Source: Arenicellales bacterium (GTDB lineage Bacteria > Pseudomonadota > Gammaproteobacteria > Arenicellales > JAJDZL01). Taken from it: a stretch of DNA of 64,000 bases. Positions within the stretch are counted from its first letter, which is position 1; each line of letters starts with the position of its first letter. Below are positions 1 through 64,000 of the stretch, piece after piece. Position numbers and translations under genes: made by a program. Below the pieces are notes generated by a model. That model had not been told where the DNA came from, ran no database searches, and saw nothing but the letters and a program-made list of their open reading frames with translations. Location: contig CBDAUJ010000002.1 of assembly GCA_965200545.1 (NCBI GenBank), forward strand, positions 1,224,850 through 1,288,849, in the 5' to 3' direction.

Positions 1-185
1 TTCATGTGCTAAGCATCTTGGCGGGTGAAAGCATCAGTGATTTCAAAAGCAGGCAGCAGGTTGGTACAATATATCGCAATGCGCTCGTTTTGACATTGCG
101 GCGAACTGTCGTATGCGGGAGACATGGACTGTCATCAAGCATTTTAATCTCCTGCCCCGTTGCGCCTGATTAGCCTTTTGACTAA

Positions 186-1154
186 ATGAAACCAGACAGC
201 CGACTGACCCTTCGCGTTGCGGATGTCAAGATCGAGACACCGTATATTCGCAAGTTCGTTCTCACGCCCGAACCCGGCATACAGCTGCCTGAATTTGCCG
301 AAGGTTCCCACGTTCGCGTGTTTCTGAAAAACGGACTGATTCGACAATATTCACTGTGCGGGGATCCCTCGGATCGATCGAAATATACGATCGCGGTTTT
401 GCGCCATCCGGACGGCAGCGGCTCTCGCTATATGCACGAAAATCTCAAGCCGGGAGATGCGCTTGAAATTTCATTTCCGCAGAATACGTTTCGACTCTAT
501 GAGGCGGAGCGTTACGTATTCATCGCGGGGGGCATCGGCATCACCCCGATCATTTCGATGGCGATTGTGCTAGAAGAGCTGGAGAAGCCTTACATTCTGC
601 ATTACTGCGCTCGAGACCCTGAGGCAATGGCGTTGCGCAGCGAGGTTGAAAGCCTGGTCCAGCATGGTGACCTGCGATTGCATTTTGACGGTGGAAACCC
701 AAAGAACGGACTGGATGTCCGGGCTGAGCTAAAGCAGTATCAGGCCGGGACACATCTATATTGCAGCGCTCCAGCTGCGATGATGGCGGCCGCAATGGAG
801 GCGACGCGGTACTGGCCGCGCGATACGGTTTATTTTGAACATTTCACAACCCGAATGCTGGCTGTCAAAGATGCTGCTGATGGGGATGGATCCCGTCCGT
901 TTCGCATCAAGATAGCGAGCAGTTCGGAAATTTTTGACGTGGAGCCTTGGGAGACGATCGTCGACGTGCTGCGCGACCAGGGCATTCATATTGATACATT
1001 GTGCGATGAGGGCATCTGCGGCACTTGTGTAATCCGCTATCTTGAAGGCGAGCCGGATCATCGTGATGATATTCTTGATGAAGCCGATCAGAAAGACTAT
1101 GTCGCAGTGTGCTGCGCCCGATCAAAATCTGACCTGCTGGTGCTTGACTTGTAG
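186..1154 (+). CDS. PDR/VanB-type oxidoreductase (flavin/FNR-like domains plus C-terminal plant-type 2Fe-2S ferredoxin domain)
   Basis: 322-aa ORF. It has the RQYSL flavin-binding motif, a GGIGITP nucleotide-binding motif and C-terminal CDEGICGTC...VCC cluster ligands. Confidence 0.8.
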   Translation: MKPDSRLTLRVADVKIETPYIRKFVLTPEPGIQLPEFAEGSHVRVFLKNGLIRQYSLCGDPSDRSKYTIAVLRHPDGSGSRYMHENLKPGDALEISFPQNTFRLYEAERYVFIAGGIGITPIISMAIVLEELEKPYILHYCARDPEAMALRSEVESLVQHGDLRLHFDGGNPKNGLDVRAELKQYQAGTHLYCSAPAAMMAAAMEATRYWPRDTVYFEHFTTRMLAVKDAADGDGSRPFRIKIASSSEIFDVEPWETIVDVLRDQGIHIDTLCDEGICGTCVIRYLEGEPDHRDDILDEADQKDYVAVCCARSKSDLLVLDL

Positions 1155-1448
1155 CCCTCAGGATTGAGCGTACAATCACACGGCAGCAGGAAATCATATT
1201 CTTTGTCACTGTCCCTGTTGCTTTTGGCCTTGGCACAGCCGGCAAGAGGCGCAGAAGCATGTGCATGTCATGCGGTGCGCCCGCAAGTCCGAAGCAATGC
1301 TGATGGAACCCGATTATAGCCCGCCATCCTGACTTGCAAACGGTGCAAATCTAGCTGCAATGAGCGGCTCGAACAAAGTAAAATAGGTGGTCGGACTAAG
1401 ACTTCAATACCCGAGCCTTTTTGGTTCTCGCACCACCGTCCCGGATGA

Positions 1449-2942
1449 GTGATATCGCCCCCTGTTCACACGTGTAGCCAATCACAGTCTCTTGATCGCA
1501 TTGTCACGCAAGAGTGGGGCATTTCCGGTTTTGAACTGATGACCAGAGCCGGGACCGGTGCATTTCGTGAATGCCAGAGAAAGTGGCCCGAAATCCGTGC
1601 TGTAAACGTGCTCTGTGGATCAGGAAATAATGGTGGAGATGGCTATATTTTGGCTTCATCGGCACTGAGCAGAGGTTATTCGGCGAAAGTGTTTTGCGCG
1701 TCTGAGCCAAAGACCGAATCGGCCAGGCAAGCCCGCGATGAATTTGTCGACAGGCGGGGTCAGGTATTTTCGCTGATATCTTTTGACGGCTGCCGGGACA
1801 ATGAGCTGGTTGTGGATGCGCTGTTCGGGTCAGGTCTTTCGCGGGACATTAAGTATCCATACCAGCAAGCGGTTGAGTCGATCAACGCGCAGCGGAGTCC
1901 GGTGCTGGCTCTTGATATGCCGTCCGGTGTCAATGGCGATACCGGCGCAGTGCTCGGCAGCGCAGTGTGTGCCGACCTGACCGTAACTTTCATTTCGGTG
2001 AAAGCGGGATTGCTGATGGGCGCGGGAAAGCAGTTGGCTGGGCAACTGGTTTTGGATCGACTGGGTGTTCCTGATGATGCTTATTTGCAGGTGGATCGCG
2101 CCGCCAGCCAGATCTGCCCGGCGGAACTGACACAGATTGCTCCGCGCCGCAGCACGGATGCGCACAAGTACGATGCCGGCAAGGTGACGATTGTCGGCGG
2201 CGCTGCAACCATGCAGGGAGCAGCGCTGATGGCCGCCAAAGCGGCCTATTGCACCGGTGCAGGCTTGGTTTCGGTCGTGATGCCGACACCTGCCGCCGCG
2301 CAATATGTCGCTTGGCTTCCGGAAGCCAGAATATTTGACGGTACCGATCAAGATACAGCTAAAGCACTCATCAGCCAAAGCAGCGCCGCTGGAATTGGCC
2401 CCGGTATGGGTTTGAGTGACTGGACGCGAGAAATAGTCGAATGGATCGCGCACGAAAAATTGCCGATGGCAGTTGACGCCGACGCGCTGGGGGTGCTGGC
2501 GCAATGCAACTTGCACAGCCCCTGCTGGGTGCTGACACCGCATCATGGTGAGGCGGCGCGGTTGCTCGGCTGCAGTTCGGCTGATGTGCGCAGCGACCGT
2601 CTTGGTGCGGCTCGACAGATCGCTGCGCAATATGGGGGTGTATGCATCCTCAAAGGTGCCGGCAGCGTGGTTTGCGACGGTGAGAATTTGTGGATTTGCG
2701 ATCGCGGCAATGCTGGCATGGCGACGGCAGGTATGGGCGATGTGCTCACTGGCGCCGTAAGCGCGCTGCTGGCCCAAGGACTGGCTCCCGCGGCCGCGGC
2801 CAGAATGGCGGTATGGCTGCACGCATCCGCCGGCGATGACTGTGCTGCACAGTCCGGGGCGGTCGGAATGATCGCAACGAACCTGTTTGCGCCGATGCGA
2901 TTGCGGCTAAACGAACTGATCAACGGTGCGAAAATTGGATAA
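1449..2942 (+). CDS. nnr: Bifunctional NAD(P)H-hydrate repair enzyme (epimerase / ADP-dependent dehydratase)
   Basis: 497-aa ORF with a GTG start. It has the YjeF_N motif GSGNNGGDG and the C-terminal kinase-like motif GMATAGMGDVLTG. It sits immediately upstream of tsaE, as in the E. coli yjeF-yjeE arrangement. Confidence 0.9.
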   Translation: MISPPVHTCSQSQSLDRIVTQEWGISGFELMTRAGTGAFRECQRKWPEIRAVNVLCGSGNNGGDGYILASSALSRGYSAKVFCASEPKTESARQARDEFVDRRGQVFSLISFDGCRDNELVVDALFGSGLSRDIKYPYQQAVESINAQRSPVLALDMPSGVNGDTGAVLGSAVCADLTVTFISVKAGLLMGAGKQLAGQLVLDRLGVPDDAYLQVDRAASQICPAELTQIAPRRSTDAHKYDAGKVTIVGGAATMQGAALMAAKAAYCTGAGLVSVVMPTPAAAQYVAWLPEARIFDGTDQDTAKALISQSSAAGIGPGMGLSDWTREIVEWIAHEKLPMAVDADALGVLAQCNLHSPCWVLTPHHGEAARLLGCSSADVRSDRLGAARQIAAQYGGVCILKGAGSVVCDGENLWICDRGNAGMATAGMGDVLTGAVSALLAQGLAPAAAARMAVWLHASAGDDCAAQSGAVGMIATNLFAPMRLRLNELINGAKIG

Positions 2943-3399
2943 TACTGTGGCAATCAAGCGCAATGTTTTCTGGACACGCACTCGACATGAATCGCTGCAG
3001 CTCGGCGAACTCTGGTCGGCGCTGCTGAGCCCTGGAATATGCATGTATTTTTGCGGCGAGCTGGGCACCGGCAAGACAACCTTGATCCAGGGCGTTACGC
3101 AGGGACTTGGGATTGATGAGCCGGCCTTGAGTCCGACCTTCTCGATCATGGAAACCTATATGGCGCCAAGCGGTATTGAAGTGATGCACCTTGATTTGTA
3201 TCGCATTGAAACCCCCGGTGAGCTGCTGCTTATCGGTCTCGATGAATATCGACGCGATGACTATGTCTGGTTGATTGAGTGGCCGCGGCAAGGCGCGGGT
3301 GTGGTGCCTGATGCGGATTTCAGCATCACCGTAGAGCATGCCGGCGAACAGCGTCAGATCACATTGGAATCCGTCGCTGATTGTGTCCATTCAAAATGA
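2926..3399 (+). CDS. tsaE: tRNA t6A37 biosynthesis ATPase TsaE (YjeE)
   Basis: 157-aa ORF with P-loop GELGTGKTT. Position is syntenic, between nnr and amiB. Confidence 0.9.
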   Translation: MRKLDNTVAIKRNVFWTRTRHESLQLGELWSALLSPGICMYFCGELGTGKTTLIQGVTQGLGIDEPALSPTFSIMETYMAPSGIEVMHLDLYRIETPGELLLIGLDEYRRDDYVWLIEWPRQGAGVVPDADFSITVEHAGEQRQITLESVADCVHSK

Positions 3400-4595
3400 A
3401 AGTTATGAAGCAGTACCACCACAAAATTTGTCTCCCCAGAGCGCATTGGATGCTGATGTTTTTCGTCATCAGTTGCTCGAATGCGTGGGGGGTTGATATC
3501 AGCGGCTTGCGCGCCTGGGACGCGCCCGACCATACTAGAATCGTCTTTGATCTCAGCGACGCGGTTGATTACAAGTTTTCTGAATACACCAATCCGCACA
3601 GGGTTGTAGTAGACATCTACGATGGTAAGTATGCCGAGGAGCTGCCGGCGGCCAGCGACTTGAGCAAGGTGCTCAGAGAAGTTCGTTATGGCAAGCATGA
3701 GGATCATGTGCGATTTGTATTTGAGCCCAAAATTAATGTGCAGTCGAAACATTTCACACTCAAGCCGTCGGGTCCCCATAGCCATCGGCTGGTGGTGGAT
3801 TTGGAGCTGGCGGCGGCTCGCGCAAAGCCAGTGAAGCAAAAGCCGGGAAAGAAAAAAGACATTGTGGTGATGATTGATCCCGGACATGGAGGGGAAGATC
3901 CTGGGGCAATTGGATTTCGAAAAACAAAGGAAAAAGATCTTGTACTGAAGATTTCAAAAAAATTGAAAAACAAGCTTGATGCGCAAAAGGGAATACGGGC
4001 ACTGCTCACCCGCAACGGTGACTATTACATCAAATTGCGAAGGCGCACCGAAATTGCAGAGGAAAAACAGGCGGATATGTTTGTATCCATTCATGCTGAC
4101 GCTTTCACGAAGCGAAGCGCACATGGCATATCCGTTTTTGCACAGTCGGAAAAAGGCGCAACCAGCGAAAGGGCGCGGCGTGTTGCCAACAAAGAAAATT
4201 CGTCAGATTTGATTGGCGGTGAGAATCTGGCGAATAAGCCGGATGACCTGGCTGATGTAATCGTTCATCTGGGGCAGTCCAGACAGATTGATCGCAGCAT
4301 TGATCTTGGAAAAATAATGCTCCAGCGGCTCGATAAAGTCGGAGATTTGCATACGCATAAAGACAAGCATGGTGTTCCCGTGGTCGAGCAAGCCGGGTTT
4401 GTGGTTTTGAAGACTCCGAATAACATTCCCTCACTGCTGGTTGAAGTCGGATTCATTTCCAATCCAACCGAAGAAAGCAGACTGAGAAAAAACGACTATC
4501 AGAAAAGAATTGTCAAAAGCATTGCGGATGCAATCGGGCAATACGTCAAGGAAAATCAATGGCTGCAGACCCAATGGCGCACAGCAAGAAATTGA
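3396..4595 (+). CDS. amiB: N-acetylmuramoyl-L-alanine amidase (AMIN domain plus Amidase_3)
   Basis: The ORF is 3381..4595. I prefer the ATG at 3396, which forms an ATGA overlap with the tsaE stop and yields the signal peptide MKVMKQ...CSNAWG. Motifs IDPGHGGEDPGA and SIHADA are present. Symbol is from synteny before mutL. Confidence 0.85.
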   Translation: MKVMKQYHHKICLPRAHWMLMFFVISCSNAWGVDISGLRAWDAPDHTRIVFDLSDAVDYKFSEYTNPHRVVVDIYDGKYAEELPAASDLSKVLREVRYGKHEDHVRFVFEPKINVQSKHFTLKPSGPHSHRLVVDLELAAARAKPVKQKPGKKKDIVVMIDPGHGGEDPGAIGFRKTKEKDLVLKISKKLKNKLDAQKGIRALLTRNGDYYIKLRRRTEIAEEKQADMFVSIHADAFTKRSAHGISVFAQSEKGATSERARRVANKENSSDLIGGENLANKPDDLADVIVHLGQSRQIDRSIDLGKIMLQRLDKVGDLHTHKDKHGVPVVEQAGFVVLKTPNNIPSLLVEVGFISNPTEESRLRKNDYQKRIVKSIADAIGQYVKENQWLQTQWRTARN

Positions 4596-4639
4596 GGCAG
4601 CTTGAAACCGCTGAGGTTGCCGCAACTGGCGCGCAAGCG

Positions 4640-6418
4640 ATGCATATTCGCCGACTGGATGAGCTTGTCGTCAACAAAATTGCGGCAGGCGAGGTTATTG
4701 AGCGACCTGCATCGGTTCTCAAGGAACTGCTTGAAAACAGCGTGGATGCTTCTGCCCGCAAGATCGATATTGAGATTCTGGCCGCTGGAACTCAGAAAAT
4801 TCAGGTGCGCGATGATGGAACGGGCATTCGCAAAGATGAGATTGAGCTGGCATTGGCACGGCATGCGACTAGCAAAATCAGTTCATTTTCGGAACTCGAA
4901 GGTGTGCAGACCCTTGGTTTTCGCGGCGAGGCTTTGCCGAGCATTGCATCAGTCTCGCGCTTTAGCATTACGACCCGAACGGCACTTGCGGCCACTGGCT
5001 GGAAATTGTCGTGCGCTGGCGGTGCGGAACTCGCCAGTCCGCAGCCGGCACAGCATGCTGTCGGCACAACAATTGAAGTCGAAGACCTGTTTTACAACGT
5101 GCCTGCACGGCGCAAGTTTCTGCGCAGTGCAGCCACCGAAAACTCGCACATTGACAAGCTGATCAAGCGCATCGTACTCAGCCAGCCTGATATCGAAATA
5201 TCAATCACGCACAACGCGCGACGCGGTATGCGCTATCCGCCTGCGAGCGATGATGCGCAATGGCAGTACCGCCTGCAAAAAGTGTTTGGTGAAGCGTTCT
5301 CCGGCAACTGCATTGAGCTTGACTATGCCGGCGAAGACATATCGGTCGCCGGCTGGATCGGTGCCCCTGACTACACCCGTACGCAAACCGACCAGCAGTA
5401 TTTGTTTGTCAATGGTCGGGCGGTTCAGGATCGCAGTGTCATGCATGCGGTCCGTCAGGCCTATATGGATGTTCTGTTCGATCGGACGCGTTATCCGGTC
5501 TGCGCTCTGTTTCTGCAAATCGGTGCGACCCAGGTGGATGTGAACGTCCATCCGAGCAAAACCGAAGTCAGATTCAAAAGTCCGCGCGAGGTCTACAATT
5601 TCGTGAAAAGCGCCACCCGGCGCGCACTGGCGGGTGAGACGCCTAAACAGAGGCTTGCCAGCCATTCTCGCCTGCCTGCAGCCGATGTATCGGAGAGTTC
5701 GTCATCCGATGCTGGCGCCAGTCAGCGCTTCATCAACCTGATGCCAGCGCAGCTGTGGCCAGCAAGTCCTGATCAAGAACAGCCGCGCGCCACTTCGCAG
5801 TCGTCTCAGCCTGCGGAAGAGATCGATATCAACTTTCCGCCGCTTGGGTTTGCGCTGGCGCAGCTCGGCGGCGCCTACATCCTGGCCGAAAATAAGGAAG
5901 GTCTGATTATTGTCGATATGCATGCCGCCCATGAGCGCATCAAGTATCAGCAGCTCAAGGATAAATATCGCGATGCGCACTTGAGTTCGCAGGCACTGAT
6001 TGTTCCTGTTATTGTCAGGGTATCCCCGCAAGAAGCGAATGCCACGCAGGAAAATTCTGCACTGCTAGAGCAGCTTGGGTTTGATGTATCGCTGGCGGGT
6101 GCGGATATTGTTTCGGTCCGATCGGTGCCGGAACTGCTCAAGAATCTTGATGTCAATCAGTTGATTCGAGATATTCTGGCGGATTTGATGGAGCATGGGA
6201 GCACGAGTCAGGTTGAGCATATTCAGGATGCGATTCTGGCGACGATTTCGTGCCACAGTGCGATCCGCGCCAATCAGAAATTAAGCTGCTTGGAGATGAA
6301 TGAGATCTTGCGGCAGATGGAAAGAACCGAGCATTCCGGTTACTGCAGTCATGGCCGCCCCACTTGGAAGCAGCTCACCATGGCAGAACTCGATAAGCTG
6401 TTTTATCGTGGCCGCTGA
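4640..6418 (+). CDS. mutL: DNA mismatch repair protein MutL
   Basis: The ORF opens at 4559, but the ATG at 4640 gives the canonical N-terminus MHIRRLDELVVNKIAAGEVIERPASVLKELLENSVDA (GHKL ATPase). Confidence 0.93.
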   Translation: MHIRRLDELVVNKIAAGEVIERPASVLKELLENSVDASARKIDIEILAAGTQKIQVRDDGTGIRKDEIELALARHATSKISSFSELEGVQTLGFRGEALPSIASVSRFSITTRTALAATGWKLSCAGGAELASPQPAQHAVGTTIEVEDLFYNVPARRKFLRSAATENSHIDKLIKRIVLSQPDIEISITHNARRGMRYPPASDDAQWQYRLQKVFGEAFSGNCIELDYAGEDISVAGWIGAPDYTRTQTDQQYLFVNGRAVQDRSVMHAVRQAYMDVLFDRTRYPVCALFLQIGATQVDVNVHPSKTEVRFKSPREVYNFVKSATRRALAGETPKQRLASHSRLPAADVSESSSSDAGASQRFINLMPAQLWPASPDQEQPRATSQSSQPAEEIDINFPPLGFALAQLGGAYILAENKEGLIIVDMHAAHERIKYQQLKDKYRDAHLSSQALIVPVIVRVSPQEANATQENSALLEQLGFDVSLAGADIVSVRSVPELLKNLDVNQLIRDILADLMEHGSTSQVEHIQDAILATISCHSAIRANQKLSCLEMNEILRQMERTEHSGYCSHGRPTWKQLTMAELDKLFYRGR

Positions 6419-7403
6419 CGGCCGCACGAACCTGCACTTCAACAGCGTGTGCAAGACACCCGTATTTTTCCTTATGGGGCCGACCGCCGCCGGAAAAACA
6501 GCCACCGCACTTGCATTGGCTGCAGAATTTCCGTTTGATATTGTCAGCGTGGATGCCGCACAGGTTTATCGTGGAATGGATATTGGGACAGCGAAACCCG
6601 ATGCACCGACGCTCCAACGGCATCCCCATCGACTGATTGATGTCTGCGATCCGTGGCAGGCGTATTCCGCCGGTCAGTTTCGCACCGATGCTTTGCGGGA
6701 AATTCACGAGATCACCTCACGGGGCAGAGTACCGTTGCTGGTCGGCGGCGCGATGTTTTATTTTCATGCGCTCGAGCATGGATTATCCAGTTTGCCGAGT
6801 GCATCTGAGCGGATCCGAGATGAAATCAAGCAACGTGCACACGCCTCGGACTGGTCACAGCTGCACGCTGAGCTGGCTGTGATTGATCCGCTTGCAGCAG
6901 CCAAAATATCACCCAATGATGCACAGCGAATTCAGCGTTTGCTGGAGCTGAATTATATTGAGAGTCAAACTTCCGCCGATCTGATGAGGCAAAATAAGGC
7001 TGAGCGATTGCTGTTTGATATTGTGAAAATAGCAATCTGCAAACCCACCCGCGAGCAATTGCGGCGACTGATCGCTAAGCGGTTTGAACGAATGCTTGAG
7101 CTAGGACTCTTGGCGGAGGCGGAAAAACTGTATCAGGCGGAGCAATTCAATGCGAGCCTTCCGGCAATGCGATTAGTTGGCTACAAGCAGCTGTGGGAGT
7201 ATTTTGCCGGAAGCATAAGTTATAGCCAGATGAAAGAATCCGCCATTCGTGCTACATCTGCGGTCGCAAAACGTCAATTGACTTGGATTCGGAATTCTGG
7301 CAATGTCATCTGGTCGATCCGCGCGGATGGCGCCGATTTTAGTGCTATCCGAAATCTAGTCCGGGAAGTGCTTGGATCATTGGCGCCGCAAATGCCACGC
7401 TGA
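6408..7403 (+). CDS. miaA: tRNA dimethylallyltransferase MiaA
   Basis: P-loop GPTAAGKT and motif VDAAQVYRGMDIGTAKP. The ORF opens at 6300 inside mutL. A GTG at 6408 (or the ATG at 6474) is a more plausible start, and the start remains uncertain. Confidence 0.9.
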   Translation: MAADGRTNLHFNSVCKTPVFFLMGPTAAGKTATALALAAEFPFDIVSVDAAQVYRGMDIGTAKPDAPTLQRHPHRLIDVCDPWQAYSAGQFRTDALREIHEITSRGRVPLLVGGAMFYFHALEHGLSSLPSASERIRDEIKQRAHASDWSQLHAELAVIDPLAAAKISPNDAQRIQRLLELNYIESQTSADLMRQNKAERLLFDIVKIAICKPTREQLRRLIAKRFERMLELGLLAEAEKLYQAEQFNASLPAMRLVGYKQLWEYFAGSISYSQMKESAIRATSAVAKRQLTWIRNSGNVIWSIRADGADFSAIRNLVREVLGSLAPQMPR

Positions 7404-7747
7404 GCTGGGAAGATTTTCAATGCGAATCAGTAGCCGGAAATTGCCCGATGCGATTATGGCTGAACCTTATTCCTGGAAAAACTGACGGCTTCGCAGCAAT
7501 CGGAAAAATCTTGCCTGTCAAAATTCTTGCTTGCCACAAACAACATTAATGGAAGAAATTGGTCACAATATGGGTTGGCAGTCACTTGCAGGCCAGTTTA
7601 TTGGCGATCAAGCGACTGCGAACATCAATGCACGGATTTGCTCTCTGTGCGGGCCGCTTCTCTCGGTTTTCGCAGCGCAAATTGGCGATGCGTTGATAAT
7701 ATATCATTAGCATGAAAAGCAACCACGATACAGAAATAAACGGACGT

Positions 7748-7981
7748 ATGAAATCACAACAGAATGGCGATCAGCTGCAAGAACCATTTCTGAACGCTTT
7801 GCGCAAACAGAAAATTCCGGTTTCCATCTATTTGACTAACGGTATCAAACTTCAGGGACAAATCGAATCGTTTGACAGATTTGCGTTGCAGTTGAAAGCC
7901 GGTGTCACGCAAATGATTTACAAGCATGCAATCATGACGATTGTCCCGTCAAAGTCTGTTACAGTTGACTACGAACAGTAA
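7748..7981 (+). CDS. hfq: RNA chaperone Hfq
   Basis: Sm motifs [40 protein letters not shown]...[10 protein letters not shown]. The ATG at 7748 gives an N-terminus of typical length. An alternative ATG lies at 7712. Confidence 0.95.
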
Positions 7982-8075
7982 CGTGAAAACGGATAGTCGC
8001 CATTGATGAATTGCGCAACTTTCGTTGCAGATGAAAGGACTGACGGGTGCGCTATGCACCTGACCGCGAGGTGAC

Positions 8076-9410
8076 GTGGCAGCTCATCCGTCAGGGCAAG
8101 TAATTTGTGCCACTGAATCGGATCAGGAATCGGCGATCATTGTTCGACAAATTGCCGCAGATTCGATTGACAATGCCGAGCGGCTTGAAGAAATTCAGTT
8201 TCTGATTCAGTCAGCGGGAGCTCAGGTCGTGGGAGTGATCCTGTCAAAGCGGCATCATCCCGACAGTGCAACGTACATCGGTAAAGGCAAAGTCGAGGAA
8301 ATCAGGGAATTGGCGGCCGCAACGCATGCCGATGTTATTGTCGTTGATCATGCGATTTCACCTACTCAGGAGCGAAATCTCGAGCGTCGCGTTCGGTGCC
8401 GTGTGATTGACCGAACACGCTTGATTCTGGATATTTTTTCTTCCAGAGCATCAAGTGCCGAAGGCAAGCTTCAGGTGGAACTGGCACAGCTCAAGCACTG
8501 GTCAACCCGCCTCGTTCGGGGCTGGACTCATCTGGAACGCCAAAAGGGTGGCATTGGCTTGCGCGGACCCGGTGAAACGCAGCTTGAGACGGACAGACGC
8601 ATGATCGGGCGCCGAATCAATACACTGACCAAACGACTCGACAAGATTCAGGTGCAGCGCAATAATCGGCGCGGCAATCGCATGAAGGTGCCGATCGCGA
8701 CTGTGGCTTTGGTCGGCTACACCAACGCGGGCAAGTCGTCGCTGTTCAATCGCTTGTGTGAGACTGAGGTCGAAGCGGCCGACAAACTGTTTTCGACACT
8801 TGATCCAACGATGCGAAGGATTGAATTGCCACACTACGGCCCGATTATTCTATTGGATACAGTTGGTTTCATACGTGATTTGCCGCACAGTTTGATTTCC
8901 GCTTTTCATGCGACACTTGAGGAAGTGGCATTTGCCAGTGCGTTGCTGCATGTTGTCGACATATCAAACGAAAATTTCGAGCAGCGGATCGCTGATGTCG
9001 AAATTGTGCTCACCGAAATCGAAGCATCTGAAATTCCATCCATTTTGGTATTGAATAAAGTCGATCTCATAGACGAGCGACCTTGGTTTGATGCGAACTT
9101 AGGCGGTGACGCAAAACATGTCTGGATTTCTGCGCACACCGGTGAAGGCATCGACTCGCTGCTTGAGACGCTAAGTGGACTCGTTCGTCACGATTATTTA
9201 TTTGGACAAATTCGGCTGCCGGCGTATGCCGGTCGATTGCGTTCCAGGGTCTATGAGAGGATTGGTGTCAGCAACGAAACAGTAACCGATTCAGGAGAAT
9301 CGGTAATGGATTTGGATCTGGCGCAAAAGGATATTGGCTGGCTGGACTCAATCCATGAGTTCAAGGACGATTATTGGCAAGTTCGGCCTAAGCAATCGGT
9401 AGAAACATGA
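8076..9410 (+). CDS. hflX: Ribosome-associated GTPase HflX
   Basis: 444-aa ORF with a GTG start. G motifs GYTNAGKSSLFN, DTVGF and NKVD are present, with the HflX N-domain LQVELAQLKH. Follows hfq. Confidence 0.93.
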   Translation: MAAHPSGQVICATESDQESAIIVRQIAADSIDNAERLEEIQFLIQSAGAQVVGVILSKRHHPDSATYIGKGKVEEIRELAAATHADVIVVDHAISPTQERNLERRVRCRVIDRTRLILDIFSSRASSAEGKLQVELAQLKHWSTRLVRGWTHLERQKGGIGLRGPGETQLETDRRMIGRRINTLTKRLDKIQVQRNNRRGNRMKVPIATVALVGYTNAGKSSLFNRLCETEVEAADKLFSTLDPTMRRIELPHYGPIILLDTVGFIRDLPHSLISAFHATLEEVAFASALLHVVDISNENFEQRIADVEIVLTEIEASEIPSILVLNKVDLIDERPWFDANLGGDAKHVWISAHTGEGIDSLLETLSGLVRHDYLFGQIRLPAYAGRLRSRVYERIGVSNETVTDSGESVMDLDLAQKDIGWLDSIHEFKDDYWQVRPKQSVET

Positions 9411-9569
9411 AATCTCTGTCATTTCGATGTTCCATCATCTGCCAATCAGTTTGTATTCGACGGTCGGAACCGTTTGGTGCTCTAATTCTAAATTCCAGGC
9501 TTTTGGGCAATTTAAACTCAATGAACATTGAAGAGTGTTTCCCCTTTGCCTGCCGTCTCCGGTAAGAAT

Positions 9570-10289
9570 TGATTTGAGGGATTGAGAATTATCGTAAAGG
9601 CCCAGCGAACAGCGTCGTTGTAGACTGTTTTTGGATGACTCAAGATACCGCGAGCAATTTCTTGCTCAATTCCAGATTGATTCAGATTCAGAGCTGTCCT
9701 TCGGGCGGCGGGCGCATCACAAACCTGGGTGCCATATTGTTTGCAGAGAGACTCGCAGACTTCCCGCGACTTAGTCGCAAAGCTGCGCGTGTATCCATTA
9801 CCGAAGTACGGATCGCATGGATACAGTTAAGGAGCGAGTCAGCAAAAAGAGCTATGCAGCTGGATTCGAAGAATTGCTCATCTATATCGATGGTTTACTC
9901 CCGCGAAGTGAAATTATTGGCCAGGCGCTTCGTCAGGAAGCACCGGTGTATCCGAGTCTCGAGATACGAGATCTGGTAGCGAATGCATTGATTCATAAGG
10001 AGTTCCTTATGAATGGTGCTGGCCCGCCAGTAGAAATATTTGAAGACCGCATCAAGGTTGCCAATCCCGGTGCACCCTTGGTTTCCACAGATTGTTTCGT
10101 AGACACGCCGCCACGCTCTCGCAACGAGGAATTAGCCTCTCTCATGCGTCTATCGCCGATCAAAATTCCGCAGATGCTTCGCACACATTGAAAGAGGCTG
10201 TAGAAGACAAAAAGATCGTCATAGAGAATCCGAATGCGGGAACACACAATCGAACCTATCTGCCTTTCTGGGCTGTTCGAGCCCTGTAG
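9570..10289 (+). pseudogene. 5'-truncated, frameshifted remnant of an AlbA_2/HATPase_c_4 (RecG-like) putative transcriptional regulator
   Basis: Family-typical segments are spread over three frames: GGRITNLGAILFAE, IRDLVANALIHKEF, VEIFEDRIKVANPGAPL, PRSRNEELASLMR and the C-terminal YLPFWA. The N-terminal AlbA_2 domain is absent. Confidence 0.65.
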
Positions 10290-10554
10290 AATCAATTGGA
10301 TTTTTCAATCAAATTGTCTCAGCCACTTAAGGGGCCTGAAAATGGATTTCAATCCCTCAGAGCGTCTTATTGCGAATGTTGAATATGTGGCGAGGGTCAC
10401 ATAGCTGTCTCATTGTTAGTCCAGTCGCATTGAGGACTTCACCCCTAAAGCAGAATTATGACACTCGCCCGATTGGGAGACTTTTCTGTTGGAGCATTTT
10501 TTGCCAAACTTCACCGCCGGCGGGAAATCCTGATGAAAATCCCGAATCCGGTAT

Positions 10555-10686
10555 TCAGTGCCGCCTCCCTGCTGCGGACCCCTGGTCAGGCAGATTCTTG
10601 AGACTCGACCCGCCGCGCAGCCGCTCCAGATCCTTGTGTTTATGATAGTCATACCAGAACAGGTCGCATTGACTAGCAGTTTTCAT
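10555..10686 (-). CDS. 43-aa ORF with strong expression signals; possible N-terminal remnant of a HigB-like killer toxin
   Basis: GGAGG (complement of 10693..10697) lies 6 nt upstream of the ATG, and TATAAT (complement of 10729..10734) lies further upstream. The peptide MKTASQCDLFWYDYHKHKDLERLRGGSS resembles the FKHKGLERLF..GS start of PF05015-type toxins. Confidence 0.3.
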   Translation of the reverse strand: MKTASQCDLFWYDYHKHKDLERLRGGSSLKNLPDQGSAAGRRH

Positions 10687-10757
10687 GGATCGCCTCCTTT
10701 TTGTGTGCAGGTTTCGCTAAAGACTTTGATTATACGCCAAGGGGGTAAGATTTATTA

Positions 10758-10997
10758 TTAAAAACAGGTTTTTAAAATAAAAACAGCCTGTATGGTGTGG
10801 CTTTGGGGCGGCTTTTGAAATTGGGGTAAGAAAATCTCTCTCAGTGCTTTGAGGTAAAGAATAAATTCACCCCTCCCAAGTTCATCAGTATCAAAAACCG
10901 CAGGCCAATGGAAAAGCCTCTCTCGCTTCCGATATTTTAACTTGACATGATATTCGGCGTATAATGCGCTACCGCAAAGCTGTTCACCGTTTTGCAT
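10758..10997 (-). CDS. Orphan 79-aa hypothetical ORF in the hflX-hflK insertion
   Basis: This is an ORF only. It has no recognisable motif and no clear RBS. Confidence 0.2.
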   Translation of the reverse strand: MQNGEQLCGSALYAEYHVKLKYRKRERLFHWPAVFDTDELGRGEFILYLKALREIFLPQFQKPPQSHTIQAVFILKTCF

Positions 10998-11098
10998 TGC
11001 AGTTAGCCGTAGGCCGGACGCGCATTCAGCCGACCGCGTTTACACTTCTTCAAATTCACTCATTGACAAAAGATCCAATTAACAGGTAGGTAGACAGT

Positions 11099-12355
11099 AT
11101 GCCTTGGGATGATTCAGGGTCAGGACGCCGGGATAAAAATTCGGGCGGCAGCGGCGGCCCCCGTCAAGGTCCGCCCGACATAGACGATATCGTCGGCGAT
11201 ATTCGTGATAAGTTCTCCAAAATATTATCCGGCGGCGGTGTTGGCAGGCAATCCGGCAGTCCCAAGGATCCAAATTCGGGATCAGGCTCAGGATCAGGCG
11301 GACGCAAGCGCCCCGCCAATCGCAAGACACTGTTTACGATTGCGGCGGTCGTTGTGGTGGGACTTTGGCTGTCAAGCGGTGTCTATGTCGTTGAGCAGGG
11401 TGAGCAAGGTGTCGAACTGCGCTTTGGTGAATACACAACCACGAATGGCGCTGGTCTGCGCTGGCATTTGCCGTATCCGTTTGAGGAAGTGCTGATTGTC
11501 AATGTGCAGAGAGTGAACACGGTTGAAGTCGGCTATCGTCTGGATGAGCGCAATCGAACAGTCACACCTGTCAACCGCGAGGCATTGATGCTGACCGCCG
11601 ATGAAAACATCATCGACATTCAGTTTGCGGTGCAGTACGATGTCAAGGACCCGAAACTGTTGCTGTTCAACGTCTCGGACCCATTGCATTTAGTGGTGCG
11701 CCAGGCGACCGAAAGCGCTGTCCGAGAAATTGTCGGCGGCAGCACCATGGACTTTGTGATTACCGAGGGGCGCGCTGAAGTTGCGCAGGGCACAAAGGTG
11801 CTGCTGCAGGAAATTCTTGATCGCTACGATACAGGTGTGAATGTCCGCGCAGTAGAGATGCAGAACGCCCAGCCGCCGGCGGAAGTTAAAGCCGCATTCG
11901 ACGACGCTGTGAAAGCGCGTGAGGACGAGGAGCGTCTCAAAAATGAGGCTGAAGCCTATTACAACGACATCTTGCCGCGCGCCCGAGGACAGGCCGCTCG
12001 GCTCGTTGAGGAAGCTGTTGCATACAAAGAAAGCACAATTGCCCGCGCTGAAGGTGAGGCATCGCGGTTTCAGCAAATCTTTGATGAGTACATCAAAGCT
12101 CCGCAGATTACTCGCGATCGACTTTATCTGGAGTCGGTCGAGGACGTGCTGACCAATTCAACCAAGTTGATTATCGATCAGGAAAATGGCAATAACATCA
12201 TTTACCTTCCGCTAGATCAGATTATTCAGCGCAGAAACAACAGTACCGATGTGACCGGCGGTCAGATTGGCCAGACCAATGATCAGTCCAGTTTCATCAA
12301 TGAGATTACACGACCCAATCGAGACGTGAACCGCAACAATCGGATTCAAGGTTAA
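11099..12355 (+). CDS. hflK: FtsH protease modulator HflK (SPFH/band 7)
   Basis: 418-aa ORF. The N-terminus MPWDDSGSG...GPPDIDD is Gly-rich and typical of HflK, followed by a TM segment and an SPFH domain. Precedes hflC. Confidence 0.93.
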   Translation: MPWDDSGSGRRDKNSGGSGGPRQGPPDIDDIVGDIRDKFSKILSGGGVGRQSGSPKDPNSGSGSGSGGRKRPANRKTLFTIAAVVVVGLWLSSGVYVVEQGEQGVELRFGEYTTTNGAGLRWHLPYPFEEVLIVNVQRVNTVEVGYRLDERNRTVTPVNREALMLTADENIIDIQFAVQYDVKDPKLLLFNVSDPLHLVVRQATESAVREIVGGSTMDFVITEGRAEVAQGTKVLLQEILDRYDTGVNVRAVEMQNAQPPAEVKAAFDDAVKAREDEERLKNEAEAYYNDILPRARGQAARLVEEAVAYKESTIARAEGEASRFQQIFDEYIKAPQITRDRLYLESVEDVLTNSTKLIIDQENGNNIIYLPLDQIIQRRNNSTDVTGGQIGQTNDQSSFINEITRPNRDVNRNNRIQG

Positions 12356-12386
12356 TCGGACAACATACATTTAAAGGAACGCAATC

Positions 12387-13307
12387 ATGTCAGCTAAAAC
12401 ACTGATTTTAGGTATCGTCGCGCTGATCGCCGGTGTAATCGTATACGAGTCTGTGTACTTCGTCGATGAACGGGAAAAAGCCATCATTTTTCAGTTTGGA
12501 AGAATCGTGGAGTCGCACGATCAAGCCGGTTTGCATTTCAAGAAGCCATTTGTTAACAATGTCAGGTATTTTGATGCGCGGATTCAGACTCTGGATGCCG
12601 ACCCTGAACTGTATTTGACTGGAGAAAAGAAAAATCTGGTCGTTGATTCGTTTGCCAAATGGAGAATTCGCGATGTCGCCAAATACTACGTTACAGTAAG
12701 CGGTCTGCAATCCAATGCCAGGGCGAGACTCGCGCAACGGGTCAACGACAGTTTACGGCAGGAGTTTGGAAAGCGCGCAGTGCAAGAAGTGATTTCTGGA
12801 GATCGGGCCGAGATTATGGAATTGGTGCGTCGTGCTGTGGATAGCGAAGCGGCTGAATTTGGTGTTGAAGTGGTGGATGTCCGCCTCAAGCGTGTGGACT
12901 TGGACCCTGAGGTGAGCGAGCGTGTTTATGCCAGGATGGTCGCGGAGCGGGCGCGGGTCGCAAAAGAACTCCGGGCAAAAGGCGCAGAAGCCGCAGAAAA
13001 AATCAGAGCTGATGCCGATCGTCAGCGGGAAATCACTTTGGCGAATGCATACAGAGAAGCCGAGCAAATTCGCGGTGAAGGTGATGCGATCGCTACCTTA
13101 ACCTATGCAGATGCATTTGGCCGCGACCCAGAGTTTTATCGTCTGTATCGCAGCTTGAATGCTTATCGCTCTACCTTTCGATCCAAAGATGATTTGTTCA
13201 TTCTAGAGCCGACATCCGAATTTTTCCAGTACTTCAAGGGCAACACGCAAGTTGCGGACGATCGGATAGAGTCAGGATTTGTTGGACTGAATTCGACAAA
13301 TCAGTAG
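12387..13307 (+). CDS. hflC: FtsH protease modulator HflC (SPFH/band 7)
   Basis: 306-aa ORF with an N-terminal TM segment, an SPFH domain and a charged coiled-coil region. Confidence 0.93.
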   Translation: MSAKTLILGIVALIAGVIVYESVYFVDEREKAIIFQFGRIVESHDQAGLHFKKPFVNNVRYFDARIQTLDADPELYLTGEKKNLVVDSFAKWRIRDVAKYYVTVSGLQSNARARLAQRVNDSLRQEFGKRAVQEVISGDRAEIMELVRRAVDSEAAEFGVEVVDVRLKRVDLDPEVSERVYARMVAERARVAKELRAKGAEAAEKIRADADRQREITLANAYREAEQIRGEGDAIATLTYADAFGRDPEFYRLYRSLNAYRSTFRSKDDLFILEPTSEFFQYFKGNTQVADDRIESGFVGLNSTNQ

Positions 13308-13313
13308 ACACGC

Positions 13314-13511
13314 ATGCCAACTTGGAAGATACTTGTTACCGCAGTCGGCGTCGCTCTCGTTGTGGAGGGTATGATTTGTTTTGCGATGCCCGAGGTAACG
13401 CGCAACGCCGTCCGAAAGATTCTTGAGATGGATCTTAAGGTTTTCCGTATGATCGGTCTCGGGGCTTTTGTTTCAGGTTTGCTGATATTCGTAATCGCCA
13501 CGCGCATCTGA
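13314..13511 (+). CDS. DUF2065 small membrane protein (YjeT-like)
   Basis: 65-aa ORF with two TM segments, immediately after hflC, matching the position of E. coli yjeT. Confidence 0.7.
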   Translation: MPTWKILVTAVGVALVVEGMICFAMPEVTRNAVRKILEMDLKVFRMIGLGAFVSGLLIFVIATRI

Positions 13512-13618
13512 CACCCTCGCAGTTCACAGGCTATCAGGCTCAAATCTCGCCGCCTTCAGCGAGAGCTGGCTCATTATCTGCCGAACAAAATGCAACTGCA
13601 AAATATTGCTTTGCGGCT

Positions 13619-14803
13619 ATGACTGATTCTTGGATTCAACTCGGCGGTGTCGAGCAGATTTTGCCGCCGGATGCTTGGGAACTGGAGATTCTGCGCCGTA
13701 AGATTCTGGATCGCCTGTTCCAGAACGGCTATGATCTGGTTGTTCCGCCCATAGCCGATTTTATCGAGTCACTGCTGGGCGGCACCAGTGAAGATTTGGA
13801 TCTGCTGACGGTCAAGGCGCCCGATTATGCCAGCGGAAAATTGTTTGGCATTCGCGCCGACATGACACCGCAAATCGCTCGTATCGCAGCTCATCATATG
13901 CCGGTGAAAGACACCGTAGTTCGGCTATGCTATCTTGGATCAAACCTATTGGCTCGTCCGCGTCACCAGGGCGAGTCGCGGGAGTTGCTGCAATATGGCG
14001 CTGAGATCTTCGGTTCGCCATCCCCGCAAGCCGATGGCGAGGTTGTGCGACTGATGGTCGAATGTTTGCAGCTTGCAGGCGCACATCAGCTTTCGGTTTC
14101 AGTCGGTCATGTCGGTGTGATCGCTGCGCTGTTTGAGGCACTGGATTTGAATCGTGATCCGAACCGACGGCGTCAGGTGCTGACGGCAATGCAACAGTAT
14201 TCGAAGCCATGCCTGCGGGAAATGGCTGCTGAATCAAAGCTGTCGCCCCAGGCAATGGACCTTTTGTGCAATGTGATTGATTGCAATGGCAGTGTTGCAG
14301 CGGCTGATGATATTCTGTTAAGAATTACGGGTGTCAGCGACGCGCTGGATGCACTGCTGACGGAGTTTGGTCAATTTATTGGGCAGCTGGCACAGGATGT
14401 CGAGGGCGTTGACTTTCAGCTTGATATGGCACAAGTCGGTGGGTTTCAGTACCATACAGGGGTTGTGTTTTCGGCATACGGAGCCGGCCATGGTTATGCG
14501 CTGGCCAATGGCGGCAGATATGACTGTGTGTTGTCAGGATATGGCCAGCTGTGCCCTGCTACTGGTTTCAGCGGTGATATGCGACTGTTGCGCCGTTTGC
14601 TTGGTCGCAAGAACCGCAAAGGAATTCTGCTTGCGCCAAACGCAAAGTTGCCTGAGGCCGAAATCAGCCGTCTTCTGAAAAACGACGATCGAGTCATTCG
14701 TCAGTTGCCGGGCCAGCCCGCAAGTGCAATGGATTTTGCTTGTGATCGCAAATTCATCAACCGAGACGGCCGCTGGGCTGTTGTGCCGTTCGGGCAGGAG
14801 TGA
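13619..14803 (+). CDS. hisZ: ATP phosphoribosyltransferase regulatory subunit HisZ (HisRS paralog)
   Basis: 394-aa class II aaRS-like ORF directly upstream of purA, the common hisZ-purA arrangement. Confidence 0.8.
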   Translation: MTDSWIQLGGVEQILPPDAWELEILRRKILDRLFQNGYDLVVPPIADFIESLLGGTSEDLDLLTVKAPDYASGKLFGIRADMTPQIARIAAHHMPVKDTVVRLCYLGSNLLARPRHQGESRELLQYGAEIFGSPSPQADGEVVRLMVECLQLAGAHQLSVSVGHVGVIAALFEALDLNRDPNRRRQVLTAMQQYSKPCLREMAAESKLSPQAMDLLCNVIDCNGSVAAADDILLRITGVSDALDALLTEFGQFIGQLAQDVEGVDFQLDMAQVGGFQYHTGVVFSAYGAGHGYALANGGRYDCVLSGYGQLCPATGFSGDMRLLRRLLGRKNRKGILLAPNAKLPEAEISRLLKNDDRVIRQLPGQPASAMDFACDRKFINRDGRWAVVPFGQE

Positions 14804-14806
14804 CTT

Positions 14807-16117
14807 GTGGCAGTTCATACGTTCGCAGTTATTGGCGGTCAGTGGGGGGATGAAGGCAAAGGCAAGGTAGTTGATTGCCTCAGTTCCAACTCTGATGCTG
14901 TTGTTCGCTTTCAAGGAGGGCATAACGCCGGTCATACGCTGGTCGCAGCCGGTGAGAAAGTGATTGTTCACTTGATCCCAGCGGGTATTTTGCATCCGCA
15001 AGTTACAGCGTTTATCGGCAACGGAGTGGTGCTGTCTATTGATGCGCTGAGAAGAGAAATTGCCAGCATTCCCAAGCAAGTTGAAAACGTTGCCGGCCGG
15101 CTTAGAATCAGCGAGGATTGCGCTTTGCTGCTGCCAACTCATGCGGCGCTTGATCAGGCGCGCGAGAAAGCGAAAGGCAAAAAAGCCATTGGCACCACAA
15201 GCCGGGGCATCGGTCCTGCATATGAGGACAAAATCGCGCGCCGTGGTTTGAAACTGCACGATTTGAGCAATGCATCCCGCATGCGCGACAAAGCGACTGA
15301 GCTGATCGACTATCACAATTTCCTGCTTGATAAGTACTGTCATGCAGAGCCTTTCGACCGGGTCGAGGCAGTAGCCAAGCTTGAGGCGGCCAGAGAATGG
15401 ATTATGCCCATGATGGCGGATGTTGTGAGCGAGGTTTCAGGCATGATCGAGCAGGGCAAGAAAGTTTTGTTTGAGGGTGCGCAAGGTGTAATGCTGGACA
15501 TTGATCATGGCACTTTTCCGTTTGTGACCTCTTCAAATACAGGTGCCGGTGCGATCGTCACAGGCGCTGGGATTGCGCTTTCAAAAGTTCAGCATATTGT
15601 CGCAATTACCAAAGCATACACGACTCGTGTCGGGGCAGGACCGTTTCCAACTGAACTGCATGACCAGACCGGCAAGCATATCGCGGCGCGCGGTGCAGAA
15701 TTTGGCGCCACGACAGGTCGGCCGCGGCGCTGCGGGTGGCTTGATGCAGTGCTGTTGCGGCGCGCCAATGCAATCAATGGCTTTCATGGACTTTGTATTA
15801 CAAAATTGGATGTACTGGATCAACTGGAAACTATCTGTATCTGTTATGCGTATCGATTTGAGGGCCAGACTGTGACTGAGCTTTCGAGCAATGCCAAAAA
15901 TCTAGAACGTTGCGAACCTGTGTATGAGGAAGTGCCTGGGTGGCTTGAGTCTACGCATGGCGTGACGCAATACGAGAAGTTACCAAGTCGCGCCAGATAC
16001 TTTATTGAGCGGGTCGAGAAACTGATCGGCATTCCGGTTGACATCGTATCGACCGGACCCGATCGGTCGCACATCATCTATCGAAATTTCGACATTCAGA
16101 AATTCGCTGAAAACTGA
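14807..16117 (+). CDS. purA: Adenylosuccinate synthetase
   Basis: Motifs GGQWGDEGKGK, GGHNAGHT and TTGRPRRCGWLD. The GTG start lies 3 nt after the hisZ stop. Confidence 0.96.
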   Translation: MAVHTFAVIGGQWGDEGKGKVVDCLSSNSDAVVRFQGGHNAGHTLVAAGEKVIVHLIPAGILHPQVTAFIGNGVVLSIDALRREIASIPKQVENVAGRLRISEDCALLLPTHAALDQAREKAKGKKAIGTTSRGIGPAYEDKIARRGLKLHDLSNASRMRDKATELIDYHNFLLDKYCHAEPFDRVEAVAKLEAAREWIMPMMADVVSEVSGMIEQGKKVLFEGAQGVMLDIDHGTFPFVTSSNTGAGAIVTGAGIALSKVQHIVAITKAYTTRVGAGPFPTELHDQTGKHIAARGAEFGATTGRPRRCGWLDAVLLRRANAINGFHGLCITKLDVLDQLETICICYAYRFEGQTVTELSSNAKNLERCEPVYEEVPGWLESTHGVTQYEKLPSRARYFIERVEKLIGIPVDIVSTGPDRSHIIYRNFDIQKFAEN

Positions 16118-16134
16118 TTGCTCGGGAATGATGC

Positions 16135-16605
16135 TTATCCGATCTTGACCGAGCTGTTCAGTGTGATGGACCCGCCGTTGACGATTTGAGCCCGCAGCCC
16201 GCCTTTATGCAACCATTGCTTGACAAGTTTTGGGTGCCCGGTCATCTCACTGAGGTAAGTGCAAGGCTCACACAACCTGATTCCGTGAAGTGTTGCGCTT
16301 CCGACCTCAAAGGTATGTTGGACCAGATTGTTCAAATCGACATGGCGCGTCACGATATTGCGTCTGCATTCATTGTAGGGCAGGGCAATGCCATGATTTT
16401 CGTTGAGATACTCAAAGGCTTCGGCTTCAATCAGTGTAATTTGCTGGTCCGGTTCAATATTCGAGATTGACAACGTGCCCGCCATTTCGTAGTAGCGATC
16501 CCCTACAATGCCGCGATCTTTGACAACTTGTATACGCTCGACTGAATTCATTGATCCACCGGATTCCTCGGTGATGAACATAGCGATTACAATTCCAGTT
16601 TGCAT
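16135..16605 (-). CDS. MOSC domain-containing protein
   Basis: 156-aa ORF with MOSC-like segments GIVGDRYY and LHGIRLCEPC. The true start may be an internal Met. Confidence 0.7.
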   Translation of the reverse strand: MQTGIVIAMFITEESGGSMNSVERIQVVKDRGIVGDRYYEMAGTLSISNIEPDQQITLIEAEAFEYLNENHGIALPYNECRRNIVTRHVDLNNLVQHTFEVGSATLHGIRLCEPCTYLSEMTGHPKLVKQWLHKGGLRAQIVNGGSITLNSSVKIG

Positions 16606-16791
16606 TGGCGCTGATCCCGATGGTGGCGATTGATTGAGCCGCTTGAGTTTTGTAAATTATACGTGTTGGCCGAAACATAATTTGCACCCATCGCGCGACT
16701 TTTTGCTGAAGCCGCAAACAATTCATGGCCGCATTGCGCAGCAAGCCAACACGCAAAGAAAATACCAATATAATGCGCATTCGATTTTTGG

Positions 16792-16878
16792 GCCGAGGTG
16801 GCGAAATTGGCAGACGCGCTAGCTTCAGGTGCTAGTGGAGGAAACTCCGTGGAGGTTCAAGTCCTCTCCTCGGCACCA
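16792..16878 (+). tRNA. tRNA-Leu (anticodon CAG), type II with long variable arm and encoded CCA
   Basis: Acceptor stem GCCGAGG/CCTCGGC. Anticodon stem CTAGC/GCTAG with loop TTCAGGT. Variable arm TGGAGGAAACTCCGT. T-loop TTCAAGT. 3' end ACCA. Confidence 0.93.
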
Positions 16879-16944
16879 CAAAATCATCTGCGGCAAACTG
16901 ACTCAAAGTCGCAGCGTTGACAAGGCAGGCCAGTGACTCAGGGA

Positions 16945-18030
16945 TCATGTCTGGGTAGCATTGGCAATGGTCTCGACGAGCCGAGCATATGGATAATCGT
17001 CCTTGATGACTGCGTTGGCGATTCCATTCAGCAATATGAGTCGAATAATCTGATTCTCAACTTTCTTGTCGTGTGCCATCGCACTGAGGAAATCCTCGGC
17101 GGTCATGCCCGGCGGCGGGGCCGTTGGAAGATCCGCTCGCGCGATCAAATTCTTGATGCCCTCTGCCTCATGTTTTTTCAGCATTCCTAAATCTTGCGAA
17201 AACTTCGCAGCAAGAACCATGCCGACACTGACCGCTTCACCATGCAACCAGTCTTTATATCCCAGCTTGGTCTCAATCGCATGGCCGAATGTATGGCCAA
17301 AATTCAAGATTGCCCGGATGCCTGACTCGCGCTCATCCGTTGCTACCACTTCAGCTTTGTTTCTGCACGACTGCTCAATGGCATAGGCTAAGCATTCCGC
17401 GTCACGTTGCGTCAGTGATTCCATCTCGCGTTCCAGCCAATCAAAAAAATACTGATCGCGAATGATTCCGTATTTGATGATTTCTGCGATTCCCGCATTC
17501 ACTTCCCTTTGTGGCAAAGTCGCCAATGTATGTGTATCGCAAACTACACACTGCGGCTGGTTGAATGCACCGATCATGTTTTTTCCGCGAGCATGATTGA
17601 CACCGGTTTTGCCGCCGACCGATGAATCTACCTGCGCGAGGAGCGTAGTTGGAACTTGGATATAGGGGATGCCCCGCTGATAACAGGCCGCAGCAAATCC
17701 GGTAATGTCCCCGACGACACCGCCGCCCAGCGCGATGAGCGTGGTTTTGCGGTCACATCGCGCGTCAATCAAGGCATCAAAGATGCCGTTGACGGTAACC
17801 AGGGTTTTGTTGATTTCGCCGTCGGCAAGGATATGCACCAAAACTTCGGCGATTGGAGCCAATGCCGCGCTAAGCCGGGTTGCGTATAGCGGCGCAATCG
17901 ACTCATTGGTGACGATCATCACTTTTGATCCGTGAATGTGCGGGCGATACAGCTGTGTATCTGCAAGGATGTCTCGACCAATGTAGATTGGATACGAACG
18001 CGTATTTAACTCAACAGTCAGTGTGTTCAT
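16945..18030 (-). CDS. aroB: 3-dehydroquinate synthase
   Basis: 361-aa ORF with GGGVVGD and metal and NAD motifs. The start overlaps the aroK stop by 4 nt. Confidence 0.95.
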   Translation of the reverse strand: MNTLTVELNTRSYPIYIGRDILADTQLYRPHIHGSKVMIVTNESIAPLYATRLSAALAPIAEVLVHILADGEINKTLVTVNGIFDALIDARCDRKTTLIALGGGVVGDITGFAAACYQRGIPYIQVPTTLLAQVDSSVGGKTGVNHARGKNMIGAFNQPQCVVCDTHTLATLPQREVNAGIAEIIKYGIIRDQYFFDWLEREMESLTQRDAECLAYAIEQSCRNKAEVVATDERESGIRAILNFGHTFGHAIETKLGYKDWLHGEAVSVGMVLAAKFSQDLGMLKKHEAEGIKNLIARADLPTAPPPGMTAEDFLSAMAHDKKVENQIIRLILLNGIANAVIKDDYPYARLVETIANATQT

Positions 18031-18560
18031 GTTGCAAGCAGGTAGTGTTCGATTTCCTGAGCCACTGTATCAATCAATTTCCCGTCCGTTCTGACTGTAA
18101 GATCTGCTTCGCTGCGATACAGGGGCATGCGTGTCTCCATCAGTTCGGACAGGCGGTCCAAGGGATTTGCCGCATCGAAATTGGGACGATTGCTGCGATT
18201 TCGTATTCGCTCATACTGCTGCACGGGTGTCGCATGCAGGTAGACGACGATGCCACGTCGAATCAGTTCACGATTTTGTGCGGATAAAATTGCCCCGCCG
18301 CCGGTGGCCAGAACGGCGCCGGTTAAATCTTGGTATTGTCTGAGCATGGCAGATTCACGCTTGCGGAACCCGGCTTCGCCTTCGGTCGCAAAAATTTTTG
18401 TGATGCTCTGATTTGCGGCTTGCTCGATCTGTTTGTCAAGATCAACAAATCCCACGGCCAGTCTTTGCGATAGCGCTCGTCCGACCGTTGTCTTCCCCGC
18501 ACCCATCGGACCGATCAGCACGATCATCGGATTGGAATGCCTGTATCTGGATCGACTCAC
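18027..18560 (-). CDS. aroK: Shikimate kinase
   Basis: P-loop GPMGAGKTTVG. The ORF opens at 18665 but would overlap the mrcA start region. A GTG at 18560 (or the ATG at 18527) gives a normal length. Confidence 0.88.
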   Translation of the reverse strand: MSRSRYRHSNPMIVLIGPMGAGKTTVGRALSQRLAVGFVDLDKQIEQAANQSITKIFATEGEAGFRKRESAMLRQYQDLTGAVLATGGGAILSAQNRELIRRGIVVYLHATPVQQYERIRNRSNRPNFDAANPLDRLSELMETRMPLYRSEADLTVRTDGKLIDTVAQEIEHYLLAT

Positions 18561-18645
18561 TGAATCCTCGACGGGTGCCCGAGCGAAGGCTCGCAGCACG
18601 TAAATTGATAAGCACTGCGATATTATCTGTGATAATATCTTCTTG

Positions 18646-21045
18646 ATGAAAAGAAAAATTCTCATTCAAGCATTGCGATTTGTCGCCAACATGGCAGCCG
18701 CGGGCGTTGCGGCCGCATTCATTGCCGTTTTAGTGCTTTTGCCCGGTTTGCCGGACATTGAGTCGATTCAGCAGCTTGAGTTGAAGATTCCGCTGCGTAT
18801 TTTCAGCGGGGACGCACAGCTGATGGGTGAATATGGTTCGGAACGCCGAATTCCGCTGCGAATTGAAGATGCGCCTAATCGTCTGATCGCAGCAATTCTT
18901 TCTGCCGAGGACGACCGCTATTACGAGCATGTTGGAATCGATTATCGCGGTCTGCTGAGAGCGATCTACGCCAATGTCCAGTCGGGCAGTCGCTCGCAGG
19001 GTGCCAGCACCATCACAATGCAGGTGGCGCGGAATTACTTTCTGACCCCGGAAAGAACCTATATCCGCAAAGCGCGCGAAGCGCTGCTGGCGCTGCGGCT
19101 TGAGCAGCGATTGACTAAAGATGAGATTTTTGAACTTTATCTCAACAAGATATTTCTCGGTCATCGCGCGTATGGCTTTCAAGCCGCGGCATCAGTTTAC
19201 TATGGAAAGTCGCTGGAAGAGTTGACCAATGCACAGTTCGCGATGCTCGCAGCACTCCCGAAAGCTCCGTCAGCTGTCAACCCCATTTCAAACCCTGAAA
19301 CTGCACTGATTCGAAGAAACTATGTGCTGGATCGAATGTTCGGACTCGGCTACCTGTCACCGGCAAGTCATCAAAGCGCAATCGAAGAGCCGATCAGCGC
19401 CAAACTCCATTTGGCTGAAGTTGATCTGAAGGCCCCTTATGTGGCCGAACATATCCGTCAGTTCATGTTCGAGCAATATGGGGATGACGTGTATGCGGAC
19501 GGTTACAGCGTTTACGCGACGATTCAATCCAAAGATCAGCGTGCGGCGGTGCAAGGTCTGCGCAAGGGCCTGATCACCTATGACATGCGGCATGGATATC
19601 GCGGTGCCGTCGACAAGCTGGATGTCGAAGCCTTTGACGGCGATATGGTGCGATTGAGTGATGCACTTAAGGAGGTGCCTTTCAGTCAGGAGATTGTTCC
19701 CGTCGTCATCACGGAAGTCACAGACGAGGCGGCGATTGCGGTGACACGCTCTGCGGAAATGATTACGATTCCCTTTGAGAAGATCAAATGGGCGCGCAAG
19801 CATCTGAGCAGTCGCGCTCTGGGTTCAAAGCTTGAAAAACCCAGCGAGGCGCTGAGTGTCGGGGATATTGTTTACGCGCGCTTGGATGAACAGCAGACCT
19901 GGACTGTATCCCAAATTCCGCAGGTTGGCGGCGCCCTGATTGCGATTGATGTTCACGATGGTGCGGTGCGGGCCATGGTTGGCGGTTTTGACTACTATAT
20001 GAACAAATTCAATCGGGCAACCCAAGCGGTACGGCAAGTTGGATCGAACATCAAGCCATTCATCTATTCCGCTGCTCTGGAAAACGGCTACACCGCAGCC
20101 AGTATGGTTTCTGGCGCACCGGTTGTGATCAAAGACGAACAGACTGATATCCTTTGGCGCCCGGAGAACTACAGTGGTAAATTTTTTGGCACGACGCGCT
20201 TGCGTGAGGCACTGAGCCGGTCAGTCAATTTGGTATCAGTTCGGATTCTGCGCAGTATCGGCATTGAGCCGGCGGTCGCTCACATGTCCAAGTTCGGATT
20301 TGACAGAGAAGCCTTGCCACCGGGATTGGCCTTGGCCCTCGGCGCCTTCGAGACAACGCCAATGGAGGTCGTCACCGGCTACGCTGCATTCGCCAACGGC
20401 GGTTATGTTGTTGAGCCGTACTTTATTGATTTTGTCAAGGACCGTGATGGCAAGGTCGTCTATACGGGCAAGCGTTCTGAGGTTTGCAGTGTCTGCCTGG
20501 AGGAGCCGGCGGCTGCCAAAGCATCTGGATCCATGCCTTCGGTGCAGCGGGCCGATCGTGCGATTTCCAGCGCTAATGCATACATCATGCATGAAATGTT
20601 GCGCGAGGTTGTCAAGTCGGGTACTGCACGCAAAGCCAAGTCTCTAAAGCGTTCGGATATTGGCGGCAAAACGGGGACGACGAATGACTTTGAGGACGCT
20701 TGGTTTTCCGGTTTTGGAGGGGATGTCGCAGCGACCGTGTGGATTGGATTTGACAATCCTGCCGATCTTGGTCGTCATGAGGCCGGGGCCAGGGCTGCAT
20801 TGCCGGTGTGGATTGATTTCATGGAAACTGCCTTGGAGGGCCGAGACGAAAATTTGCCGCACCCGCCTGATAATGTTGTCGCAGTGACAATTCACTCGCA
20901 AACCGGCGAGCCGGTCTTTGCAGATCATCCTGAGGGATTTACTGAAGTCTTTATGTTTGGCTCTGAGCCGCTTATAGCAACGGCTTCTACAGCCGATACT
21001 GAAGAACTTGCAACAGTACCGCAGTCGGTCGATGACCTATTTTGA
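18646..21045 (+). CDS. mrcA: Penicillin-binding protein 1A (bifunctional transglycosylase/transpeptidase)
   Basis: GT51 motifs EDDRYYEH and ITMQVARN. Transpeptidase motifs SNIK (SxxK) and KTGTTND. Confidence 0.93.
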   Translation: MKRKILIQALRFVANMAAAGVAAAFIAVLVLLPGLPDIESIQQLELKIPLRIFSGDAQLMGEYGSERRIPLRIEDAPNRLIAAILSAEDDRYYEHVGIDYRGLLRAIYANVQSGSRSQGASTITMQVARNYFLTPERTYIRKAREALLALRLEQRLTKDEIFELYLNKIFLGHRAYGFQAAASVYYGKSLEELTNAQFAMLAALPKAPSAVNPISNPETALIRRNYVLDRMFGLGYLSPASHQSAIEEPISAKLHLAEVDLKAPYVAEHIRQFMFEQYGDDVYADGYSVYATIQSKDQRAAVQGLRKGLITYDMRHGYRGAVDKLDVEAFDGDMVRLSDALKEVPFSQEIVPVVITEVTDEAAIAVTRSAEMITIPFEKIKWARKHLSSRALGSKLEKPSEALSVGDIVYARLDEQQTWTVSQIPQVGGALIAIDVHDGAVRAMVGGFDYYMNKFNRATQAVRQVGSNIKPFIYSAALENGYTAASMVSGAPVVIKDEQTDILWRPENYSGKFFGTTRLREALSRSVNLVSVRILRSIGIEPAVAHMSKFGFDREALPPGLALALGAFETTPMEVVTGYAAFANGGYVVEPYFIDFVKDRDGKVVYTGKRSEVCSVCLEEPAAAKASGSMPSVQRADRAISSANAYIMHEMLREVVKSGTARKAKSLKRSDIGGKTGTTNDFEDAWFSGFGGDVAATVWIGFDNPADLGRHEAGARAALPVWIDFMETALEGRDENLPHPPDNVVAVTIHSQTGEPVFADHPEGFTEVFMFGSEPLIATASTADTEELATVPQSVDDLF

Positions 21046-21059
21046 GTAGATCGAAAGCG

Positions 21060-21683
21060 ATGCGCAAGTCGAAACATCGAGTGCGCTGTGATGTGCGGTA
21101 CGAGGCTGCCCGGATTATGGCGGAAGAAGGTGTGCGGGATTACAAGATGGCGAAAGAAAAAGCGGTGCGCCGCGTCGGCGCGACTGCTGGCCAGATTGTG
21201 CCGACAAACCTGGAAATCGAGGAATCTTTAGCTGAGCATTTGCAAATCTTTCAGCGCGAGTCGGTGTCTAGTGCACACCGCAAGTATTTGCGCACCGCGT
21301 GCGAACTGATGCAGCTGCTGTGCGCCTATTCACCTTTTGCAGTCGGCGCGGTGCTGACTGGCAACATTACTTCATCACGACCTATCGAGATGCATGTATT
21401 TTGCGATACGATCGAGGAAGTGTTTGAGCTGCTGGAAAAAAACGCACAGCGGCTTCGAATTGCAGACAAGCAGCCGCGATTTTTCGGCGGATTTAAGAAT
21501 ATTTCATGCCTGGAGCTGGAATATTTCGAAGTCAATGTTGAAATTCTCGCCTTTTTACGTGCGGATCCCTATCCGCCGCTGAGTCCTGTCGACGGCAAGC
21601 CGGTCCGCAAAGCTTCGCTGAAGAAAGTGACCAAGATGCTAAACGAGGCCTCTTTGTCGATGGCGGCTGCGCCAATGGGCTAA
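21060..21683 (+). CDS. Conserved hypothetical protein coupled to mrcA
   Basis: The ORF opens at a TTG at 21042, overlapping the mrcA stop, and an in-frame ATG lies at 21060. I recognise no firm motif. A nucleotidyltransferase-like fold is only a guess. Confidence 0.5.
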   Translation: MRKSKHRVRCDVRYEAARIMAEEGVRDYKMAKEKAVRRVGATAGQIVPTNLEIEESLAEHLQIFQRESVSSAHRKYLRTACELMQLLCAYSPFAVGAVLTGNITSSRPIEMHVFCDTIEEVFELLEKNAQRLRIADKQPRFFGGFKNISCLELEYFEVNVEILAFLRADPYPPLSPVDGKPVRKASLKKVTKMLNEASLSMAAAPMG

Positions 21684-21695
21684 ATGTTTGCAGAA

Positions 21696-24353
21696 TCAAG
21701 CCGACGACGCGACTGTCGCTGATTTGCGGCGCCGGCTTGTACCGCCTTTTTCGCTGCTGCGGTTTGGAGCTTTACGTTTCTTTCGGGCAGTGCGGGTTTG
21801 TTTTGCCGCTGCTTTGGCTGTGATTATTTCCTGACAGTCTGCCAAAGTCAATTCTTTCGGAATACGATTTTTTGGAATGGTCGCATTGGTTTTGCCATCG
21901 GTGGCATAAGGTCCGTATCGTCCTTCAAGAATCTGAATGTCTGATCCTTCGAACGTCTTGAGGACGGTTTTCGGAAAATTTGTTTTTTTGCTTAAATTTT
22001 TCGGATCCGCCATGATCTCAAGCGCTCTTTCCAAGGTTAGAGCATAAGGATCATCATCGCCGCCTAGACTGGCGGTTGTGATTGCTTTGCCTGCTTGCTT
22101 GGTCGCAAGATAGAACCCAAACCGGCCTTTGGTGACAAAAAGGTCATGCCCGTCTTTGTTTTTGCCTAAATGAATTGGCAGTTTCGGACGCGCCAGAATT
22201 GCCTCGATATCCGCCATTGTTACCGTGTCTGGATTTTGCCCGGGATCCAGGCTGTAAGTGAGTTTCGTTTCTTGCTCTCCGTCTCGCAAGATGGCACTGA
22301 TGTAAGGACCGTAACGACCTTTTGATACGATGATGTCGGAACCATCGCTGGCCGTGCCGAGTACCCGCGGACCTGTTGGCTTGCTGAACTGCTCCAAGGC
22401 CCAGTCGAAGTCCACAGTTTCCGGGTCGGTATCATCGGGCAGCGGGCGGAATTGCGGCTTGCCCTGTCCATCTTCCTGGCGCCCCAGTTGCAAAAACGGA
22501 CTGCCCTGGCGCACACGAACAATAACGGTGCGCTTGCTATCCGGATGCTCGCCGAGGATTTTCTCAAATCGCGGTGCATCGCCGCCGTCTTTCAAGTCGA
22601 CACTGAATTGTTTCCAAAAGTTGTCGAGCAGATCGACCCGCTGGCGTTCGCCGCGAGCGATTTCGTCGAGATTGTCTTCCAGTTTGCTGGTGAATTCGTA
22701 ATCGATATAGCGGGTAAATCGCTGATTGAGATAGTTGACAACGGTACAGCCTAAGCCTTTGGCGATGAAACTCTGCTTGTCCATCTCAACATACTTGCGA
22801 GCTTGCAGTTTCGTGATTATAGTCGGCCAAGTGGAAGGGCGGCCAATGCCATGCTCCTCAAGCTGTTTGATCAGACTGGCCGTTGTATAGCGCGCCGGCG
22901 GCTGAGTGAAGTGCTGCTCGGTGTTGATCGCGCTCACCTGCAGCCGCTGTCCTTCCTGCAGCGGCGGCAGCTGATTTTCTGAGTTGTCTTTTGGGCTACG
23001 CCCATCAGGCCGAGTATCGCTCAGGTAAAGTGTCATCCAGCCCGGCTCAATGAGTGTGGAGCCGGTCATCTGGAAAGCGTAACTCGCGGTCTCGAAAACA
23101 GCGGTTACGCTGCGATATTTGGCATCTGTCATCTGGGACGCGACGGCACGGTTCCAGATCAGGCGATAAAGCGCAAACTGCTCTTTGGTCAAATCCGCTT
23201 GTACTGTCTGCGGTGTCAGTGCGATATCGGTCGGGCGAATGGCCTCATGCGCTTCTTGGGCATTTTTGGACTTTGTTTTGTAAAGTCGAGCCTTGGCGGG
23301 CAAATTGCTGCGGCCTAGTCGGGCGCCGATGTGGTCTCTGATCTGATCAATCGCCAAGCTTGACAAAGTCACAGAATCCGTGCGTGTATAGGTGATCAAT
23401 CCGACTTGCTGACCGCTGATTGTGAGTCCCTCGTAGAGTTTCTGCGCCACCGCCGCGGTTTGCCTCGCACTCATTCTGAGTCTGCTGGCGGCATCTTGAA
23501 CTAAAGTTGATGTGGTGTAAGGCGGTCGCGGTTTTTTCGACAGGATTTTGCTTGTGATCTTGGATACTGCGATGCATTTACGGTTGCCGCAGCGGTCTAA
23601 TTCTGCTTCGATACTGGCTTTGGTCTCAGTGGCAGCGGACTCGCTGCAAATCGCAAATTTATCCAGTTTCTTGCCGGAGTGACTGATCAAGCTGGCTTTG
23701 AGCGATCGGGTTTCTGGATCTGGATTGCCGTCGCCGGCAATTGTCTGCAAAGCTGCTTCAAGGGTCCAGAATTCCTCAGGCTTGAAACGATTGATCTCGC
23801 GCTGACGCTCGACAATCAGCCGCAGAGCCGGGCTTTGCACCCGGCCGGCTGAAAGGCCGCCGGTATTGAGCTTGCGCATCAGCAGCTTCGATAAGTTAAA
23901 CCCGACCAGCTGATCCAGCGCGTCGCGAGCCTGCTGTGCGTTGACTAAGTTATGCGAAATCTCAGACGGGTTGTCGATGGCGGCCTGTATCGCTTTGCCA
24001 GTGACTTCATGGAACACAATTCTATGCACTGGCTTGTGCTTGAGTTTGCCTTTTTTCTGCAGCCAGTCATAGACGTGATAAGAGATTGCCTCACCTTCGC
24101 GGTCCGGGTCTGTCGCAAGGTACAGTCTCTCGGCCGATTGCATGTTTTTCGTGATTGCCTTGACAAACTTTTTCTTTGATTCGATCAGCTCGTATTGGGG
24201 ATTGAATTGATTTTCAATGTCAATGCTGACGGTTTCATAAATATGGCCGCCGGTGGCAAGGATGGTGAAAGAATCGCCGTTCTTGCCAGTATTCAGATAG
24301 CGGCCGATTGTTTTTGACTTCGCCGGTGACTCGACGACGACTAGATTGCGCAT
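21696..24353 (-). CDS. topA: DNA topoisomerase I
   Basis: 885-aa ORF. Toprim start VVVESPAKSKTI, a type IA core, and a Lys/Arg-rich C-terminal tail. Confidence 0.95.
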   Translation of the reverse strand: MRNLVVVESPAKSKTIGRYLNTGKNGDSFTILATGGHIYETVSIDIENQFNPQYELIESKKKFVKAITKNMQSAERLYLATDPDREGEAISYHVYDWLQKKGKLKHKPVHRIVFHEVTGKAIQAAIDNPSEISHNLVNAQQARDALDQLVGFNLSKLLMRKLNTGGLSAGRVQSPALRLIVERQREINRFKPEEFWTLEAALQTIAGDGNPDPETRSLKASLISHSGKKLDKFAICSESAATETKASIEAELDRCGNRKCIAVSKITSKILSKKPRPPYTTSTLVQDAASRLRMSARQTAAVAQKLYEGLTISGQQVGLITYTRTDSVTLSSLAIDQIRDHIGARLGRSNLPAKARLYKTKSKNAQEAHEAIRPTDIALTPQTVQADLTKEQFALYRLIWNRAVASQMTDAKYRSVTAVFETASYAFQMTGSTLIEPGWMTLYLSDTRPDGRSPKDNSENQLPPLQEGQRLQVSAINTEQHFTQPPARYTTASLIKQLEEHGIGRPSTWPTIITKLQARKYVEMDKQSFIAKGLGCTVVNYLNQRFTRYIDYEFTSKLEDNLDEIARGERQRVDLLDNFWKQFSVDLKDGGDAPRFEKILGEHPDSKRTVIVRVRQGSPFLQLGRQEDGQGKPQFRPLPDDTDPETVDFDWALEQFSKPTGPRVLGTASDGSDIIVSKGRYGPYISAILRDGEQETKLTYSLDPGQNPDTVTMADIEAILARPKLPIHLGKNKDGHDLFVTKGRFGFYLATKQAGKAITTASLGGDDDPYALTLERALEIMADPKNLSKKTNFPKTVLKTFEGSDIQILEGRYGPYATDGKTNATIPKNRIPKELTLADCQEIITAKAAAKQTRTARKKRKAPNRSSEKGGTSRRRKSATVASSA

Positions 24354-25475
24354 TGTGCTGGAAGCGAATAAGTGATTGAGAAACTAGAGATACGCAGATG
24401 CGATGAACACCGCATGCTGCGCACACCGCATTTACATTGTAATTGATTAAACTGAACGCGGGGCGCGACTGTGGGGCAGGCGACAAGACGGCAAGCATCG
24501 CAGACTTGGGCTATAACAGCGCAGCGGCCTCGTGATTTGATGATTCAGAGATTGCCAAAGAGCAGCGGCTCATCTGGAGCGAAGGCAAGCAGACAGGTCA
24601 ACAGCCAGTGTTGCAATTCGGCTGGCGGGAAGTGCTCTGAATGGTCTGAATGCAGTTCAGCAGGGGTGATCATGGCAGCGTCAAAAGAGCCCTCCGCGCG
24701 GCTACAAAAGGCACCCGAAAGATTGCGGCAGCACTGGCACGCTCGGGTGCACGAAGCAATGGAAGTCTATGAAAAAGATCATCATGCGAGCAAAGACAGA
24801 CAAGAAAGCCGACTCTTCGCAGTTTTTTCGAGCATAGCCGACACGGAACGCATGAGTTATCTTTTTCGGAGGTTTTGAATTTCAGGGCCTAGATTCAAAT
24901 CGAGCGTGTGCTAATTGGAAGAACAGCACAGTTTATGACAGGTGCCCCAAGATCAAAACTTGATCATATTCCCGGAATGCCGGCCGCACGTTCTCCACAC
25001 GATAATGATTGGCATCGGTTGGTCAAAACGACAAGATTGGGGTTGAGTGCACATTTTTTCCGATCAGTTGCGGTTTCGAAATAAGTGCTTTCCTTCAATA
25101 GATTGCAGCTCAAGCAGTGCCTGCATCGCATTCTTGCGCCGAATAAGACGGTCATGTATGGGGCGGCTTTATTTCATATTCGAATTCATCAATATCCGAT
25201 TGACTCGGTAACGAATTGCGTTGCCGGCCAGCAACGGCATCGCCGTCATGTGCGGCATCTTGCGCAAAATGCACGGGTTCAGATCTGCATCGGCCTCACT
25301 GATTTTTTTGTATATTGCCCATTGTGAATATGCCAAACGCCGTTCACATCGACACCTGTCGAGCTGATTCCTGTTTGGTGCCGGTTGAATCTGCGGTGTC
25401 AATTCAGACGACATACTCGTCATTGAGTTTTTTGTTTCAATGAATGCGTTGCGCATTCTATTTGCCTTTTATGCC

Positions 25476-26000
25476 ATGCCACTGAAAGAAATCCTGATTT
25501 ATCCAGACCCGCGCCTGCGAACAGTTGCGATGCCGGTGACTGACTTCAACGCCGAAATCGCTCAGATTGTCGATGACATGGCGGAAACCATGTACCATGC
25601 CCCAGGTGTCGGTCTTGCATCGATTCAGGTAGGCATAGAGCAGGCAATCGTCGTGATTGATGTTTCCGAAACCAAAGATGATCTGAAGGTGCTGATTAAT
25701 CCAAAAATCATTGACTGCCGTGGCGAGCAGGTCATTGAAGAGGGATGCCTTTCGTTTCCCGGCTACTGGGCAAGCATTCGTCGCAGCGAGTGGATTCGTT
25801 TTGAGGCATATGACGCTGACGGGATGCCTTATGAAATGGAGGCTGATGGCTTGTTTGCCGTTTGTGTGCAGCACGAAATTGATCACCTTTCCGGGAAACT
25901 TTTCACTGACTATTTATCACGGTTGAAAAATCAGCGGATGCGGCGGCATTTCGACAAGGCAGCCCGCTCCAGAAGACGCGCCAGCCTCGCAGACGCGTAG
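25476..26000 (+). CDS. def: Peptide deformylase
   Basis: Motifs GVGLASIQ, EGCLSFP and HEIDH. The ATG at 25476 gives the typical MPLKEILIYPDPRLR start. The ORF opens at 25440. Confidence 0.95.
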   Translation: MPLKEILIYPDPRLRTVAMPVTDFNAEIAQIVDDMAETMYHAPGVGLASIQVGIEQAIVVIDVSETKDDLKVLINPKIIDCRGEQVIEEGCLSFPGYWASIRRSEWIRFEAYDADGMPYEMEADGLFAVCVQHEIDHLSGKLFTDYLSRLKNQRMRRHFDKAARSRRRASLADA

Positions 26001-26064
26001 CGGCTGATCTCAGATTTGATCGGCATCAGCCCAAATATTCCATGCCGTCGCACGTGCTGAAACT

Positions 26065-27006
26065 ATGTCACTGCGCGTCATTTTTGCGGGAACCCCGCAG
26101 TTTGCAGTCCCCAGTCTACGGCAGCTGATCGATTCGGAGCATACCGTTGCAGGAGTGCTGACACAGCCTGACCGCCGCCGCGGCCGCGGCCGCATCAGTA
26201 TGCCGCCGGAGGTTAAATCCCTCGCACTGGAACATAATTTGGCCATCATACAGCCGCAGAAATTAAACCGCGAAGTCACAGCCACAATCGCAAGCCTCGA
26301 ACCGGACTTGATGATTGTGGTTGCTTATGGATTGATGATTCCAAAAGAAATGCTTGCACTGCCGCGGCTGGGATGTGTAAATGTGCATGCCTCACTGTTG
26401 CCAAGGTGGCGCGGTGCGGCGCCGATTGCCCGTGCTATCGAATATGGTGACAGCGTGACGGGCATCAGTATTATGCAACTGGATGCCGGCTTGGACAGCG
26501 GACCGGTGTATTCGATGCGTCGCTGTCCGATTGAATCGGACGATACCACGCAATCTCTGCAGCTGAAACTGGCCGCGCTCGGCGCAGCGGAACTGAGTGC
26601 CGTTGTTGGGCAGATGGAAAGCAGCTGCATAACACCTCGCCCGCAAGATGAGACTGCGGCGACTTATGCCGCCAAACTCACATCTGCCGAGGCGCCGATC
26701 GACTGGCATGCCGCCGCCGCGCGGATCCAGCGTAAAATTCACGCCCTGAATCCCTGGCCGGTTGCGCACAGCTGGATTGCAGGCGAGCGAGTTCGAATCT
26801 GGCAAGCGCGGCTGTATGAAGATGCAAATCTGCGCGGCAAGCCGGGGCAAATCGTACTGCAGGACCAGCGAACTCTCGTGGTGATGACAGGTGCGGGTTT
26901 GCTGGAGATTACATGGCTGCAAAAGGAGGGCAAAAAAAGACTGCCGGCACACGATTTTCTGGCTGGCAACCCGCTGAAGACTGGCAGTGTCTTTGGATTG
27001 CAATGA
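26065..27006 (+). CDS. fmt: Methionyl-tRNA formyltransferase
   Basis: Motif HASLLPRWRGAAPI. Follows def. Confidence 0.95.
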   Translation: MSLRVIFAGTPQFAVPSLRQLIDSEHTVAGVLTQPDRRRGRGRISMPPEVKSLALEHNLAIIQPQKLNREVTATIASLEPDLMIVVAYGLMIPKEMLALPRLGCVNVHASLLPRWRGAAPIARAIEYGDSVTGISIMQLDAGLDSGPVYSMRRCPIESDDTTQSLQLKLAALGAAELSAVVGQMESSCITPRPQDETAATYAAKLTSAEAPIDWHAAAARIQRKIHALNPWPVAHSWIAGERVRIWQARLYEDANLRGKPGQIVLQDQRTLVVMTGAGLLEITWLQKEGKKRLPAHDFLAGNPLKTGSVFGLQ

Positions 27007-28334
27007 AGGGTATTTCCGCCGCCAGAAAGAATTATCGTGGCAATACCCGCGCGGCCGCGGCCGATGCGATTGGTCGGATCATTCAATCCAGAGCCAGGAT
27101 CGATCAGGTGATAGCGGCCGTCTGCACTGAATTTTCGATGCAGGACCGCCAGTTCATCGCCGAGCTGGTCTACGGTGTCGTTCGCTGGCATCTTCGACTG
27201 AGTTTCTACCTCACCGGCTTGCTTGATCGTCCGCTGAAAGCCAAACATGCAGATATTTCTACATTATTGCTGGTGGGCATGTATCAAATCGAGTTTATGC
27301 GCGTCGCCCGCTATGCCGCCGTATCGCAGACCGTAGCTGGCGCCGACGTGCTCGGCAAGCCGTGGGCTCGCAGTCTGATCAATGCCATACTGAGAAAATT
27401 TCTTGTTGCGGACGGTCACATTCGCACCCGCCAGATCGATGCAGCGATCCGATATTCCCATCCGCAGTGGATGGTTGAGATGCTGGAAGAGCAGTGGCCT
27501 GATGACTGGCAAGATATATTGCGCAACAACAACATGCGGCCGGTGATGGTTCTGCGTGTCAATCTCAATCGTTGCAGTGTGCCGCAGTATCTGCAACTGC
27601 TCAAAGACCAGCAGATTGCCGCGAGTGCCGCCGCAGCGGCGCCTGCCGCTGTGGTTTTGCATGCAAGGATGGCGCCAGCTGCATTGCCTGGATTTACACA
27701 GGGTTTGGTTTCGGTGCAGAATATGGCTTCGCAAATGGCTGCCCCTGCGCTCGCCCTGCAGTCGGGATATCGGGTTTTGGATGCCTGTTCTGCACCGGGC
27801 GGCAAGTTGACCCACATGCTTGAATTAGAGCCGGCGGTTGCGGACATGACTGCACTCGACATCAGTGAAATCCGCTGCAGTGAAATATTAGATAATCTGG
27901 CGCGGATGGGTCAATCAGCGAGAGTTATGACGGCGGATGCAGCGCAGCCAAAGAACTGGTGGAGCGGCGATCGGTTTGATCGCATTTTGCTTGATGCGCC
28001 ATGTTCTGCGGTCGGTGTGATTCGTAAACATCCAGATATCAAGATTCATCGCCGGGCGACAGATGTCATGAAGTCTTCAGCGGCGCAGAAACGACTGCTC
28101 GGTGCGCTGCTGCCGTTGCTTGGCCCGGGTGGCAAACTGCTCTATACAACCTGTTCCATCCTGCGCCAGGAAAACGATGATGTGATCGGCGCGATTGTCA
28201 GGCATATGCCAGCTGTGCAAGTTCAACCGCTTGATGGCAGCTTCGGGCGGGCAACCCGTTTCGGTCGCCAGCGTCTGCCGGATTCAGATCACAGCGATGG
28301 TTTCTATTACGCCATGCTCACTAAAGAGTCGTGA
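27003..28334 (+). CDS. rsmB: 16S rRNA (cytosine967-C5)-methyltransferase
   Basis: NusB-like N-domain, SAM motif DACSAPGGK and catalytic TCS. The ATG at 27003 forms an ATGA overlap with the fmt stop. The ORF opens at 26913. Confidence 0.92.
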   Translation: MKGISAARKNYRGNTRAAAADAIGRIIQSRARIDQVIAAVCTEFSMQDRQFIAELVYGVVRWHLRLSFYLTGLLDRPLKAKHADISTLLLVGMYQIEFMRVARYAAVSQTVAGADVLGKPWARSLINAILRKFLVADGHIRTRQIDAAIRYSHPQWMVEMLEEQWPDDWQDILRNNNMRPVMVLRVNLNRCSVPQYLQLLKDQQIAASAAAAAPAAVVLHARMAPAALPGFTQGLVSVQNMASQMAAPALALQSGYRVLDACSAPGGKLTHMLELEPAVADMTALDISEIRCSEILDNLARMGQSARVMTADAAQPKNWWSGDRFDRILLDAPCSAVGVIRKHPDIKIHRRATDVMKSSAAQKRLLGALLPLLGPGGKLLYTTCSILRQENDDVIGAIVRHMPAVQVQPLDGSFGRATRFGRQRLPDSDHSDGFYYAMLTKES

Positions 28335-28927
28335 CGATCTGTTCTGCATCCTGGCTTGCCGCATCGCTTGCGACCAAAGGTGCCCGTGGGATGCGTACGG
28401 TTTTTGCCGCACTGACTTTTGCATGTTCGCTGGACGCGTTCGGCTTTGTCGTAGAAGAAGTTTCAGCTTCGCGTGTTGAGAGTGAGATTCGTCTTTCATT
28501 CAGCGCCTCGATTGAACTGACACAGCCCGTAATTGAAGCGCTGCGGGCAGGGGTGCCGGTTATGATTGTGACCGAAGCGAATATCTTTCAGCGCCGGTCT
28601 TATTTGCCCGATGATCTGATTGGCATCCACGAATCCACAGCCATCATCACCTACCGCAGCCTGTATGGGGACTACACGATTCGACGCAGTGGCAGCGATG
28701 CCGCTCAATCCTACGCAAGCTTGCCGAAAGCTCTGCAGTCCCTTGGCGAGCAGATTAAGCTCAAACTTGATCTTACTGATGAGAGTCTTCTCACGCCGGA
28801 GCCTTATCGCGGCCGCATACGGGTATATCTCAAGCGTTCTGGCCTGCCCTCGGTGATGCAGATTCCGGCTTACTTTGATGAGGCTTGGAATCTCAATACG
28901 GGCTGGCAATTATTTGACGTTTTATGA
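28331..28927 (+). CDS. DUF4390-like periplasmic protein
   Basis: A 198-aa ORF between rsmB and a sensor kinase, the usual context of DUF4390. The internal Met at 28391 gives the signal peptide MRTVFAALTFACSLDAFG and may be the true start. Confidence 0.6.
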   Translation: MTICSASWLAASLATKGARGMRTVFAALTFACSLDAFGFVVEEVSASRVESEIRLSFSASIELTQPVIEALRAGVPVMIVTEANIFQRRSYLPDDLIGIHESTAIITYRSLYGDYTIRRSGSDAAQSYASLPKALQSLGEQIKLKLDLTDESLLTPEPYRGRIRVYLKRSGLPSVMQIPAYFDEAWNLNTGWQLFDVL

Positions 28928-31146
28928 ACGCGAGCCTGATCAAGCGACCGAGCAACATCTGGATTCTGCTGTCTGTGGTGTTGCTAGGCATCGTGTCTGT
29001 GACCATAGTGGACTTGATTCTTGGCACCTATTGGCTGGATTTGGCCAATGAAAATCAAGTTTTCCTGCTGTTTGTGAACTTGAGCGGGATCGGATTGCTT
29101 TGCATTTTGATTGGCTACTACAGCTACCATCTGCTCCGCCGCCGCCGGCAAAAAATTCTTGGCACGCAGCTGACTATGCGCTTCCTGAGAATATTTGCGG
29201 CACTGCTGCTCTCGGCACTTGGCATCGTTTACGTATTTTCTTTTCTGTCGATCAGTCGCGGCATAGAAAGTTGGTATGACGTACAGGTCTCCGAGGCGTT
29301 GCGGGAAGTGAATCAGCTGAGCGACTTGTTTATCGATTCTGTGGAAGAGAAACTTGCGCAGGATTTGAGCGATGTCGTTGAGCAGCTGGCAAAATCACCT
29401 ACACGTGATGAAATTGGCGATATCTTGTTTGCCGCCCGAATCGCGGGGGACTATGAGGAGATTACCTATTTTGACGATCTGACCAGCGTCACTGGAATTG
29501 TGGCCTCGAGCTTGTCGAGTACTGATACACTGATTCCCCAAACGCCGGATCTGCGCATTATTGAACAAGCTCTGCTGAGCGAGCCGACATCAAGCTCCCC
29601 CGTTGGAAAAATTGTTCCGCTCGAAAGTGGCGGTGCGCAGCTTCGAATCCTGATTCCAGTGCTGATCGCCGATACCGATAAGCGTCATTTTTTGCAAGTC
29701 GTGTCACGCCTGCCGCAAAGTTCGCAGCGCCTTGCCGAGACCATTGGCAGCGTCAATGAGCAGTATCAGACACTCGTTTTTTTGCGGGCGCCCCTGAAGC
29801 TGAATTTCGTCCTGACTTTGACGTTCGTGACTTTGCTGGTGGTATTGCTGGCCATCTGGGCTGCAATGCAACTGACACAGCGTCTGGTTAATCCAATCTA
29901 TCAGCTGTCCAAAGGCACACAAGAAGTCGCCAAAGGCGATTACGGCCGGATTTTGCCCCTGACCGCGCGCGACGACCTCGGCATACTGGTTGAGTCATTC
30001 AATACGATGACCGTCGAGATCAAGGAATCTCACGAAAAAATCCAGCGCAGTCAGGAACTCGCTGAACGCCAGCGATCTTACCTTGAGGTTGTGCTGAAGC
30101 ATTTGTCATCTGGGGTTGTCTTCATTGAAGAGAATGTCAGACTGACGGACTTGAACCTTGCCGCACAGCGCATGCTGGGGATTGATGTGAGCGATTTGGA
30201 AAGCGTCGAGATTGAGGCAGCGATCGGCCGCTATGCGAACCTTGAGCCGCTGTTCAAAATGTTTCTCGTTGGCATTGCGGGTACGGAGTCTGATTTGGGT
30301 GACACCGTAAAAATGACGACCGACCAAGGCGAGCGGGTATTCAAGTGCGCAGTGACGAAACTTGCCGTCAGCGGCGGTTACAAAAACACGCATGTGGCGG
30401 TGATCGAGGACATCACAGATCTGGTCAATGCCCAGCGCGGACTGGTCTGGATGAATGTGGCGGAGCGTATGACGCACGAATTGCTTACGCCGCTGCAGCC
30501 CATACGCTTGGCAGTCGATAGAATTCGCCTGAAGACGCAAAAGTGTCTCGCGGCTGAGGATAGTGAGTCGCTGGAGTTTGCCTACAGCGCAATTAGTCGC
30601 CAGCTTGATTCAATGCAAAGAATTGTCAATGACTTTCGCGATTACCGCGGCATCAATAAACTCACTTGCAAGCAAGCGAACATCAATTCCATCATCAAGG
30701 ATGTTGTTGCGCTGCTCGCCACCGGGCGGCAGCACAATTTGATTGCACTGCAGGTTGACAGGCGGCGCCAGACCATCATCGTTGATCCGGAACAGATCGT
30801 GAGGATGCTGAATAATCTGATTGCCAACGCGATTGATGCGGTCAGCGGCGTTGAGCATCCGCGTATCCATATCAAGACGAAATGGCTTGAAGACGATTCA
30901 ATTCGCATCACCATCGCTGACAATGGACCGGGTTTTGACAGCGAGGTGCTGGAACGATTGTTTCAGCCGTACGTGTCGACCAAGAAAAAGGGCGTGGGAC
31001 TGGGCCTCGGCATCGTGAAGCAGATCATCGATCGCCATGGCGGACAGATCCACGTTGTCAATTCGACTTCCGGCGGCGCTGAGGTCGTCGTGCAATTGCC
31101 AGCCGTCGGATCCCCGCCGGCGCATTCCGAAAGGAGTTTCAAGTGA
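28924..31146 (+). CDS. NtrY-like sensor histidine kinase (TM-HAMP-PAS-HisKA-HATPase)
   Basis: 740-aa ORF with N-terminal TM helices, H-box MTHELLTPLQPI, and the G-boxes DNGPGF and GVGLGLGIV. An ATGA overlap joins it to the upstream gene. Confidence 0.88.
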   Translation: MNASLIKRPSNIWILLSVVLLGIVSVTIVDLILGTYWLDLANENQVFLLFVNLSGIGLLCILIGYYSYHLLRRRRQKILGTQLTMRFLRIFAALLLSALGIVYVFSFLSISRGIESWYDVQVSEALREVNQLSDLFIDSVEEKLAQDLSDVVEQLAKSPTRDEIGDILFAARIAGDYEEITYFDDLTSVTGIVASSLSSTDTLIPQTPDLRIIEQALLSEPTSSSPVGKIVPLESGGAQLRILIPVLIADTDKRHFLQVVSRLPQSSQRLAETIGSVNEQYQTLVFLRAPLKLNFVLTLTFVTLLVVLLAIWAAMQLTQRLVNPIYQLSKGTQEVAKGDYGRILPLTARDDLGILVESFNTMTVEIKESHEKIQRSQELAERQRSYLEVVLKHLSSGVVFIEENVRLTDLNLAAQRMLGIDVSDLESVEIEAAIGRYANLEPLFKMFLVGIAGTESDLGDTVKMTTDQGERVFKCAVTKLAVSGGYKNTHVAVIEDITDLVNAQRGLVWMNVAERMTHELLTPLQPIRLAVDRIRLKTQKCLAAEDSESLEFAYSAISRQLDSMQRIVNDFRDYRGINKLTCKQANINSIIKDVVALLATGRQHNLIALQVDRRRQTIIVDPEQIVRMLNNLIANAIDAVSGVEHPRIHIKTKWLEDDSIRITIADNGPGFDSEVLERLFQPYVSTKKKGVGLGLGIVKQIIDRHGGQIHVVNSTSGGAEVVVQLPAVGSPPAHSERSFK

Positions 31147-32519
31147 CCGCAAAACGAAACCGCATTCTTGTTGTCGATGATGAGCCGGATATCCGTCAGC
31201 TGATTGGCCAGTTGCTTGAGGACGACAACTATCTGGTCACGGAGGTGCATGATGCGGCGGCGGCCCGAACCGCTGTTCGTATGGAGAGGTTTGATGCGAT
31301 ATTGCTCGATATCTGGATGCCCGGTATCGATGGCATCACTTTGCTCAAGGAATGGCAGGAAGCCAAGCTGGGGGTGCCCGTGGTGATGATGTCTGCCCAC
31401 GGCTCGATTGAGACAGCGGTTGAGGCGACGCAGCATGGCGCCTTGGATTTTCTTGAGAAACCTTTTTCTTCAGGCCGACTTTCGGTGACAGTGCGCAACG
31501 CGGTCGCAAGCCGGGAAAGCGCTACTGAGGACAAGTCTGGAGTCACCCCCGAAAAACCATCGACAAAGGTTACCCTCATCGGCTCCAGTGCGCCGATGAA
31601 GAGGCTGCGCGAGCAGCTCCGGAACATTGTCGCCACGGGCTGCAAGGTTATGATTGTCGGCGAGGCCGGAAGCGGCAAAAAATTCACTGCGCGCTATATT
31701 CACGAAAGCCGCTTCAGTGCGGAGGCACCATTTGTGACGCTCAATTGGCTTGCTGATCCTCCCGATCAGCACGCTGCTGCGGCGGCCTTGCAAGCCGCGC
31801 GCGGCGGTACTTTGCTGATTCCCAGCGTGGAGGCGCATGATGGCTATGGTCAGGTCAGGCTGCTGGGCCTGCTTAACGATATTGGGGCTCTGGCGGCGTC
31901 GGAGCCTGACGCAACGCCGGCTGTCATTGCGACAGCCGGCGCCGATATCAGATCACACCTCGCCGAAGGTGTATTGCGCAGTGATATTTTCCAGATTATG
32001 AACGAACTGACGGTTGAGATCCCGCCTTTGCGGGAGCGCGCCGAAGACATCCCTGAATTGGTCGGATACCTCGGCGATCAATTCAGTCAAGATGAGAATC
32101 TGCCCTATAAACGGTTTTCAACTGCCGCGCTGAACGCGCTTCGCAATCATCGTTGGGATGGCAATGTTCAGGAATTGAAAAATATCGTCTATCAGATTAT
32201 GCTGCATGGTTCTGAAGAAATGATTTCTGGCATCGACATTGAGACGCAGATTGCAAAAACCGCCGTGATGCCAGTGGCTGCTGCTGCGACATCGGCGACC
32301 CATGCCGATACGGAGCATATGCTGACGTTCCGGGATGCGCGCAATGAATTTGAGCGGCGCTACCTGCTCAATAATCTAAAGGCCTGCTCTACCTTTACGG
32401 AGATGGCCAGTCGCACGGGCCTGCATCGATCAAGTCTGTTCCGCAAACTGAAAGAGCACAGCATTGATATTTTGCCCAGCGGCGAAGCAGAGACACTGGG
32501 ACAAGAGAAGGTGAAATGA
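31143..32519 (+). CDS. NtrX-like response regulator (REC, degenerate AAA+ domain, Fis-type HTH)
   Basis: REC domain ILVVDDEPDIR...DIWMPGIDG. Walker A GEAGSGKK. C-terminal HTH EMASRTGLHRSSLFRKL. No GAFTGA motif, and Walker B reads TLLIPSV. A GTGA overlap joins it to the kinase gene. Confidence 0.85.
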   Translation: MTAKRNRILVVDDEPDIRQLIGQLLEDDNYLVTEVHDAAAARTAVRMERFDAILLDIWMPGIDGITLLKEWQEAKLGVPVVMMSAHGSIETAVEATQHGALDFLEKPFSSGRLSVTVRNAVASRESATEDKSGVTPEKPSTKVTLIGSSAPMKRLREQLRNIVATGCKVMIVGEAGSGKKFTARYIHESRFSAEAPFVTLNWLADPPDQHAAAAALQAARGGTLLIPSVEAHDGYGQVRLLGLLNDIGALAASEPDATPAVIATAGADIRSHLAEGVLRSDIFQIMNELTVEIPPLRERAEDIPELVGYLGDQFSQDENLPYKRFSTAALNALRNHRWDGNVQELKNIVYQIMLHGSEEMISGIDIETQIAKTAVMPVAAAATSATHADTEHMLTFRDARNEFERRYLLNNLKACSTFTEMASRTGLHRSSLFRKLKEHSIDILPSGEAETLGQEKVK

Positions 32520-33979
32520 CCAATGTGGTAATTTTCGGCGCTGGCACGGTGGGCGCCAGCGTCGCTGAGGCTTTGTCGAGCGAGGATAATAATGTCACAG
32601 TCGTGGATAAAGATCCAAAGGCCATGGATCATCGGCTGCAGAAACTTGATATCAAGTATGTTCAAGGCGATGCGATTGATCTCGAAGTGCTGGATCAGGC
32701 CAATATTCAGGACGCTGATCTGGTTTTGGCGGTGACCGACGATGACGGAACCAATATTCTAGCCAGCCATTTGTCGGTGCTGCGGGCGCGGGTGCCGCGC
32801 GTGATCGCCCGGATTCGCAACCATGCATATCACAAAAATCGTGAGGAGCTGTTCAAGACTGGCGATGTCGATTCGCACGTCGCAGGCGAGCATGAGCGTT
32901 CGGACGCACGCGATGATCGGCTGCGGATTGATGAAATATTCAACCCTGAGCGACTGGTCACGGAGCAGATTATGCGTCTGGTCATGCATCCTGGCGCTTT
33001 GCAGGTCGTCGAATTTGCCGGCGGCAGAATTCAACTGGTTGCGGTCAGAGCCGACGATACAGGCAAGCTGGTCGGTCACAAGATTCGTGAGCTGCGCGAG
33101 CATATTCCGAATGTGGAAACGCGTGTTGCGGCTGTGTACCAAAAATACGGTGGGATCATCCCGCATGCGGATACCGTCATTCAGCCGGGCGACGAGGTGT
33201 TCTTTATTGCCACGGCCGACCATATTGAGGAAGTCGTCACTGAATTGCGATCGGTGAATACCGAAACCGGCAATCGCGTCATGCTGGTCGGCGCCGGTCA
33301 TATCGGGCTGGCGCTTGCCGAACAGATGCTGGCGGCCGACATGAAAGTCGTATTGATCGAGAAGCAGCAGCAGGTCGCCGAGCGGGCTGCACAGATGCTC
33401 CCTAAATGTCTGGTAATTTGCGGTGATGCCACTGATACTGATTTGCTGGAACGGGAGAACATTGCGATGATGGAGGTGTTCTGCTCTGTCACCGATCATG
33501 ACGAAACCAACATCCTGTCTGCGATGATGGCCAAGCAAATGGGTGCAAAACGCACGATGGCTCTGGTGAACAATTCTGCTTTTGTTGATGTGCTTGAGCA
33601 TTCCGGGGTTGACATTGTGATCTCGCCCAATCTGACTTCAATCAGTGAGATTTTTCGCCATATCCGCAGAGGCAGAACCGAAGCCGTGCACTCGTTGCGC
33701 CGCGGTGCCGCAGAAGCGATTGAGGCCGTTGTGCTGGATAAGTCGAAAGAGACTTCAAATGTGGTTGGACGGCGGGTCGGCGAACTGAAACTGCCAGAAG
33801 GAACGACGATCGGGGCGATCCTTCGCGGGGAACGGGTCTATACGACGTTTGACAATCTGCTCATTGAGCCTCAGGATCATGTGATTTTGTTTGTCGTTGA
33901 CAAAAGCGGCAAGCGTATCAAGCAAATCCAGAAACTGTTTGAGCTGAAATTGGGCTCAATCCCCTCATTTTGGCCGTAA
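32516..33979 (+). CDS. trkA: Trk potassium uptake NAD-binding subunit TrkA
   Basis: Two RCK_N domains with GAGTVG and GAGHIG. An ATGA overlap joins it to the upstream gene. Confidence 0.92.
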   Translation: MTNVVIFGAGTVGASVAEALSSEDNNVTVVDKDPKAMDHRLQKLDIKYVQGDAIDLEVLDQANIQDADLVLAVTDDDGTNILASHLSVLRARVPRVIARIRNHAYHKNREELFKTGDVDSHVAGEHERSDARDDRLRIDEIFNPERLVTEQIMRLVMHPGALQVVEFAGGRIQLVAVRADDTGKLVGHKIRELREHIPNVETRVAAVYQKYGGIIPHADTVIQPGDEVFFIATADHIEEVVTELRSVNTETGNRVMLVGAGHIGLALAEQMLAADMKVVLIEKQQQVAERAAQMLPKCLVICGDATDTDLLERENIAMMEVFCSVTDHDETNILSAMMAKQMGAKRTMALVNNSAFVDVLEHSGVDIVISPNLTSISEIFRHIRRGRTEAVHSLRRGAAEAIEAVVLDKSKETSNVVGRRVGELKLPEGTTIGAILRGERVYTTFDNLLIEPQDHVILFVVDKSGKRIKQIQKLFELKLGSIPSFWP

Positions 33980-34006
33980 AACAGCCAGACAGCACACCAT
34001 CGCACC

Positions 34007-35539
34007 ATGCACTATAGAGCTGTCGCAAAAATTCTTGGCGTCATAATTTCGCTGTTCAGTGTGTCGATGCTGCCGCCGCTGGGCGTTGCCATCGCCTTTG
34101 GCGATGGTTCGGTGTTCGTGTTCCTGCTGTCTGCCGCGGTGACACTGCTACTGGGCTTGTGCTTTTGGTATCCGGTGCGCCACAACAAAGAACCGCTCGG
34201 TGTGCGGGAGGGTTTTTTGACAGTGGCAGCGTTCTGGATTTCGCTGGTGACCGTTGGTACATTGCCGTTTGTGTTTTCTGATAGCTTGAATGTCAGCTTT
34301 ACTGACGCGTTTTTTGAATCGATGTCGGGGCTGACCACCACCGGTGCAACAGTTTTTCGAGGTCTCGACGGCATGCCGGTTTCCATCCTGTATTACCGTC
34401 AGCAGCTGCAGTGGCTCGGCGGCATGGGCATTGTGGTGCTGGCCCTTGCGGTGATCCCGATTCTGGGCATTGGCGGCATGCAGATGTATCTGGCAGAAAT
34501 GCCCGGGGCAACCAAGGAATCCAAACTGACGCCGCGCATCAAAGAAACGGCCAAGGCCTTGTGGCTGATCTACGTCGCCATGACAATTATCTGCGCTTTG
34601 GTGTATCGCATGGCTGGCATGTCTTGGTTTGATGCAATCACGCACAGCTACTCCACGATTGCGATCGGTGGCTTTTCTACACATGATTCCAGTTTTGCTT
34701 ATTTTGACAGTGACCTGATTCTGAGTGCGGCCATTGTGTTTATGGTATTGGCGGGCATCAATTTTTCACTGCATTTCGCGGTACTGGATAAATTGCACCT
34801 GAAACATTTCTTTCGCGAAATAAAGCGCCCTGGTCCGCGCAAGCGGCAAATCCGCTATTTTCGCACCAGTATCACTGCGCTCAAAGACTACTTTTACAAC
34901 ACTGAATTGCGCGTTTATGCAGGTATTTTGGCTTTCTCGGCGGTTATCGTTTGCACGGTGCTGCTATTCGCCCAGGTCTATGCGACAGACTGGGAGAGCA
35001 TCAAGCACGGCCTGTTTCAGGTGGTGTCGATTGCGACGACCTCAGGGTTTACGACGGCTGATTTTGCCAACTGGCCACTGTTTCTGCCGGCATTGCTGCT
35101 TGCGACCAGTATTGTGGGAGGCTGCATCGGCTCGACTGCAGGCGGTCTGAAAGTGATGCGTGTGGTGCTGCTATTCAAGCAGGGCCGTCGGGAAATTGTG
35201 CAGTTGATTCATCCAGACGGTGTATTTCCGATTATGCTCAACAATAAGCCAGTCCCGGAGAGAATTATCAATTCAGTATGGGGATTTTTTGCACTGTATG
35301 TAGTCAGTTTTGTGATTCTTGCGCTGGCGCTGCAGGCGACTGGACTGGATCTGACCACAGCGTATTCGACGGTCACCGCCTGCTTGAACAATCTAGGTCC
35401 GGCACTTGGCACAGCGCAATCCAATTATGCAGATTTGCCGGCGGCCGCAAAGTGGGTGCTGGCCTTTACCATGATGCTGGGACGACTGGAACTTCTTGCG
35501 CTGCTCATCCTGCTGACGCCGCGCTATTGGCGCGATTGA
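34007..35539 (+). CDS. trkH: Trk potassium uptake membrane subunit TrkH
   Basis: 510-aa polytopic membrane ORF with TrkH-type repeats (SGLTTTGA, TTSGFT). Follows trkA. Confidence 0.92.
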   Translation: MHYRAVAKILGVIISLFSVSMLPPLGVAIAFGDGSVFVFLLSAAVTLLLGLCFWYPVRHNKEPLGVREGFLTVAAFWISLVTVGTLPFVFSDSLNVSFTDAFFESMSGLTTTGATVFRGLDGMPVSILYYRQQLQWLGGMGIVVLALAVIPILGIGGMQMYLAEMPGATKESKLTPRIKETAKALWLIYVAMTIICALVYRMAGMSWFDAITHSYSTIAIGGFSTHDSSFAYFDSDLILSAAIVFMVLAGINFSLHFAVLDKLHLKHFFREIKRPGPRKRQIRYFRTSITALKDYFYNTELRVYAGILAFSAVIVCTVLLFAQVYATDWESIKHGLFQVVSIATTSGFTTADFANWPLFLPALLLATSIVGGCIGSTAGGLKVMRVVLLFKQGRREIVQLIHPDGVFPIMLNNKPVPERIINSVWGFFALYVVSFVILALALQATGLDLTTAYSTVTACLNNLGPALGTAQSNYADLPAAAKWVLAFTMMLGRLELLALLILLTPRYWRD

Positions 35540-35955
35540 GTGCAGATTGGGATGGTTTCAGAAATTTCGTTGCTTTGGCGGACGCAAAGCAGATCGCCAG
35601 GACGGAATTGCGCGAGCGATCGGAATTGGCGGGTTTTGTGGGAATTCAAAACGCTTTCGATTGCCTGCCGATGCCAAGCATCAGATGATTGAGCTGCCAT
35701 GCATTCCTGTGCAGCAGTGCAATCCGCAGCAGCTCGCATCGTCTCGAATTCGCTTGATAGCAGGCCTGATTGACAGCTGTTCTCCTCATCTGGACGATGA
35801 CTATTTCGCAGCATGCATCTTTAGACTCTTGTCGCTGTTCGCAGTGCTCGCTCATTTTGCCATAAAAACTAGTGATGATTTGGCGATAATACTTCGGTCT
35901 GCAGTCCGCGCCCGCGCGAGACTGACGCGAAAAACAATGATGGAGGATTAGAAAA

Positions 35956-37110
35956 ATGAAATTGAAAACAGCCTTGGTCGGCCTGGCTGCGTGCGCCGCT
36001 ACCTCGATCGCAGGTGCGGCAGAAATGAAAACTGAAATTGGCGCTGGTGAAGGTGCAGTGGACATTATCGCCTGGCCCGGCTACATCGAACGCGGCGAGA
36101 CGAGCCCAGATTTCGATTGGGTTACCAGTTTTGAATCTGCGACTGGGTGCGAGGTGCGGGTCAAAACCGCCAATACGTCGGACGAGATGGTGGCGCTGAT
36201 GAATGAAGGGGGCTTTGATCTGGTCACCGCTTCGGGCGATGCATCGCTTCGACTCATCGCCGGAAAACGCGTGCAGCCGGTCAACATCGATCTGATTCCA
36301 AGCTGGAATACAGTCGACGATCGGCTCAAGAACGCACCTTGGCACACGGTAGATGGCGTTCATTACGGCACCCCGTACATGTGGGGACCGAATGTATTGA
36401 TGTACAACACAGATGTCTTTCCGGAACCGCCCCAAAGCTGGGAAGTGGTGTTCAGAGAGATGGCCTTGCCGGACGGGGTTTCCAACAAAGGACGTGTGCA
36501 AGCCTACGATGGTCCGATTCATGTGGCTGATGCTGCCTTGTTTCTGATGCACCATCGCCCGGAACTTGGGATCACCAGTCCCTACGAACTGAATGCAGAA
36601 CAGTATGCGGTAGTGCTCGATTTACTTCGCGAGCAGCGGAAGATTGTGGGTCGCTACTGGCATAACGCTTTCATTCAAATGGATGATTTCACGAATGAAG
36701 GCGTAGTCGCATCAGGCTCGTGGCCTTTCCAGGTCAATCTGCTGCAGTCCCAAGAACTTCCGATCGCTTCGACTATCCCGGTTGAAGGCGCAACCGGCTG
36801 GTCTGACACGACGATGATGCATGTAGATGCCGCACATCCAAATTGCGCCTATATGTGGATGGAGCATACCCTGTCGTCGAATCTCCAAAGTGATTTGTCA
36901 GTTTGGTTTGGTGCGGTGCCGCCGGTATTGGCTGCCTGCACGGACGGTCGCGGCATGCAGACCGCTGAAGGCTGTGCGAAAAATGGACTGAATGATTTCG
37001 ACAAGATCAAATTCTGGACCACTCCGGTGTCGAATTGTCCCAGTCAGGGAGAATGTGTGCCATACTACCGCTGGGTATCCGATTACATTGGTGTGATTGG
37101 CGGCCGCTGA
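35956..37110 (+). CDS. ABC transporter periplasmic substrate-binding protein (PotD/PotF-like)
   Basis: Signal peptide MKLKTALVGLAACAATSIAGAA, followed by a family 1 solute-binding fold. Confidence 0.85.
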   Translation: MKLKTALVGLAACAATSIAGAAEMKTEIGAGEGAVDIIAWPGYIERGETSPDFDWVTSFESATGCEVRVKTANTSDEMVALMNEGGFDLVTASGDASLRLIAGKRVQPVNIDLIPSWNTVDDRLKNAPWHTVDGVHYGTPYMWGPNVLMYNTDVFPEPPQSWEVVFREMALPDGVSNKGRVQAYDGPIHVADAALFLMHHRPELGITSPYELNAEQYAVVLDLLREQRKIVGRYWHNAFIQMDDFTNEGVVASGSWPFQVNLLQSQELPIASTIPVEGATGWSDTTMMHVDAAHPNCAYMWMEHTLSSNLQSDLSVWFGAVPPVLAACTDGRGMQTAEGCAKNGLNDFDKIKFWTTPVSNCPSQGECVPYYRWVSDYIGVIGGR

Positions 37111-37203
37111 GACCGTACAAGCACTATCGAATCGTCTCCGATTTGCTGCCGCTGGCCAACAATTGCGAGCGGCAGCAAAGACTTTGCACCCGAGCCTGAC
37201 TGA

Positions 37204-38196
37204 ATGGTTGCTGCAGTTCTGTTTAATCAGGTTACGCGAAAGTTCAGTAGCTTTGCCGCTGTCGACTGTATTGACCTTGAAATACAAGAAGGTGAGTTTT
37301 TTGCTCTTCTGGGGCCATCCGGTTCTGGCAAGACAACCTGCTTGCGTCTGATTTCTGGCATCGATCGCCCGACATCAGGCCGAATCGAGATATTTGGCGC
37401 CCGTTGCGACGATATTCCGCCCAACCGACGGCCTGTCAACACAGTTTTTCAGGATTATGCGCTTTTTCCGCATCTGAAAGTCATTGACAATGTTGCCTAC
37501 AGCCTGCTGGTCAAAGGTGTGCCAAAAAAGGAGCGTCACCATGAAGCTGAACGCCTTTTGGAACTGGTCAAGCTCGGTGGTTTTGGCGGGCGCTCGCCTG
37601 CGCAGCTGTCAGGCGGCCAAAAACAGCGAGTCGCTTTGGCGCGGGCGCTGATCAACAAGCCGCGTATTCTGCTGCTTGACGAACCGCTTGGTGCATTGGA
37701 CCTGAAGCTGCGCGAGCAGATGCAGGAAGAACTCAAGTCCCTGCAGCAATCTATCGGTATCACATTTATTTTTGTCACGCATGACCAGAATGAGGCTTTA
37801 TCGATGTCGAATCGTATTGCGATCGTCAACGGCGGCCGGATCGTGCAGGTCGATTCGCCGCAGGAACTTTATCGCCGGCCCAGAACGCGGTTCGTGGCAG
37901 AATTTGTAGGTTCGTCGAATATCTTGCCCCCAGGCTTGAGTGATGCTGCCGGCGGTGCGAGAAAGTGGTCAAGTCTGCGGCCTGAATCGATTTCACTCGC
38001 TGCGCCCGGCGCTGGGCGCATCGATGGCATGGTCAAGTCGCATCGCTTCTTAGGCGCTGTGAGCCGCACTGTTGTCGCAGTCGCTGACGGGGAGATTCAG
38101 GTTGATCTCAGCGCTGCGGGCGAGTTGCCTGACATTGGCGCCGCAGTGTCCTTGAGCTGGGCATCAGCTGCACTCCACGCGATGCAAGACGAATGA
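37204..38196 (+). CDS. ABC transporter ATP-binding protein (PotA-like)
   Basis: Walker A GPSGSGKTT, signature LSGGQKQRVALARAL, Walker B LLLDEPLGALD. Confidence 0.92.
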   Translation: MVAAVLFNQVTRKFSSFAAVDCIDLEIQEGEFFALLGPSGSGKTTCLRLISGIDRPTSGRIEIFGARCDDIPPNRRPVNTVFQDYALFPHLKVIDNVAYSLLVKGVPKKERHHEAERLLELVKLGGFGGRSPAQLSGGQKQRVALARALINKPRILLLDEPLGALDLKLREQMQEELKSLQQSIGITFIFVTHDQNEALSMSNRIAIVNGGRIVQVDSPQELYRRPRTRFVAEFVGSSNILPPGLSDAAGGARKWSSLRPESISLAAPGAGRIDGMVKSHRFLGAVSRTVVAVADGEIQVDLSAAGELPDIGAAVSLSWASAALHAMQDE

Positions 38197-39131
38197 CAGC
38201 CGCTGCCACCGCAAGAGGCAATGAATCCGTTCGCCAATGGTCGGATGTATTTTGGAAAAAACCGCATCTGATCACTTTGCTGCTGCTTGCGCCGCCCATA
38301 TTGTGGCTCGGGGTGGTTTATGTCGGTTCGCTGTTTACCTTGCTGCTGCAGAGCTTTTTCTCGATTGATGAGTTTTCTGGTTTGGTGCGTTATGAATTCA
38401 CTCTCAAGACGTATCGCGAGCTGCTGTCACCGGTCAACTATGACATCATTATCCGCACAATCTTGATGGCTTGCGCGGTCACTGTGGCTGCGGCGATCAT
38501 TGCTTTTCCGATCGCCTATTATGCGGCTCGCTATGCGCGCGGCAAATACAAGGCAATATTTTATCTGGGTGTTATGCTGCCGCTTTGGTCGAGCTATTTG
38601 GTCAAGATTTACGCTTGGAAGCTCATCCTTGCCAAGGAGGGGATCATCAGCTGGCTGGTGGACACTTTGGGCATGCGGTTCATACTGGAGGCAGTGCTGG
38701 CACTGCCAGTGGTTGGCGGAAACTCACTGTCGGTGACCTATATCGGCACCTTTATTGTGCTGCTGTATGTCTGGCTGCCATTTATGATTCTGCCAGTACA
38801 GGCGGTGCTTGAGCGGATTCCTTCGGCCCTGCTGCATTCTTCGGGTGATCTTGGAGCTACCGCCGGCCAGACGCTTCGATTGATTACGATTCCATTGGCG
38901 CTCCCGGGTGTGGCTGCCGGCTCGATATTTACGTTTTCCCTTACTTTAGGCGACTTTATTGTGCCGCAGATCATTGGCTCTTCAAGACTTTTCATTGGCC
39001 AAGCCGTCTATGCGCATCAGGGCACCGCAGGAAACATTCCGCTGGCAGCGGCATTCGCGGTGGTGCCGATACTGGTGATGGCAGTGTATCTGGCGATTGC
39101 CAAACGCCAAGGAGCTTTTGATGCACTCTGA
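38193..39131 (+). CDS. ABC transporter permease (PotB-like)
   Basis: 312-aa ORF with about six TM segments and a BPD_transp_1 fold. A 4-nt overlap joins it to the ATPase gene. Confidence 0.88.
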
Positions 39132-39927
39132 ATCACGCGCGCCGATGGCGCTCAAGGCGGCCGCGGGCGCCGGGCTTGCATTTTTGCACTTGCCTATCGC
39201 TTTGATTTTTCTCTACGCATTCACGACTGAGGACAAAAGCTATCAGTTTCCACCTCCCGCCTTGACTCTCAAATGGTTCGGTGTCACTTGGAATCGGCCC
39301 GATGTGTGGGATGCATTGCGGCTGTCGCTCGAAGTCGCGACTGTCTCGACACTGATTGCCATTGTATTGGGCACTTTGTGTGCGGCTGCGGTTTCCAAGC
39401 TGAGGTTCTTCGGTCGCGAGACGATTTCTCTGCTGGTGATATTGCCGATTGCATTGCCTGGCATTATTACCGGCATTTCATTGCGCTCGGCATTCAATAT
39501 TCTGGATATTCCGTTTTCGACCTGGACCATTATCTTGGGTCATGCAACATTCTGTGTAGTTGTGGTGTACAACAATGCGATTGCGCGCTTTAGGAGAATT
39601 TCCGCCTCGCTGATTGAGGCGTCTTACGACCTTGGCGCAAATGCGTTCCAAACATTTCGCTATGTGCTGCTGCCGAATTTAGGAACGGCGCTGCTGGCAG
39701 GCGGGATGCTCGCATTTGCGCTATCGTTCGATGAGGTGATTGTGACAACCTTTACTGCGGGTCAGCAGCAGACGCTGCCGATCTGGATGCTTGAGGAGCT
39801 GGTGCGTCCGCGTCAGCGCCCCGTAACCAATGTAGTTGCTATGGTGGTTGTACTAGTGACTTTCCTGCCCATTCTGGGCGCCTACTATCTGACTCGAGAC
39901 AAGTCGACGAGTCATCGCGAGGCGTAA
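39121..39927 (+). CDS. ABC transporter permease (PotC-like)
   Basis: Membrane ORF with the EAA-like loop [15 protein letters not shown]. The ATG at 39121 is preferred over 39097. Confidence 0.88.
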
Positions 39928-40250
39928 TTCCAGCTGGAGCTCAGGTTTCATCAAAAAATGAATTGCTTTCGATACGGCAGGCGCTGTGTTTCTATGACAG
40001 GGCAGGATTTTATATCGCGTTGAGAAAGAGCGGTCATTGGGCTCCGCCTGTCACTTTTCTCATTTTTTTGCTTTGAACAGCCTGGCTCATGATCTCGGCA
40101 TTACGGTTTCCGAAGGTATAGAGATGAAACCGGTTGGTCGAAAAAATAAAACGATGTACAGAGGGTATACGTCAAATTTTTTCATTTTTCAAAATCTTCA
40201 CGACCGGCCGCTTTCTCAGGCAGCCCGGCATCAGCCGCCGCGGCAGATAA

Positions 40251-40283
40251 CTGCGACAAGGCCAAGCTGTGACCTTGTCGCAG
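40251..40283. repeat. Perfect 11-bp inverted repeat (ctgcgacaagg / ccttgtcgcag) with an 11-nt spacer
   Basis: Read directly from the sequence. There is no flanking T-run on either strand, so it is not a canonical intrinsic terminator. Confidence 0.6.
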
Positions 40284-40417
40284 ACTGTCCATACGGCGCT
40301 GTCAGGCCAGCTGCTGCCAGAATCACCGCTGATCGGCTGCGGCTGCAAGCAGGTTTGGCGATGATCCCCTTGACATGACGGTTCTAGCTGCCCTTTTGCT
40401 TGTTTGGCTATGGTTGG

Positions 40418-41066
40418 TCAGCTGGCGCAAGAATTGGAAGAAAACGCCCAGTTCCCGCCGCCTTTGCATTGAAAGCGCTGGCGAACCAAGGCAAGGATTG
40501 CCTCGGTTCCGCATCCTTTGCTATTTGGATTTGGCGACCATGCCGGCGCGGGCGGATTGGGATCGGGAGGGGTTTGGAACCAGGCTCTTGTGATTGGTTG
40601 GTTATAACGAAAACTCCGGCTATCGGACGCATGCATGGCCATGCAATGCTCTGTATCCGGATCTGTCCGAAGTGTTTGAGTCCATGAAGCAAAAGGTATA
40701 TTTCCGTTCAGTCCATGACTTATCATTAATCGTGGAAACAAACTGATCTGACTGAACGCCCAGGCCGCCTGTCCTTTTCTCCATGCCCCATAATTCATGA
40801 AATACGGCGGATCTATAAAGCAGACGCTTTTATCCTCAAGCGTTCCATCGGCTCTGCAATTAGCAATTACCTGCGGGACAGCTGAGCCTGTATCCGCGCT
40901 GTAATCAACCTCCCATTCGCGATTGCCATTGAGCGTTGCGGCTGCAGAAACACTAAACTCACCGCCAGCGAGTCTTTGAACCGTCCCCGCGGTCTGCCCC
41001 CCATCCCGGCCCCGCCATAAGCAAGGCTGCCAGCGCGGCAGTGACTGCTAATAGCATTCGTTTCAT
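40418..41066 (-). CDS. Putative secreted protein B, reading frame broken at a 6-nt G/C run just after the signal peptide
   Basis: An AGGAG RBS and the ATG at 41066 encode MKRMLLAVTAALAALLMAGPGWG. That frame stops after 35 codons. The long open frame (QTAGTVQRLAGGEF... down to the stop at 40418) is offset by one nucleotide. Removing one G at 40997..41002 would fuse the two frames. Confidence 0.6.
40997..41002. repeat. C6 (G6 on the coding strand) homopolymer at the frameshift point of secreted protein B
   Basis: Read directly: ggtctgCCCCCCatcc. Confidence 0.9.
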
Positions 41067-41091
41067 TGTTTTCTCCTTTCAGGGGCGGTTA

Positions 41092-41764
41092 TCAGGTGCT
41101 ATCGCAGCCCAATGCCATTCTCGCTTCGGCGTGCGTATGCTTGGGGTGATCGTCCAAGGTCTGGGCCAGATTGCTTTGCCCGCACAGACAGTTGCGGACA
41201 TCAAAAGGGGTGCGGGGGCTGATCGAGAAGCACCCGGTGCTGCCGCTGAGAATGTTGGTATTCGCAGGCGTGTAGGTTCCGCCCGTCATGAAACACAGCG
41301 TGTTGATTGGATTGGCCAGTCCAAGCCCTGTCACATCCGCATAGTAAATGGCGGTATAGGGCGTTTTGGCGGCAACGGAGATGTTGTTGACTACTCTGGC
41401 CACCGCGTTTGTCGACGTGACCGTCCCTAAATCTGTTTCACTGACCTGGGTTCCTGTTTTGCTGTTGATCACCCGCAGTTTCAGGGGAAATTCGCTAACC
41501 GAGGAATCGCCGCCAAGCCGCCCCCTCAAGAATGAGTAGGTAACGCCAAAGAAGTTATTCGTGAAAATGCCCTGCATGCCCGCGCCGTTTATCACGCTGA
41601 GATTGATCGCAAGATGGTTGCCATCAATATTATGGACATGGCCGCCCCCGCAGGCGGGCTGGCCGACCAGTCCCGGCGCGGCCATCAGCAAGGCCGCCAG
41701 CGCGGCGGCAAGTGCCGTTAATCTAGCGAGTCGGGGGGGGGAATCAGCCTATTGGATTGTTTCA
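41092..41764 (-). CDS. Putative secreted protein A, reading frame broken at a 9-nt G/C run inside the signal-peptide region
   Basis: A GGAG RBS and the ATG at 41764 encode MKQSNRLIPPP, then hit TAA. With 10 (or 7) C residues the frame would continue as ...RLARLTALAAALAALLMAAPGLVGQPACGGG into the 199-aa ORF 41092..41691. Confidence 0.65.
41732..41740. repeat. G9 (C9 on the coding strand) homopolymer, candidate slipped-strand switch
   Basis: Read directly: gagtcGGGGGGGGGaatcag. It begins 24 nt after the ATG of protein A. Confidence 0.9.
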
Positions 41765-42085
41765 TGTTCTGCTTCTCCGGTTATCTGGTTAAGCATTCAG
41801 CGTTATCTCCCGGCGCATAGGAGTCAACGGCACCGATTGCATCCGAATGATAGCACATCTGAGCACTCTGCTCAGGGGAATCAAGGGGCAGGGGGCAGAA
41901 GTCTCGAATTCGGACAGGAGCTTGATCTGCTGGTCGGGATGCGTGTGAGACGTGCCCTATTGTTGTGCCAGCAGCCGTGCAGACATCAATTGAATTCTCA
42001 CCTTGTTCTGTCAATTTTGAAAATTCTGACGCATACCCGTGTACAGATAAGATAAAGTCGTAAAAATAATAATTTATCGATCATT

Positions 42086-43241
42086 ATGGAGAGGTCAAGA
42101 CTATATCCCTCCGCACTATATGCGGCGTTTGCGATCGCTGGTTGCGCCGAACAAGTGTGTTGTGACTTACGGTCAGCGCCGAAGTGGCTAAACGACCCTG
42201 ATTACCCGATATGTGCAAAGAGTATGAGCCTGATGCCCTGGTGGCCGCCGGTCAGGACATCTTCGTTCGAGATTATCTGGAAAGTCAATCGATAGCGAAG
42301 CTGAGAAGTTTCGTTGGGAATCATTTAACTTTCGTGATCGACGAGGCGCAGCATGTGCGTGATATTGGCTTGAACCTGAAACTGATTGTTGATCACATTC
42401 CTGATATTTCGGTTGTCGCAACGGAATTATCTTCGTTTGGATTGGGACATGCAGCTGGTACGCCGCTGACTGGTTGCAAGCATACACTTGTTTTGTCGCT
42501 ACTGGAACAATCGGAAATTCAGGTGCGGAAGTCACGCCATGAAACAGCTTCGAATCTTGAAGCTCGCCGGATTTACGGAGCCTATCCAGAGGTTGTTCTC
42601 AAAGAATCAAATCAAGAGCGTGAATTGTATTTGCAGGAATTGATTGATTCATATCTGCTCAAGGATATTCTGCAAGCCGGTGCGGTACGGCTGACCGACA
42701 AGCTGCTGCGTCTGCTGCAGCCAATCGCTTTTCAAATTGGAAAGCAGGTTTCTCTGACTGAATTAGGCTAGCAGCTTGGCATGAGCAAGAATTCGGCTGA
42801 ACGCTGTCTGAATTTGCTGGAGAACACTTTTGTCCTTTACAGCCGCAGCGTTTTCAGCCGCAACTTGCGCAAAGAAATTTCAAAAAGTCGGAGATATTAT
42901 TTTTATGACAATCGCATTCGCAATGCGCCGATGCGTAATTTCAATGTACTTTCGCTGCGTGATGATGTCGGTGCTTTATGGGAGAATTACGTGATGGCAG
43001 AGCGATTGAAGAGAAATTTGTACTTGGGATATCGAATAGAGAGTTTTTTCTGGCGAACTCATGATCGTCAGGAGATTATCTCATGGAGGAAGAGGGCGGA
43101 TGCATTGCGGCCGCTGAAATGAAGAGGTCCCGACAGCCAGCGTACAAAAGACTGGCGGCTTGGGCCAAAGCCTATCCTGAATGTGAGTATCAGATTGTTC
43201 ATCCGGACAATTATCTGGATTTCATTTGTATTGAAAATTAA
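42086..43241 (+). pseudogene. AAA ATPase with DUF4143 (AAA_14 family), multiply disrupted
   Basis: The Walker A reads GQRRSG*TTL, with TAA at 42189..42191 in place of the Lys codon. A frameshift follows shortly after. There is an in-frame TAG at 42769..42771 and another frameshift near 43085. Family motifs FVIDEAQHV, YFYDNRIRNA and the C-terminal ...AAEMKRS... are still readable. Confidence 0.8.
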
Positions 43242-43371
43242 GCATGGGATCTATCTTCAAGCTCGCGCAATGTTCTTTCCGTCAAGTCTTGGCTCTGAGT
43301 ATTTCTCGTTGGTGAAGAGTGATATCTCACCCCTGAAAGCAACGCGATTATTTGAGGATAGGCAGTGAATT

Positions 43372-43380
43372 TGGCATAAT
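43372..43380 (+). promoter_or_regulatory. Candidate extended -10 element (TGGCATAAT) upstream of NTPase copy 1
   Basis: It lies within the roughly 85-bp upstream block that is duplicated before both paralogs. Confidence 0.3.
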
Positions 43381-43446
43381 CTGAGCTCTAGAAGGATATT
43401 TGCGCGAATAGTGAATGTTCTAACCGTTGAGCTGTAGCCGCCATTG

Positions 43447-44745
43447 ATGGAGCCGAGACCTTTTCCGAAACCTGTCCCTGCTGAGCCTCTTGGCGAGGTC
43501 GAGTGGCTTCAGCGGACGGATCGGGCCGAAGTGGGACGCGAGCCGTTCTTTTGCGGCCGTGATGCCGAATACGAGGTTTTTCAAAAAGCGGCGACTAGTC
43601 TTTTGTCAGGTCACGTTGGCGGTGGGACCATGATCTTCCAAGGGGCGCCCGGAGCGGGTAAGTCAGCACTGCTGCAAGAGTGCATGGAAGCGGTGCGCCG
43701 GCACTCGACGCCCCAGGAGCCGTGGGTGGCCGTGTCGGTTTCCGCGAGCGGCTTGAAATCGTCTCTGGAGGTGATTGCAGCCTTGGCCGATGCGGCCGAT
43801 GCGGAGAGCCGGCGGCTGTCTCGGCTCAGTTCAAGCGCGTCGAAACTGGAGCCTTTGGCGAATCTGGGCAAACGGCTTTATGATGAGCTGTCGCAGCGGG
43901 GCTTCTCGCTGGCGGGAGTTGCGGTCGGGGGCAAGAGCCAAACGGAGTCGGATGCCGAGGTGCTGCCGGCGGGACTGTTTCGCAATGCCGCGCCGCTGCT
44001 GGAGGATTTTCGCTTCGTCGTATTGGTCGATGAGGCGCAGAACACGCCGGTGCGTGAGAGGACGAAAGCCGTTCTTGACTGCTTGCACCGGGACCCGCAG
44101 GGGATTCATCTGGTGGCGGCGTTTTTTGGATTGGGCGATACTGAGGAGGTGCTGGGCGAGTGCGGACTGTCGCGGCTTGCGATTGGGCGGGTTGTGAATT
44201 TGGAACCGCTTTCCCTGGCCGATGCGGCCGGCTCATTCAGGCGCATGCTTGACACGTATTACGCTGGCAGCGATGCGGAAAAAGACACTTGGTCCGTCTC
44301 TTTGGCCGAGTTGTCACAGGGCTGGCCGCAGCATATCAGCGGTATCGGCTATGGTGCCGGCGCAGTGATTCGTGAAAATCATGGGAAGCTGACGCGCTCA
44401 TGTCTTGCGAAAGCGTTGGAGCAGGGCGTTGAGCAGAAAAATGAATATTATGAAAAGCGCCTTATAGCTGGCAAGTATCCACCTTGGGTATACAAGCAGA
44501 TAGCGCTGAAAGCGGCAAAAAATCAAGGCCAGCTTGCGGGCATTATTACGTATGAGGAGGTGTATAGCCTGACTGAATCGGTTCGAAAAATGCAAAACCA
44601 AACTGTTGGCGAGTTTGTCACGACTGCCTTGCATGCCGGTCTGCTGGCGCCGGTGGACGGTCTGCCCTTTCACTATTGCTTTCCGATTCCGTCTTTGGGT
44701 GATTATCTGAGAGCGCTGCCGGTCGCGTTGCCCGATTCAGCCTGA
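43447..44745 (+). CDS. P-loop NTPase, AAA+/ORC-Cdc6- or STAND-like (AAA_16/22-like), paralog 1
   Basis: 432-aa product from the ATG at 43447. FCGRDAEYEVF precedes Walker A GAPGAGKSALL. Walker B is FRFVVLVDEAQ. The C-terminal region is helical and possibly a winged helix. Confidence 0.75.
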   Translation: MEPRPFPKPVPAEPLGEVEWLQRTDRAEVGREPFFCGRDAEYEVFQKAATSLLSGHVGGGTMIFQGAPGAGKSALLQECMEAVRRHSTPQEPWVAVSVSASGLKSSLEVIAALADAADAESRRLSRLSSSASKLEPLANLGKRLYDELSQRGFSLAGVAVGGKSQTESDAEVLPAGLFRNAAPLLEDFRFVVLVDEAQNTPVRERTKAVLDCLHRDPQGIHLVAAFFGLGDTEEVLGECGLSRLAIGRVVNLEPLSLADAAGSFRRMLDTYYAGSDAEKDTWSVSLAELSQGWPQHISGIGYGAGAVIRENHGKLTRSCLAKALEQGVEQKNEYYEKRLIAGKYPPWVYKQIALKAAKNQGQLAGIITYEEVYSLTESVRKMQNQTVGEFVTTALHAGLLAPVDGLPFHYCFPIPSLGDYLRALPVALPDSA

Positions 44746-45001
44746 GCCGTGTATGTCTGAGACCGACACGAGTGATCAGAATCAAGTTTTTCCTTTGACC
44801 GGATATCACCGCTTAAGGTGATTGGCTAATTGGCTGGATTCTGGGACTGGCCGCTGCTTCGAGGCGCGGTGAGTCTGAAAAACGATGCGGTACCAGTGAT
44901 TGCTGTTGAGACCGAGTTTCAGACAGGTTGCTCCACCAGTTTCTTCATGGCAAGCGGTAAAGAACAAAACCACACAAATATCTGGCGATAGCCAGTGAAT
45001 T

Positions 45002-45010
45002 TGGCATAAT
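45002..45010 (+). promoter_or_regulatory. Candidate extended -10 element (TGGCATAAT) upstream of NTPase copy 2
   Basis: Same conserved block as at 43372..43380. Confidence 0.3.
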
Positions 45011-45077
45011 CTGAGCTGTCGAAGGATGTTTTCGCGAATATAGCGAATGTTCCAGCTGTTGAGCTGTAGATGCCTGC

Positions 45078-46376
45078 ATGAACCCCAGACCTTTTCCGAA
45101 ACCTGCCCCCGCTGAGCCTCTTGACGAGGCTGTCTGGCTAGACCAAACCGATCGGGCCGAAGTGGGCCGCGAGCCGTTCTTTTGCGGCCGTGATGCCGAA
45201 TACGAGGTTTTTCAAAAAGCGGCGACCAGTCTTTTGTCAGGTCGCGTTGGCGGCGGGACCATGATCTTCCAAGGGGCGCCCGGAGCGGGCAAGTCAGCGC
45301 TTCTGCAAGAATGCATGGAGGCAGTCCGCCGGCACTCGACTCCCCAAGAGCCGTGGGTAGCTGCAGCGGTCGAGTTCAATGACTTGAAATCCCCTCGATC
45401 GGTAATGGCTGCTCTGATTCATGCTGCCGATGCGGAGACTCAGCGGCTCTCAGCACTTGTTTCAGATGACTCAAAAGTGAAGCATTTGGTGAATTTAGGC
45501 AAAAGACTTTATGACGAGCTGTCGCGGCGAGGTTTCTCATTCGCAGGCGTTTCCATCGGCGGGGAGAGTCAGACCGAACATAATACTGAGATATCGCCAG
45601 CAGAGCTGTTTCGCAATGCCGCGCCGCTGCTGGAGGATTTTCGCTTCGTCGTATTTGTCGATGAGGCGCAGAACACGCCGGTGCATGAGATGACGAAAGC
45701 CGTTCTTGACTGCTTGCATCGGGCTCCGCAAGGGGTTTGCCTGGTGGCGGCCTTTTTCGGATTGAGCGACACAAAAGACATATTGAGGAAATGCGGACTA
45801 TCAAGACTTGCGAGTGGCCGGGTGGTCAATTTAGAGCTTCTTTCGAAAAATCAGTCCAAGGGATCGTTCACGCGCATGCTGAACGCTTACTATCGCGGAA
45901 CGCGAGAAGAGAAAAGCTTTTGGGCTGAAACACTGGCTGAGCTGTCGCAAGGCTGGCCGCAGCATATCAATCGAGTTGGCGTGGCCGCCGGGCGCGTTCT
46001 TAGCTCCAATGGCCGGGTGTTGGAACGTGTTCTGCTTGATAGAGTTTTGGAATTGGGTGTTGAGCAGAAAAACAAATATTATGCGCAAAGGCTGGAGGCG
46101 GGCGGATACCCGCCTTGGGTATACAAGCAGATAGCGCTGAAAGCCGCAAAAAATCAAGGTCAGCTTTCTGGTATTGTTACTTTCGAGGAAGTTGACAGTT
46201 TGACTGAATCAGCTCGAAAAAATGAAAATCAAACTGCTGGCGAGCTTGTCGAGAGTGCCTTGCATGCCGGTCTGCTGGCGCCAGTGGACAGTCTGCCCTT
46301 TCACTATTGCTTTCCGATTCCGTCTTTGGGTGATTATCTGAGGGCGCTGCCAGTCGCACTGCCTGATTCTGCCTGA
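45078..46376 (+). CDS. P-loop NTPase, AAA+/ORC-Cdc6- or STAND-like, paralog 2
   Basis: 432-aa ORF with the same Walker A and B motifs. The N- and C-terminal blocks are nearly identical to paralog 1, and the central segments are diverged. Confidence 0.75.
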   Translation: MNPRPFPKPAPAEPLDEAVWLDQTDRAEVGREPFFCGRDAEYEVFQKAATSLLSGRVGGGTMIFQGAPGAGKSALLQECMEAVRRHSTPQEPWVAAAVEFNDLKSPRSVMAALIHAADAETQRLSALVSDDSKVKHLVNLGKRLYDELSRRGFSFAGVSIGGESQTEHNTEISPAELFRNAAPLLEDFRFVVFVDEAQNTPVHEMTKAVLDCLHRAPQGVCLVAAFFGLSDTKDILRKCGLSRLASGRVVNLELLSKNQSKGSFTRMLNAYYRGTREEKSFWAETLAELSQGWPQHINRVGVAAGRVLSSNGRVLERVLLDRVLELGVEQKNKYYAQRLEAGGYPPWVYKQIALKAAKNQGQLSGIVTFEEVDSLTESARKNENQTAGELVESALHAGLLAPVDSLPFHYCFPIPSLGDYLRALPVALPDSA

Positions 46377-46479
46377 GCCGCTGGATCTGCTGTGTGTTCG
46401 GGTCGACACTAAACTTTTTTGCCAATCGGAAAGTTCTGAATATTTTGGCTGAATGCCGCGTGATTGATGCACACCGCAT

Positions 46480-47247
46480 ATGGAATATTTCTCTGATCTG
46501 TCCAGAAAAACAGCCTTGATTACTGGGGCTTCTAGCGGTATCGGTCTGCATTTTGCGCACACTTTAGCCAATGCTGGCGCCAAAGTTATTCTGATTGCAA
46601 GACGAAAACAGCAGCTTGATCTTGCCGTTGCGCAAATCCAAAACCGCGGCGGAATTGCTGCGCGGGCAGTGATGGATGTTACGTCGAAAAGAAGTGTCGA
46701 TGCGGCTTTTGAGAGCGCAGGCAAAATCTTCGGTCGCATCGATGTAGTCATCAACAATGCTGGAATCGCTTCCGGCGGCAAGGCACTGGAGGTGTCTGAA
46801 AGTCAATGGGATCAGGTGATCGACACCAACCTTAAAGGCGTTTGGCTGGCGGCTCAGGCCGCGGCGCAAATGATGTCGGCTGACTGCCGCGGCGGATCGC
46901 TGATCAATATTGCGTCGATTTTGGGCATTCGCGTGATGGGCGGAGTCGTGCCCTACGCCGTCTCAAAAGCAGCTGTGGATCACCTCACACGGGTGCTGGC
47001 TTACGAGTGGGCAGTTCATGGCATTCGTGTCAACACGATCGCGCCGGGCTATGTGCTCACTGACATGAATCGCGCCTGGCTGCAGTCTCCGGCGGGCGAG
47101 AAGGTCAAGCATAAAATTCCCCAGCGCCGCTTCGGCAAAGTTCAGGACCTTGAGGGGCCGATGCTGCTGCTCGCTTCAGACGCATCTTCCTATATGACCG
47201 GTGCAACCATCGTGGTGGATGGCGGGCATTTGCAATCATCAATGTAA
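46480..47247 (+). CDS. SDR family oxidoreductase
   Basis: Motifs TGASSGIG, NNAG and YAVSKAA (YxxxK). Confidence 0.9.
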   Translation: MEYFSDLSRKTALITGASSGIGLHFAHTLANAGAKVILIARRKQQLDLAVAQIQNRGGIAARAVMDVTSKRSVDAAFESAGKIFGRIDVVINNAGIASGGKALEVSESQWDQVIDTNLKGVWLAAQAAAQMMSADCRGGSLINIASILGIRVMGGVVPYAVSKAAVDHLTRVLAYEWAVHGIRVNTIAPGYVLTDMNRAWLQSPAGEKVKHKIPQRRFGKVQDLEGPMLLLASDASSYMTGATIVVDGGHLQSSM

Positions 47248-47259
47248 CGGACAATCATC

Positions 47260-48462
47260 ATGGATTTTAATCTTTGTGAACAGGTAATAGATTTTCAGCG
47301 ACGGATTCGTTGTTTTATTGATGCCGAGGTCATTCCTGTAGAAATCATCCCAGAGGCGTACGATGAAGGCGAGAATATTACGGATCAGTATCTGCAGCCG
47401 CTGCGAGAAAAAGCGCGGTCGCAAGGGCTGTGGTGTCTGCAGATGCCGCAGTCACGCGGCGGTGGCGGACTTGATACAGTCGGCATGGCTGCCTGCTATG
47501 AAGAGATGGGCAGATCAATATTTGGCCCCGTCGTTTTCAACAGTGCGGCGCCCGATGATGGCAATATGATTGTGCTGGAGCGTGTTGGCACACCGGCTCA
47601 AAAAGAAAGATGGTTGCAGCCGATTATTGACGGTGAAGTGCGTTCGGCCCTGGCGATGACCGAGCCGGCCCCCGGGTCAGGCTCTGACCCGCTCGGCATG
47701 ATGCTGACGAAAGCGCAGCGAAAAGGCGATACCTGGATCGTTCATGGCCATAAATGGTTTATCACCGGTGCGGGTGTCGCCCAGCATTTCATTTTGCTGG
47801 CCAGAACCTCAGATGATCCGCGCAAGGGGTTGACCGCGTTTATGTTTGATCGTGATGATCCCGGCTGGGAATTGGTCCGTCGCATTCCGATTATGGGCCC
47901 GGAAGAACATGGCGGACACTGTGAGCTGAAATTCAACGGGCTCGAAATTCCGGATGAGAATCGCCTGCTGGAAGTAGGCGATGGCATGAAAGTGGTGCAG
48001 ATGCGTTTGGGCACCGCCCGCTTGACACACTGCATGCGCTGGCTGGGCCTTTGCCGCCGCGCATTGGAAATTGCCAGCGAATATGTTGCGGACCGCCGCG
48101 CTTTCGGCCACACGCTGATAGAGCACGAAGGGGTGCAGTGGATGCTTGGCGAAGCAGCAGCACAGGTTCATTTGGGCCGGCTGCTGACGATGCACGCTGC
48201 CTGGAAACTGACTCAGGGCGATTTCGCGCGCAAGGAAATTTCAATTGCTAAGGTATTGGTCGCCGATACGCTGCACCAGGTTGTTGACACGGCGATTCAG
48301 ATGCTGGGCGCGAAAGGCTATTCGAAAGACACTGTGCTGGAATGGATGTACCGCTACCAGCGACAGTCCAGACTGGTCGATGGCGCTTCCGAAGTGCATA
48401 AAATGGTACTGTCCAAATACTACATGAGCGAGGGAGACGCGTTCTTTCAATGGGGCGCCTGA
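47260..48462 (+). CDS. Acyl-CoA dehydrogenase family protein
   Basis: 400-aa ORF with the three-domain ACAD layout, including AMTEPAPGSGSD. Confidence 0.88.
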   Translation: MDFNLCEQVIDFQRRIRCFIDAEVIPVEIIPEAYDEGENITDQYLQPLREKARSQGLWCLQMPQSRGGGGLDTVGMAACYEEMGRSIFGPVVFNSAAPDDGNMIVLERVGTPAQKERWLQPIIDGEVRSALAMTEPAPGSGSDPLGMMLTKAQRKGDTWIVHGHKWFITGAGVAQHFILLARTSDDPRKGLTAFMFDRDDPGWELVRRIPIMGPEEHGGHCELKFNGLEIPDENRLLEVGDGMKVVQMRLGTARLTHCMRWLGLCRRALEIASEYVADRRAFGHTLIEHEGVQWMLGEAAAQVHLGRLLTMHAAWKLTQGDFARKEISIAKVLVADTLHQVVDTAIQMLGAKGYSKDTVLEWMYRYQRQSRLVDGASEVHKMVLSKYYMSEGDAFFQWGA

Positions 48463-48484
48463 AAAACAGATTGAATAAACGTCA

Positions 48485-51400
48485 ATGCCGGCACAAGGTC
48501 TACGCATGCACACGGACATCTCACTAAACGACAAATACACGGCAACCTCCGGTCGCATCTTTGTCACCGGTATCCAGGCCTTGGTGCGCCTGGCATTGCA
48601 GCAGCGTCGGGTGGACCAGGCCAACGGACTGAATACCGCAGGCTATATCAGCGGGTATCGGGGATCGCCCCTGGGCTCATTTGATCAGCAGCTGTGGCAA
48701 GCGAAAGAATTTCTTGATACGCATAAAATTGTTTTTCAGCCGGGCATCAATGAGGATTTGGCAGCGACTGCCATCTGGGGCACACAGCAGGCTGAACTCA
48801 ATGGCGAAGGGAAATACGATGGTGTATTTGCAATCTGGTATGGCAAAGGTCCGGGCGTAGATCGCAGCGGCGACGCATTTCGTCATGCCAACCTGGCGGG
48901 CACCTCAAGATACGGGGGCGTTCTGGCAGCGCTTGGCGATGATCATGCGTGCGAGTCATCGACCACCGCGCATCAAAGTGAATTCGCGCTTGTCGATGCC
49001 ATGATGCCGATTTTGAATCCTGCCTCGGTGCAGGACATTCTAGACTTTGGACTCGTTGGCTGGCAGCTTTCGAGATTTTCCGGGTGCTGGGTTGGATTGA
49101 AATGTGTGCACGATACGGTCGAGGCAACCTCCTCCATCGAATTGACGCAGCCATATCCGCAACTGCTAAACCCCGAAGATTTTGGTTTGCCGGCCGCTGG
49201 ACTCAACATCCGCTTGCCGGATACGCCGCTGGCGCAGGAACAGCGTTTGCATCAGTTCAAATTGCCGGCGGTACACCGGTACTGGCGGGAAAACTCTCTT
49301 GATCGACTGATATACGATCCGCCAGATGCCACCGTGGGAATCATTACTACTGGCAAATCCTATTCAGATGTCAGAAGAGCATTGAGCGAACTTCATATTG
49401 ATCAGGCTGAAGCCGTGCGTCTTGGACTGCGCCTCTGCAAGCTGGCGCTGAGCTGGCCCATTGAGCGAGAAGGATTGCTTCGGTTCGCCAAAGGTCTAAA
49501 AAAAATCATCGTCATTGAGGAAAAGCGTCCGCTGGTCGAAGATCAGGTCAAGAATTTGCTGTACAGCTGCGCTCAGCGGCCGAGCGTAGTCGGCAAGCTG
49601 GATGAGCAAGGCAAGTCCCTGTTGCCTTCGACCGCGCGTCTGGACGCCATGCAAATCGCATATGCTCTCGGTTCGCAGCTGCTGACTCAAGTGCCGTCTG
49701 AAACTCTGCGCAGTGCTTTGCAGGCCGTTCAATCGATTCTCGATCGAGCTCCCGCGCCGGCGCCTATGCAACGCATGCCATACTTTTGTGCGGGGTGTCC
49801 GCACAATACCTCAACCAAAGTGCCCCAAGACAGCATTGCTTTGGCCGGAATCGGCTGTCACTACATGGTGCAGTGGATGGATCGGTCGACTGCCCGCTAT
49901 ACACAAATGGGCGCCGAAGGTGCAAGCTGGATCGGAGAAAGTCGCTTTTCCAAGCGCGACCATGTCTTTCAGAATATCGGCGACGGCACCTACCTGCATT
50001 CTGGCATTATGGCGATCCGCGCGGCAGTTGCGTCGGCGACCACGATTACGTTCAAAGTGCTCTACAACGATGCGGTTGCCATGACTGGCGGACAGCCGAT
50101 GGACGGTCCGCTGACCGTTGGGCAAATCGCGCATCAACTGATCGCCGAAGGTGTCAGGCAAGTCGTCGTCGTAACTGATGATGTGGAAAAATGCCGTCGT
50201 AACAATACGGTTCCTGTTGAAGTGAAGATCGAAGATCGCAGTCATTTAAATGCAATTCAACGAAAAATAAGAGAAATTAGCGGCGTAACTGCAATCATCT
50301 ATGATCAGACCTGTGCTGCCGAGAAGCGTCGCCGGCGCAAGCGCGGTCAATACCCCGACCCCGCGAAGCACGTCTTTATCAACACTGAGGTATGCGAAGG
50401 CTGCGGCGACTGCGGAGTCCAGTCCAATTGTGTTGCAATATTGCCTCATGAGACGGAATTTGGCCGCAAACGGCGCATCGACCAATCGGCTTGCAACAAG
50501 GACTATTCCTGTATCAACGGATTTTGTCCGAGTTTTGTTACAGTCAACGGCGGCGCGCCGCGCAAGCCAGCCGTGGACGCTGCCAGCGACCGCTTTGACG
50601 GTTCCGAATTGCCGCCGCCAGTCGTCATGCAAATCAAGCGTGAATACTGCATTGTCGTTAACGGCGTGGGCGGCACGGGTGTCATTACAGTCGGCGCGGT
50701 GCTCGGCATGGCCGCTCATATCGCAAATCTTGGCTGTTCGGTGCTTGATATGCTGGGCCTGGCGCAAAAAGGCGGTGCGGTGATGAGCAACTTGATCATC
50801 GCCAAAACACCGCGAGACATTTCGTCTGTGCATGTTGCTCGCGCTGGAGCCGATTTGGTTATTGGCGGTGACCTGGTCGTTTCGGCGAGTGAGAAAACCT
50901 TGGACACGATCAAGCTTGACAAGACCTCGGTGATCGTCAACAGTTATGAAATGATGTCGGGCGATTTCGCCAGACTGCGTGATCTGGAGTTTCCCGGCAA
51001 ACGCCTGCAGATGCTGATCAGCGACGCGGCCGACGCATCGCGAGTGACATTCGTCAATGCGAACCGCTATGCCGAGAATCTGTTTGGCAATACGCTGGCA
51101 GCCAATTTGTTCCTGGTTGGCATCGCCATACAAGAAGGGTTGATTCCGATTCCTCTTGCCGCGATTGAAAAAGCCATTGAGCTTAATGGCCGCTCGGTCA
51201 AAATGAATCTGCTGGCACTGCATCGGGGTCGGCAGTTTGTGGTTGCGCCGCAAGCGGTTGAAGCGGCGCTTGCAGTCCATTGTCCGCTGCCGCCGGCATC
51301 GCGTTCGAGCGGTCTTGATGAGATGATTGCTCGCCGGATCAAGCATCTGACCGAATATCAGAATGCAGCCTACGCGCAGCGTTATCAGACAATGGTGCAA

Positions 51401-51967
51401 GCGGTGCGCAACGCGGACCAGCGTCAGGCGCCGGGCATAACGGGTTTGAGCGAAGCTGTTGCGGTGAATTACGCCAAGGTGCTGGCTTTCAAAGATGAGT
51501 ATGAGGTTGCACGGCAACTGAGCAGCGCTGCTTTTCAGCGCGAACTGAAAGATCAGTTCAGCGGTGACTTTACACTCGAGTATCATTTGGCGCCGCCAGT
51601 CTTCTCCAGAAAGGATGCGGTCACTGGATTGCCAGTCAAGCGGACATTCGGACCTTGGGTCGCACCCGTTCTGCGTTTGGTTGCCAAGCTGAAATTCCTG
51701 CGCGGGCGCGGCTTGGATCCGTTTGCATGGTCGGCGGATCGAAAACTGGAGCGAAGATTGATTGATTTGTATGAGCAAGTATTGCACGAGGTGGTCGCAG
51801 ACCTGTCAGTCGAAAATTACGCCATTGCGACTGAATTGGCTGCGTTCCCTGACCCGATTCGCGGATACGGACATGTAAAACAGCGCAGCTTTGAGGCTGC
51901 ACTGGAGCGACTGGATCAGATAAGAACTGAATTTCAAAGCGGCAGACGTTCATCTCAAGCAGCGTGA
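48485..51967 (+). CDS. Indolepyruvate/2-oxoacid:ferredoxin oxidoreductase, fused alpha-beta form
   Basis: 1160-aa ORF. N-terminus LNDKYTATSGRIFVTGIQALVRL, a TPP domain, and the 4Fe-4S motif CEGCGDCGVQSNC. Confidence 0.88.
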   Translation: MPAQGLRMHTDISLNDKYTATSGRIFVTGIQALVRLALQQRRVDQANGLNTAGYISGYRGSPLGSFDQQLWQAKEFLDTHKIVFQPGINEDLAATAIWGTQQAELNGEGKYDGVFAIWYGKGPGVDRSGDAFRHANLAGTSRYGGVLAALGDDHACESSTTAHQSEFALVDAMMPILNPASVQDILDFGLVGWQLSRFSGCWVGLKCVHDTVEATSSIELTQPYPQLLNPEDFGLPAAGLNIRLPDTPLAQEQRLHQFKLPAVHRYWRENSLDRLIYDPPDATVGIITTGKSYSDVRRALSELHIDQAEAVRLGLRLCKLALSWPIEREGLLRFAKGLKKIIVIEEKRPLVEDQVKNLLYSCAQRPSVVGKLDEQGKSLLPSTARLDAMQIAYALGSQLLTQVPSETLRSALQAVQSILDRAPAPAPMQRMPYFCAGCPHNTSTKVPQDSIALAGIGCHYMVQWMDRSTARYTQMGAEGASWIGESRFSKRDHVFQNIGDGTYLHSGIMAIRAAVASATTITFKVLYNDAVAMTGGQPMDGPLTVGQIAHQLIAEGVRQVVVVTDDVEKCRRNNTVPVEVKIEDRSHLNAIQRKIREISGVTAIIYDQTCAAEKRRRRKRGQYPDPAKHVFINTEVCEGCGDCGVQSNCVAILPHETEFGRKRRIDQSACNKDYSCINGFCPSFVTVNGGAPRKPAVDAASDRFDGSELPPPVVMQIKREYCIVVNGVGGTGVITVGAVLGMAAHIANLGCSVLDMLGLAQKGGAVMSNLIIAKTPRDISSVHVARAGADLVIGGDLVVSASEKTLDTIKLDKTSVIVNSYEMMSGDFARLRDLEFPGKRLQMLISDAADASRVTFVNANRYAENLFGNTLAANLFLVGIAIQEGLIPIPLAAIEKAIELNGRSVKMNLLALHRGRQFVVAPQAVEAALAVHCPLPPASRSSGLDEMIARRIKHLTEYQNAAYAQRYQTMVQAVRNADQRQAPGITGLSEAVAVNYAKVLAFKDEYEVARQLSSAAFQRELKDQFSGDFTLEYHLAPPVFSRKDAVTGLPVKRTFGPWVAPVLRLVAKLKFLRGRGLDPFAWSADRKLERRLIDLYEQVLHEVVADLSVENYAIATELAAFPDPIRGYGHVKQRSFEAALERLDQIRTEFQSGRRSSQAA

Positions 51968-52056
51968 CCCAATTTTCGGGCCGTATCGATTGACTAGATT
52001 GCCGCTGCGCTTCAGCGACTTAATATTCGAAATTCCATTTGGCCAACACAGAAATT

Positions 52057-53241
52057 ATGGCAGTATCAGAGCAAGCCCGATTTAGCTGGCAGGATCCGCT
52101 TTCGCTGGATGACCAGCTCAGCGATTCCGAGCGACTAGTCCGGGATACGGCACAGCGCTATGCACAAGAAGAGCTGATGCCCGGGATTATCGAGGCCAAT
52201 CGCAACGAGAGGTTTGACCTGTCAATCGCTCGGCAGATGGGTGAGCTCGGATTGCTCGGGCCGACAATTGAGGGTTATGGGTGTGCGGGCCTGAACTATG
52301 TCAGCTACGGTTTGATCGCCCGTGAAATCGAGCGCGTTGACAGCGGTTACCGATCGTTCATGAGTGTTCAGTCGTCACTGGTCATGTATCCCATCTTCCG
52401 CTACGGCAGTGAATCGCAGCGGGAGCAGTATCTGCCGCAGCTCGCGCAAGGCAAGATGATTGGCTGTTTTGGACTGACGGAGCCCGATCATGGTTCAGAT
52501 CCCGGCAGTATGACCACCCGCGCCGTCAAAGTGCCGGGCGGCTATCGACTGTCCGGTGAGAAAACTTGGATTTCAAATGCACCGGTCGCTGATTTGTGTC
52601 TGGTCTGGGCCAAAGACGAGACTGACGCAATCCGTGGTTTTTTGCTTGAGCGCGGCAGCAAGGGTTTGGAAACACCTCAAATTGCCGGCAAGTTTTCGCT
52701 GCGCGCATCGGCTACCGGCAGTATCGTAATGCAAGATGTATTTGTGCCCGAGGCATTGGCTTTGCCTGAAGCGAAGGGTTTGAAAGGCCCGTTTTCATGC
52801 CTTACAATGGCGCGCTTTGGCATCGGCTGGGGCGCTCTCGGTGCAGCCGAATTTTGCTGGCATGCGGCTTTGGAATATGCGCTCAATCGCAAGCAGTTCG
52901 GCCGGCCGCTGGCCGCGACCCAGCTGGTGCAAAAAAAACTCGCTGACATGCAAACGGAGATTGCACTAGGATTGCAAGGATGTCTGCGGGCCGGCCGACT
53001 GATGGATGCGGGCACCATACGCCATGAACTGATTAGCCTGCTCAAGCGAAACAGTGCCGGCAAGGCGCTGGATATTGCGCGGGCTGCCCGAGATATTCAC
53101 GGCGGCAATGGCGTTAGTGACGAGTATCATGTGATTCGTCATTGCATGAATTTGGAATCGGTCAATACCTATGAGGGCACGCATGATATTCACGCTCTGA
53201 TACTAGGTCGATCGCAGACCGGCATCGCTGCATTCGAGTAA
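52057..53241 (+). CDS. gcdH: Glutaryl-CoA dehydrogenase
   Basis: [24 protein letters not shown]...[36 protein letters not shown] is typical of GcdH. The ATG at 52057 is preferred over the TTG at 52039. Confidence 0.85.
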
Positions 53242-53301
53242 AGTTCGGTTGCAGGTATTTGAATCCAAAGGTGCAATCTACAATTATCAACAGAGGTTCC
53301 T

Positions 53302-54753
53302 ATGAATATTTCTGATTCATCACTGTTTCGACAACAGTGCTATATCGATGGCAAGTGGCTTGATGCCGATGACGGTTCGAGTCTGGAGGTTCACAACCCG
53401 TCCAACGGTTCGCTGATCGGTTCCGTCCCCAGAATGGGGGGTGCCGAAACCAAAAGAGCGATTGAAGCCGCCGACGCGGCTTTTCGATCCTGGCGCCATC
53501 TGACTGCCAAGCAAAGGGCGGTGCCGTTGCGCAAACTTGCCGAGCTGATGCTGGCTAATCAGGAAGATCTGGCCGCGATTATGACGACCGAGCAGGGCAA
53601 ACCGCTTGCGGAAGCGCGCGGGGAGGTGCTGTACGCAGCGTCGTTTTTTGAGTGGTTTGCCGAAGAAGGCAAACGCATCTACGGCGATGTGATACCGCAG
53701 CACCAAAACGATCGCAGAATTGTGGTCATCAAGGAGCCCGTGGGTGTCTGTGCCGCAATTACACCCTGGAATTTCCCATCGGCGATGATCACCCGCAAGG
53801 CAGGCCCCGCGTTGGCGGCGGGTTGCGCCATGGTGATCAAACCGGCGAGCGCGACTCCGTATTCAGCATTGGCTCTTTGTGAACTGGCTGAGCGCGCTGG
53901 ATTGCCCGCAGGTTTGATCAACGTTGTGACTGGCTCATCGTCGCAGATCGGCGGTGAAATGACTTCCAATTCGACAGTTCGAAAACTTACTTTTACCGGC
54001 TCGACAAATATCGGTAAAGTACTGATGCGTCAGTGCGCCGACACGGTTAAGAAAATGTCGATGGAACTCGGCGGCAATGCGCCTTTTGTCGTTTTCGATG
54101 ATGCAGAAATCGATGCCGCCGTAAACGGAGCGATCGCCTGCAAATACCGCAATTCAGGCCAGACCTGCGTGTGTGCGAATCGCATTCTGGTGCAAGATGG
54201 AGTTTACGACGAGTTTGCCGAAAAATTCGCAGCAGCCGTGTCCAAGATGAATGTCGGCGATGGCTTTTCCGAGTGCGTAGATGTTGGCCCACTGATTGAT
54301 TTAGCGGCGGTTGACAAAGTCGAGGCGCATATTCAGGATGCGACTGGCAAGGGCGCTCAGGTTGTTGCCGGCGGCAGCCGCCACGAGCTCGGTGGACAAT
54401 TCTTTCAGCCGACTGTATTGACGTATGTGACTGACCAGATGAACGTGGCGAGAGAAGAGACATTCGGACCATTGGCGCCGCTGTTTCGGTTCTCGACTGA
54501 GGCAGAAGCCATCAAAATGGCGAATGATACCGAATTTGGTCTGGCAGCCTATGTCTACAGCAGAGACATCGGTCGAGTCTGGCGAGTGTCTGAAGGCATT
54601 GAATATGGGATTGTTGGCATCAATACTGGAATCATTTCAACCGAAGTGGCTCCGTTTGGCGGTATGAAGGAATCTGGATTTGGTCGTGAAGGTTCCAAGT
54701 ATGGTCTTGATGACTACTTGGAAATCAAGTATTTGTGCATGGCTGGCATATAG
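53302..54753 (+). CDS. gabD: NAD(P)-dependent succinate-semialdehyde (or glutarate-semialdehyde) dehydrogenase
   Basis: ALDH motifs MELGGNAPFVV and GQTCVCANR. Overall GabD/DavD-like. Confidence 0.85.
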   Translation: MNISDSSLFRQQCYIDGKWLDADDGSSLEVHNPSNGSLIGSVPRMGGAETKRAIEAADAAFRSWRHLTAKQRAVPLRKLAELMLANQEDLAAIMTTEQGKPLAEARGEVLYAASFFEWFAEEGKRIYGDVIPQHQNDRRIVVIKEPVGVCAAITPWNFPSAMITRKAGPALAAGCAMVIKPASATPYSALALCELAERAGLPAGLINVVTGSSSQIGGEMTSNSTVRKLTFTGSTNIGKVLMRQCADTVKKMSMELGGNAPFVVFDDAEIDAAVNGAIACKYRNSGQTCVCANRILVQDGVYDEFAEKFAAAVSKMNVGDGFSECVDVGPLIDLAAVDKVEAHIQDATGKGAQVVAGGSRHELGGQFFQPTVLTYVTDQMNVAREETFGPLAPLFRFSTEAEAIKMANDTEFGLAAYVYSRDIGRVWRVSEGIEYGIVGINTGIISTEVAPFGGMKESGFGREGSKYGLDDYLEIKYLCMAGI

Positions 54754-54812
54754 AAATCAGAGATTTGCAATGATTTTGTTCGTCGTCCATTTAGATTGAA
54801 TCGAGATTTGAG

Positions 54813-55412
54813 ATGGAGCCTTCTTTTCTGTATCCGCCCGCAGCCCCTTTTGAGTTTTTTGCGCAGTGGCTCAATGCCGCCTGCGAGGCCGAGATGCACG
54901 AGCCGAATGCCATGACTCTGGCAACGGTCGGCGCCGACGGCAGGCCGTCGGCGCGCCAGGTGCTGCTGAAAGACTACAGTGCGGCGGGGTTCGAGTTTTA
55001 CACAAGCTATGCAAGTCGCAAAGGGCTGGAAATGGCGGCCAATCCCCAAGTCAGCGCGGTGATGTTCTGGGACCGGCTGTATCGGCAGGTGCGCATTGAG
55101 GGGCGGGTGGAAAAACTCAGTGCCGAGGTGTCTGAGCGTTACTTTGCGGCACGGCCGCGCGGCAGTCAGATCAGTGCCGCCGCTTCGGCGCAAAGTGCGC
55201 CGATTGACAGTTATGGGGTATTGCAGGCGCGGGTCGCGGAACTTGAGCGTGAGTTCGCGGGCAAGCCGGTGCCGCGGCCGCCCCATTGGGGCGGCTACCG
55301 GATCCGGGCCGACCGCATTGAGTTTTGGCAAGGGCGGCGCAACCGGTTGCACGAGCGACTGTGCTACTGTCTTGCGGATGAGCAATGGGACTGGCGCTAT
55401 CTGGCACCCTGA
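54813..55412 (+). CDS. pdxH: Pyridoxamine 5'-phosphate oxidase
   Basis: Motifs RQVLLKDY, QVRIEGRVEKL and RIEFWQGR. Confidence 0.92.
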   Translation: MEPSFLYPPAAPFEFFAQWLNAACEAEMHEPNAMTLATVGADGRPSARQVLLKDYSAAGFEFYTSYASRKGLEMAANPQVSAVMFWDRLYRQVRIEGRVEKLSAEVSERYFAARPRGSQISAAASAQSAPIDSYGVLQARVAELEREFAGKPVPRPPHWGGYRIRADRIEFWQGRRNRLHERLCYCLADEQWDWRYLAP

Positions 55413-55652
55413 GGGCAGCCGATAGTGCAGTCGACTGCCGCAAGCGACATTTACAAGCCGGATTCAGGCTCGACGATGTGCTTGGCCGCTGCGACGGAGC
55501 AGCATCAGAGTCCAGAATAGCGCTTGAAAACTCAGTCTGAGCGCATGCCAGCCGGCAGCCCGCTGAATGCCTGCGCTTTCATTGGTCTTGTTAGATTTCT
55601 GCAAATTCGATAAAATCCAAATTTTAATGAACAGATATCCTAGGAGTATGCG

Positions 55653-56792
55653 ATGAGCAAATACAGTAAGAATGACTACATCGAAATGCTGGCGACAGGC
55701 GCAATGTCTCGTCGGGACTTCAGCAAGATTCTTGCCTCGGCGGGTGTGGTGACAGTGACTTATCCGATGATGTCACGCGTGGCCAATGCGGCCCCTGATG
55801 ACCATCCCAATGTGTTTACGTGGGAAGGGTGGGATTTGCCTGAGCACCATGGCCAATACTTTGAAAAATATGGCGAGTATCCAAATTTCGCAATTTTCGG
55901 AGATGAGGAAGAAGCATTTGCAAAAATGCAGGCCGGTGCAAAATTTGATGTGACGCATCCTTGTTCTTACAAAGTTGAGATTTGGCGGGATGCAGGAATA
56001 CTGCAGCCGATTGATGTAAGCCGACTCAGCCATTGGCCAGATGTAATCCCCAGCCTGAAAAATATTCCTGGAACCAAGACGGACGATGGGTCGATATGGT
56101 TTGTCGCCGCCGAATGGGGCAATACTTCTGTCATGTATCGTCCGGATCTCGTTGATCCGAAATATCAGGAAGAAGAGACTTGGGGCATACTTTGGGATGA
56201 GCGGTATGCTGGTCGTCTTTCCATGTCTGACAGTTTGATTGATGGTGTCATGGTCGCTGCGATTTATGGCGGTGCTGCCAATCCCTTCGACATGACCGAT
56301 GCTGAAGTTGAAACAACTCGCGAGCTGTTGCGTAAACAGTTGCCGCTGCTTCGCTACTATTGGTCGAGTCCGACCGATATTGAAAATTCAATGGCGGCCG
56401 GCGAATTGGTTGCAACCAGCGCGTGGAACGATGCGTTTACCGCGCTGAAAAATGCCGGTCATGATGTCAAATTCATGACTCCGAAAGAAGGTGCCATGAC
56501 GTGGGTCTGCGGTTTTTGCCTCATGGCGGATGCAAACCCGGATCTGCTGGAAAAGAGCTATGACGTGATTGATGCTTTCTTAAGTCCGGAGTCCGGCCAG
56601 TTTACGATTCTGGACGAGGGGTACGGCCCAGCCAATGCGAAAGCCTTCGATTTGGTATCCGATGAGGATTTGCAAAATCGTGGACTCAGTCGAGATCCTG
56701 AAGCGACTCTCAGCGCGGGTATTTTTCAAATCCCAATCAAGAACGAACCTGCGCTGCAAGGTATGTTTGAGGAGGTTAAAGCCGGATTGTAA
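55653..56792 (+). CDS. ABC transporter substrate-binding protein (PotD/PotF-like) with Tat-type signal
   Basis: N-terminus MSRRDFSKILASAGVV...ANA, followed by a solute-binding fold. Confidence 0.85.
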   Translation: MSKYSKNDYIEMLATGAMSRRDFSKILASAGVVTVTYPMMSRVANAAPDDHPNVFTWEGWDLPEHHGQYFEKYGEYPNFAIFGDEEEAFAKMQAGAKFDVTHPCSYKVEIWRDAGILQPIDVSRLSHWPDVIPSLKNIPGTKTDDGSIWFVAAEWGNTSVMYRPDLVDPKYQEEETWGILWDERYAGRLSMSDSLIDGVMVAAIYGGAANPFDMTDAEVETTRELLRKQLPLLRYYWSSPTDIENSMAAGELVATSAWNDAFTALKNAGHDVKFMTPKEGAMTWVCGFCLMADANPDLLEKSYDVIDAFLSPESGQFTILDEGYGPANAKAFDLVSDEDLQNRGLSRDPEATLSAGIFQIPIKNEPALQGMFEEVKAGL

Positions 56793-56924
56793 AAAACTGA
56801 CCTGCGATACAAAGATATCCGTCAGGATTTGAACAGGTGATGGTTCCGCGGACGGAACTGTCACCTGTCTGTCAGCGAAGCGGCAGACTTGCCTGTTTGC
56901 ATTGAATTGTGCTGATTCGCAATT

Positions 56925-57872
56925 TTGGCTCTTTCCCCATCTGATTTGCTTGCCGTGAGCAGCTTGGATACGACTTCTCCCAAAATTCCTTTCGCTGATC
57001 GAATCAAGATCGGCTATCGATCCAGTGATCAAGCGAAAGGCTATGCACTGCTTTCACCGACGCTGGTCGTCGTCTCTCTCGGTTTACTTTTTCCGTTGCT
57101 GATCCTGATTGTTCTCAGTTTCTGGAAACAAGAATATGTAAATTTGATTCAAACATTTACGCTCACAAATTACGCTGATTTTTTTCGGAAGAAAATCTAC
57201 TACCTGATTTTGTACCGATCCATCAAAATCTCGTTTTTTGTGATGCTGGTCACGGTCATTCTGGCGTATCCTCTGGCTTATTTCATCGCATTTCATGTCA
57301 AAAAGAACAAAATACGATGGATTATTTTGGTAACGATTCCGTTTTGGACAAGTTACCTGCTTCGGGTCTTCGCCTGGAAAGTGATATTAGGCTACAACGG
57401 TGTTGTCAATTCTTCCTTGTCGTCCTTGGGCATTGTCTCTGCGCCATTGGAATTTCTGCTGTACAACCCGACGGCGGTTGTCATTACACTCGCTCATGCC
57501 TGGGCCGCGGTCGCGATTTTGCCGATTTATGTTTCTTTGGAAAAAATCGACCGATCGCTGATTGAGGCGTCAAGAGACTTGGGCGAATCAGCGGTGATGA
57601 CCTTTATTCGCGTTACCCTGCCATTGTCACTGCCTGGGGTGATTGCAGCATGTCTGCTGGTATTTATCCCGACGGTGGGTGATTATGTAACACCCTCATT
57701 GGTTGGCGGACCGCGCGGGCTGATGATTGGCAATATCATTCAGTCAATGTTTGGCAAAGCTTTGAATTGGCCGTTAGGCGCCGCCTTGTCCATTATCTCA
57801 ATGCTCGTGGTAACAGCGGTGGTGTGCATGCTGCTGGGTGCAATCCAATTGTTTCGGAAAAAAGTCAGTTAG
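56925..57872 (+). CDS. ABC transporter permease
   Basis: 315-aa membrane ORF with a TTG start (uncertain) and the EAA loop IEASRDLGESAVMTF. Confidence 0.85.
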   Translation: MALSPSDLLAVSSLDTTSPKIPFADRIKIGYRSSDQAKGYALLSPTLVVVSLGLLFPLLILIVLSFWKQEYVNLIQTFTLTNYADFFRKKIYYLILYRSIKISFFVMLVTVILAYPLAYFIAFHVKKNKIRWIILVTIPFWTSYLLRVFAWKVILGYNGVVNSSLSSLGIVSAPLEFLLYNPTAVVITLAHAWAAVAILPIYVSLEKIDRSLIEASRDLGESAVMTFIRVTLPLSLPGVIAACLLVFIPTVGDYVTPSLVGGPRGLMIGNIIQSMFGKALNWPLGAALSIISMLVVTAVVCMLLGAIQLFRKKVS

Positions 57873-57881
57873 CGTCGGACC

Positions 57882-58691
57882 ATGGCAGGCAATCGAAAAA
57901 AGATCAATGCACTGGCCGTCTACGCGGTAGTCTACCTGATATTTCTGTATGCGCCGGTTGCCGTACTGCCGCTTTTTTCCTTTAACGATTCTCAGTATGT
58001 CACCTTTCCGCTGGTTGGCTTCACTTTGAAGTGGTATAGCCAGTTGGCTGACAGCCAAGGGTTGCAGCATGCATTTTTCAACAGTGTCAAGGTGGCCGTC
58101 TCGGTTGCTGTTTTGAGCACTTTGCTCGGTATTTTTGCGGCCAAGGCGGTCACGCGCTATCGCATGAGAAAAAGAGGGATGCTGATCGGATTCATTATGG
58201 TCCCGCTTGTAATCCCGGAAATTATTCTAGGCATATCGCTGCTGATGACCTTCAGCGTCAGCGAGATTGATCTGTCATTAATTACGGTGGGCATCGGGCA
58301 TCTGATGCTGTGTACACCGTTCTCGATGCTGGTGCTTATTTCAAGAATGGAGGGTTTTGACAGCAGTTTGGAAGAGGCATCTCAGGATTTGGGTGAAAAT
58401 GTCTGGTGGACGTTCTGGCGGGTCACATTCCCGATTATCCTTCCAGGTGTTGTTGCGAGCGTGCTGCTGACTTTTACCATCTCTTTTGATGAGTTTGTAT
58501 TGGCGTTCTTCTTATCCGGCACTGATGCGACGCTGCCAGTGCACATTTGGAGCCAGCTCAGATTTCCTGAGAAGCTGCCTTCAGTGCTGGCGCTTGGCGC
58601 AATCATCGTGGTCGCTTCAACCCTAGTCATCTTTGCGGCGGAGCTGGCGCGTCGCGGCGGCGTTCAATCCAATCGGCAGTCAGGAGTGTGA
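57882..58691 (+). CDS. ABC transporter permease
   Basis: 269-aa membrane ORF with the EAA loop EEASQDLGENVWWTF. Confidence 0.88.
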   Translation: MAGNRKKINALAVYAVVYLIFLYAPVAVLPLFSFNDSQYVTFPLVGFTLKWYSQLADSQGLQHAFFNSVKVAVSVAVLSTLLGIFAAKAVTRYRMRKRGMLIGFIMVPLVIPEIILGISLLMTFSVSEIDLSLITVGIGHLMLCTPFSMLVLISRMEGFDSSLEEASQDLGENVWWTFWRVTFPIILPGVVASVLLTFTISFDEFVLAFFLSGTDATLPVHIWSQLRFPEKLPSVLALGAIIVVASTLVIFAAELARRGGVQSNRQSGV

Positions 58692-58694
58692 GAC

Positions 58695-59792
58695 ATGTCT
58701 GATGCGATTATCTCAATCAAAAATGTAACCAAGATTTTCGGCGAGGTTCGAGCCGTCAACCAAGCCAATATCGAAGTCACAAGAGGCGAGTTCTTTTCGC
58801 TTTTGGGTCCCTCTGGCTGCGGCAAGACAACGCTGCTTCGAATGCTGGCGGGCTTCGAGCTGCCAACTGAGGGGACGGTAGAAATTGACGGGCAGGACGT
58901 GACCTTGTCAGCGCCGAACCGCAGGCCAGTGAACATGGTATTTCAGAACTATGCCATTTTTCCACATTTGAATGTGGAGTCCAATATCGCGTTCGGAATG
59001 CGCAAATCAGGCTTGTCGAAACTGGAACTGAAAAAGAAAATTGATGAGATGCTTGATTTGATCAAACTTCCCGGTTATGGAAACCGGGGGGCTAATGAGC
59101 TTTCCGGCGGTCAGCGCCAGCGAGTCGCTTTAGCCAGAGCTTTGATCAAGCAGCCTAAAGTGCTGCTGCTCGATGAGCCTTTAGGCGCACTGGACAAAAA
59201 ACTCCGAGAACAAATGCAAATTGAACTGCGTCAATTGCAGCAGCACGTTGGCATTACGTTTGTCTTTGTCACACACGATCAAGAGGAAGCGCTGACTTTA
59301 TCCGATCGTATCGCCGTGATGAATCAAGGCAACATCGTGGAAGTGTCCAGTCCAGGACAGCTGTATGAGAATCCTCAATCCAGGTTTGTGGCCGATTTCA
59401 TCGGCACAATCAACTTTTTTGAATGCACTCTGGACAGTTTCTCCGATGGAATCTGTGTCGCCAGCTCGCCGCATCTGGGTCAATTTCGAATCGGCATCTC
59501 AAAACCGGCAGTTGCGGTATCGGAGAAGTTCATTCTCGCCATCCGACCTGAGAAATTTTCTTTGGTGTTTGATGATGAAACGGATTCGCATAACGCGATT
59601 CAAGGTACGATGGGGCCTTCAGCCTACCTTGGTGACCGCAGTCATCTGTATATTTACGTTAAGGGTCGAGAGGAGCCGGTGTCGGTTGCATTGCAGAACC
59701 TGTCCGGCTCGCTGGACATGATTCGCCAGACCGATCGCAAGGTGTGGCTGACCTGGCCTGAAACAGCAGCGGTCATGCTGCCGCTGGATTGA
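58695..59792 (+). CDS. ABC transporter ATP-binding protein (PotA-like)
   Basis: Walker A GPSGCGKTT, signature LSGGQRQRVALARAL, Walker B LLLDEPLGALD. Confidence 0.92.
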   Translation: MSDAIISIKNVTKIFGEVRAVNQANIEVTRGEFFSLLGPSGCGKTTLLRMLAGFELPTEGTVEIDGQDVTLSAPNRRPVNMVFQNYAIFPHLNVESNIAFGMRKSGLSKLELKKKIDEMLDLIKLPGYGNRGANELSGGQRQRVALARALIKQPKVLLLDEPLGALDKKLREQMQIELRQLQQHVGITFVFVTHDQEEALTLSDRIAVMNQGNIVEVSSPGQLYENPQSRFVADFIGTINFFECTLDSFSDGICVASSPHLGQFRIGISKPAVAVSEKFILAIRPEKFSLVFDDETDSHNAIQGTMGPSAYLGDRSHLYIYVKGREEPVSVALQNLSGSLDMIRQTDRKVWLTWPETAAVMLPLD

Positions 59793-59883
59793 GGATGCCT
59801 ATTCAGTCACGAGCCGATTCATTGACGCTTTCATCGGTGCTGGCGAAGTGTCGGCATAAATTCTTTCAAAAAAGGGCCAAGCC

Positions 59884-61611
59884 ATGAATTCACCGGACAG
59901 CGGTCCAGTTACTCAATTGCGCTACCAGGCTGATGAGAAACCGCCATTCCTGCTGTCGCTGGGTCTTGGAGGGCAGCTCGCGATTTTATCGATTGCCGGC
60001 ATTGCCTTGACACCGGTCATCGTGATTCGCGCTGCGGGCGGTTCCGAAGTGTATTTGAAATGGGCAGTTTTTGCCGCGATCGTGATCAGTGCAGTCACGA
60101 CTATTTTGCAGGCAGTGAAAGTCGGTCGGGTGGGGGCTGGATACGTATTGGCGATGGGCACTTCCGGCGCTTTTATTGCGGTTTGCATCACCGCTATCAG
60201 CCAAGGCAGTCCGGCCATGATGTGCACACTGATTATTGTCTCATCCCTGTTTCAGTTCGTGCTGGCAGCAAAGCTTTCTTTGCTCCGGCGCATTCTGACA
60301 CCGCCAGTGGCCGGCACTGTGATCATGCTGATTGCGGCGACGGTGATGCCGATTCTGTTTGACATGCTGAAAACGATCCCCGAAAACGTACCCGTGTCCC
60401 ATGCGGCCTGGACGGCTTTCGCGACTGCGCTGGTTACTGTCGGCATTTCTTTCAAGGCGCGGGGCAGTCTGCGTTTGTGGGCGCCGGTCATTGGGGTCGC
60501 TGGCGGCTCAGCAGTGGCCGCGTATTTTGGGTTCTACAACACCGATACGGTCGTCGCAGCCGCCTGGCTTGGTCTGCCTGAGTTCAGCTGGCCTGGCATC
60601 GACTTGCGATTTGACCCGGTGTTCTGGATGCTCCTGCCGACCTTCATTTTGGTGACATTGGTGGGTGCGATCGAGACAATTGGCGATGGGGTGGCGATTC
60701 AGAAAGTTTCATGGCGAAAATCGAGAGCTGTTGATTTCCGCGCGGTTCAAGGTGCGGTTTCTGCTGACGGCTTAGGCAACCTGCTGTCGGGATTGGCAGG
60801 TACGTTGCCGAACACAACATATTCCTCCAGCATTTCCGTGACCGAACTGACTGGCGTTGCAGCGCGGTCCGTAGGGGTGATGATGGGAATCGTGTTTTTC
60901 ATGTTCGCTTTGTCGCCCAAATTTGTTGCGATGATTCTGGCGATACCAGAACCGGTGGTGGCGGCTTATCTGTTCGTCATCATCGCCTTGCTGTTTGTGA
61001 CGGGCATGAAAATTATTATTGATGACCGAATGGATCTGCGCAAGGCAATGATTGTCGGAATTTCTTTTTGGATTGGCGTTGGATTTCAAAATCAGATGAT
61101 ATTTCCGGAGTACGTTGCTCATTTCGCAGGCGGCATATTCCAAAATGGCATGACAGCCGGGGGCCTGACAGCTTTGGCGCTGACGCTGATCATTGAGCTG
61201 ACGGAGGCGCGGGGCAAGAAAATTGAGTTGGACTTGTCAGTGAAAAGTCTGTCGAAACTGAGAGATTTTATTTCGAAATTCGTCGCCTGGCAGCGCTGGT
61301 CTGACACAATGGAGAATCGGCTGCATATGGTTTCGGAGGAAGTGTTGCTGACGCTGGTTGAGGCCGCGCATTCCGAGCAGTACCGCATGCGAGTGAAAAT
61401 CAGTGTCTGCGATACGGGTGCTGAGCTTGAGTTTATCTCAGCTGCGAGCGACGACAATCTTGAAGATCAGATCGCGATGCTCAATGAGACTGAAACCACA
61501 CGTATCGTTGAGCGAGAAATGTCGCTGCGGCTGCTGAAGCATTTATCTTCGTCGGTGCGGCATCAGCAGTATCATGCCGCGCACATTGTCACTGTGAACG
61601 TGGACCGGTAA
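59884..61611 (+). CDS. NCS2 (nucleobase:cation symporter-2 / SLC23-like) permease with an extra soluble C-terminal region of about 130 aa
   Basis: 575-aa ORF with a polytopic core of NCS2 type, followed by the hydrophilic tail KIELDLSVKSL...HIVTVNVDR. Confidence 0.75.
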   Translation: MNSPDSGPVTQLRYQADEKPPFLLSLGLGGQLAILSIAGIALTPVIVIRAAGGSEVYLKWAVFAAIVISAVTTILQAVKVGRVGAGYVLAMGTSGAFIAVCITAISQGSPAMMCTLIIVSSLFQFVLAAKLSLLRRILTPPVAGTVIMLIAATVMPILFDMLKTIPENVPVSHAAWTAFATALVTVGISFKARGSLRLWAPVIGVAGGSAVAAYFGFYNTDTVVAAAWLGLPEFSWPGIDLRFDPVFWMLLPTFILVTLVGAIETIGDGVAIQKVSWRKSRAVDFRAVQGAVSADGLGNLLSGLAGTLPNTTYSSSISVTELTGVAARSVGVMMGIVFFMFALSPKFVAMILAIPEPVVAAYLFVIIALLFVTGMKIIIDDRMDLRKAMIVGISFWIGVGFQNQMIFPEYVAHFAGGIFQNGMTAGGLTALALTLIIELTEARGKKIELDLSVKSLSKLRDFISKFVAWQRWSDTMENRLHMVSEEVLLTLVEAAHSEQYRMRVKISVCDTGAELEFISAASDDNLEDQIAMLNETETTRIVEREMSLRLLKHLSSSVRHQQYHAAHIVTVNVDR

Positions 61612-61819
61612 CGAACTGGCTGATCGGCAAACAGTACTGCGACTTGGCGCCAGGGCCGTGGCATTTGCGGCGGCCGTGAGAAAACGCTTTGTGCTCGTTG
61701 ATTTTTGTTCTCAACAAGTCTGTATTGATGTATTGATTAATGATCAGCGGCATTCAGCACTGAGACAGAGTGCCATGGGAGGACTGGCATCATTCGCAAA
61801 TGATCACCGACAGCACAGA

Positions 61820-62383
61820 CTAAAATATAGCGATATTATGTTCTCGAAGTTTCCGCGAAAGCTCTGCCGAAGGTATTATTTCAACATCATGCATTACATC
61901 TTTTGAAAAAAGACTCCTCAGAATACCGAAAAATTTTTCCTTCAAATTGTCAGCAAATCTAAAGTCTTCGTCTGATATATCGCTGATGACGAGCCAGAAA
62001 TTATAGGTTTTATCGCGAATTTGGCTGGCTACGCTGCGGTACTTTGCAGAAAAGCGGCATAAAACCAGCATTGATGCATAAACTTTCAGCTCATTTTCCT
62101 TGAGAAAGAAATCCTCAATCAATTTTTCGCGCACTTCCGATTCCAGAAAATCGTATTCATGACTCATGTTTCGATACCAGTCAGACAACCTTGTTTCTTC
62201 GATCAAGTAGATAAATCCATCACTGACAAGAAAATAATCGCAGCTATGGCAACCGCCCAGATCTGCATCATTTCTCATATTCATGTTCGGTGATTCGCCA
62301 TCAATTTTATATGCCTTATAGCACTCACTCAGTGGATGCCCGGCAACCAATATTGTCTCCAGATAACGATTGAGTCGGCTCAT
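61820..62383 (-). CDS. 187-aa hypothetical protein, candidate effector (possible PD-(D/E)xK-like nuclease) coupled to the upstream ATPase
   Basis: The ATG at 62383 forms an ATGA overlap with the ATPase stop. Segment GGCHSCDYFLVSDGFIYLIEETRL (D49 ... E63-x-R65). The DNA is AT-richer than the flanks. Confidence 0.6.
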   Translation of the reverse strand: MSRLNRYLETILVAGHPLSECYKAYKIDGESPNMNMRNDADLGGCHSCDYFLVSDGFIYLIEETRLSDWYRNMSHEYDFLESEVREKLIEDFFLKENELKVYASMLVLCRFSAKYRSVASQIRDKTYNFWLVISDISDEDFRFADNLKEKFFGILRSLFSKDVMHDVEIIPSAELSRKLREHNIAIF

Positions 62384-63744
62384 ATGCCCTTTAGGTACAA
62401 TTCAGCGAACGGGTCAGTCAGATTCTCCTTGATCTGGCCCAGATTTTTTTCAAAATCATCACTAGAATCTGCGACTGACTGGGAAAAATGATTAAGAGCC
62501 ACTAGTTTTTCATCATCCGGGTTCCTCTTTATTCTGACTTCCAGCCACTTTAGAAAATCCACACTGTGTGTGGCGACCACGACATGAACACCTGCCTGTG
62601 CCAATTCAAATAGGCACTCAGCCATCAGCACTTGCCACCGAGGATGTAAATGAGCCTCGGGCTCATCTATAAATAAGAAAGATCTTTTGTCCAGCAGTTT
62701 ACGCTCAATAAGGAGCGTCAAAAATCCAATATTGGCGATTCCGGTTGCTGTTTGAGCTATGGGCACCTTGTGATTGCGGCTGTCTTCATGAAAAGACAAT
62801 TCACCGTCTTTGGAAACCGTTAACTTCCCGCCAAAATTTCCAACAAGCTTTTGATATACATCAGGAAAATCGATATTTCCGGTAAACTCATACTTCAGAG
62901 TTTGACACAAATCTTCAAAATGCTGGGGGATGCCAGCAAGTGGCCGCCGCCTAGTCCGCAATCTGTGATGCCTATACTGAATGTCTTCTAAAGGTGTCTT
63001 TAATTTCCAATAGATGGGTGATTCCAAATAAATGAGTGACGAAAAGCGCGACGCATGCTCATGCCATGCTTCCTCTAACTCAAGACGAATAGTTTCCTCT
63101 AAGGCCTCATCTGAAAAAATGAACTCTCCGACCTTGTCTATCTTGATGCTCATCGGAATGGATTCTTTTTCTGACAGCTGTGAGATTGTCGCCGCTTGAA
63201 AGTTTCCTAGGATGTTGCGCCTGAGTTCCAGCTTCATGCCGTTTGACATCAATTCAGCTTCATCGACTCTGTGGAGCGATTCGGTTAGTTCGTTTAATTT
63301 ATCCGCTAGATCATCTCCTAAATCACTCAGTCTATCATCCTCTGCAAATTTATTTTTTATTGCATCGAATCTGCTGTGAACTACATTGAGCTGGTTTATA
63401 AAATCTGAAATAAAAACCTTCAATTCATCCTTATTCCCTGATGGGCAGCTGTCTGCAAGATGAGTCAGTTTTTTAAATTCTTCTTGCAAAGTGGGCTCAT
63501 GAGAATCACTCTTATAAAATCGTCGAAAATACATCATATCCATGAGGTTTGTGACAGGATCAATAAGCCTCGACAAAGATGCCTCCGCGTGACTGGCTCT
63601 CAATGCATTGAGAATTGAATAAAGAATTTTGGATGCGAAACTCTTGCCTGAATTATTCTCTCCAGCGAAAACAGTAAACCGATTGATGCTGACTGTGGCA
63701 TCCTGCAATTTGCCTAAATTTTTAATTTCTACGTTGAATTTCAT
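62380..63744 (-). CDS. ABC-type / AAA_15-AAA_21-like ATPase (OLD/PtuA/AriA-like class)
   Basis: 454-aa ORF. Walker A FAGENNSGKS (K34), a long helical insertion, Walker B plus D-loop SFLFIDEPEAHLHP, and H-loop VVATHS. Confidence 0.8.
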   Translation of the reverse strand: MKFNVEIKNLGKLQDATVSINRFTVFAGENNSGKSFASKILYSILNALRASHAEASLSRLIDPVTNLMDMMYFRRFYKSDSHEPTLQEEFKKLTHLADSCPSGNKDELKVFISDFINQLNVVHSRFDAIKNKFAEDDRLSDLGDDLADKLNELTESLHRVDEAELMSNGMKLELRRNILGNFQAATISQLSEKESIPMSIKIDKVGEFIFSDEALEETIRLELEEAWHEHASRFSSLIYLESPIYWKLKTPLEDIQYRHHRLRTRRRPLAGIPQHFEDLCQTLKYEFTGNIDFPDVYQKLVGNFGGKLTVSKDGELSFHEDSRNHKVPIAQTATGIANIGFLTLLIERKLLDKRSFLFIDEPEAHLHPRWQVLMAECLFELAQAGVHVVVATHSVDFLKWLEVRIKRNPDDEKLVALNHFSQSVADSSDDFEKNLGQIKENLTDPFAELYLKGI

Positions 63745-63747
63745 TAA

Positions 63748-63852
63748 TTACTTGAGTGAGCTTGACAGGACTTGGAGGAAGTTCGAGTATTGGAACCTCG
63801 AAAGCTTGAAGCACTTTTTTCGTGGCAGATTAATGTTCAGTTGAACTTTCAT
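63748..63852 (-). CDS. 34-aa micro-ORF ending 3 nt before the ATPase start
   Basis: MKVQLNINLPRKKCFKLSRFQYSNFLQVLSSSLK. Its TAA stop is separated from the ATPase ATG by TTA. No family is recognised. Confidence 0.25.
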   Translation of the reverse strand: MKVQLNINLPRKKCFKLSRFQYSNFLQVLSSSLK

Positions 63853-64000
63853 TTCGGGGCGATTGCGCTTTAGGGAGCCTATTTTACATTAGGTTGCAAA
63901 GGAGGGTTGTCAGGTCACCGCAAGCGGCTATATTGGGAGCGCAAAATGGGCGAGCGGGCTGAATCTGTGTTCCGGCAGCGCCGAGCTGGAATAAGCAGCC

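Follow-up and report, generated by a model that had tools for sequence, protein, structure and literature searches.

Two adjacent minus-strand genes, here termed A and B, lie within a 64-kb stretch of DNA (the window). Gene A starts at an ATG (41765-41763) behind a GGAG box (41775-41778), which lies in a 5′ flank (41766-42043) that comprises the promoter region and the Shine-Dalgarno (SD) sequence. A promoter and terminator scan gave a sigma-70-like match at 42098-42069 that was weak and not above shuffled sequence, and an Rfam search of 39800-42400 returned no match. The start codon and the n-region of the leader (41742-41765; MKQSNRLI) are followed at 41733-41741 by nine cytosines, read as G9 on the plus strand; a near-identical 24 nt open a B-type paralog at C2:970665 in the same genome. 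As assembled, with C9 after the ATG and seven codons, gene A reads MKQSNRLIPPPDSLD and terminates at a TAA (41720-41718) to give a product of ~15 codons. The third frame encounters a TAG at 41725-41723, and these overlapping wrong-frame stops occupy 41718-41725, just 3′ of the tract and at most five codons from it. A C10 or C7 tract joins the ATG to the stop-to-stop frame at 41092-41745 (218 codons) and yields a protein of 224 aa. One C therefore separates the full-length product from the truncated one. The 218-codon frame lacks an ATG, GTG or TTG until a TTG at 41691, and initiation there would remove the signal peptide. The original prediction described this design correctly, including the TAA reached at C9 and the long frame reached at C10 or C7, and placed the ATG (41764) and the G9 run (41732-41740) one nucleotide off. 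Runs of about eight or more G or C inside a reading frame or promoter were treated as hypermutable tracts, and the C9 run of gene A belongs to this class.

The body of gene A (41092-41732, stop codon 41092-41094) encodes the remainder of the signal peptide, with its h-region at about 41671-41715, and a mature family-A protein that is predicted to be a Cys-rich β-sandwich. A second lesion is located at the cleavage site. All 37 of the 37 aligned homologs read ..AAPVWAQ(N/T)(V/I)TAPGL.. at this position and gene A reads ..MAAPGL... DNA alignment with the closest relative, L040, identifies an in-frame 27-nt deletion between two CGCGCCGG repeats that left a CGCGCCGG scar at 41673-41680. The deletion removed PVWAQNVTA, including the AXA signal-peptidase site, from gene A. 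A restored gene A has the n- and h-regions of a signal peptide and is missing the VWA/Q segment present in all 37 homologs; judged from its sequence, the ON form might be processed inefficiently or remain anchored in the membrane.

The intergenic spacer (41064-41091) contains the SD sequence of gene B (AGGAG, 41073-41077) and its start codon (41064-41066). The gene B ATG at 41066 is 26 nt past the gene A stop codon. Gene B reads MKRMLLAVTAALAALLMAGPGW and then a G6 run (41002-40997) in the signal-peptide cleavage region, and the leader as assembled (40959-41066) ends with a TGA after 35 codons. Removal of one G joins the start codon to the open frame at 40418-41044 (209 codons), as the original prediction stated with exact coordinates for the ATG and the G6 run. 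The body (40418-40996, stop codon 40418-40420) encodes a mature family-B protein, also a predicted Cys-rich β-sandwich, that is out of frame with its start codon. A conserved 3′ flank (40170-40428) follows and includes a hairpin at 40251-40283.

Leader alignment defines the cassette as ATGAAACGAAT[AACCAGTAAATA-Cn-CT]TGCTAAATTAGCA, and the bracketed part is absent from gene B. This deletion of the poly-C segment indicates that the gene B leader had become tract-less and always in frame, and tract-less leaders likewise occur in homologs P0032, P0033 and P0044. At the cleavage region, relatives have TGGGCGCAG (W-A-Q), C2:181578 has TGGGGGCAA (W-G-Q, G5) and gene B has TGGGGGGCAG (G6). C2:181578 is the closest leader to gene B in its own genome; it has GGATGGGGGCAA and its G5 run is in frame. 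Compared with this W-G-Q version, gene B carries one additional G. A restored gene B keeps ..PGWG/Q at the cleavage region together with the n- and h-regions. The G-Q-(T/P)-A junctions that had been proposed as ancestral in both genes are borne out for gene B, whose homologs read ..VWGQTTGT; in gene A the junction is a product of the 27-nt deletion. The run in gene B is only G6, a length found 165 times in the genome as G6 or C6, and the other five in the window are all in frame. The dN/dS of gene B against its paralog is 0.76. With a G6 that is a +1 insertion into G5 in a genome with intact mismatch repair, gene B is probably a fixed frameshift pseudogene.

Shared leaders and unrelated cargo proteins

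The leaders of A and B form a 45-nt direct repeat (41004-41048 and 41671-41715) with 82% identity. By BLASTP the mature proteins are dissimilar (E = 0.88), which means that the term paralogous, originally applied to both genes, is valid for their leaders only, and true paralogy of A and B was rejected. Family A returned 101 matches; in a set of 1.84 billion representatives it accounts for only 103 clusters at 50% identity. Family B returned 16 matches. Wherever a source is named, both families come from sponge-metagenome MAGs. The Pfam and NCBIfam libraries gave no match to either restored-frame piece. AlphaFold produced a confident β-sandwich with a Cys-rich carboxy-terminal part for A (pLDDT 84, pTM 0.81) and a fair β-sandwich for B (pLDDT 74). 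Structure prediction, suggested at the outset as a check, thus provided models for both proteins without a significant PDB neighbor: Foldseek searches of the PDB with the two models retrieved just generic Ig/FN3-like sandwiches, all at E > 1e-3. The conserved cysteines suggest that A and B would be disulfide-stabilized exported proteins. The gene A cargo, from a family confined to sponge-associated bacteria, is likely a small secreted β-sandwich protein with three disulfides. It may act at the cell surface or face the host, and producing it may at times carry a cost, such as through host recognition or phage attack.

Full-length homologs in both families begin MK..(T/S)PPP(R)KLTALAA... (P0016, P0021, P0105, P0108 and P0114), matching restored gene A. 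The individual sequences of P0016 (MKQLMRSPPPPALSLAKLTALLL..) and P0021 (..YPPPRLLNF..) both fit the restored gene A amino terminus, and that of P0108 (..LLVAGQVWGQTTGTIS) fits the restored amino terminus of gene B.

The locus at C2:970405-971642 is collinear with the window across three segments. Positions 42043-41681, the gene A flank and leader, align with 86.5% identity (the 5′ flank corresponding to C2:970405-970748); positions 41047-40548, the gene B leader core and body, align with 76% identity; and the 3′ flank, 40428-40170, aligns with 86% identity to C2:971384-971642. Two of the alignments overlap in the conserved leader core, identifying the C2 locus as a gene A leader joined to a gene B body with the gene A body missing. 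This locus is in frame at C9 but has an in-frame TAA in its signal peptide. The genome also has an A paralog that is OFF and has a poor SD sequence, and two A fragments broken by a stop. No intact in-frame copy of either family was found within this genome, neither family A nor the A-B pair was present in 18 same-genus genomes, and no orthologs were found in 30 related genomes. A decayed AAA_14/DUF4143 gene adjoins the A-B locus.

The poly-C leader across sponge-symbiont genomes

A survey of 185,579 species genomes was used to collect family-A genes. It found 146, and the best 80 of these were analyzed. All of the best 80 are in sponge-associated MAGs assigned to Paracoccaceae, Pseudomonadales, Arenicellales, Thiotrichales, Rhodospirillaceae and other taxa, and these MAGs comprise both HiFi chromosomes and Illumina bins. 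One Paracoccaceae chromosome has >25 family-A copies. Among the best 80 of the 146 loci, a poly-C run is located 8-28 nt past the ATG in 60 leaders, the position equivalent to the tract in gene A. The leader design recurs as an SD sequence, an ATG, 4-9 codons, the poly-C run, stops in both wrong frames and a hydrophobic core. Both wrong-frame stops lie within 8 codons past the tract in 45 of the 60 leaders, compared to 164 of 1200 random positions (14%).

Tract lengths in these 60 leaders range from C7 to C26, with 25 leaders at length 9, 24 at lengths 10-15 and others at 17, 19, 20, 21 and 26. A technical cap as the source of the peak at 9 was rejected, as MAGs from the same project have C12-C26 and Illumina bins have C8-C17. 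An upstream ATG could be placed in 55 leaders; 8 of these are ON, ~31 need the loss of one base and ~16 need the gain of one. In the Illumina bins considered by themselves, 4 of 12 leaders are in frame. The ON state is under-represented in the relatives (8/55), mainly from ~18 OFF C9 paralogs of one HiFi MAG. No offset is conserved across the homologs, in which all three frame states occur, and a fixed programmed frameshift was rejected as the main mechanism on this basis.

The tract changes between close copies. Among 42 leader pairs with near-identical flanks (≥93%), tract length differs in 16, and L059 (C9) and L060 (C11) differ with flanks that are 100% identical. This polymorphism is a property of the family, seen in paralogs and relatives of gene A rather than in a second strain carrying its own tract. 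The bodies behind the tracts are maintained. In out-of-frame relatives they remain open over >200 codons, and dN/dS across the family is 0.30-0.50. Gene A, with 218 open codons, has a dN/dS of 0.52 against L040. Open frames under selection behind a faster-changing tract are what a reversible switch would predict, unlike a graveyard of pseudogenes.

G/C tracts in the host genome and in sequencing runs

The genome totals 3.41 Mb in 8 contigs. The host is, as far as its sequence tells, a sponge-associated member of the Arenicellales, an assignment based on a MutL that is 85% identical to the MutL of an Arenicellales MAG. Both mutS and mutL are intact. The numbers of G/C runs drop steeply with length and then peak at 9, with 165, 20, 9, 35 and 4 runs of 6, 7, 8, 9 and 10 nt, respectively. 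Exact G9 runs number 0-24 in same-genus genomes compared to 35 here. Reading frames are uninterrupted at 17 of 19 G7 runs, and roughly half of the G8-G10 runs within ORFs are out of frame.

There are 48 G/C runs of at least 8 nt in the genome, and ~12 of them are in leader-type genes. Other tracts are in glycosyltransferases (GT1, GT2, GT4, GT25 and GT92), a TupA ATP-grasp protein, an FkbM methyltransferase, a carbamoyltransferase and a sugar dehydratase, and one 12-kb polysaccharide locus has six. DNA methylases (three Eco57I/MmeI-type and two N6_N4), a Calx-β giant protein and a PG-binding protein also carry tracts. This set of tract-bearing genes is the repertoire of a classical phasome.

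The G9 of gene A is the sole G/C run of at least 7 nt in the window, one of the grounds on which chance was set aside as the source of the pattern. Frame integrity was assessed at homopolymers of at least six G/C or at least seven A/T. The 17 others in the window (5 G6, 2 A8 and 10 A7/T7) are all in uninterrupted frames of 215-1162 aa, in agreement with the original prediction that the housekeeping genes here are free of homopolymer frameshifts. Independently assembled Logan contigs from public runs of the same sample were compared with the assembly. Run X1 gives G9 and G6 and run X2 gives G6, with 0 gaps; the X1 contig over the gene A tract extends across 41567-41872. No length heterogeneity was seen at 41733-41741, where the coverage consists of X1 contigs at ~9x. 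Runs X3 and X4 of the same study and X5 and X6 from other sponge metagenomes contained conserved motifs only, the organism being absent.

Fifteen tracts distributed over five stretches were examined for length heterogeneity, and one was positive. At the GT2 tract C6:60648, X1 and the assembly both have G8 and X2 has G9, the in-frame length. Across 13 kb of the polysaccharide locus this tract is the sole indel between X1 and X2. The difference rests on a contig with a depth of 3.2. The X1 contigs are interrupted precisely at the C9 of C1:159236. Of the remaining tracts, some had no coverage, and most of those represented in both runs had the same length. Drawn from contigs at 3-14x, the read-level heterogeneity is suggestive rather than proof.

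Interpretation of genes A and B and rival explanations

The combined data make it probable that gene A has a poly-C switchable export leader in its OFF state and that gene B is a pseudogene behind a tract-less copy of the same leader. In the proposed mechanism, a portable leader would consist of an SD sequence, an ATG, a few free codons, poly-C, double stops and a Sec hydrophobic core. Slipped-strand mispairing in DNA replication would alter the run by one C. One length in three, C7 or C10 in gene A, would bring the signal peptide and mature protein into frame with the start codon, and the remaining lengths would stop translation at about 15 codons. Gene B would have an unrelated cargo behind a leader copy that lost the poly-C segment and was then constitutively in frame. 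Its inactivation would have come later, when a substitution created G5 and the addition of one G made G6, effectively a fixed frameshift in a mismatch-repair-proficient genome. The leader would double as a recombination substrate, as in the C2 locus that joins the gene A leader to the gene B body. For gene A, the favored interpretation is a slipped-strand switch in its OFF position; its own tract would be expected to switch in real time and its product to be exported. The original proposal of two phase-variable loci is well supported for gene A, based on the 60 homologous leaders, the C7-C26 range, the phasome and the C6:60648 tract. It is not supported for gene B, which has lost its tract and has G6 in a genome with intact mutS and mutL; fixed pseudogenization, the alternative given with that proposal, fits gene B better than a contingency locus.

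In a broader reading, the poly-C leader would be a switch cassette that is shared horizontally, shuffled by recombination and placed before many unrelated secreted-protein genes by sponge symbionts of different orders and even classes, with the double stops and the exchange as evolved features. This extension is put forward tentatively and falls somewhat short of being probable.

Extending the pseudogene interpretation of gene B to gene A, with the local copies as decaying remnants of horizontal acquisition, a leader that may formerly have been a switch and C9 as the point of breakage, gives a serious rival that is nonetheless unlikely, with evidence on both sides. Every copy of the A and B families in this genome has a lesion, the OFF state of gene A is compounded by its cleavage-site deletion, and the dN/dS of gene B, the decayed neighbor and the lack of the family in the 18 same-genus genomes are all consistent with decay. 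However, frames of 199 and 190 codons are still open, and the dN/dS of gene A was taken to fall inside the family range. A one-base change in the tract suffices to restore gene A, dozens of OFF relatives retain intact bodies, and G9/C9 tracts are in typical contingency genes throughout the genome. These observations favor the switch as the explanation for gene A.

The tract might also be decoded without a change in the DNA. RNA polymerase is known to slip on homopolymers of at least nine nucleotides and ribosomes classically shift +1 at CCC-C, so slippage by RNA polymerase or a ribosomal +1/-1 shift on tRNA-Pro would make the OFF state one of low constitutive expression. The many copies with exactly C9 are compatible with this mechanism, as is the predominance of one C too many in the relatives (~31/55), an error that a +1 ribosomal shift would correct. 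Decoding slippage is nonetheless very unlikely as the explanation, because all three frame states occur with errors in both directions, gene A needs a shift opposite to that of most relatives, and tract length varies in the DNA itself, both between near-identical copies and between two sequencing runs. The wrong-frame stops 4-5 codons past the tract also leave a short window for a shift. Assembly or sequencing error, with true lengths of C10 and G5, is extremely improbable. Long-read consensus is weakest at homopolymers and the coverage of the organism is low (about 9x and 3x), but this alternative, raised by the original prediction, is contradicted by the X1 contigs that repeat G9 and the X1 and X2 contigs that repeat G6. 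The intact frames at the 17 other homopolymers and the same mixture of frame states in Illumina-assembled MAGs, 4 of 12 ON, also speak against it. A slipped-strand switch in gene A and a fixed frameshift in gene B remain the preferred reading.

Slipped-strand phase variation is textbook biology of mucosal pathogens. The pilC gene of Neisseria has a poly-G run in its signal-peptide coding region, and the mechanism proposed for gene A is that of pilC: a G/C homopolymer lies in the leader codons, one-base slippage toggles the export signal together with the mature protein, and the host is mismatch-repair proficient. The pilC host is a mucosal pathogen, unlike the uncultured sponge-associated Arenicellales considered here, where the cargo is a small Cys-rich β-sandwich, the leader precedes unrelated cargos in several orders, tracts extend to C26 and switching is predicted from sequence. 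Neisseria opa genes form a family of 11-12 copies with CTCTT repeats in the leader, and Helicobacter pylori outer-membrane protein genes have CT repeats in the 5′ signal region, with 5′ exchange between babA and babB. As in these systems, the exported family is multi-copy, each copy has its own leader repeat switch with most OFF, and conserved 5′ ends recombine and move the switch between genes, here in the gene A leader joined to the gene B body. In contrast to opa and H. pylori, the repeat unit here is one nucleotide, a shared leader precedes cargos that are non-homologous, and the copies in this genome are few and all disabled, with >25 copies in relatives. In Campylobacter jejuni, a known insertion/deletion bias gives a modal tract length of 9 (PMC8355987). 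The genome analyzed here resembles C. jejuni in its dozens of G/C tracts centered on 9 with mixed frame states, located in glycosyltransferase, capsule/LOS, restriction-modification and surface-protein genes (PMC8355987). C. jejuni is without mismatch repair, unlike the present host, and the leader-cassette architecture is a feature of this system and not of C. jejuni.

Full-text literature searches found no description of slipped-strand phase variation in sponge symbionts or of this leader. Judged against the known systems, the mechanism, the multi-copy organization and the 5′ exchange have precedents, and the new elements are the occurrence in uncultured symbionts of sponges from several orders of bacteria, a single leader portable across unrelated cargos, and the tract lengths. 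If the account is correct, abundant uncultured symbionts would randomly toggle exported proteins, surface-sugar enzymes and DNA methylases, with direct consequences for the discrimination between food and symbionts by filter feeders and for the dynamics of phages and their hosts in sponges. If the cassette reading is also correct, the cassette and the G9/C9 tracts of glycosyltransferase and restriction-modification genes would jointly provide uncultured, non-pathogenic symbionts with a contingency system that equals those of Campylobacter or Neisseria in richness. Within the sponge, host recognition or phage pressure may have shaped its tuning. The locus itself is more modest, with gene A switchable but possibly damaged and gene B probably dead. 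In many database homologs the annotated start is a Met inside the signal peptide, which suggests that they too would be out of frame. Gene callers truncate or miss genes with this leader, and as a consequence the annotation of sponge MAGs systematically underestimates their secretomes.

Leader and body DNA elsewhere in the genome and community

Contigs assembled from the sequencing runs of the sponge sample cover the host organism at a depth of ~9x, whereas the depth spikes to 300–1400x at two places within gene A, the secreted-protein gene with a C9 run in its leader (window 41155–41325 and 41611–41724). The conserved motif DNA of its body (family A) and the core of the signal-peptide leader are therefore also present in much more abundant members of the same sponge community. 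Contig C2 of the same genome carries a recombinant paralogous locus (C2:970405–971642) in which a family-B body, the type encoded by the adjoining gene B, is joined to a gene A-type 5′ flank and leader. The reading frame is open across its C9 tract, yet a TAA interrupts the signal peptide at codon 30. The C-terminal module differs from that of gene B.

Tracts at other positions and loci

Two genes (C2:659546 and C2:1419549) have a G9 run located past the signal-peptide hydrophobic core rather than ahead of it, which is a second recurrent tract position. One of these encodes a PG-binding protein of 1,420 codons and is in frame. Six G/C tracts of length 8–9 occur in a polysaccharide-biosynthesis locus (C6:58500–71500). 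The tract-bearing genes are GT1/GT4, GT2, GT2_4, GT4-GT1, and GDP-mannose-dehydratase-like, and in several of them the tract splits the gene. At C6:60648, one run of the sponge sample (X1) has G8 and another (X2) has G9.

Surroundings of genes A and B

The conserved 3′ flank on the minus strand contains a hairpin with 14-nt arms (window 40251–40283) ~135 nt past the gene B stop; a T-run is absent downstream and the hairpin has no Rfam match. The AAA_14/DUF4143 ATPase gene adjoining gene A (window 42211–43122, plus strand) is decayed, consisting of two ORFs with the N-terminal part missing. An intact paralog (C2:287532–288821) has its own C9 tract and is in frame. Two paralogous AAA_16 ATPase genes (window 43444–44745 and 45078–46376, plus strand) lie within the same accessory island as the AAA_14/DUF4143 remnant; this island is situated between an ABC importer (35956–39927) and the downstream cluster.

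Follow-up and report, generated by a model that had tools for sequence, protein, structure and literature searches.

The window, i.e. the whole 64,000-nt stretch of DNA analysed here, probably carries a tandem pair of functional paralogs from a family of compact AAA+ NTPases that exists in many copies, and repeated exchange has turned the two into mosaic genes. Each gene forms a repeated unit together with the block that precedes it, in the following layout.

43335-43446, + strand: upstream block of unit 1, common to unit 2 and to the syntenic ortholog of a related genome
43447-44745, + strand: copy 1 (c1, P0003), 432 aa, solo AAA_16 / STAND-ORC-like NTPase
44746-44964, no strand: unique spacer between the units, ~220 nt
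44965-45077, + strand: upstream block of unit 2, counterpart of the unit 1 block
45078-46376, + strand: copy 2 (c2, P0001), 432 aa, paralog of c1

Both ORFs are intact and their starts lie 1631 nt apart, that of c1 being the ATG at 43447 with an in-frame TTG at 43444. BLASTP aligns the two products without gaps (324/432 identities, 75%), in agreement with the earlier note on this DNA, which had described two 432-aa paralogs at this spacing; the peptide motifs that it quoted are all found in c1/c2. The repeat finder places the duplication in register (spacing 1630-1632) with the upstream block included, the repeated unit extending from 43335/44965 to just past each stop codon. A 1.4-kb repeat with 76% nucleotide identity cannot be due to chance. 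No third copy of the gene was found within the window. No resemblance of the spacer to its flanks or to the ortholog locus was detected, and the search for an RNA element in spacer and leader gave no Rfam match and a fold z-score of -1.7, which is not notable.

Protein sequence analysis and structure prediction led to assignment of the two products to a known class. The AF2 model (pLDDT 87.3, pTM 0.87) describes c1/c2 as compact AAA+ NTPases predicted to be built of three parts: a P-loop nucleotide-binding domain (NBD), in which a long and variable helical insertion separates strand 2 from the Walker B strand; a helical lid whose G-W-P motif is invariant; and a winged helix at the C terminus. 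The landmarks in c1 are:

43642-43665, + strand, residues 66-73: Walker A, GAPGAGKS
44026-44040, + strand, residues 194-198: Walker B, VDEAQ
+ strand, residues 292-294: GWP
+ strand, residues ~345-425: predicted winged helix

The Walker A and acidic Walker B of a STAND-type P-loop NBD are thus present, with G66, P68, G69, G71, K72, D195 and E196 invariant in 42 family members. G292, W293, P294 and R243/R248 are likewise invariant. In the predicted model GWP sits between lid helices 276-290 and 294-309, and H396, at least 90% conserved, lies in helix 387-397 of the winged helix. GWP and H396 may be the counterparts of the STAND GxP motif and winged-helix His. Among Pfam models only AAA_16 (PF13191) exceeds its threshold, by a narrow margin (33.4 bits for c1 and 38.6 bits for c2 over residues 35-218, gathering threshold 32.6), and weaker matches are to NACHT, NB-ARC and nSTAND, and also to AAA_22. 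The sole sequence similarity in PDB and NCBIfam is to the P-loop region of ORC1: the PDB profile search hits ORC1 at E 0.01 only, and the Orc1/Cdc6 model TIGR02928 scores 18.8 and 17.4 bits in the P-loop region alone, far from its cutoff of 181.3. Neither c1 and c2 nor ten longer relatives yielded any sensor, effector, output or other extra domain.

The Foldseek comparison of the AF2 model that the earlier note had proposed returned the archaeal ATPases 2qen and 2fna, Orc1/Cdc6 and then plant NLRs (E 1e-9 to 1e-6). This fold likeness, which includes the NLR NB-ARC, and the AAA_16 match just over threshold uphold its reading of the pair as AAA+/STAND-like P-loop NTPases. The best whole-chain folds are the archaeal Walker-type/AAA+ ATPases PABY2304 (2qen, E 2e-9) and SSO1545 (2fna, E 2e-8), with TM 0.58-0.61 (target-length normalised), a similar size and the same solo architecture, in which a P-loop domain is followed by a helical lid and then by a winged helix at the C terminus. 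Sequence identity to them is, however, only 14-16%, and the c1/c2 family differs in being bacterial and in its longer variable helical insertion before Walker B. Both archaeal proteins are presumably members of Pfam PF01637, ATPase_2 ('Arch_ATPase'), which has many paralogs per genome and no known function; PF01637 has no match at E<=1 in c1/c2 and a marginal one (E 0.005) in one distant relative. STAND NTPases (MalT/LAL, NB-ARC, NACHT) share with c1/c2 the order of NBD, helical domain and predicted winged helix, with GWP as a putative GxP-type motif in the helical domain, and plant NLR resistosome chains match the fold strongly, but c1/c2 consist of only the ~430-aa core module, without sensor repeats (TPR/WD40/LRR), effector or HTH output. 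Archaeal and eukaryotic Orc1/Cdc6 chains, also among the top folds, likewise have an insertion of helices following strand 2 and end in a winged helix; in contrast, their TM reaches only 0.4-0.5 with a large rmsd, and the c1/c2 family is bacterial, has many copies per genome and shows no link to origins. The family matches no named system, in line with the earlier note, which had not recognised one: it has no PADLOC, NCBIfam or PHROG assignment, PADLOC-DB 2.0 giving only a marginal match to mad8 (E 2e-3 to 4e-3) with no recurrent partner. Neither a description in literature searches nor a family name in the source databases was found.

The same block does precede both genes, but its length is ~110 nt and not the ~85 bp first reported. 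The repeat finder gives 77-83% identity between 43336-43442 and 44966-45074, and TGGCATAAT occurs in the blocks at 43372 and at 45002-45010. In unit 1 the block contains a sigma-70-like promoter at 43352-43380, TTGAGG-17 nt-CATAAT with the TG of an extended -10 (spelled TTGAGG-17-TGgCATAAT), which agrees with the view that each copy has its own promoter region. The -35-like hexamer is degraded in the unit 2 block. Since an extended -10 promoter-like site is retained upstream of each copy, c1 and c2 are probably transcribed independently. A sigma-54 reading of TGGCAT-N5-GAGC was discarded, the extended -10 sigma-70 site being the better fit and the block being absent from other paralogs. The block was also considered as a family-wide regulatory or mobile element and rejected, since 20 other paralogs have unrelated sequences upstream; it is common only to c1, c2 and the syntenic ortholog.

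The blocky conservation between the two copies is statistically robust, with a runs test on third codon positions giving p<=0.0005. In sliding windows the synonymous divergence (pS) goes from 0.00 to ~0.9 along the gene: in the pair, divergent blocks have a saturated pS of 0.6-0.9 with pN/pS of 0.3-0.55, and conserved blocks have pS near 0. Because protein constraint cannot remove synonymous differences, such blocks do not reflect mere constraint. Both copies are under purifying selection, with pN/pS below 1 in every window and a whole-gene dN/dS of ~0.2. A third sequence, the single-copy syntenic gene of a related Arenicellales MAG (ortholog o, P0002; 84% identity to c2), reveals informative sites that switch cleanly in a C/A/B/C order, from c2=o to c1=c2, then c1=o and again c2=o. 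The longest identical third-position run between c1 and o spans 64 codons versus a permutation maximum of 36. The tracts are:

43519-43686 (c1 ~codons 25-80) matching 45150-45317 in c2, + strand: c1=c2 exchange tract, pS ~0.09
43699-44181 (c1 ~codons 85-245), + strand: c1=o exchange tract, near-identical to the single-copy ortholog of the other genome
45825-46373 (c2 ~codons 250-432), + strand: c2=o block, pS 0.05-0.2 versus the ortholog

Third-position clustering and the three-way site pattern together require exchange, and the mosaic conservation is the record of repeated homologous exchange. At ~codons 25-80 the pair is near-identical while both copies differ from the ortholog (pS ~0.5), which indicates that recent conversion from one copy of the pair to the other homogenised this tract. 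In the c1=o tract, codons 91-200 have pS of 0.00-0.04 against 0.33-0.39 for the flanking orthologs. Identity between the two genomes is also raised from ~45980 to ~47180, into the SDR gene (0.93-0.98 versus a background of 0.88-0.90). The c1 tract and the 3' half of c2 are each shared with a single chimeric gene at the same site of the related genome. Dispersed paralogs are the closest kin of other parts: residues 91-175 of c2, its central segment, are 84% identical to P0006/P0008 and 60-62% to c1/o, and residues 250-345 of c1, part of the lid segment, have P0004 as closest relative. The gene conversion that the earlier note had proposed behind the near-identical blocks is supported by the pS profile, the informative-site switches and these paralog comparisons. 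For the three sequences two orders of events are conceivable: an ancestral pair may have collapsed into a chimera in the other genome, or a duplication may have come first and imported patches later. The genomes concerned are all metagenome assemblies, and the exchange tracts measure 100-500 bp; chimeric assembly is an unlikely source of the tracts, assuming long-read assemblies with reads that span several of them.

The earlier note had also invoked diversifying selection on putative recognition segments. In the rival reading built on this, positive selection made the divergent blocks and constraint kept the conserved ones. Family-wide entropy is indeed highest in segments 101-180, 301-340 and 341-390, where window omega reaches 0.7-1.0, values that are biased upward by the choice of pairs with low pS and are no proof of diversifying selection; these variable segments map to a surface insertion and to a disordered loop of the AF2 model. 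The divergent blocks of the pair, however, show as much divergence or more at synonymous sites and keep pN/pS below 1, so they are older or imported sequence rather than fast-evolving. This, the near absence of synonymous differences in the conserved blocks and the site patterns that demand exchange make positive selection an improbable origin of the divergent blocks, one that the data on the pair do not support. A simple recent tandem duplication, followed by clock-like independent divergence under uneven constraint and without recombination, would account for two units in register, of equal length and free of indels. It is hardly credible for a gene whose synonymous divergence varies ~100-fold along its length, whose nearest relative changes segment by segment among c2, the ortholog and dispersed paralogs, and which has one tract far closer to the gene of another genome than the flanking orthologs are to each other.

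Members of the family come from MAGs that carry the labels Arenicellales, Pseudohongiella, Rhodothermales, Paracoccaceae and Flavobacteriaceae and that, to judge by their record titles, may be symbionts of sponges or corals from several bacterial phyla. The family seems to mark genomes adapted to sponge or coral life, the habitat being taken from record titles only. At least 9 copies are present in one genome, OZ243928.1, several paralogs less than 90% identical occur on one contig, and tandem arrays exist at at least 12 other loci. No relatives were found in IMG/VR, among INPHARED phages or in PLSDB plasmids. Clustering of ORFs of at least 100 aa from 79 loci revealed no conserved partner gene, the only recurrent products being members of the NTPase family, shadow ORFs on the antisense strand and generic ABC ATPases. 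When 138 immediate neighbours were scanned with Pfam and PADLOC, no family appeared more than three times. These neighbours are heterogeneous and mostly ordinary genes, defence or mobile genes forming a minority; across the 79 loci, DUF4143 ATPases accompany the family at 8 and IS transposases at a small number. Some family copies are located in RM/TA islands. At the locus studied here, the segment to the left of the pair differs from the syntenic genome:

40163-43334, no strand: inserted segment of 3172 nt, missing from the syntenic genome, with its insertion point precisely where unit 1 begins
42211-43122, no strand: broken AAA_14/DUF4143 ATPase gene inside this segment, in which no other gene was recognisable

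A second candidate for a syntenic genome, L006, was rejected, its permeases not being orthologous at the DNA level.

Two other roles were weighed for the family. The proteins could be ATP-dependent DNA-binding regulators or initiators of the Orc1/Cdc6 or MalT kind that place their winged helix on DNA, each with a local target and with no part in defence or conflict. Orc1/Cdc6 structures, DNA-bound ones included, are among the best folds, weak sequence matches lead to ORC1 and TIGR02928, and both in the window and in L001 the NTPase gene lies immediately 5' of an SDR/acyl-CoA dehydrogenase operon and has the same orientation. We nevertheless regard this role as unlikely. The paralog neighbourhoods share no common operon type, and dedicated regulators do not usually occur in so many copies or in tandem arrays. 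The Orc1/Cdc6 lid bears an Arg-containing sensor-2 motif, whereas the lid of c1/c2 has GWP. The near-invariant His396 belongs to the best-conserved region of the winged helix; in STAND proteins the conserved winged-helix His contacts the nucleotide and not DNA, and His396 may do the same. Still less probable, and in fact very doubtful, is that the gene encodes a TniB/TnsC/MuB-like ATPase, carried by a mobile element as cargo or serving it as helper, and owes its copy number to transposition. The Walker B DEAQN and the AAA_22 matches resemble TniB-type ATPases, TnsC is among the fold matches, PHROG 296 'DNA transposition protein' gives a marginal match, IS transposases lie near some arrays, and the units have sharp edges with the 3.2-kb insertion exactly at the left one. 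Yet similarity to the TnsC/TniB type (Tn7/Tn5053) is weak in fold and PHROG, no transposase or integrase is a regular neighbour, the unit edges showed neither terminal repeats nor target duplications, paralog upstream regions are unrelated, and the viral, phage and plasmid collections searched contain no member of the family.

We privilege the reading of the locus as a recombined pair of NTPases that would act as ATP/ADP-controlled switches of the STAND/ORC type, with neither a fused sensor or effector domain nor an obligate partner gene. Their hypervariable surfaces, namely the insertion (~100-180), the lid/linker (251-340) and the first half of the winged helix (341-390), could set ligand or nucleic-acid specificity, and recombination among paralogs may reshuffle these modules into a repertoire. 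We tentatively consider a role in sensing, in genetic conflict or defence or else in host-associated life. More speculative, and on balance doubtful, is the extension of this role to a whole repertoire of minimal STAND-type receptors diversified by recombination, confined to sponge and coral symbionts and spread across phyla by horizontal transfer. There, segmental conversion among tandem and dispersed paralogs, and between co-resident lineages, would continually create new specificities, directed at phages or mobile DNA or serving interaction with the host, the output being delivered in trans or by oligomerisation alone. Clustered recombining immune-receptor families such as plant NLR clusters also have tandem arrays of diverged paralogs, segmental exchange and mosaic genes, a likeness that concerns the evolutionary mode only and is an analogy. 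If true, the minimal-receptor repertoire would be a bacterial counterpart of clustered NLR evolution cut to the bare switch module. Were the proposed sensing role correct, a bare NBD-lid-winged-helix switch could persist as a diversified multi-copy repertoire, with exchange among paralogs and related co-occurring symbionts as its main source of variation.

For annotation, blocky conservation between paralogs calls for a check of synonymous sites before selection is invoked. The mosaic pattern recurs among the dispersed paralogs: P0006 and P0008, which are 20 kb apart and inverted, are DNA-identical over codons ~95-285 and have a pS of 0.7 at their 5' end.

Genes c1 and c2 are two intact paralogs, both maintained by selection, that encode a solo AAA+ switch module; each is probably transcribed independently from a predicted promoter of its own, and recombination generates the mosaic differences between them. 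Their start codons lie 1631 nt apart and their products share 75% of residues in a gap-free alignment, bearing out the tandem pair of 432-residue paralogs described in the earlier note, whose quoted motifs are all found in both. The repeat finder places the duplication in register, upstream block included. A three-way DNA alignment with L001, the related locus of Arenicellales MAG OZ243928.1, sets the start of the repeated unit at 43335 and 44965 and its end just past each stop codon, leaving a unique spacer of ~220 nt between unit 1 and unit 2. The features concerned are:

43336-43442 and 44966-45074: upstream block shared by units 1 and 2, ~110 nt, 77-83% identity (repeat finder)
43352-43380: sigma-70-like promoter with extended -10 (TTGAGG, 17 nt, TG-n-CATAAT), inside the shared block of unit 1
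43447-44745, + strand: c1, intact ORF, 432 aa
45078-46376, + strand: c2, intact ORF, 432 aa
46480-47247 (L001 11403-12170): SDR gene, pS 0.18 to its ortholog

No third family copy is found within the 64-kb window. The shared block precedes both genes as had been claimed, with a length of ~110 nt instead of ~85 bp. TGGCATAAT occurs in it at 43372 (unit 1) and 45002 (unit 2), the latter retaining this sequence with a degraded -35. The block is common only to c1, c2 and their syntenic ortholog. The upstream regions of 20 other paralogs compared are unrelated to it, which rules out a family-wide element and makes the block part of the duplicated unit.

The closest homolog, P0002 (hereafter o), is 84% identical to c2 and occupies the same chromosomal site as a single copy in OZ243928.1, where the gene order is ABC permeases, o, SDR, acyl-CoA dehydrogenase and an indolepyruvate-oxidoreductase-like gene. 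Whole-gene estimates by Nei-Gojobori indicate purifying selection on the three genes (dS 0.80 and dN/dS 0.21 for c1-c2; 0.52 and 0.24 for c1-o; 0.42 and 0.22 for c2-o). In sliding windows the conservation blocks differ chiefly at synonymous sites. Over codons 31-70 the pS of c1-c2 is 0.09 and each is ~0.5 from o; over codons 91-200 c1-o falls to 0.00-0.04 and c2 is 0.5-0.8 from both; over codons ~250-432 c2-o is 0.05-0.2 and c1 is 0.7-0.9 from both. Three-way informative sites switch cleanly (c2=o at codons 2-25, c1=c2 at 25-80, c1=o at 85-245, c2=o at 250-432). Third-codon-position runs tests give p<=0.0005 for all three pairs, and c1-o has an identical third-position run of up to 64 codons, where 2000 permutations reach no more than 36. 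Since seven flanking genes show a pS of 0.33-0.39 between their orthologs in the two genomes, and the SDR adjoining c2 one of 0.18, the c1=o tract is much younger than the genome split. Nucleotide identity is raised to 0.93-0.98 (background 0.88-0.90) over 45980-47180, a stretch that starts in the 3' third of c2 and enters the SDR gene; this suggests an inter-lineage recombination tract that reaches past the NTPase gene.

Other patches resemble dispersed paralogs. Residues 91-175 of c2 are 84% identical to P0006 and P0008, two family proteins of OZ243928.1, and 60-62% to c1 and o. Residues 250-345 of c1 have as nearest relative the family protein P0004 (75%), and c1 codons 226-270 show a pS of 0.27-0.43 to P0006/P0008 versus 0.74-0.9 to c2. 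The genes of P0006 and P0008, ~20 kb apart in inverted orientation, are themselves DNA-identical over codons ~95-285 (about 570 nt) and diverged at both ends, with a pS of ~0.7 at the 5' end; segmental exchange is a general behaviour of the family. We conclude that the blockiness records gene conversion and homologous exchange among tandem copies, dispersed paralogs and related lineages. The pS swings, site-pattern switches and runs tests thus agree with the gene conversion proposed from the sequence. Diversifying selection in the divergent blocks, proposed alongside, is not supported for this pair: pN/pS stays below 1 in every sliding window, and we conclude that these blocks are old or imported sequence rather than fast-evolving sequence. 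With tracts of just 100-500 bp, chimeric assembly is an unlikely cause, provided that the assemblies are built from long reads. As for the order of events, one scenario starts from an ancestral pair that gave a chimera in the other genome by unequal crossover; in the other, a duplication came first and patches were imported later. Gene conversion within a tandem pair is in itself nothing unusual in evolution.

An alignment of 40 full-length copies with DNA extends the analysis to the family. Segments 61-90, 181-250, 281-310 and 391-430 are constrained, with low entropy and a window omega of 0.1-0.4. Hypervariable segments lie in the helical insertion with its loop (101-180), in the lid and linker (251-280 and 301-340) and in the winged helix, where they take up the first half (341-390); they match the variable segments delineated between c1 and c2 in the earlier note. 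Their window omega of 0.7-1.0 is biased upward, only pairs with unsaturated window pS being usable; they may be under relaxed or possibly diversifying evolution, neither being proved by the biased omega.

Pfam AAA_16 is the sole model above threshold (33.4 and 38.6 bits, cutoff 32.6), which by sequence makes c1 and c2 borderline members. AAA_22, NACHT, NB-ARC and nSTAND match more weakly, NCBIfam and a PDB sequence search hit the ORC1/Cdc6 P-loop region only, PADLOC gives only a marginal mad8 match and PHROGs a marginal "DNA transposition protein" match. The AlphaFold2 model of c2, built on a 42-sequence family alignment, has a pLDDT of 87.3 and a pTM of 0.87, with disorder confined to loop 152-170. 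Its predicted order is strand 1, P-loop, helix, strand 2, two long helices (100-150) with a loop, helix, Walker B strand (VDEAQ) and strands 4 and 5. There follow a predicted three-helix lid bearing G292-W293-P294, invariant in the family alignment, a long linker helix and a predicted winged helix at 345-425 with a near-invariant H396. Hallmarks of STAND proteins include a GxP motif in the lid and a conserved winged-helix His, and members of the initiator/ORC clade typically have a helical insertion after strand 2. Whole-chain Foldseek against the PDB places the predicted fold nearest to the archaeal ATPases PABY2304 (2qen) and SSO1545 (2fna), which we take to be Arch_ATPase-type proteins (E 1e-9 to 1e-8, TM 0.58-0.61 by target), then to archaeal and eukaryotic Orc1/Cdc6, plant NLR resistosome chains, TnsC and RdrA. 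These matches and AAA_16 substantiate the AAA+/STAND-like P-loop NTPase first suggested. No additional domain is found in c1, c2 or ten longer relatives, and the protein is therefore the bare NBD-lid-winged-helix core that Arch_ATPase, Orc1/Cdc6 and STAND proteins have in common. Full STAND proteins have sensor and effector domains, whereas c1 and c2 have neither. Both fall outside TIGR02928 (Orc1/Cdc6), PF01637, all PADLOC systems and TnsC/TniB-type elements. The source databases give the protein no name, in line with the initial failure to recognise a named system, and literature searches found no description of the family.

The family is small, with 1390 matches at E<=1e-3 in an exhaustive profile search of 1.84 billion cluster representatives (979 at <=1e-10, 119 at <=1e-30). 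A word-indexed search retrieved 379 relatives, many of them distinct paralogs on one contig: among the best 120, the window's own contig of 1.43 Mb carries five and other contigs carry up to eight, and OZ243928.1 has at least nine copies. All matches in species-representative genomes are MAGs. Labels among the closer relatives are Arenicellales (including Candidatus Poriferihabitaceae), Pseudohongiella and Pseudomonadales, together with one Alphaproteobacteria MAG; at 25-30% identity they are Rhodothermales, Paracoccaceae, Thalassobaculaceae, Flavobacteriaceae and others. By their record titles, these appear to be MAGs of sponge and coral symbionts. The alphaproteobacterial copy (L027, chromosome 2 of OZ219747.1), 53% identical to c2, is as close to it as many gammaproteobacterial paralogs, other alphaproteobacterial relatives being at 25-30%, which suggests cross-class horizontal transfer. 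Searches of IMG/VR contigs, phage genomes and plasmids found no relatives. Diverged paralogs form tandem arrays in at least 12 other loci, neighbouring copies being mostly 65-88% identical. The four-copy array of Rhodothermales OZ244061.1 (L046 5241-11152, period ~1578 nt) has copies 1/3 96% identical, 2/4 94% and adjacent copies 77-81%, indicating duplication of a two-gene unit.

No conserved neighbour family surrounds the copies, and each Pfam or PADLOC family seen among 138 immediate neighbours turns up at most three times. Contexts range from an island with type I RM, a PIN toxin and ThsB-TIR to ankyrin-repeat and giant fn3/Calx-beta proteins, DUF4143 ATPases, transposase remnants and plain housekeeping genes. 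In OZ243928.1 (L080 8001-9275 and L081 8001-10638, about 2.19-2.21 Mb) three copies in inverted orientation bracket an island of type I R-M genes (HsdR, HsdM, HsdS), PIN toxin, UDG, transposases and a ThsB-TIR gene; P0006 and P0008 are its outer copies, and as inverted conversion partners they could also drive its inversion. A tandem pair 77% identical (L084 1-17341, contig ctg6905l, 2.23 Mb) lies between two giant paralogous fn3/Calx-beta/PKD proteins of >2600 aa, a type to which a part in host interaction is ascribed. A copy in L082 has as neighbours an ankyrin-repeat protein of 602 aa and a DUF4143 ATPase.

The protein may cycle between nucleotide states as STAND/ORC proteins do, what gets bound would depend on the surfaces of the variable insertion, lid and winged helix, and paralog arrays with conversion could supply the repertoire. 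Since no effector or partner is encoded, output would pass through oligomerisation, DNA binding or a trans-acting partner. We tentatively favour a conflict or sensor role for the family, itself somewhat doubtful. A DNA-binding regulator or initiator-like role is rather unlikely, and a mobile-element helper role is highly improbable. The expansion in apparent sponge and coral symbiont MAGs of several phyla, the recurrent arrays and the pervasive segmental exchange, between lineages too, make the family worth following up.

The flanking DNA to the left of the pair differs between the two genomes:

40163-43334: segment of 3172 nt missing from the genome of L001, inserted exactly at the left edge of unit 1

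The L001 junction at this site reads ...GATGTACAGA on one side and AAGCA... on the other. The segment carries a broken AAA_14/DUF4143 ATPase gene (42211-42771 plus 42781-43122) and, on the - strand, an ORF at 41092-41691 with no family match. DUF4143 ATPases lie within 10 kb of family copies in eight other loci, and also in L082. Synteny is interrupted as well at 35549-38104 (L001 6970-7828), where L001 has an IS1595-type transposase fragment and the window carries different sequence, ~2.5 kb long, in which the ABC transporter operon begins. A tRNA-Leu (CAG) at 16792-16878 is the sole tRNA and the sole Rfam match in the 64 kb.

Follow-up and report, generated by a model that had tools for sequence, protein, structure and literature searches.

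HEC-02 of Dickeya dianthicola is a validated defence system that couples an ABC ATPase, HEC-02A, to a NERD-like PD-(D/E)xK nuclease, HEC-02B (Payne et al., bioRxiv 10.1101/2024.01.29.577857). PD-T4-4 of Escherichia coli ECOR58, described as "ATPase, nuclease", has also been validated as a defence (Vassallo et al., PMC9519451); it is classed as a P-loop NTPase with a PD-(D/E)xK protein, assembles into higher-order complexes and, unless triggered, shows no activity on DNA in vitro (Ragucci et al., bioRxiv 10.1101/2025.07.10.664194). PARIS, made of the ABC ATPase AriA and the Toprim/DUF4435 nuclease AriB, is triggered by anti-restriction proteins (PMC11464382), and similar surveillance of restriction is known from PrrC, which monitors EcoprrI, and from the sensing of Ocr by PARIS (precedents summarised in Payne et al., bioRxiv 10.1101/2024.01.29.577857).

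The locus compared here with these systems lies in a stretch of 64,000 nucleotides of Arenicellales DNA (the window) and consists of an ATPase gene followed by the gene of a small partner protein, both on the minus strand (61820..63744, 1925 nt), with the ATG of the partner overlapping the TGA of the ATPase (Table 1). The original prediction had described a lower-GC islet beside an NCS2 permease that carries two coupled reading frames, and both the layout and the coordinates were reproduced. GC ranges from 0.39 to 0.45 over 61800-63800 against 0.49-0.59 in the window flanks, and the pair itself has a GC of 0.413 compared with 0.516 for its flank. The left neighbour codes for a Xan_ur_permease (NCS2) protein, while the end of the window, which had been described as GC-richer, fits a minus-strand ORF with its stop at 63884 and its start beyond the window edge. 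Scans of the islet for promoters, terminators and repeats gave no signals above shuffled expectation, no flanking repeats were found around it, the sole match of the Rfam scan was an unrelated tRNA, and E. coli genomes contained no match to the region.

Table 1. Features of the ATPase-partner locus, in positions of the window; functional roles are proposals.
Feature	Position	Strand	Remarks
ATPase ORF, 454 aa	62380..63744	-	ABC-type, AAA_15/AAA_21; proposed sensor/regulator subunit
Partner ORF, 187 aa	61820..62383	-	Proposed divergent PD-(D/E)xK/NERD-like effector
ATGA, start/stop overlap of ATPase and partner	62380..62383	-	Translational coupling
5' leader/promoter region, conserved	63745..63820	-	DNA homology with the closest relative ends here
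Walker A, G28-E-N-N-S-G-K-S35	63640..63663	-	G28, N30, G33, K34 and S35 invariant (56 homologues)
Walker B/D-loop, F358-I-D-E-P-E-A-H-L-H367	62644..62673	-	Ten of ten residues invariant (56 homologues)
H-loop, A391-T-H-S394	62563..62574	-	Invariant (56 homologues)
Helical insert of ~130 aa (aa 52-182) in the ABC head	63199..63591	-	DSSP on AF2 model
Putative active-site hairpin, C45-x-x-C48-D49-Y-F...L60-I-E62-E-T64-R-L66	62186..62251	-	
Conserved helix, E96-N-x-L-K100-V-Y-G/A-S-x-L-V-L-C-R110	62054..62098	-	

The larger protein is an ABC-type ATPase with intact motifs. Its assignment to the AAA_15/AAA_21 class, already proposed from the sequence, is borne out by both Pfam models, which exceed their cut-offs (AAA_15, 4.6e-23 and 82.9 bits against 32.1; AAA_21, 1.2e-16 and 62.1 bits against 27), and the Walker A, helical insertion and ATHS motif that had been named are all there. 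In the AF2 model (pLDDT 83, pTM 0.84) the helices of the insert span residues 52-75, 83-98, 105-135, 137-159 and 162-182. The top Foldseek matches of this model were PtuA, retron PtuA, SMC heads and GajA (from E 1e-6, probability 1.00), HEC-02A was the top PADLOC model (4e-28), and among the PHROGs there was a full-length match to phrog_14430 (3.8e-71).

The partner is recognised by no existing family model or solved structure. It has no match in Pfam, NCBIfam or PADLOC and nothing significant in PHROGs (one 17-bit partial match, E 0.008), its family profile matches no PDB sequence, and a Foldseek search of PDB and BFVD with its confident AF2 model (pLDDT 88) returned nothing at E ≤ 0.001, with the cleavage domains of FokI and BspD6I surfacing only at E 0.5-0.7. 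That the partner does not belong to the HNH, Toprim/DUF4435 or UvrD families, as had been suspected, agrees with the lack of matches to any of them; its conserved columns show neither an H-N-H nor a Cys4 pattern (no Pfam or PADLOC match to HNH), and 103 family sequences contain no conserved DxD or Toprim E...DxD motif. A profile match to RloB in 1 of these 103 members (E 0.022) is at chance level and was discounted.

The partner family has 246 representatives, and D28, D49, E62 and K100 are each kept in 102 of 103 sequences, with Y102 in 98. Its elements follow the order beta-beta-beta-alpha-beta, in which D49 opens the second strand, E62-x-(T/K/S)64 lies in the third and K100 is in the next helix; in the model of the window partner, D49 stands where strand 50-54 begins, and E62-x-T64 falls within strand 57-64. 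The PD-(D/E)xK core is defined as alpha-beta-beta-beta-alpha-beta, with D where beta-2 begins and (D/E)xK in beta-3, so strand order and the placement of D49 and E62 agree with it. The window partner has Thr at the place of the canonical catalytic Lys, as do 81 of the 103 members (K in 10, S in 8), and with this replacement the domain may have lost its activity or rely on another chemistry.

Several weak matches connect the partner with HEC-02B and with D...ExK proteins encoded beside distant relatives of the ATPase. HEC-02B models are the commonest PADLOC match in the partner family (9 weak member-model matches, n=103, best 1.5e-4), and individual HMM matches range from E 1e-4 to 1. The window partner itself has no match to the HEC-02B models at E ≤ 1, and PADLOC would therefore not call the system. 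When the two families were aligned with hhalign, the probability was 4% (P=0.01, 1 of 150 column shuffles reaching the score), in a register that places T64 on K58 and D49, E62 and K100 on D43, E56 and K78, all three invariant in HEC-02B; this motif register appears only in the family-level comparison, and an alignment to a single HEC-02B sequence was discarded for its spurious FWL register. Distant full-length relatives of the ATPase occur on a Bacillus cereus plasmid, on a Klebsiella pneumoniae plasmid and in a Vibrio P2-like phage, where the gene lies between cI and the integrase, and each is followed by a protein of 209-222 aa with a canonical acid-x-K motif (D...IExK in both plasmid proteins, D...DxK in that of the phage). 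The partner HMM matches the B. cereus plasmid protein collinearly, with 3 of 2000 shuffles reaching the score. The K. pneumoniae plasmid pair, used as a route to the PD-T4-4 of E. coli, gave no DNA match in E. coli complete genomes. These signals, each weak, converge in suggesting that the partner is a very divergent PD-(D/E)xK/NERD-like domain and a putative nuclease, by a homology that is not statistically secure.

HEC-02 resembles the window pair in having the ATPase gene first, the small partner second, a 4-nt overlap and a host operon of the methylase/helicase type, which is Hma for HEC-02 and Type III restriction-modification (R-M) for the window family. HEC-02A aligns with the window ATPase by hhalign with a probability of 98% over 117 columns that include the signature, Walker B and H-loop (30% identity). 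However, the PADLOC match covers positions 157-316 of the 338 in the profile, only the C-terminal third aligns, and HEC-02A, with 342 aa, is too short for the 130-aa helical insert; the N-terminal half of the window ATPase differs. HEC-02B, a protein of 169 aa, has an invariant Lys in its ExK motif where the window family has mostly Thr, and the comparison suggests a distant kinship below the level of membership. PD-T4-4 is also a two-gene operon of nearly the same length (1973 nt), its latency without a trigger would fit a latent sensor-effector pair, and its PD-T4-4_A models (460-474 positions) match the ATPase at 1.2e-25 over part of the profile, but no PD-T4-4_B model matches the window partner or its 103 relatives in this comparison made through models.

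The generic AriA model of PARIS is collinear with the ATPase over its full length (4e-26) and the two-gene sensor-effector logic is the same, whereas the partner lacks the Toprim/DUF4435 domain of AriB and has another strand order. The PtuA structures 8sux, 8eea and 8ee4 of Septu and retron PtuAB are the best matches of the ATPase model (E 1e-6), but TM-scores are ~0.35, the sequence match is weak (9e-14) and the partner is not an HNH protein like PtuB. Gabija combines an ATPase-Toprim fusion with a UvrD-like helicase, while the window ATPase stops at the end of its ABC head, without a Toprim domain, and no helicase gene adjoins it. Like AbiL, RloA-RloB and PrrC, the family includes ABC ATPase modules within R-M operons, and the concept of a back-up when restriction is blocked applies; the AbiLi match to the ATPase is, however, weak (3e-12), and the host operon of AbiL and RloA-RloB is Type I. 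Membership was thus found for none of PD-T4-4, PARIS, Septu, Gabija and HEC-02B. The original prediction had offered the pairing as a possible new variant, and this stands insofar as no family model knows the partner, yet it is not a new kind of pairing, as HEC-02 and PD-T4-4 have already been described and validated. Weak but convergent sequence evidence suggests that the window pair is a divergent variant of their class.

The pair is rare, with 54 hits among 185,579 species genomes, and its hosts belong to at least seven phyla, mostly sponge-symbiont lineages. The two genes stay together: in 52 of the 54 genome loci, and in 60 of 62 fetched loci overall, they are neighbours and the ATPase is full-length, and the possibility that they would be found apart in other genomes was not realised. 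Of 46 loci in which the junction was assessable, 38 have the genes overlapping by 4 nt (ATGA in 32, GTGA in 6), and the pairwise identities of ATPase and partner correlate (r=0.67). The partner was absent from phage, plasmid and IMG/VR collections. In all 51 loci compared, the GC of the pair is below that of the flanks (0.429 vs 0.535, p=5e-10), and by this foreign composition the pair looks horizontally acquired.

No third component seems to accompany the two genes. The original prediction had counted a 34-aa micro-ORF as a member of the operon, and this part did not survive: it is present at 63748..63852 as a mere reading frame, but in the closest relative (L063, ATPase 77% identical) a TAA stop falls inside the frame, where the DNA is ~85% identical, and the R-M-embedded loci leave only 31-37 nt between the upstream gene and the ATPase. 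For these reasons we rejected the micro-ORF as a conserved component. DNA homology between the window and L063 is 83.5% over 62035..63820 and then ends. HigB/HTH_3 toxin-antitoxin genes adjoin the pair in L063. The concern that further components might lie upstream is largely answered by the clustering of neighbours within five genes on either side, which found no third conserved gene across 57 non-redundant loci.

We think it probable that the pair is a horizontally acquired two-gene module against phages or mobile elements, of the ABC ATPase plus nuclease class. Its surroundings fit this reading in part. In 17-20 of 57 loci, about a third, a Type III R-M operon on the same strand encloses or adjoins the pair, and in the embedded loci the pair follows mod (MTase_III 1.7e-183) by the gap already given and precedes res, which matches ResIII/REase_III, by -1 to 8 nt. 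Modules found alongside the embedded pair are fused AriAB-like (PARIS-like), PtuA-like (Septu-like) and AlbA_2+ParA-like. The defence context that had been anticipated is present in about a third of the loci, while about two-thirds, the window included, have housekeeping neighbours and no R-M gene within 5 genes.

This arrangement could also mean that, instead of defending on its own, the pair assists or guards Type III R-M by watching the Mod/Res complex or sensing anti-restriction proteins, with the solitary copies as orphaned remnants. Such a role would explain why the same-strand, near-zero-gap embedding between mod and res recurs in several phyla, why PARIS-like fused genes use the same slot, why C-terminal mod remnants lie directly upstream of the pair in four loci (L019, L025, L048 and L049) and why 14 of 16 R-M-linked copies cluster in the ATPase tree, and PrrC and PARIS offer precedents. 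We nevertheless regard it as unlikely, given the many loci away from R-M genes: the window copy is solitary, with no Mod/Res gene or remnant in its 64 kb and no mod remnant upstream, and both ORFs are intact in the solitary clades of Latescibacterota, Nitrospirales and Arenicellales, a point in favour of autonomous function.

A selfish addiction module, in which the ATPase neutralises a small toxin and the pair stabilises the islet, or an accompanying R-M cassette, without serving specifically against phages, seems quite improbable to us. The compact coupled operon, foreign composition and patchy distribution would suit it, as would the toxin-antitoxin genes beside the L063 copy and the Pfam label of AAA_21, "putative AbiEii toxin, Type IV TA system". 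On the other hand, Pfam, NCBIfam and PADLOC showed no resemblance of either protein to known families of toxins or antitoxins, the order of antitoxin first and toxin second cannot be told from that of a sensor-effector defence, and the defence-gene neighbourhood fits immunity better. Many sensor-effector defence systems also act as toxin-antitoxin-like modules. Although the ATPase head is structurally like SMC and cohesin heads, many loci have housekeeping neighbours and synteny is conserved within Latescibacterota, a lineage-specific ATPase-nuclease for DNA repair or chromosome maintenance (RecF/RecN/SbcCD-like) is very improbable for a pair that is so rare, lies about 10 GC points under its host flanks in every locus compared, exists as decayed copies (L056, L060) and is embedded in R-M operons.

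For the preferred reading, an ATPase-nuclease immunity module, we infer a defence phenotype, a nuclease activity, complex formation and a trigger. Because their genes are translationally coupled, ATPase and partner are probably produced together and form a complex, as the examples of PARIS, Septu, Gabija and PD-T4-4 would suggest. The ATPase, with its helical insert, would serve as sensor and keep the partner in check. A cue from the phage, which may be an anti-restriction protein (for the R-M-embedded copies, PARIS makes this a plausible analogy) or a replication intermediate, would shift its ATP-dependent state and release or activate the partner, which would then cleave DNA, tRNA or other RNA and stop the infection, possibly as abortive infection. 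A bolder version, which we regard as rather unlikely, would make the pair a new defence family in at least seven phyla, largely confined to sponge microbiomes and carried as Type III R-M cargo in the role of a restriction guard. Its effector would be a PD-(D/E)xK derivative that, with an ExT motif, no longer has the canonical Lys and uses the helix-borne K100 or a non-nucleolytic activity, in a branch mechanistically distinct from HEC-02.

If confirmed, the pair would add a further family of ABC-ATPase-plus-nuclease immunity that current detection tools miss, since the partner is represented by no model in PADLOC 2.0 and goes unrecognised by Pfam and NCBIfam. Embedded second-line defences have already been described for Hma, BREX, DISARM and Type I R-M, and confirmation would mean that Type III R-M operons can carry them as well. 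The Thr that replaces Lys at the putative site offers a direct test case for how far a working PD-(D/E)xK site can drift. The community of sponge symbionts is rich in defence genes and, to our knowledge, experimentally unexplored, and the pair is a concrete, clonable candidate from these symbionts.

The ATPase, its 187-aa partner and the upstream 34-aa micro-ORF are all present as the original prediction had described them, including the overlap of the partner start with the ATPase stop, and the drop in GC that it described was borne out by measurement (0.39 to 0.45 over positions 61800-63800 versus 0.49 to 0.59 on the left side; 0.413 for the pair versus 0.516 for its flank). Since this dip is bounded on the left by an NCS2 permease gene (Xan_ur_permease) on the opposite strand, and on the right by a minus-strand ORF with its stop at 63884 that extends past the window end, the islet is about 2 kb long and flanked by two unrelated genes. 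Its transcription opposes the prevailing plus orientation of the window. A tRNA gene was the sole Rfam match across the 64 kb.

Positions of the pair, of nearby elements and of related loci (window positions unless a locus or accession is given; L numbers denote homologous loci from other genomes)
Feature	Position	Strand	Remark
ATPase ORF, 454 aa	62380..63744	-	ORF analysis
Partner ORF, 187 aa	61820..62383	-	ATG overlaps upstream TGA (ATGA)
Micro-ORF, 34 aa	63748..63852	-	ORF analysis
Upstream segment similar to L063	63745..63820	-	holds TTCGAG-N9-CTCGAA
tRNA gene	16792..16875	+	Rfam
HigB-like toxin/HTH_3 antitoxin	L063:5968-6548		closest relative of the pair
AlbA_2/HATPase_c_4 + ParA-like	L035:10752-12931		
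AlbA_2/HATPase_c_4 + ParA-like	L009:11213-13395		
AlbA_2/HATPase_c_4 + ParA-like	L013:10604-12825		
AlbA_2/HATPase_c_4 + ParA-like	L041:6354-8524		
AlbA_2/HATPase_c_4 + ParA-like	L045:10910-13086		
AlbA_2/HATPase_c_4 + ParA-like	L062:6218-8424		
AlbA_2/HATPase_c_4-ParA-like fusion	L049:10791-13013		one 740-aa protein
Distant ATPase relative + 222-aa protein	NZ_CP103616.1: 3382-5347		L065, K. pneumoniae plasmid pMB6975_2; D...IExK
Distant ATPase relative + 209-aa protein	MG592573.1: 4187-6218		L066, Vibrio phage 1.202.O (Peduoviridae); between CI repressor and integrase

The ATPase scores far over threshold with Pfam AAA_15 and AAA_21, and its Walker A residues, Walker B/D-loop (FIDEPEAHLH) and H-loop (ATHS) are invariant in an alignment of 56 homologues with 41-77% identity. 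The AlphaFold model (pLDDT 83, pTM 0.84) predicts an ABC head split by five helices (aa 52-182). Foldseek searches with this model returned PtuA of Septu and retron systems on top (E of about 1e-6), followed by SMC/cohesin heads and GajA, and the sequence profile gave only marginal matches against the PDB. The best PADLOC models were HEC-02A (4e-28, C-terminal part only), generic AriA (4e-26), PD-T4-4_A (1e-25) and NsnB, and no NCBIfam model reached its cut-off. A match to phrog_14430, of unknown function, extends along the whole protein (E 3.8e-71). No close relative was found in INPHARED phage records, and the members of this PHROG may come from prophage predictions.

The ATPase-partner association is real. 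We gathered 62 loci, 8 via individual homologues and 54 by scanning a single genome for each species, and found the ATPase directly upstream of the partner in every one, full length in 60 and decayed in L056 and L060. Of 46 loci in which the start/stop overlap could be assessed, 38 have one of 4 nt, and pairwise identities of the two proteins are correlated (r=0.67). Clustering of five neighbours per side revealed no third conserved gene. The micro-ORF, proposed as a member of the operon, did not hold up: in L063, with an ATPase 77% identical to that of the window, a TAA interrupts its frame, and many loci have just 31-37 nt ahead of the ATPase. It should be dropped from the system. What L063 shares with the window is the last ~76 nt upstream of the ATPase ATG (about 85% identity); homology stops at 63820, and sequence farther upstream is unrelated. 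This segment may serve as a promoter, operator or leader. Its TTCGAG-N9-CTCGAA sequence is only partly kept in L063, where a toxin/antitoxin pair also lies ~1.6 kb upstream.

Searches of Pfam, NCBIfam and PADLOC returned nothing for the partner, and PHROGs gave only one partial match (17 bits). A word-indexed search of 5.8 billion proteins found only 12 relatives, an exhaustive profile search 246 representatives at E<=1e-3, and NCBI names one of the relatives "hypothetical protein"; the family is real, uncommon and unannotated. In one representative, P0143 (445 aa), the N-terminal half of the ATPase, which reaches to about aa 250 and lacks Walker B, runs straight into a complete partner domain; this protein is either the product of a deletion or an artefact of assembly. 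The partner model is confident (pLDDT 88, pTM 0.86). Foldseek found nothing in the PDB or BFVD at E<=0.001, with sub-threshold hints (E 0.03-0.7) to the FokI and Nt.BspD6I cleavage domains and Pithovirus "endonucleases," and a 103-sequence profile had no match among PDB sequences. Within these 103 sequences, the polar residues D28, D49, E62 and K100 are each conserved in 102, followed closely by C48, Y50 and Y102. At position 64, Thr (81 sequences) prevails over Lys (10) and Ser (8). In the model, D49 opens strand 50-54, E62-x-T64 lies in the next hairpin strand (57-64), and helices, one bearing K100, and two further strands follow. This predicted order is that expected for a PD-(D/E)xK core in which the ExK lysine is usually lost, and we infer that these residues cluster in space. 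Because threonine occupies the ExK position, an altered catalytic arrangement employing K100 is a possibility, as is a non-nucleolytic role.

Two described systems resemble the pair. HEC-02, which is found inside Hma systems, pairs an ABC ATPase with a NERD-like PD-(D/E)xK protein; it requires both genes for defence and, like the window pair, has the ATPase first with a 4-nt overlap (Payne et al., bioRxiv 10.1101/2024.01.29.577857, Table S2). PD-T4-4 is an "ATPase, nuclease" system of two genes and 1973 nt (Vassallo et al., PMC9519451), classed with PD-(D/E)xK plus P-loop NTPase systems (Ragucci et al., bioRxiv 10.1101/2025.07.10.664194); it forms higher-order complexes and showed no activity on DNA in vitro. 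The ATPase profile matched HEC-02A at 98% probability, over 117 C-terminal columns only (30% identity). When the 103 partner relatives were scanned with PADLOC, HEC-02B was the commonest family, with nine member-model matches to five models (best E-values 1.5e-4 and 7.5e-4), one of them running collinearly through positions 39-165 of a 169-position profile. The partner profile aligned to a profile of 42 HEC-02B sequences at a probability of only 4% (P=0.01), a score reached by 1 of 150 column shuffles, with D49, E62, T64 and K100 in register with invariant D43, E56, K58 and K78.

Distant full-length ATPase relatives (23-24% identity) are encoded by plasmids of B. cereus and K. pneumoniae and by a P2-like Vibrio phage. 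In each case the gene that follows encodes a protein of 209-222 aa bearing a canonical acid-x-K motif, which reads D...IExK in both plasmid proteins and D...DxK in the phage protein. The partner HMM matched the B. cereus protein collinearly, with 3 of 2000 shuffles reaching the score. The phage pair occupies a position that is a known defence hotspot of P2-like phages. The K. pneumoniae pair fills about one third of a 5.9-kb MOBP mobilizable plasmid that otherwise carries only replication and mobilisation genes and a RelE/ParE toxin-antitoxin pair. As these tests of kinship count in combination, none being decisive singly, the best reading is that the partner is probably of PD-(D/E)xK/NERD-like origin.

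The pair lies inside or beside a same-strand Type III restriction-modification operon in 17-20 of 57 non-redundant loci, in the order mod, pair, res (mod, 874 aa, PADLOC MTase_III 1.7e-183; res, 986 aa, ResIII, REase_III 2.9e-20), with gaps of 31-37 nt between mod and the pair and of -1 to 8 nt between the pair and res. Other occupants of this interval are AriAB-like fusion genes, a PtuA-like gene accompanied by a 114-aa partner, and a pair of AlbA_2/HATPase_c_4 and ParA-like genes; the interval behaves like a slot into which defence genes are inserted. Variable same-strand modules were seen between mod and res in L013, L029, L035, L040 and L046 (~4-14 kb per locus). The last of the pairs named, an AlbA_2 (Schlafen-like)/HATPase_c_4 protein (394-409 aa) and then a ParA-like AAA_31 ATPase (326-331 aa), adjoins ours in 10 loci; it corresponds to no named system, with weak matches to pAgo-associated models at most. 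R-M-linked copies cluster in the ATPase tree (nearest neighbour R-M-linked in 14 of 16), and the window's copy sits with solitary Arenicellales copies; neither mod, res nor a remnant of either occurs in the 64 kb. Housekeeping genes predominate among the other nearest neighbours of the pair, which also include a few transposases, methylases and more AAA_15 ATPases.

The pair is lower in GC than its flanks in 51 of 51 loci (mean 0.429 versus 0.535), and the partner was not found in phage, plasmid or IMG/VR collections. Hosts include Latescibacterota, Nitrospirota, Acidobacteriota, Verrucomicrobiota, Chloroflexota, Thermodesulfobacteriota and several gammaproteobacterial orders. Many of these hosts either have names that refer to sponges (Poriferihabitaceae, linked to a sponge metagenome [PMC12859430], Porifericomitaceae, Spongiihabitans and Porisulfidus) or come from lineages typically found in sponge microbiomes, so that, read from names and lineages and not from a count, the hosts appear to be mostly sponge-associated.

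Defence is the most probable function of the pair. The idea of a new variant stands insofar as the family is undetected by any current model, but its architectural class is already known from HEC-02 and PD-T4-4. By analogy with these systems and with PARIS, Septu and Gabija, the ATPase would act as a sensor or regulator and the partner as an effector that it restrains. Because the pair is embedded between mod and res, beside PARIS-like genes, the analogy suggests that at least one clade may serve as a PrrC- or PARIS-like back-up for blocked restriction.
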